A stretch of DNA of 14,982 bases, taken from Candidatus Wukongarchaeum yapensis (lineage in GTDB: Archaea > Asgardarchaeota > Wukongarchaeia > Wukongarchaeales > Wukongarchaeaceae). The first letter of the stretch is position 1, and each line of letters opens with the position of its first letter. The stretch spans positions 1 to 14,982 of the forward strand of contig JAEOSI010000030.1 in the NCBI GenBank assembly GCA_016840425.1, read 5' to 3'. The notes under the pieces were generated by a model. It was not told the origin of the DNA. It made no database searches and saw only the letters and a program-made list of their open reading frames with translations. The position numbers were made by a program, and so were the translations under genes. Of the stretch, positions 1-14,982 are shown one piece after another.

Positions 1-122
1 AAAAACCACCCAAAAACAAAAGCCTCACTACTATATACACTACTTTCGATATTTAAAGAGCAACAAGATCAAGTGTTTCGAACGCAGAAAAAGAAGAATC
101 TTCCCACAGGAAAAAAAAACTA

Positions 123-1424
123 TTAAACGTTCATACCAATTATCTCTTTCTCCAACCTCTCATGCTCCTTATCAGAAATTCCTAAAGACAACCTCAAATC
201 TTTTAACAATATCTTCCCTTTTTCGGATATTTTCCCACCCTCCAATGCTAACTGAAGCTGCTTCTTGTAAATCTCTAACGCGCTGATTAATTCTCTCTCC
301 AACCTCTCATGCTCCTTATCAGAAATTCCTAAAGATAACCTCAAATCTTTTAACAACCTACTCTCCTTTTCGGATATATCTCCACCACCCCATGCTAACT
401 GCAACTGCTTCCTGTAAATCTCTAACGCAGTCCCACTAGACAACCCAGTTTTACGCCTCCTACTGATAAAATCACGCGGAAATAACCTAGTCGTCAACCC
501 ACCTGCCATTTCCCTAACCGGGAAAAAAAGAATTAGCGTTAACAAAACAGCTGCAAAACGAGACAAGATAGACTCCTCACCCCCTGTAATAAAACGAACC
601 AGCACCTCTCCGCTCAAAATAAAAACCCAAACAAGAACTAAAACAGTCGTTATATAATAGAAACTTTTTGGCAAAATTAGATCGATATCGAACAACCTAT
701 GCTTCAAAATACCCACAGAAATTATAATCCCAGTTATCGATAAAGAGACTATACCCAGATCCAATTTTAAGTTAAAATCTGGGAATATCACCTCCAAGAG
801 ATCTTCCATAGTCGTGAAAATTAATGGAATTAAACTCGCAAGAATAAAATAAGCCGAACGCCGCCTTATCTCCTTATCTTCTAACCTGAACATCCTGAAG
901 AAGTTTACAGCAGCAAGAATTAACATTACTACTAAAAAAATGTCAAAGAAACCCCAAAGGAATGGGGGTGAAAATCTTTTGATATCCGCTTCAAAAAGGC
1001 CGAAAGGAGAACCATCCGATTCCCCCACACTAGGATATAGTTGGTCTATATCTATTGAAAAAACAGAGATGTAAAACAAAGGAACCACGTAAACTAAAAA
1101 CACTCGAAGATCCTCGAATATCTTTGTCCGATAAAGAAACACATACGAGAAATGAAATAATGTAGCGACTGCAAGAAGTGCCGTGGCTCTATTAAGAGCC
1201 ATCCAAAAGAGCCAAGTATCTGAATCCAAACTACACGTAGCCAACGCTACACTAAGGCATAGGATCGCCACGAAGAACTCCGCTATAATATATAATTGAA
1301 CCTGTTCATCTTTTCGCGCCTTAAAAAACAAAAGCCAAGCAATAATAAAATTGATTAAAAAGGCAATAAAATAGGGAATACTCCACGCATTAAAAAAATA
1401 ATCATCAAAAAGATCGGGAGCCAT
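123..1424 (-). CDS. Membrane protein: N-terminal histidine-kinase-type 7TM sensor region (HisKA_7TM-like), extra TM helices, two tandem TerB-like helical modules; no kinase domain
   Basis: About 9 hydrophobic segments. The end-of-7TM signature GILKHRLFDI is followed by the LFFPVREMAGGLTTRLF segment typical of such sensors. The C-terminus has two 49-aa repeats (ALEIYRKQLQLAWGGGDISEKESRLLKDLRLSLGISDKEHERLE). No H-box, HATPase or GGDEF motif. Family call from motif recall. Confidence 0.7.
   Translation of the reverse strand: MAPDLFDDYFFNAWSIPYFIAFLINFIIAWLLFFKARKDEQVQLYIIAEFFVAILCLSVALATCSLDSDTWLFWMALNRATALLAVATLFHFSYVFLYRTKIFEDLRVFLVYVVPLFYISVFSIDIDQLYPSVGESDGSPFGLFEADIKRFSPPFLWGFFDIFLVVMLILAAVNFFRMFRLEDKEIRRRSAYFILASLIPLIFTTMEDLLEVIFPDFNLKLDLGIVSLSITGIIISVGILKHRLFDIDLILPKSFYYITTVLVLVWVFILSGEVLVRFITGGEESILSRFAAVLLTLILFFPVREMAGGLTTRLFPRDFISRRRKTGLSSGTALEIYRKQLQLAWGGGDISEKESRLLKDLRLSLGISDKEHERLERELISALEIYKKQLQLALEGGKISEKGKILLKDLRLSLGISDKEHERLEKEIIGMNV
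143..428. repeat. In-frame 147-bp tandem duplication (2 copies) at the 3' end of the 7TM gene
   Basis: tccaacctctcatgctccttatcagaaattcctaaaga starts at 151 and again at 298. atctctaacgc occurs at 271 and 418. Period 147 nt = 49 codons. Confidence 0.95.
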
Positions 1425-1549
1425 TCACATCTCACACTCTCTATCAAGCGCTTTTATCCGAAACATCTACACAACCATAAATAAATTAAACTATCCAATC
1501 TTAAACCAAATAAAACCTATCAGAATACTAAGCTAGATTTCAAGTTTCT

Positions 1550-1687
1550 CTAAGTCTTTTCCACCTCTCTTTCTACTTCCCCAATAATCTCCTCCTCCTG
1601 CGACTGAATAATATACTTGCCCACTAAAACAGCGACAATAATAGTAGGATACAGTTGCCCAAAAATAGCGTTGTTATAAAAAAGCAT
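1550..1687 (-). pseudogene. Possible C-terminal remnant of a potassium-channel (Ion_trans_2) family gene
   Basis: Manual translation MLFYNNAIFGQLYPTIIVAVLVGKYIIQSQEEEIIGEVEREVEKT*. AIFGQLYPTIIVAVLVG resembles the last TM helix of prokaryotic channel proteins (EAIxGQLYxAIxIARLVG). No pore or selectivity filter is present. Confidence 0.35.
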
Positions 1688-1804
1688 TATAGTAGAAATG
1701 TAGCTTGTTAGCGTAAAAAAGGTTAAATGCTGCTTTACATTCGAATAAGAACCTATATTAATGAAAAGCTTATGTTAGCCCTAAATCAGCGGAGAGGTTA
1801 TGTC

Positions 1805-2683
1805 ATGAAAAAAAGTTATCCTTATCCTTCTGGCGAAGAGAAAGTTAAATGGGTCTCTACAGATTGGTTAGAGAAACATTTTGAAGATGAGAATATGATG
1901 GTATTAGATGTTCAACCTAACGTCCATGATTATATTCAAGAGCATATACCTGGTTCTGTTTACCTGAATGAAGGGTTGTTGCGTGTACCGTTAAAGGGTG
2001 TACCAACTTTTTATGTGCCTTCAGAGTCTATCCAGACAGTATTTCGCCGTGCGGGTCTTAAACCCGACGTGCCTGTTGTTGTTTATACTGGTATAGGATC
2101 TTACACAGGCTGGGGTAACGGGTTGGGACAGACAATGATGGCTTATTCTTTGGTACGCTTTGGACATGATAACGTCTACGTTCTTAATGGTGGTATTGAC
2201 AAATGGAAGAAAGAAGGTAGATCACTCAGTAAAATCTTTCCAAAGGTGGAAGAATCCAGTTTTACGGTTAATGTCCGCAAAGAATATTTTGTAGAATACG
2301 AAGAATTCAAAGCAATTAAGGATCATGAAGATGTAACCCTGTTGGATGCCCGTCCCTCTAATGTTTACGAGGGGCAAGGGCCTTGGATGAAGCCTGGCCA
2401 TATTCCTGGAGCCATCAACCTACCTTGGCCCAAACTGATGGACGACAAAAACAAGACCTTACTAAAACCTGATGAAGAGATCCGATCTATCCTCAAGGAA
2501 CATGGCATAACTTCCGACAAGACCATTCTCTGCTCTTGTGGTACCGGTCGCGAAGCTACCAACGAATTCATCCTTTTCAAATGGTATTTAAGCTACCCCA
2601 AAGTCAAAATTTATGAAGGATCATTTACTGAATGGACTTCTTATCCTGAAAACCCGACAGTAACCGGTAAAAATCCACGCTGA
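1805..2683 (+). CDS. Tandem-domain sulfurtransferase (rhodanese, TST/SseA family)
   Basis: Motifs WVSTDWL, DYIQEHIPGS, VYVLNGGIDKW, LLDARP, GHIPGA and YEGSFTEW; active-site loop CGTGREA. ATG at 1805 follows GGAGAGG and is preferred over the ORF-track start at 1727. Confidence 0.92.
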   Translation: MKKSYPYPSGEEKVKWVSTDWLEKHFEDENMMVLDVQPNVHDYIQEHIPGSVYLNEGLLRVPLKGVPTFYVPSESIQTVFRRAGLKPDVPVVVYTGIGSYTGWGNGLGQTMMAYSLVRFGHDNVYVLNGGIDKWKKEGRSLSKIFPKVEESSFTVNVRKEYFVEYEEFKAIKDHEDVTLLDARPSNVYEGQGPWMKPGHIPGAINLPWPKLMDDKNKTLLKPDEEIRSILKEHGITSDKTILCSCGTGREATNEFILFKWYLSYPKVKIYEGSFTEWTSYPENPTVTGKNPR

Positions 2684-2697
2684 AAGTTGAGATTAAA

Positions 2698-4068
2698 ATG
2701 CGATTAGAAATAATTAAATCAAAAGGACTTGCCCATAACAGCTACTTTCTTTCTGACGGAGAAGAAGCGCTAGTAGTAGATCCTCGTCGTGATTGCAGAG
2801 TTTACACTCAACTTGCAGATGATGAGTGCACAAAAATTAACTACATACTAGAGACTCACAGAAATGAAGATTATGTCATAGGCTCTCTCGAACTGCAGAA
2901 CATGACCGATGCTGAAATCGCTCACAGCAGAGAACTGCCTTTCAAGTATGGAGAGCATAGCCTTGATGACGGCGAGAACCTCAACATCGGAGGTTTAAAG
3001 ATCAAGACATTGTATACACCAGGGCATACTAATGACAGCATGTGCTACGTTGTTTATGAATCAGTGGGGATTAAAGACCCGCTAATAGTGTTCACAGGCG
3101 ATACTTTATTTGCGGGAGATGTAGGGCGCACCGACCTTTACGGGCGTGATATTCAGCAGGAGCAGTCTGAAAAGCTGTACGATAGCCTCCATGAGAAAGT
3201 CTTACAGCTTGGCGATCACGTCATAGCCTATCCAGCCCACGGCGCCGGCAGTATTTGCGGCAGCGAGATCAGCGACCGAGAATTTAGTACGATAGGCTAC
3301 GAACGAAAAACCAATCCCTTACTGCAACTGGACAAGGAACACTTCGCAAAACACATGCTAAAACAGAAGCTGACGGTACCTCCTTATTTCAATAAAATGG
3401 AAGAGTACAACCTAAACGGTCCACCTCTGCTAAACAAAACTCCTGCTAATCACCCTCTAAGCATTGCCGAGTTCGAAGAAGAAATGCAACAAACCCACAC
3501 AGCCATCGTTGACACACGAGAACCAGACGCATTTGCAGGTTCACACATACCGGACTCGCTTAACATTTGGCTAGACGGCCTCAGTTTCTTTCCCGGATGG
3601 GTATTAGCTTACGACCAGAGCATTCTGCTGGTCATGGAAAGGAAAGAGGATATAGAAACAGCGAAAGCCTACCTCTGGAGGCTCGGCTTCGACAATATCA
3701 TAGGCTACCTTTGTCCCGGCTTAAAGGAGTGGCGAAACGCCGGAAAACATATGGAGAATCTGGATACACTATCCTCAACAATGTTAAAAGCAAAGCTAGA
3801 CCGAAATGAAATCACCCTCGTGGATGTTCGAGAGCCCCACGAATGGGAGGAAGGATATATTGAAGGAGCCGAGAGAATTTACGTAGGACATCTAAAGGAA
3901 GAGGCAAATCGCTTACCTCACAACAAGCCTATAGCCACTCATTGCTCTTGGGGAGGCAGAGGTAGCTTGGGAGCCAGCATCTTGAAAAAGGCGGGATTCA
4001 AAGATGTCTACAACGTCCTCGGAGGCATAAAATCTTGGATAAAACAAGGATATCCAACCAAGAAATGA
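2698..4068 (+). CDS. MBL-fold metallo-hydrolase / persulfide-dioxygenase-like domain fused to two rhodanese domains (CstB-like architecture)
   Basis: Motifs VVDPRRD, ETHRNEDY (variant HxHxDH), TPGHT, FTGDTLFAGDVGRTDL, PAHGAGSICG, STIGYE. A Cys-less middle rhodanese (DTREPDAFAGSHIP) precedes a C-terminal rhodanese with CSWGGR. Starts 14 nt after the sulfurtransferase stop, so probably co-transcribed. Confidence 0.9.
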   Translation: MRLEIIKSKGLAHNSYFLSDGEEALVVDPRRDCRVYTQLADDECTKINYILETHRNEDYVIGSLELQNMTDAEIAHSRELPFKYGEHSLDDGENLNIGGLKIKTLYTPGHTNDSMCYVVYESVGIKDPLIVFTGDTLFAGDVGRTDLYGRDIQQEQSEKLYDSLHEKVLQLGDHVIAYPAHGAGSICGSEISDREFSTIGYERKTNPLLQLDKEHFAKHMLKQKLTVPPYFNKMEEYNLNGPPLLNKTPANHPLSIAEFEEEMQQTHTAIVDTREPDAFAGSHIPDSLNIWLDGLSFFPGWVLAYDQSILLVMERKEDIETAKAYLWRLGFDNIIGYLCPGLKEWRNAGKHMENLDTLSSTMLKAKLDRNEITLVDVREPHEWEEGYIEGAERIYVGHLKEEANRLPHNKPIATHCSWGGRGSLGASILKKAGFKDVYNVLGGIKSWIKQGYPTKK

Positions 4069-4416
4069 CAGGGCATCGATACTCCCTAGCACCTTACACC
4101 TTAAAACAGAACACCATTTTTGTGCCAAAATAAAGTTGAAAAAAAACCGTATAAAATCTTTTTTTGGGTGACAATAGACCTCGGAAAGCGATTTTTTTGC
4201 GTTTTTTAAGCGTCCCTAAATCTCAGGGTTGTGAATTCCCCTCCTTAAGAAACGGTAAAACAGTCTACAAAACGGACAAATAAAGTCACATATTTTTCTA
4301 TTCTTTTTTCGACATGCTTGCTAAATAATTAAGTAGTAAGATGAGCAAAAAGAAAAATGTGTTAAAAGTGCCTAAAAAGGGCGATTTTGCCCTATACATT
4401 CGCGAAAATGTTATTG

Positions 4417-4425
4417 AAAAAAAAA
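4417..4425 (-). terminator. Oligo-T terminator candidate downstream of histone A
   Basis: T9 run on the minus strand ~19 nt after the stop; an equivalent run follows histone B. Confidence 0.5.
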
Positions 4426-4443
4426 TCGCTTTTATATTAGGTT

Positions 4444-4617
4444 TTAAATGTCTTGTGCTTTGATTGTTTTTCTACCGTTTGCTTTTGTGCGTGTCATTGC
4501 GTCCGTAACTAGTTTTTCTACGGCTTTGTCAAGAGCTTTGATAGAGTCACTACCTACGAGGTGACCTTGTTTCTTAGCAAAGTCACGGTAAGCTTTTTGC
4601 ACAATATATTTGACCAT
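4444..4617 (-). CDS. Short (57 aa) alpha3-truncated histone-fold protein, copy A (face-to-face / bacterial-type histone-like)
   Basis: Manual translation MVKYIVQKAYRDFAKKQGHLVGSDSIKALDKAVEKLVTDAMTRTKANGRKTIKAQDI*. It shows the histone-fold L2 motif R-x-K-ANGRKTI-x-x-x-D, a long alpha2 (SDSIKALDKAVEKLVTDAMTR) and a basic composition. Upstream AGAGG RBS-like element, downstream T9. Below the ORF-track length cut-off. Confidence 0.88.
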   Translation of the reverse strand: MVKYIVQKAYRDFAKKQGHLVGSDSIKALDKAVEKLVTDAMTRTKANGRKTIKAQDI

Positions 4618-4712
4618 TTTATTTTCCTCTTATAATGCTTTTAATTTTTGTTTTGTCCGATAAGTATGGAACCTTTTTGTTTTGTTCCTAGGCTTCTTAT
4701 CGGCTTTTATAC

Positions 4713-4728
4713 TATTTAAGAATTTCCC
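4713..4728 (-). promoter_or_regulatory. BRE/TATA-like promoter of histone A
   Basis: Minus strand GGGAAATTCTTAAATA, conserved in the right arm as GGGAAATTTTTAAATA. Confidence 0.45.
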
Positions 4729-5323
4729 TTATTCGCGATATAAATTGAACAAAATGAAAAATGAAAATAGGAAAAAGTTAGGATGTTTTATGAAAAGAAC
4801 GATTTTTAAATATCATGATGTCGAATATCATTTTTTACTTAATAATTATGCATTGTTAGGAGGAGTGCTTTAACCTGAAAGTATTTAGAATAAAAAGAAG
4901 TAAATTGGATGAAAATATATCTTGAAATAATGGAATCTTCATATATGCAATTAATTGCTCTTGGGAAATAATGGCACGACGCAATTCTTTTTTTGTTTAA
5001 GTCTAATAACTAACGTGTTCTTATCGAACGATTCTTAAAAGCTATTAACCCCTGTTTTTAAGGGATTCTTCTAAGATACTTTGAAAACCTCTTAAAAGTT
5101 TCAGAGTTTTTGAATTCGCTGACCAAAAAAGAGGGTTCCTAACCGCTTAAGGTATCTGGAAACGGAAAACTGGAGATTCGATAAAGAAGGGGATGCTGAA
5201 GAACAAGAAGAAACTTTGAAAACTTAACAGCTTTTACAATAGGTTTATCAAGCAGAGGGGGGGTAAGTCTTGAAATTTGCTTCCGGGTCCAAGAGATGCT
5301 GAAGGGTTTTTAAAGTCAAGGGG

Positions 5324-5731
5324 TCAGGTTACTATTTCTGTTTTTATTTCTTCTATGTTTTTAAAGTCAGGGTCTCCTGAGTATAAAATTTTACAGCGGG
5401 ATAAGATTGCTGTTGCTAAGTGGATCATGTCTCCATAAGAAACAGGTTTTTGTTTACTATAATATTTGATTCTGAGGTTGGTGGCTATTATTGCTACTTC
5501 TTTTGTTACGGGCAATATTTTCAGGTTTTCAATTGCTTCTATGGTTCTCAGAACTTCTTCGCTTTTCTTTTTACCAAACTTTTGCTGTATCCTGTAGCTT
5601 ACTTCTGTCAGGACTATGGTGCTGATAACAGCTCCTTCCTCTAAAACTCTTTTTAAAATATCTTCTACCTTCCTCCAATGTTCATTTTCAGAAAAGTATT
5701 CTATCAAAATCCAGCTGTCTAGGTAGATCAT
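5324..5731 (-). CDS. vapC: PIN-domain toxin (VapC family), intact
   Basis: IYLDSWILIEY (D), VLTEV (E), SYGDMIHLATA (D), YSGDPDF (D). ATGA overlap with the upstream antitoxin; 135 aa. Confidence 0.92.
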   Translation of the reverse strand: MIYLDSWILIEYFSENEHWRKVEDILKRVLEEGAVISTIVLTEVSYRIQQKFGKKKSEEVLRTIEAIENLKILPVTKEVAIIATNLRIKYYSKQKPVSYGDMIHLATAILSRCKILYSGDPDFKNIEEIKTEIVT

Positions 5732-5973
5732 AGGTTATCCCAAGCTTTTTTTGACTCTCGGATCATTTGCTCTATTTCATCCTTATCAAACCTTACTTCT
5801 TGTCTAAGTTTTCTAAGCGTTTCTAAAGGGTTCTTGAGCACGGGCACGATCCTAATACCTTCCTCATCTACGAAAATCTCAAGCTTATCTCCTTTCTCCA
5901 AATTCAGCGTCTTTCTTATTCTTTTAGGTATGGTTATCTGCCCCTTACTTGTCAAAGTTATAGTTTCGCTCAC
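5728..5973 (-). CDS. AbrB/MazE/SpoVT-family antitoxin (VapB)
   Basis: TLTSKGQITIPKRIRKTLNLEKGDKLEI is the AbrB swapped-hairpin signature. GTG start preceded by AAGGTGA. Confidence 0.92.
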   Translation of the reverse strand: MSETITLTSKGQITIPKRIRKTLNLEKGDKLEIFVDEEGIRIVPVLKNPLETLRKLRQEVRFDKDEIEQMIRESKKAWDNL

Positions 5974-5983
5974 AAATAATCAC

Positions 5984-6027
5984 CTTACTAAAAACTAGAA
6001 GTAAGACTTCTTATATTTTTCCTTACC
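5984..6027 (-). promoter_or_regulatory. Putative autorepression operator and TATA element of the AbrB-VapC operon
   Basis: Inverted repeat CTTACT-N10-AGTAAG (5984-6005), a further CCTTAC half-site at 6021-6026, and AAAAATATAAG on the minus strand at 6010-6020. Confidence 0.5.
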
Positions 6028-6450
6028 AAATCCAAGATACCAGCATACACTCATAGCATAACAAACATGAAATCCGCAAAAAACACCCCCATAAAACAAA
6101 AAAACCCTCACTAACATATACCAAAACCCCATATTTAAGGAACAACAACTTCAGAAAAAAATAGAAAATGAAAAAAAACAGAGCAATGTACCGTTTTTTG
6201 AGAATTTCTAACAATCATAAACTTTTAATGGATCTAACTTCGTTTTATAATGTCGTAAATAGTGGTTTCACGACGATCTAATAAAAATAAATAAAACCCA
6301 AATAAGTAATAAAATAATGAAATTCTCAGAGAAATATTGGATGAATTTTAAAAGCGTCCGAATGTATCTGGGGTCCAGTCGTTAGGTTGGATTTGGGTGA
6401 AGTGTTAAGCATTGTAGCAAGATACACTTTGTTATCGGAAGTTGCGTAAT

Positions 6451-6782
6451 TCATTGCTGCAAAATTTCCACTATTTTCTCGATTATCTCATTGATCTTTT
6501 CAGCTTTGAGATGACCAACACAATATAAAACGATGTGGCGGTCTGCTGTAAATATTCGATTTGGTCTCACATTACTCTTTTGTTTAAGCGTTCCGGTTTC
6601 GAAGTCATTATCCTCGATTGGAACAGCATATTTATCTTTAATTTTTTGGCTTGTTATCTGGCAGAGGATTAGATCGTCTCTTCTAATTCAGCAATAACGA
6701 GAGCAGGACGTCTTTTGGCACGGGTTAAATCAGAAAATGGAAATGGTACAACCACCACATCTCCTTTTACAAATCTTGCCAA
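6451..6782 (-). pseudogene. PemK/MazF-family toxin with a 1-bp frameshift
   Basis: TTG start overlaps the antitoxin end and reads MARFVKGDVVVVPFPFSDLTRAKRRPALVIAELE, then a premature TAA at 6669-6671. Restoring one base near 6680 gives GDDLILCQITSQKIKDKYAVPIEDNDFETGTLKQKSNVRPNRIFTADRHIVLYCVGHLKAEKINEIIEKIVEILQQ* (TGA at 6451). The span is 332 nt = 333-1. Confidence 0.9.
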
Positions 6783-6961
6783 GCTTCCTCCTCCTCAGAT
6801 CTTAGCCAATCTTTCTTAAGAGAAGTTTCGCTTGCGATGGCTGTTCCCATCTTTTCTTTCAATGCTTTTGTTTCTAAAAAGCGGATGAAATCCAGTATTT
6901 CCCCGAGATACCGTTCAGGAACCTTCTCGATTTTCTTTAAGATTAATTCCTTAACGTCCAT
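6767..6961 (-). CDS. DUF2281-type antitoxin
   Basis: KVPERYLGEILDFIRFL ... ASETSLKKDWLRSEEEEAWQDL matches the pattern of DUF2281 proteins that overlap PemK-like toxins. Confidence 0.8.
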   Translation of the reverse strand: MDVKELILKKIEKVPERYLGEILDFIRFLETKALKEKMGTAIASETSLKKDWLRSEEEEAWQDL

Positions 6962-7018
6962 ATTTTCACGTTCCTATTTATTTTGCATGCCTAAGCATAA
7001 GCATTTTCTAACTATATT

Positions 7019-7096
7019 CTAGAATCTAGTATAGATCCTTTCTTTTTCAAGTATTTTAATAACTTTCTTTGGAGAAAGAGAAGGAAGTTTTGGCAT
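7019..7096 (-). pseudogene. hicA: HicA toxin N-terminal fragment (frameshifted and truncated)
   Basis: TAATG-coupled to the HicB stop. Reads MPKLPSLSPKKVIKILEK, then an extra A in the run at 7043-7047; the shifted frame reads KGSILDSRI*. The GSH catalytic motif and the C-terminal half are absent. Confidence 0.75.
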
Positions 7097-7326
7097 TATG
7101 AACCCCCTAAGACTAAAGTATATTCCGATGTTTTCTCATCCGTTGGAATTTCTTCTACATGTTCCTTTAAACTCTCTATATATAATTCAATAGCCTCTCT
7201 AGCCCGATCTATGGCTTCTTCTATAGTATCGCCATATGTAATACATCCTGGAAGAGAAGGGGCAATCACGGTATAACCGTCCTCAGGCTCTTTTCTAAGT
7301 AATACTCTATAACTCAGAGTTTGCAT
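7096..7326 (-). CDS. hicB: HicB-family antitoxin (short, UPF0150-type)
   Basis: YRVLLRKEPEDGYTVIAPSLPGCITYGDTIEEAIDRAREAIELYIESL is a classic HicB RNase-H-like fold pattern. ATG at 7326 chosen. Confidence 0.9.
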   Translation of the reverse strand: MQTLSYRVLLRKEPEDGYTVIAPSLPGCITYGDTIEEAIDRAREAIELYIESLKEHVEEIPTDEKTSEYTLVLGGS

Positions 7327-7665
7327 AACAATCAACCCTTTATTCTACTATAACTAAAAAATACTCACTTAAACAATTTCCATTAAATTTTTGGAAAACT
7401 AAAAGAAAAAGAAACTATTGGGACAATGAGCCACTATTTCACAACAAAAATAGAAATTATACCGTTATTTCAAGATATATTTTCATCCTACTTACTTCTT
7501 TTTATTCTAATATTTTGAGGTTAAAATGCTCCTCCCAATAATGCATAATTATTAAGTAAAAAAAGATATTCGACATTATGATATTTAAAATTCGTTCTTT
7601 TCACAAAATCCCCTAATTTTTTCCTATTTTCATTTTTCATTTTGTTACATTTATTTCGTGAATAA

Positions 7666-7681
7666 GGGAAATTTTTAAATA
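7666..7681 (+). promoter_or_regulatory. BRE/TATA-like promoter of histone B
   Basis: GGGAAATTTTTAAATA ~65 nt upstream of the ATG; AAGGAGA RBS at 7731-7737. Confidence 0.5.
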
Positions 7682-7744
7682 GTATAAAAGGCTGTAAAAA
7701 GCCCAGAAACAAAAAAATTAAAACTGTTATAAGGAGAATGTAAA

Positions 7745-7918
7745 ATGGTTATGTATATTGTGCAAAAAGCTTACCGTGACCTTGCTAAGAAATCAGCCCA
7801 TCTCGTAGGTAGTGACTCTATTAAAGCCCTTGATAAAGCCGTAGAAAAACTAATTCTTGATGCTATGAAGCGTACAAAAGCAAACGGTAGGAAAACAATT
7901 AAAGCCCAAGACATTTAA
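7745..7918 (+). CDS. Short (57 aa) alpha3-truncated histone-fold protein, copy B
   Basis: MVMYIVQKAYRDLAKKSAHLVGSDSIKALDKAVEKLILDAMKRTKANGRKTIKAQDI*. 50/57 identical to copy A, with 11 synonymous codon differences. AAGGAG RBS; T8 at 7937-7944. Confidence 0.88.
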   Translation: MVMYIVQKAYRDLAKKSAHLVGSDSIKALDKAVEKLILDAMKRTKANGRKTIKAQDI

Positions 7919-7936
7919 AACCTAATTTAAAAGTGG

Positions 7937-7944
7937 TTTTTTTT
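7937..7944 (+). terminator. Oligo-T terminator candidate downstream of histone B
   Basis: T8 run 18 nt after the stop, conserved in both arms. Confidence 0.5.
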
Positions 7945-8009
7945 CAATAACTTTTTTGTGTATGTATGGTGTAAATTCGCTTTTGTGGCGTTTTTAACAC
8001 TTTTTCTTT

Positions 8010-8123
8010 TTGCTCCCCCCTAACAAAAGAACCGAACAGTCCTAATGTCTTTATTTTATATTTTGCCTTTATTTCTTCTTTTACCTTTTCAAGTTTTTTT
8101 AAGATTTCATCCCTTGAAACCAT
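8010..8123 (-). pseudogene. Truncated minimal nucleotidyltransferase (MNT antitoxin)
   Basis: MVSRDEILKKLEKVKEEIKAKYKIKTLGLFGSFVRGEQ. The expected SDIDI catalytic aspartates are replaced by duplication-arm sequence (KEKVLKTPQ...). No HEPN partner is seen downstream. Confidence 0.85.
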
Positions 8124-8232
8124 GATATAGAAGTGATTTAATTCTTGTGTGGAAGGATACAAGAAAACATGAGAATTTTAAGAAGATAATCTCAGAATAT
8201 CGATTTAGAATATCTTCCAGTTGTTTTTCCAT
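8107..8232 (-). pseudogene. Small ORF with a strong RBS; possibly the N-terminus of a second MNT gene
   Basis: AAGGTGATAAGAT-ATG, then MEKQLEDILNRYSEIIFLKFSCFLVSFHTRIKSLLYHGFKG*. The first 17 aa resemble the lead-in of MNTs (LxxYPEIIFAYLFGS), but FGS is absent. Confidence 0.3.
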
Positions 8233-8420
8233 ATCTTATCACCTTTTTTTTTACTCAAGAGGTTACTGTATCAAAAAAACTTAATTATTTAAGAGGTGTT
8301 AATCCTCTTCTGGAACCTCTTTTATTTGTTGGATCAGTAGGTGTGCTATTTTACCTGGTTGGGTCAAAAGTTTTATATGTCTACTATAATCCCCCTTCTG
8401 GTTAAAGGAGATGTATTCCT

Positions 8421-9842
8421 ATGGATGTTGCTAAAATTCTTGCACGGATCGATGATCAGTTTGAGACCCATTTAATTAAGATTCAGGACTATTTACAAAT
8501 TAAATCGATTAGTGCGACTGGGGAAGGGATTGAGGAAACTGCAAAGGCAACGGCTAACGTCCTTAATGAGTTGGGTGCTACTGATGTTCATTTGGCGGAG
8601 ACTTCGGGTTATCCTGTTGTTTATGGTGAAATGATCACGGATCCGAGTAAAAAGACGCTCTTGTTTTATTCAATGTATGATGTGCAGCCAGTGGAGGCGG
8701 AGAAATGGGTTGTTGATCCTTTCGCAGGGGCTGTTGTTGAGGAGTTTGAAGATCTAGGTCGGTGCCTTGTTAGTCGGGGTGTTATAAACACGAAGGGTCC
8801 TATAATGGGTTTTTTTAATGCTTTGAAATCGATAATAGAAGTGGAAGGAGATCTTCCTTGTAATCTGATCTTTGCTATTGAAGGGGAGGAAGAGCTAGGA
8901 TCTCCTCATTTTCCGGAGTTTGTTGAAGAGTATGCTAAGAAATTGAAACGAGCTGATGGGGCTTATTTGCCTTTTTTTGCGGAAAATAAGGTGGGGAAAG
9001 TGAAGATGTGGCTGGGAGCTAAGGGTATCATCTATCTGAAGTTGCGTGTGCGTGGTGGAGATTGGGGGGGACCAAGAACACGCCATATCCATTCCTCCTA
9101 CCACTCTTGGGTGGATTCGCCCGTGTGGAAGCTAGTCCATTGTCTCGCGGACATGAAAGCCCCCGACGGGACTATAAAGATCCCTGACTTCTATAGGGAT
9201 TTGATACCCCCGTCTGCAGAGGATGAAGAGCTGCTAACCAAGTTAACGGAAACCATGGATTTTGAAGAGATAAAGAACTCTCTAGACATTAGCAGATTTC
9301 GCGGGGAACTACCGGAAGGAAAAGACCTCCTCCAACAACATCTCTTCTCAACCACGTTAAACATTGATGGATTGGACGCCGGATATACTGGACCAGGTAC
9401 CAAAACGATTCTTCCGTGTGAGGCGAGAGCTTATTTGGATATCCGCCTTATTCCGAATCAGGAACCAGAGAGGCAAATTGGTCTATTGAAAGAATTTCTC
9501 AAGAAAAACCATCCTCTGGTCGAAATAGAGTCATATGATGCGTATCCTTGGGCGAAGGTAAGCGTTCGGGAACCCTTGTGCCAAGCCCTGCTCCGGACAT
9601 ATCAAGCGTTTGGAAAAAAGGTAGAGATCTGGCCCCATCACTCGGGATCGGCGCCCTTTTACTTATTCAGCCGCAATTTGGGCATGCCTTTTATCTGGGG
9701 CGGGCTAGGTCATGGGAATCGAATGCACTCTCCAAACGAATATGCAGTTGTGGCTGGAGACAACAAAGTAGGTGGAATAAGAGAGTTTGAGAAGTCTATT
9801 GTAACATTTTTGTATGAATTCAGTCAAGAGAAGATGCATTAG
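8421..9842 (+). CDS. M20/M25/M40-family metallo-hydrolase (ArgE/DapE/dipeptidase-like)
   Basis: Motifs GYPVVYGE, YSMYDVQP, DPFAG, RGVINTKGP, EGEEELGSP, KTILP, IRLIPNQ, HSPNEY. AAGGAG RBS. Confidence 0.9.
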   Translation: MDVAKILARIDDQFETHLIKIQDYLQIKSISATGEGIEETAKATANVLNELGATDVHLAETSGYPVVYGEMITDPSKKTLLFYSMYDVQPVEAEKWVVDPFAGAVVEEFEDLGRCLVSRGVINTKGPIMGFFNALKSIIEVEGDLPCNLIFAIEGEEELGSPHFPEFVEEYAKKLKRADGAYLPFFAENKVGKVKMWLGAKGIIYLKLRVRGGDWGGPRTRHIHSSYHSWVDSPVWKLVHCLADMKAPDGTIKIPDFYRDLIPPSAEDEELLTKLTETMDFEEIKNSLDISRFRGELPEGKDLLQQHLFSTTLNIDGLDAGYTGPGTKTILPCEARAYLDIRLIPNQEPERQIGLLKEFLKKNHPLVEIESYDAYPWAKVSVREPLCQALLRTYQAFGKKVEIWPHHSGSAPFYLFSRNLGMPFIWGGLGHGNRMHSPNEYAVVAGDNKVGGIREFEKSIVTFLYEFSQEKMH

Positions 9843-10296
9843 TAGTTATGTTGTGCTAAAACTTTACGAATCCTCTCTAAAAGGAAAACATTCGTATAAT
9901 AAATGCACCTAAGAGCACATAATCTCTTCTTTATAGTGGTCTCATTATTAATAAAAAAAGGGGAGAGTTTGGATAAGTGGTATGGGATACTATGAAAACT
10001 GAAATCCCAGCCTTACAGACTTTTATTCCATAAAATGCTTGAAGAGTTAAACGATGAATGAATATTTTCAAAAGAAAATTTTAAAATATAAAAATATAAA
10101 AATATGCCAGATCACTGGTGAGAATGAAAAAGACAGAAGGAACCACTCTTACCATGGAGCAGGATCAGGAGTTGTTTTAATCGCCATCGTTCCAGCCGAT
10201 GTAAAGCGAGGTTTGGTCTTTTTCGACATAAAAATGACTTTGAGGGCATAAAAGAGCTCCTACAAGTTTAAAGTCAAGTTTAAGTGGTTGATTTTG

Positions 10297-10830
10297 ATGG
10301 GTGAAAAAACCAAGAGTTTTATTTCAATACTCTCTATAAGGCTTATGAAGGATTTAGTTGACTTTTTTGATGCAAATCTAACTTTTGGTACTTTGATAAA
10401 AACGGGTAAAAAAATGGCTTCTATAGACCGTAGAATGGAAGGTGCAGATCTTCAAAAGTCCCTCGGTGTCGTTGAAGCTGAGCCTATTTCTGAAGGTAAT
10501 TTAAAACTGCTTCCTAAATGTCCCTTCACCAAGCCAACTAGGGATTATGAATCTGCTACGGGAAAAGCTATACCTGGTTCACTTAAAAAAGTGATGAGAA
10601 TAGCTAATAAAACAGGTCAGTTTGCTGCCGTTACTCCTTTTTGTATAATCCATCAAGCTTTCAGAGAGGCAGTAGGATCTCATTTTGATAAAGAAATTAA
10701 GCATTTGGGAGCCAAGAACGAAGCGGGCGAAATAGCTCTCGCTTCAAAGAATATAGAAGAACTGGGTCTTTCAGAAGAGGAGATTAAAGAAAAGCTCGGA
10801 TCATATGAGTGCATATACTGGATCTCTTAG
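10297..10830 (+). CDS. Hypothetical soluble protein with CPF...PFCIIH...ECIY motifs (possible V4R-like/ligand-binding domain)
   Basis: Protein-like 177-aa ORF; ATG at 10297 preferred to TTG at 10288. The fold assignment is only a guess from Cys spacing. Confidence 0.65.
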   Translation: MGEKTKSFISILSIRLMKDLVDFFDANLTFGTLIKTGKKMASIDRRMEGADLQKSLGVVEAEPISEGNLKLLPKCPFTKPTRDYESATGKAIPGSLKKVMRIANKTGQFAAVTPFCIIHQAFREAVGSHFDKEIKHLGAKNEAGEIALASKNIEELGLSEEEIKEKLGSYECIYWIS

Positions 10831-10919
10831 GGGGATTTTAATCCATCCCTCAAACGATCCTACTTTTTTGTTATGTAGTTCCGAGAGATTAGAAAAAGAT
10901 CTCTATTGAGGGGAAAAAG

Positions 10920-11609
10920 ATGGATAGTCCTCTGGGTGAGTCAAAGGATATTTTTTACTTTGATGTGTGTGGTCAGGTTAATACTGAACAGACGTTAAAA
11001 TTAGTTATTCAAAGAGTTGAAGAACTGAATATAAAGAAAATAATTGTCGCTTCTGAGACTGGTCTAAGTGCTCTTAGGGCGGTTGAGCTTCTCCAAGGCT
11101 TTGAAATAGGTCTAATAGTGGTTACCTCGGCTGCTGGTACAAAAATTGAAAATACGGTAATTGGTAGCTTGAGAATAGGTATTCCTGATAAAGAGATTTG
11201 GGAAAAACTTGAAGAAAGTGGTGTTAAGATCGTTCGGGCAACTGACCCATTGTATAACATTGGTGCTGCTTTGGAGCATAGAGGTGTTCCTACCCTGGCA
11301 ACATTTATCCGTATGTGTTTGAGAGTGATTAGCTCTGGAACCGCTGTTTGTGTTACGGCTGTTCTGATGGCTACTGATAACGGCGTTTTAACTGAAGGGG
11401 AGGAGGTCGTAGCTGTTGCAGGGTCATGGATTGGCTTGGACACCGCGCTCATTGTACGGGCGTCAAATTCAGTAAACCTGTTTAAGCCAGGAGCCATGCA
11501 AGTTAAGGAGATCATCTGTAAGCCTAGAAATCCCGCGTACAGTTGGCCAATTAACCAGAAAGACTGGGTGGGAAATTTAGAACTTTATGAAAGATTTACA
11601 GAAAAATAG
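10920..11609 (+). CDS. MTH1675-like / pyruvate-kinase C-terminal (alpha/beta) domain protein
   Basis: YFDVCGQVNTEQTL, IIVASETG, GTAVCVTAVLMATDNG, VAVAGSWIGLDTALIV, KEIICKP. GAGGGG RBS. Confidence 0.85.
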   Translation: MDSPLGESKDIFYFDVCGQVNTEQTLKLVIQRVEELNIKKIIVASETGLSALRAVELLQGFEIGLIVVTSAAGTKIENTVIGSLRIGIPDKEIWEKLEESGVKIVRATDPLYNIGAALEHRGVPTLATFIRMCLRVISSGTAVCVTAVLMATDNGVLTEGEEVVAVAGSWIGLDTALIVRASNSVNLFKPGAMQVKEIICKPRNPAYSWPINQKDWVGNLELYERFTEK

Positions 11610-11644
11610 GTGAGAAAAAAAGAAAAAGTAGTAGACGGTGATTG

Positions 11645-12094
11645 TTAGCCCATTTTGCTGTAATCCCAAGTTGCGATTTTTTCTTGTTTTATCTTAAATA
11701 CTAATCTATCTGGAACGTTGGATAATTGTTGGTATCCAGGGTGGTCTAAATAGTTTTGGCCGAAGTATTTTTTACCCCAGTTTTCGTAGAACCTTTTAAT
11801 TTGTGTTTCATCTTTTTCTTCTTCTGCTTTTCCTTCTATTACTATACCCCAAAGTTTTCGCATGTCAGATTCTTCTCCTTGGTCAAAGAGTAGTGATAGA
11901 TTATTGTTTGCGAGTATGTTTTTTGCTTTTTTTGTCCTTTTTGTGGTTGTTATGTATATGTCGCCGTCTAAAATGACGAACCAGAGGGGGACAACGTGTG
12001 ATTTTCCTTCAGGGCTTATTGTTACAACTCTTACTGTTAAGGTTTCTTCGAGGTGTTTTGTTATCTCTTCTTTAGTCATGCTATCGTCTTGCAT
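11645..12094 (-). CDS. Pyridoxamine 5'-phosphate oxidase-like split-barrel protein (PPOX class, flavin/F420-binding)
   Basis: RVVTISPEGKSHVVPLWFV, IYITT..TKKAKNILANNNLSLL, GIVIEGKAE, KIATWDYSK. The start may be 12079. Confidence 0.88.
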   Translation of the reverse strand: MQDDSMTKEEITKHLEETLTVRVVTISPEGKSHVVPLWFVILDGDIYITTTKRTKKAKNILANNNLSLLFDQGEESDMRKLWGIVIEGKAEEEKDETQIKRFYENWGKKYFGQNYLDHPGYQQLSNVPDRLVFKIKQEKIATWDYSKMG

Positions 12095-12178
12095 TCGTCA
12101 TTTCTCCCGTTTTTATCTGTTTGGCGTTTAGCAGGTATTTGAACCTTTTTAAAGGTATCAAAATGTTTTTATAGTTGT

Positions 12179-12197
12179 GATATCGTTTTTCGATATC
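12179..12197. promoter_or_regulatory. Perfect palindrome GATATCG-N5-CGATATC, putative PadR operator
   Basis: Lies between a TTTTTATA box (~12166-12173) and the GGTGA RBS (12198-12202) of the PadR gene. Confidence 0.65.
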
Positions 12198-12208
12198 GGT
12201 GATCGATA

Positions 12209-12502
12209 ATGCTTAGAAGTATCGATCTAGGATTCATTAAAATCCACATCCTTCACCACGCAAATGAAAAACCAATCTATGGTGTTTGGATAATGGAAGA
12301 ACTTGAAAGACACGGGTATAAGATAACTCCTGGAACCCTCTACCCAATGCTTCACAATATGGAAGAAGAAGGCTACTTGAAGAGTTATGAGAAGGTTGTA
12401 GAGGGCAAGGTGAGAAAATACTACGAAATAACTCCTGAGGGAAAGAAGGTGCTTGAAGAGATTAAGCCTAAAATCCGAGAATTAGTTGAGGAGGTGTTAT
12501 AA
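12209..12502 (+). CDS. PadR-family transcriptional regulator
   Basis: IHILHHA, IYGVWIMEELERHGY, PGTLYPMLHNMEEEGYL, RKYYEITPEG. Confidence 0.93.
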   Translation: MLRSIDLGFIKIHILHHANEKPIYGVWIMEELERHGYKITPGTLYPMLHNMEEEGYLKSYEKVVEGKVRKYYEITPEGKKVLEEIKPKIRELVEEVL

Positions 12503-12507
12503 AAACA

Positions 12508-13461
12508 ATGGATCCCATCTTCTATGTTTTGATGTTTCTTGGCGGAATAGCTGTCCTTGTTTATAGTGTGGAGGAATTTGTAGAGAATTTGATCAAAGCT
12601 GCAGCAGTCTTAGGAGTCTCAACGTTTATACTAGCTGTTATCTTCGCTGGGATGGATTTTGAGAATTGGGCTTTTGGCATCGCTTCAGTAGAGGAAGATT
12701 TGCCGGGGGTTGCCATAGGGTCTGCTATAGGTTCAGCTCTTTTCATTGTTGGTGGAGCCCTTGTAGTTGGAGGCTTCACGACGCCTTTTGAAGTCGAGGT
12801 TCCCAAGGATTACCTTTTTTTAATGGTCATTTCGCCACTAATCACCCTCGTCTTTCTCTTGGATGAAGAGCTTACTAGAACCGACGGAATAGCGATACTT
12901 TCAGTATTCACAATAATCATCCTTTATATCTACAGGAAAGAGTCTGTTGGAGAAAGAGCCTATATGCGGGACGAAGAGGTGGAAGAAGTTCGTGAAGAAC
13001 TAGAGGGAGATAACCTTAGATGGTTGTATCCGGTGCTAATGTTGCTATTTATAGGTGGAATGATAATAGGAGCTGACATAGCGGTTCGCGGAGCCGAAGG
13101 GATCGTCGACGAATATGGTCTAAACGAAACAATTTTCGGAATGACAATAGTCGGTTTGGTCATTTCTTTGGAAGAGATTTTGCTCGTAGTAGAACCCGTA
13201 AAAAAGAAGCAGGAAAATATAGCCGCAGGCAACATTGTAGGCAGTTTGATATTTTTCTCGACAGGCAACATCGGTCTCCTAGCTCTAGTAAAAAGTTTTT
13301 CAGTCGAAGAAAGCGTTATTTCCTTCTACTGGCCTTACCTCCTAGCATCAACGTTCCTGACAGCTATATTCCTGGCAAGGGGAAGTATAGGAAAAATAGA
13401 AGCCCTAATACTGCTTTCACTTTATTCATCCTACTGGATCCTAAGCTACACGATAGTATAG
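12508..13461 (+). CDS. CaCA superfamily (Na+/Ca2+ exchanger-like, YrbG-type) antiporter with divergent alpha repeats
   Basis: Two 5-TM halves separated by an acidic loop (RDEEVEEVREELE). AIGSAIGSAL, IFGMTIVGLVISLEE and AAGNIVGS. Starts 5 nt after the PadR stop. Confidence 0.82.
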   Translation: MDPIFYVLMFLGGIAVLVYSVEEFVENLIKAAAVLGVSTFILAVIFAGMDFENWAFGIASVEEDLPGVAIGSAIGSALFIVGGALVVGGFTTPFEVEVPKDYLFLMVISPLITLVFLLDEELTRTDGIAILSVFTIIILYIYRKESVGERAYMRDEEVEEVREELEGDNLRWLYPVLMLLFIGGMIIGADIAVRGAEGIVDEYGLNETIFGMTIVGLVISLEEILLVVEPVKKKQENIAAGNIVGSLIFFSTGNIGLLALVKSFSVEESVISFYWPYLLASTFLTAIFLARGSIGKIEALILLSLYSSYWILSYTIV

Positions 13462-13587
13462 AAAAATAGCATTCACCCCTGAAAAAAACACCGGCTTTAA
13501 AAGTCTCCGTATGCTACTAGAATTAGTACAGAAACACCGATAAACCTAGAAAAAGATCGATAAACTACTGTTAACCCATAATTTAGT

Positions 13588-13869
13588 TTATCTAATCAAC
13601 TCTTCAACTTCTTTTTTACCTTCTTCTAATTCTTTTTCTTGTTCTTTGTCTATTTCTAATAATAAGGTTTGGAATTCTCCGACATGGACCTTTTCTTCTC
13701 TCGCTACCTCCAGAAGAATTTTCCTAATATTCTCGTTTTCAGTCATATTTGCCATTTGTTCATAGAGGTTTATAGCATCTAATTCGGCTATTATAGACAC
13801 CCTTAGTATTTCTTTATCTAAATCTTCTTTCTTTATTTTCTCAAGCAGTATGGGTATTTTTGACAACAT
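13588..13869 (-). CDS. Ferritin-like protein of the encapsulin-cargo (EncFtn/Flp) type
   Basis: EILRVSIIAELDAINLYEQMA ... ILLEVAREEKVHVGEF resembles the Thermococcales Flp ferroxidase motifs. ATG at 13869 with GGAGG at 13881-13885. Confidence 0.85.
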   Translation of the reverse strand: MLSKIPILLEKIKKEDLDKEILRVSIIAELDAINLYEQMANMTENENIRKILLEVAREEKVHVGEFQTLLLEIDKEQEKELEEGKKEVEELIR

Positions 13870-14982
13870 ATTTTTCAAATCCTCCATTAGATTTCAAATT
13901 AGAACTGTGAACTACTCCCAGCTTTTGCAGGGAGCTTCCTGTTTCAACGACTGAACTTGCCGATATCTCTCTCGGTAGAGGTTCTGTCTCCGCAGGCGTG
14001 AATTCGGGCAGTCCCTGCCCTAACAGTTTTTCTAAACCTCTTTTGAGGACTACAAAGGCGGAGTTGTAGTCTCTATCAATTTCCAACCCGCAAAAAGGAC
14101 ATTTATGAGTTCTTACAGCCAAGCTTTTCTTTACTTCTTTACCGCATCTATAACATTCTTTTGTTGTTCCCCTCGGATCCACTTCTACAACCGTCTTACC
14201 GGCTCTTTCAGCCTTGTAAGACAGAAATTGTTTGAACAGGTTCCAAGAGGAGTCCATTATGTTTCGAGCGTTATAACTTATCCTTATCAAACTGTTCACG
14301 TTTAGTTTCTCTACAGCTACGAAATCATAGTTTTGGACATAAAACCTTGATAGTTTGTGGAGGAAGTCATCCCTTTGATTTTTGATCCTTTCATAGATTC
14401 TAGCAACTTTTACCTTCTGCTTCTCATAGTTTTTTGATCCTTTCCTTTTCCTGGATAGTTTCCGGTGTTTTCTCCTCAAACTTTTCAAGGATTTGTTCAG
14501 ATAAAGGGGAGGTTCTACCTGTCTACCCTCCGTGTCGGTAACGTAGTGGATTATGCCCATGTCGATTCCCACTACCTTTTCCACCTTTTTCTTATCGGGA
14601 ACGGTTTGTTCGCAACAAACAAAGGCATGCCATCTACCAGAACTATGCCTCTTTACGGTTACCTGTTTTATCTTCTTCTTTTCCTTCCCTTTCCCTTCCT
14701 TTACTTTTCTATGCATCCTAATCTTTATATCCCCGATCTTGGATAGGTGTAGGAGGTCGTATCTTTTACCAGTTTCTATTATTTTGAACCCGCTCTGGTT
14801 ATACGTGAAAGTTTTGAACCATCCCTTACCTTTAAACCTGAGTTTTCCCACTTTCTTACCGTTCTTTTTCAGCCCTGCCAAGCTTCTAAGGTTTGAAAAC
14901 AGTCTGCATGATTCATATTGTAAAACTTTAGAATAAACCTCTTTCAGTTCCGGATGTTTTTCTTTTAACTCTGGGAGGGAGT
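13841..14982 (-). CDS. tnpB: RNA-guided endonuclease TnpB (IS200/IS605), 5'-partial
   Basis: RuvC-I VVGIDMG, RuvC-II VAVEKL, Zn finger CYRCG...CPFCG, RuvC-III DRDYNSA. The frame stays open upstream of 14881 to the window edge (SLPELKEKHPELKEVYSKVLQ...). Confidence 0.95.
   Translation of the reverse strand, partial: SLPELKEKHPELKEVYSKVLQYESCRLFSNLRSLAGLKKNGKKVGKLRFKGKGWFKTFTYNQSGFKIIETGKRYDLLHLSKIGDIKIRMHRKVKEGKGKEKKKIKQVTVKRHSSGRWHAFVCCEQTVPDKKKVEKVVGIDMGIIHYVTDTEGRQVEPPLYLNKSLKSLRRKHRKLSRKRKGSKNYEKQKVKVARIYERIKNQRDDFLHKLSRFYVQNYDFVAVEKLNVNSLIRISYNARNIMDSSWNLFKQFLSYKAERAGKTVVEVDPRGTTKECYRCGKEVKKSLAVRTHKCPFCGLEIDRDYNSAFVVLKRGLEKLLGQGLPEFTPAETEPLPREISASSVVETGSSLQKLGVVHSSNLKSNGGFEKYVVKNTHTA
13887..14030 (-). 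ncRNA. Predicted omegaRNA (reRNA) scaffold plus flanking guide
   Basis: Hairpins GGGCAG-GGA-CTGCCC (14006-14020) and CTCCCTGC-AAAA-GCTGGGAG. By established TnpB biology the guide would be the flank AGTTCTAATTTGAAATCTAA. The 5' boundary is approximate. Confidence 0.6.
13907..14982 (-). mobile_element. IS200/IS605-family element (right end at ~13907; left end outside the window)
   Basis: The minus strand ends GAAGCTCCCTGCAAAAGCTGGGAGTAGTTCAC: a subterminal hairpin plus the TTCAC terminus typical of this family. tnpA presence cannot be judged. Confidence 0.85.

Follow-up and report, generated by a model that had tools for sequence, protein, structure and literature searches.

Two face-to-face histone paralogs flank toxin-antitoxin genes at a variable locus of an Asgard archaeon

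Recognition of the face-to-face (FtF, alpha3-truncated) histones dates only from 2024; they are now viewed as a second major archaeal chromatin system, and interest in the chromatin of Asgard archaea is especially high because of the origin of eukaryotes. The family has already been published, as has its occurrence in Asgard archaea (PMC11390915; 10.64898/2025.12.06.692711; 10.64898/2026.07.02.735847). The closest described systems are HTkC of Thermococcus kodakarensis (PDB 9F2C), which, like the proteins described here, has ~57-59 aa and a truncated alpha3, HLp of Leptospira perolatii (PDB 9QT0-2), a tetramer that wraps DNA, and HBb (Bd0055) of Bdellovibrio bacteriovorus, which has neither the arginine nor the asparagine of the tetramer interface and acts as a DNA-bending dimer (PMC11390915).

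The window, that is, the whole stretch of 14,982 nucleotides analysed here, comes from an Asgard archaeon (actin gene, 444 bits) whose genome also carries two tandem nucleosomal histone genes. A sequence-only reading of the window had described two short, divergent histone genes bracketing toxin-antitoxin (TA) genes, and both ORFs were recovered with the same coordinates and length:

4444..4617, minus strand: FtF (alpha3-truncated) histone paralog A, 57 aa (ORF, profile matches to HBb, HLp and HTkC, AF2 and Foldseek, four-copy model, signature residues)
7745..7918, plus strand: FtF histone paralog B, 57 aa, 88% identical to A (ORF; catalogue protein P0003)

The two coding sequences differ at 24 nucleotides, and a recount of 7 codons that change the residue and 11 that are synonymous only gave exactly the figures first reported. 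Using the Nei-Gojobori method, dS was 0.545 and dN 0.076, and synonymous sites were enriched in differences over non-synonymous sites (Fisher p = 2e-5). Because the resulting dN/dS is 0.14, this comparison supports purifying selection on both A and B, as had been proposed; over all paralog pairs the ratio was 0.12-0.49. The description of the two genes as unannotated holds in that no function or Pfam family has been assigned to them, but not for the ORFs themselves, which were called by gene callers in public catalogues, where P0003, identical to B, is found on six contigs.

Profile, fold, signature residues and a predicted tetramer together give good support to the assignment of A and B as FtF histones. 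When the family profile was compared with the PDB, the best sequence score was obtained for HBb (8fvx/8cmp, E ~9e-7, or about 8e-7), with HLp (9qt0) at E 9.5e-7 and HTkC (9f2c) at E 6.5e-4. In the AF2 model (pLDDT 94.5), helices were placed at residues 7-16 and 23-46, the latter a shortened alpha2 of 24 residues, followed by a truncated alpha3 of 3 residues at 54-56 and the end of the chain at 57. The best nine matches in a Foldseek search of the PDB were to HLp, HBb and HTkC (TM 0.86-0.92, rmsd 0.8-1.1 A), and ranks 10-50 among the matches listed were all histones or histone-fold proteins, so that model and matches both point to the histone fold (alpha1-L1-alpha2-L2-alpha3). The FtF signature R43/N47/R49/T51/D56 is complete, with I57 as the last residue, one past D56, and its spacing is the same as that of R41/N45/R47/T49/D54 in H. 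volcanii D4GZE0 (PMC11390915). The RxTxxxxD motif in L2/alpha3 reads R49-K50-T51-I-K-A-Q-D56 in both proteins. Among 80 family members, R43, N47, R49 and T51 were near-invariant and D56 invariant, and R43 and N47 are kept in all five paralogs of the genome. The features associated with tetramers, an arginine four residues before the asparagine and a free C-terminus one past the aspartate, are both present; R43 falls on HTkC R45 in the PDB alignment (offset +2), its counterpart by spacing (10.64898/2025.12.06.692711).

A four-copy model scored 0.91, compared with 0.00 for the best of 3 controls (controls passed), the score mark being one that 20 of 30 solved one-chain pairs and 1 of 23 solved single-chain proteins attained; such a pass denotes likeness and, as solved HTkC and HLp tetramers exist, may be recall. 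Contacts agreed by at least 98% between runs (partner pLDDT 94), and the dimer-dimer contacts, reported for one copy, involved residues 42-43, 46-47 and 53-56. The closed toroidal tetramer, the defining feature of FtF histones, is accordingly a model prediction for these proteins. Histone-fold profiles and structure prediction had been suggested as checks on the original reading, and the outcome of both agrees with its view of a short histone of the face-to-face type with almost no alpha3.

Other classes were set aside. The nucleosomal HMf type, already excluded by the sequence-only reading, was again rejected: the PF00808 scores of 20.7 and 18.8 bits fell short of the cut-off of 21.4, NCBIfam NF043032 gave 22-26 bits against a cut-off of 50, and the modelled alpha3 has 3 residues where the full-length helix has ~10. 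The true nucleosomal histones of the genome are encoded elsewhere. Both proteins therefore lie under the curated Pfam and NCBIfam cut-offs. The DUF1931 profile (PF09123), which had been named as a candidate, did not apply to either copy, with 13.9 and 16.6 bits against a gathering cut-off of 21.8 and a match to profile positions 23-53 of 138 only. The bacterial dimer histone (HBb type), exclusive to bacteria and lacking the Arg and Asn, was rejected as R43 and N47 are present and the host is archaeal.

A and B are two of five FtF paralogs in the genome, all with common flanks. Their histone CDS spans only 174 nt, yet each lies within one arm of an inverted repeat of ~590 nt (4348-4936 against 7459-8011, identity 81-92%), with the following features:

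4348..4936: left arm of the inverted duplication, comprising 3' flank, gene A, leader, promoter and ~220 nt of far-upstream conserved DNA (own-genome DNA search, alignments)
4417..4425, minus strand: T9 run, 18 nt past the stop of A, an archaeal oligo-T terminator signal
4706..4720, minus strand: TATA-like box of A, TTAAATAGTATAAAA (sequence reading, paralog alignment)
7459..8011: right arm of the inverted duplication, its leader with a 33-nt deletion relative to A (inverted repeats I1-I5, alignments)
7673..7689, plus strand: TATA-like box of B, TTTTAAATAGTATAAAA (sequence reading, paralog alignment)
7937..7944, plus strand: T8 run past the stop of B (sequence reading)

An RBS was read for A at 4626-4629 (GAGG, with the ATG 8 nt downstream) and for B at 7732-7736 (AGGAG), and each copy was found to have the RBS, TATA-like box and oligo-T tail originally ascribed to it. 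The TATA-like core TTTAAATA is near-invariant across all paralogs. Copy A is a patchwork, its flanks being nearest to B (87-93%), its leader nearest to paralog C243 and one stretch of its CDS 98% identical to C197, and P0002 of another strain is an A/C147 mosaic. As read from these alignments, the five paralogs swap sequence patches by gene conversion. Together with the conserved upstream element, this exchange between copies offers concrete handles on regulation and concerted evolution.

The layout of divergent genes bracketing TA genes was also borne out, and the following TA features were found:

5324..5731, minus strand: VapC toxin (PIN domain), intact (PF01850, E = 8.5e-20)
5728..5973, minus strand: VapB-type antitoxin (AbrB/MazE fold), with a 4-nt overlap with vapC (PF04014, E = 6.5e-15)
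6451..6794, minus strand: MazF/PemK toxin pseudogene, over two reading frames (PF02452)
6767..6961, minus strand: DUF2281 antitoxin-like gene, upstream of the MazF pseudogene (PF10047, E = 1.8e-7)
7019..7095, minus strand: possible HicA toxin remnant, 25 codons, MPKLPSLSPKKVIKILEKE... (translation, by eye only)
7096..7335, minus strand: HicB-like antitoxin, short form (PF15919, E = 7.6e-14)
7944..8162, minus strand: MNT-type nucleotidyltransferase (antitoxin), N-terminal fragment, cut at the end of the right arm (PF01909, residues 24-53 only)

In the MazF pseudogene, positions 2-28 of PF02452 are matched in frame 6669-6794 and positions 37-109 in frame 6451-6687; the gene is intact in a related species (109 aa), with a DNA identity of 93%. 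The candidate HicA remnant gave no match in a Pfam search, and HicA has probably decayed. The right repeat arm ends at ~8011, which is also the cut of the MNT gene. The locus, which varies in gene content, has a rhodanese/MBL gene on one side and an M20 peptidase gene on the other. The same A/B arrangement was seen in 5 contigs from different samples (99.4-99.9% identity), a sister strain has a third copy adjoining a HepT toxin gene a few kb away, and the same locus in a related species holds two tandem histone copies and different TA modules. With TA genes and multiple histone copies at this locus in two species, chance accumulation is a less comfortable account than it would be for a single case.

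It is probable, in our view, that A and B are functional FtF histone paralogs of this Asgard archaeon and that their co-location with TA genes reflects a flexible locus, with no functional histone-TA unit. From the characterised HTkC and HLp, each chain would be expected to pair as a histone-fold 'handshake' dimer, and two dimers to join as a closed toroidal tetramer, in which R43 would touch the C-terminal carboxylate of the opposite dimer, with N47 and R49 at the front of the interface. The R49-K50-T51 loop would contact DNA, as would the lysines of alpha1, and the DNA would be wrapped and compacted, the FtF histones acting alongside the two nucleosomal histones of the genome. By this analogy, we infer that A and B form tetramers and wrap DNA; they are presumably expressed, and presumably not functionally coupled to the TA genes. 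The gene unit of ~590 nt is self-contained, with far-upstream conserved region, TATA box, leader with RBS, CDS and oligo-T run, and duplication has placed it at five or more sites of the genome, its copies trading patches by gene conversion. A and B are an inverted pair in a variable chromosomal region that gains and loses TA modules, and their co-location with TA genes would be a matter of two kinds of small, readily duplicated genes collecting at one flexible locus.

The least unlikely of the alternatives, although we doubt it, is the accessory chromatin module put forward by the sequence-only reading, in which extra histones are tied to a TA island and coat or silence acquired AT-rich DNA, or are the cargo of a decayed, TA-addicted mobile element. 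Such a module would fit the GC content of 0.26-0.38 across 4100-8400, compared with 0.41-0.49 in the flanking genes, the presence of both histone copies and TA genes in two species despite differing locus content, the third copy next to HepT, and the extra FtF histones carried by haloarchaeal plasmids (PMC11390915). However, no mobility gene (integrase, transposase or relaxase) was found among the ORFs in 4069-8420, nor were flanking direct repeats, an att-like end or a tRNA target found at the island, and the class of mobile genetic element or genomic island was rejected on these grounds; the window's sole gene of transposon type, TnpB (13841-14980), lies 6 kb off. Viral contigs and phage records also yielded no close relative. 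As MazF is frameshifted, HicA probably decayed and the MNT antitoxin truncated, little addiction would be left apart from VapBC, and the idea of a histone-carrying mobile remnant stabilised by addiction is weakly supported. Furthermore, the other three paralogs adjoin Iso_dh/TiaS, GNAT/Metallophos or Mrp genes, which are housekeeping contexts, and no TA link was found for them. A TA domain was seen next to homologues in none of 30 neighbours from 16 other Asgard genomes, many of these neighbours being without any Pfam match, so that unrecognised TA genes may be among them, and the two haloarchaeal plasmid copies inspected also had no TA neighbours. Support for the proposed histone-TA cassette, for which scoring of homologous neighbourhoods had been suggested, is weak and consists of its recurrence at the locus of one related species and its setting in an AT-rich, variable region; no such association was seen for the other paralogs or in the neighbourhoods scored.

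Some archaeal histones, at <0.1% of protein, have been suggested to act as specific regulators. That A and B are low-abundance DNA-binding factors of this type and not bulk chromatin, possibly autoregulating via the conserved upstream DNA, is still less likely than an accessory module. Such a role would fit the far-upstream element of ~220 nt, which accompanies four of the five copies and the copies of related species and in which A and B agree more closely (88%) than at third codon positions (74%, p = 0.013). It would also fit the differences among the paralogs, most of which fall at exposed alpha1/alpha2 positions, and the fact that the genome already has nucleosomal histones. Against this, the tetramer and DNA-loop residues are fully kept, and every FtF histone characterised to date (HTkC, HLp, and the homologues of H. 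volcanii and Leptospira) is a highly expressed chromatin organiser (PMC11390915; 10.64898/2025.12.06.692711). At least as doubtful is a scheme in which the FtF gene and its ~220-nt element form a self-propagating unit that seeds variable loci, with A, B and the third copy of the sister strain making mixed tetramers and an island-specific chromatin over acquired TA/defence DNA; if true, archaea would have here an equivalent of the H-NS-like xenogeneic silencers. Finally, a switch-like flipping of the inner 2.5 kb between the ~590-nt repeats, for which their length and 81-92% identity on both sides and the active homologous recombination evident from gene conversion might provide, is very improbable, as all five independent contigs spanning both arms have one orientation, the sole 'opposite strands' joint comes from a contig that mismatches at 19 of 127 nt and most likely represents another paralog, and inversion would alter no obvious promoter-gene link because the histone promoters are inside the arms and the inner genes have their own upstream DNA.

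The co-location with TA genes is a curiosity and, as it stands, defines no new system; A and B belong to a known family, which 191 of the 251 genomes sampled from the phylum carry. Among the genomes listed, copy number elsewhere is at most 4 (mostly 1-2), compared with 5 here, and two nucleosomal plus five FtF genes make a natural case for heterotetramer mixing and division of labour between histone types. HTkC shares the R-x3-N-x-R-x-T-x4-D ending, R43 here corresponding to its tetramer-making R45, matches the fold (TM 0.86-0.88) and also coexists with nucleosomal histones. It is, however, only ~30% identical to the proteins described here, whose host is an Asgard archaeon and not one of the Thermococcales; one FtF histone has been described in T. 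kodakarensis against five paralogs here, and, in contrast to HTkC, a lysine follows R49 (RKT), a residue for which the FtF profile shows no strong preference. By structure, HLp comes closest (TM 0.87-0.89, rmsd 1.0 A), but it is a bacterial protein of 28% identity and has a tail at its N-terminus. HBb (33% identity) has the alpha3-truncated fold and the RKT motif in common, whereas the proteins here keep both tetramer residues and were modelled as a closed tetramer. Haloarchaeal plasmid FtF copies (e.g. pHV4) are likewise accessory members of this family, located away from the core chromosomal setting (PMC11390915), but are 38-42% identical and located on replicons and not in a chromosomal inverted duplication. 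The abundant alpha3-truncated histones of Heimdallarchaeia ('KowaHeim1', Heimdall LC2) also have Asgard hosts (10.64898/2026.07.02.735847; 10.64898/2025.12.06.692711), yet those genomes are without nucleosomal histones, whereas here two nucleosomal genes accompany the five alpha3-truncated copies.

Two intact open reading frames of 57 codons, A (4444-4617, minus strand) and B (7745-7918, plus strand), are present in the window. A recount gave figures identical to those of the sequence-only reading, with 24 nucleotide differences between the genes, 7 codons that change the residue and 11 that are synonymous only. The differences are concentrated at synonymous sites (Fisher p = 2e-5) and Nei-Gojobori estimates (dS 0.545, dN 0.076) give a dN/dS of 0.14, showing that both copies are maintained by purifying selection, as had been proposed. 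The expression signals attributed to each gene were all located, the purine-rich ribosome-binding sites lying 8-9 nt ahead of the ATG and the oligo-T runs shortly past the stop codon:

4626-4629, minus strand: ribosome-binding site of A, GAGG
7732-7736, plus strand: ribosome-binding site of B, AGGAG
4706-4720, minus strand: TATA-like box of A, core TTTAAATA
7673-7689, plus strand: TATA-like box of B, core TTTAAATA
4417-4425, minus strand: oligo-T run of A, T9
7937-7944, plus strand: oligo-T run of B, T8

The TATA-like core is near-constant in the alignment of all histone paralogs. The description of the two genes as unannotated holds in that neither carries a family name, although public gene callers do call both ORFs. 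Pipelines leave A and B unnamed because their histone matches lie under the curated Pfam and NCBIfam cut-offs: PF00808 scored 20.7 and 18.8 bits for the two proteins (cut-off 21.4), DUF1931 13.9 and 16.6 bits (cut-off 21.8), and NF043032 22-26 bits (cut-off 50).

When a query profile built from 17 close homologues was searched against the PDB, matches were obtained to Bdellovibrio HBb/Bd0055 (8fvx, 8cmp; E about 9e-7), Leptospira HLp (9qt0; E = 9.5e-7) and Thermococcus HTkC (9f2c; E = 6.5e-4), the match to nucleosomal HMfA being much weaker (E = 0.01). An AlphaFold2 model based on an 80-sequence alignment (pLDDT 94.5) contained alpha1 at residues 7-16, alpha2 at 23-46 and an alpha3 of only three residues (54-56), and a nucleosomal class was ruled out by this short alpha3. 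The best nine Foldseek matches in the PDB were to HLp, HBb and HTkC (TM 0.86-0.92, rmsd 0.8-1.1 Å), and, among the matches listed, every one at ranks 10-50 was a histone or histone-fold protein. The defining feature of face-to-face histones is a toroidal tetramer (Schwab et al., PMC11390915), and their signature in H. volcanii D4GZE0 consists of R41, N45, R47, T49 and D54, with the chain stopping one residue past the Asp (PMC11390915). The equivalents in A and B are R43, N47, R49, T51 and D56, followed by I57 as the last residue; in 80 relatives taken from an exhaustive profile search, the first four were near-invariant and D56 was the sole invariant column. By the PDB alignment offset, R43 falls on R45 of HTkC, mutation of which converts the tetramer to a dimer (10.64898/2025.12.06.692711).

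Modelling of four copies as a complex gave a score of 0.91, as opposed to 0.00 for the best of three controls. Of 30 proteins solved as one-chain pairs, 20 attained the mark used for such models, and of 23 single-chain structures, 1 did so. Contact agreement between runs was at least 98% and the partner pLDDT was 94. In the model, one chain forms a handshake dimer with a second and contacts a third via its residues 42-43, 46-47 and 53-56, the positions of the face-to-face dimer-dimer interface. As face-to-face tetramers have already been solved, this result may reproduce those known structures, and it is taken as a likeness and not as proof of assembly. The proposed identity of A and B as short, alpha3-truncated face-to-face histones is right, being well supported by the PDB profile, the fold, the signature residues and the four-copy model. 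The exhaustive search also returned many doublets of 97-130 aa in which two alpha3-truncated histone folds are fused (including P0014, P0016, P0017, P0018 and P0021), as well as a 260-aa protein (P0013) in which two alpha3-truncated histone folds follow a long N-terminal extension.

A and B are part of a larger inverted duplication (4348-4936 and 7459-8011), the arms of which are 81-92% identical by segment, with a 33-nt deletion in the B leader. Five copies of the histone unit are present in the genome, namely A, B and one on each of three other contigs (C243, C197 and C147). Three copies share a single contig in another assembly, and further assemblies contain both the C197 and the C243 type; the five copies are therefore genuine paralogs and not a strain mixture. 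The C197-type copy, flanked by an isocitrate/isopropylmalate dehydrogenase gene and a TiaS gene, probably represents the ancestral core copy, since this placement is kept in the sister species and other assemblies. Judged by synonymous distance, A and B are not mutual closest relatives (dS 0.55, as against 0.24 between A and the C243 copy), and in a sliding comparison copy A proved to be a patchwork. It resembles B in the far-upstream DNA and the 3' flank (87-93%) and C243 in the leader, while 50 nt of its coding sequence share 98% identity with C197. A further stretch matches the third histone copy found in a sister strain (L046:1173-1346) at 94-96%. Together with P0002, the protein of the third copy (assembly GCA_030587675.2), which is a mosaic of A and C147, this patchwork shows that gene conversion between the dispersed paralogs is ongoing. 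A 57-aa ORF at L064:5762-5935 was omitted from the family alignment, as it did not align with the histones (a broad alignment artefact). Inversion of the segment between the arms was discarded: all contigs spanning both arms have a single orientation, and the one joint on opposite strands found in public contigs (4636/7689) lies on a divergent contig (19 mismatches in 127 nt), most likely another paralog.

Several features of the surrounding DNA were recorded alongside. The window encodes a HisKA_7TM membrane protein without a kinase domain and with a C-terminal internal duplication (123-1424, minus strand), a paralog or strain variant of which directly adjoins the histone copy on C147 (L005:1-996); in the sister strain, a HepT gene stands beside the histone in place of that variant. 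A population variant (L049, JGI 3300028897) compared with window 3244-4398 is without 1.15 kb, the missing DNA taking in the 3' part of an MBL-rhodanese gene as well as the flank 3' of histone A. At the far end, a TnpB-like gene of IS200/IS605 type (13841-14980, minus strand) continues past the window, its 3' end overlapping by about 47 nt a 99-aa rubrerythrin/encapsulated-ferritin-like gene (13588-13887, minus strand), and a stretch of about 35 nt (13907-13940) is repeated across numerous contigs in the sister genome, as would be expected of a transposon end.

Ahead of the TATA box lies a conserved non-coding element of about 220 nt (window 4618-4936 and 7459-7744; columns 88-312 of alignment A4), common to four of the five paralogs and to copies from related species. 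Its identity between A and B is 88%, compared with 74% at third codon positions (p = 0.013), the margin over the whole set being small (76% compared with 71%). A structured RNA was rejected: no Rfam match was obtained for 3900-8500 at E <= 1, RNAalifold found no consensus structure on either strand of 10 distinct copies, and single-sequence z-scores ranged from -0.2 to +2.0. Two ORFs lie antisense to the element:

4682-4873, antisense to the upstream element: 63-aa ORF, not conserved
7521-7712, antisense to the upstream element: 63-aa ORF, not conserved

These, and a nested 27-codon ORF in which 7 of 9 A/B changes are non-synonymous, were rejected as genes, as the C243 copy and that at locus L056 are frameshifted. 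A DNA search of the window's own genome found no copy of the element without an adjoining histone gene, and it is most likely cis-regulatory DNA. In a first expression search, no RNA dataset was listed as containing the 4.35-kb stretch. A second search found 6% of the sampled words in metatranscriptome X22, which yielded a single 267-nt contig from a relative (4582-4848, about 89% identity); this was discounted as a sign of transcription, since such libraries can contain DNA.

The island is AT-rich (GC 0.26-0.38, compared with 0.41-0.49 in flanking genes) and carries, between the arms and at the right border, the following toxin-antitoxin (TA) genes:

5324-5731, minus strand: VapC toxin, PIN domain; VapBC pair intact
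5728-5973, minus strand: VapB antitoxin, AbrB/MazE fold; VapBC pair intact
6451-6794, minus strand: MazF/PemK pseudogene in two reading frames, frameshifted
6767-6961, minus strand: DUF2281 gene, upstream of MazF/PemK
7019-7095, minus strand: possible HicA remnant of 25 codons, candidate only
7096-7335, minus strand: HicB-like gene, before the possible HicA stub
7944-8162, minus strand: MNT nucleotidyltransferase fragment outside the right arm, ending after a GSFVRGEQ motif

The HicA candidate has no Pfam match and is retained solely as a possible remnant, and the MNT gene is cut exactly at the end of the repeat. From this layout it had been suggested that the histones and TA genes form a cassette, either an accessory chromatin module or a mobile remnant. 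In favour of this, the arrangement is shared by five contigs of separate samples (ENA, NCBI, JGI), each matching the window at 99.4-99.9% identity, and the stretch is present in marine sediment, marsh and mangrove metagenomes of several studies. Co-location also recurs at the same locus in a related species whose M20 peptidase is 87% identical. There, a tandem pair of histone copies, directly oriented, accompanies a HEPN-NTase pair, an EVE-domain gene and an intact 109-aa MazF/PemK (L063:603-932; 93% DNA identity) with its DUF2281 partner, the latter being intact in both species; in the sister strain, a third histone copy, lying 3.3 kb leftward, adjoins a HepT gene. Against the cassette, the remaining three paralogs have housekeeping neighbours, and of 30 genes directly adjoining homologues in 16 other Asgard genomes, none carried a TA domain, those with a Pfam match having mainly housekeeping roles (epimerase, SurE, ETF, aminotransferase, THUMP, NIF3, GHMP kinase, POR, SfsA). 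Haloarchaeal plasmid copies (38-42% identity) had no TA neighbours in the two instances inspected, no relatives were found in IMG/VR viral contigs or phage records, and the island holds no integrase, transposase or direct-repeat ends. MazF is moreover frameshifted, HicA is probably a stub and the MNT antitoxin gene is truncated. Functional coupling of the histones and TA genes is improbable and unsupported, and the cassette or mobile remnant is weakly supported. In a sister-genus MAG (G001), the histone unit was the only part of window 1-10100 with a DNA match. It was concluded that the locus is a flexible chromosomal site where small genes of two sorts, both readily duplicated, have gathered.

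The host genome is a MAG of 2.16 Mb in 277 contigs (92% complete), and an actin gene (444 bits, Pfam Actin), accompanied by further actin-family genes, supports its placement in the Asgard phylum. The same genome that holds the five face-to-face copies also encodes two tandem nucleosomal histones (G000:C17:4742-5182; PF00808, 50-52 bits). Among 251 genomes sampled from the phylum, 191 gave a match to the alpha3 histone profile, mostly with one or two copies and with at most four in any other genome among those listed. Face-to-face histones of Asgard archaea have already been published (PMC11390915; 10.64898/2025.12.06.692711; 10.64898/2026.07.02.735847), and A and B add two new members to a known family, in a lineage already reported to have it. 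Mildly new are the five-copy expansion alongside nucleosomal histones, the portable gene unit with its conserved upstream element, the exchange between copies by gene conversion, and a co-location with TA modules that is recurrent but local. Within the family, the bacterial dimer class represented by HBb is without the tetramer Arg and Asn, whereas A and B carry both residues, which rules out that class for them.
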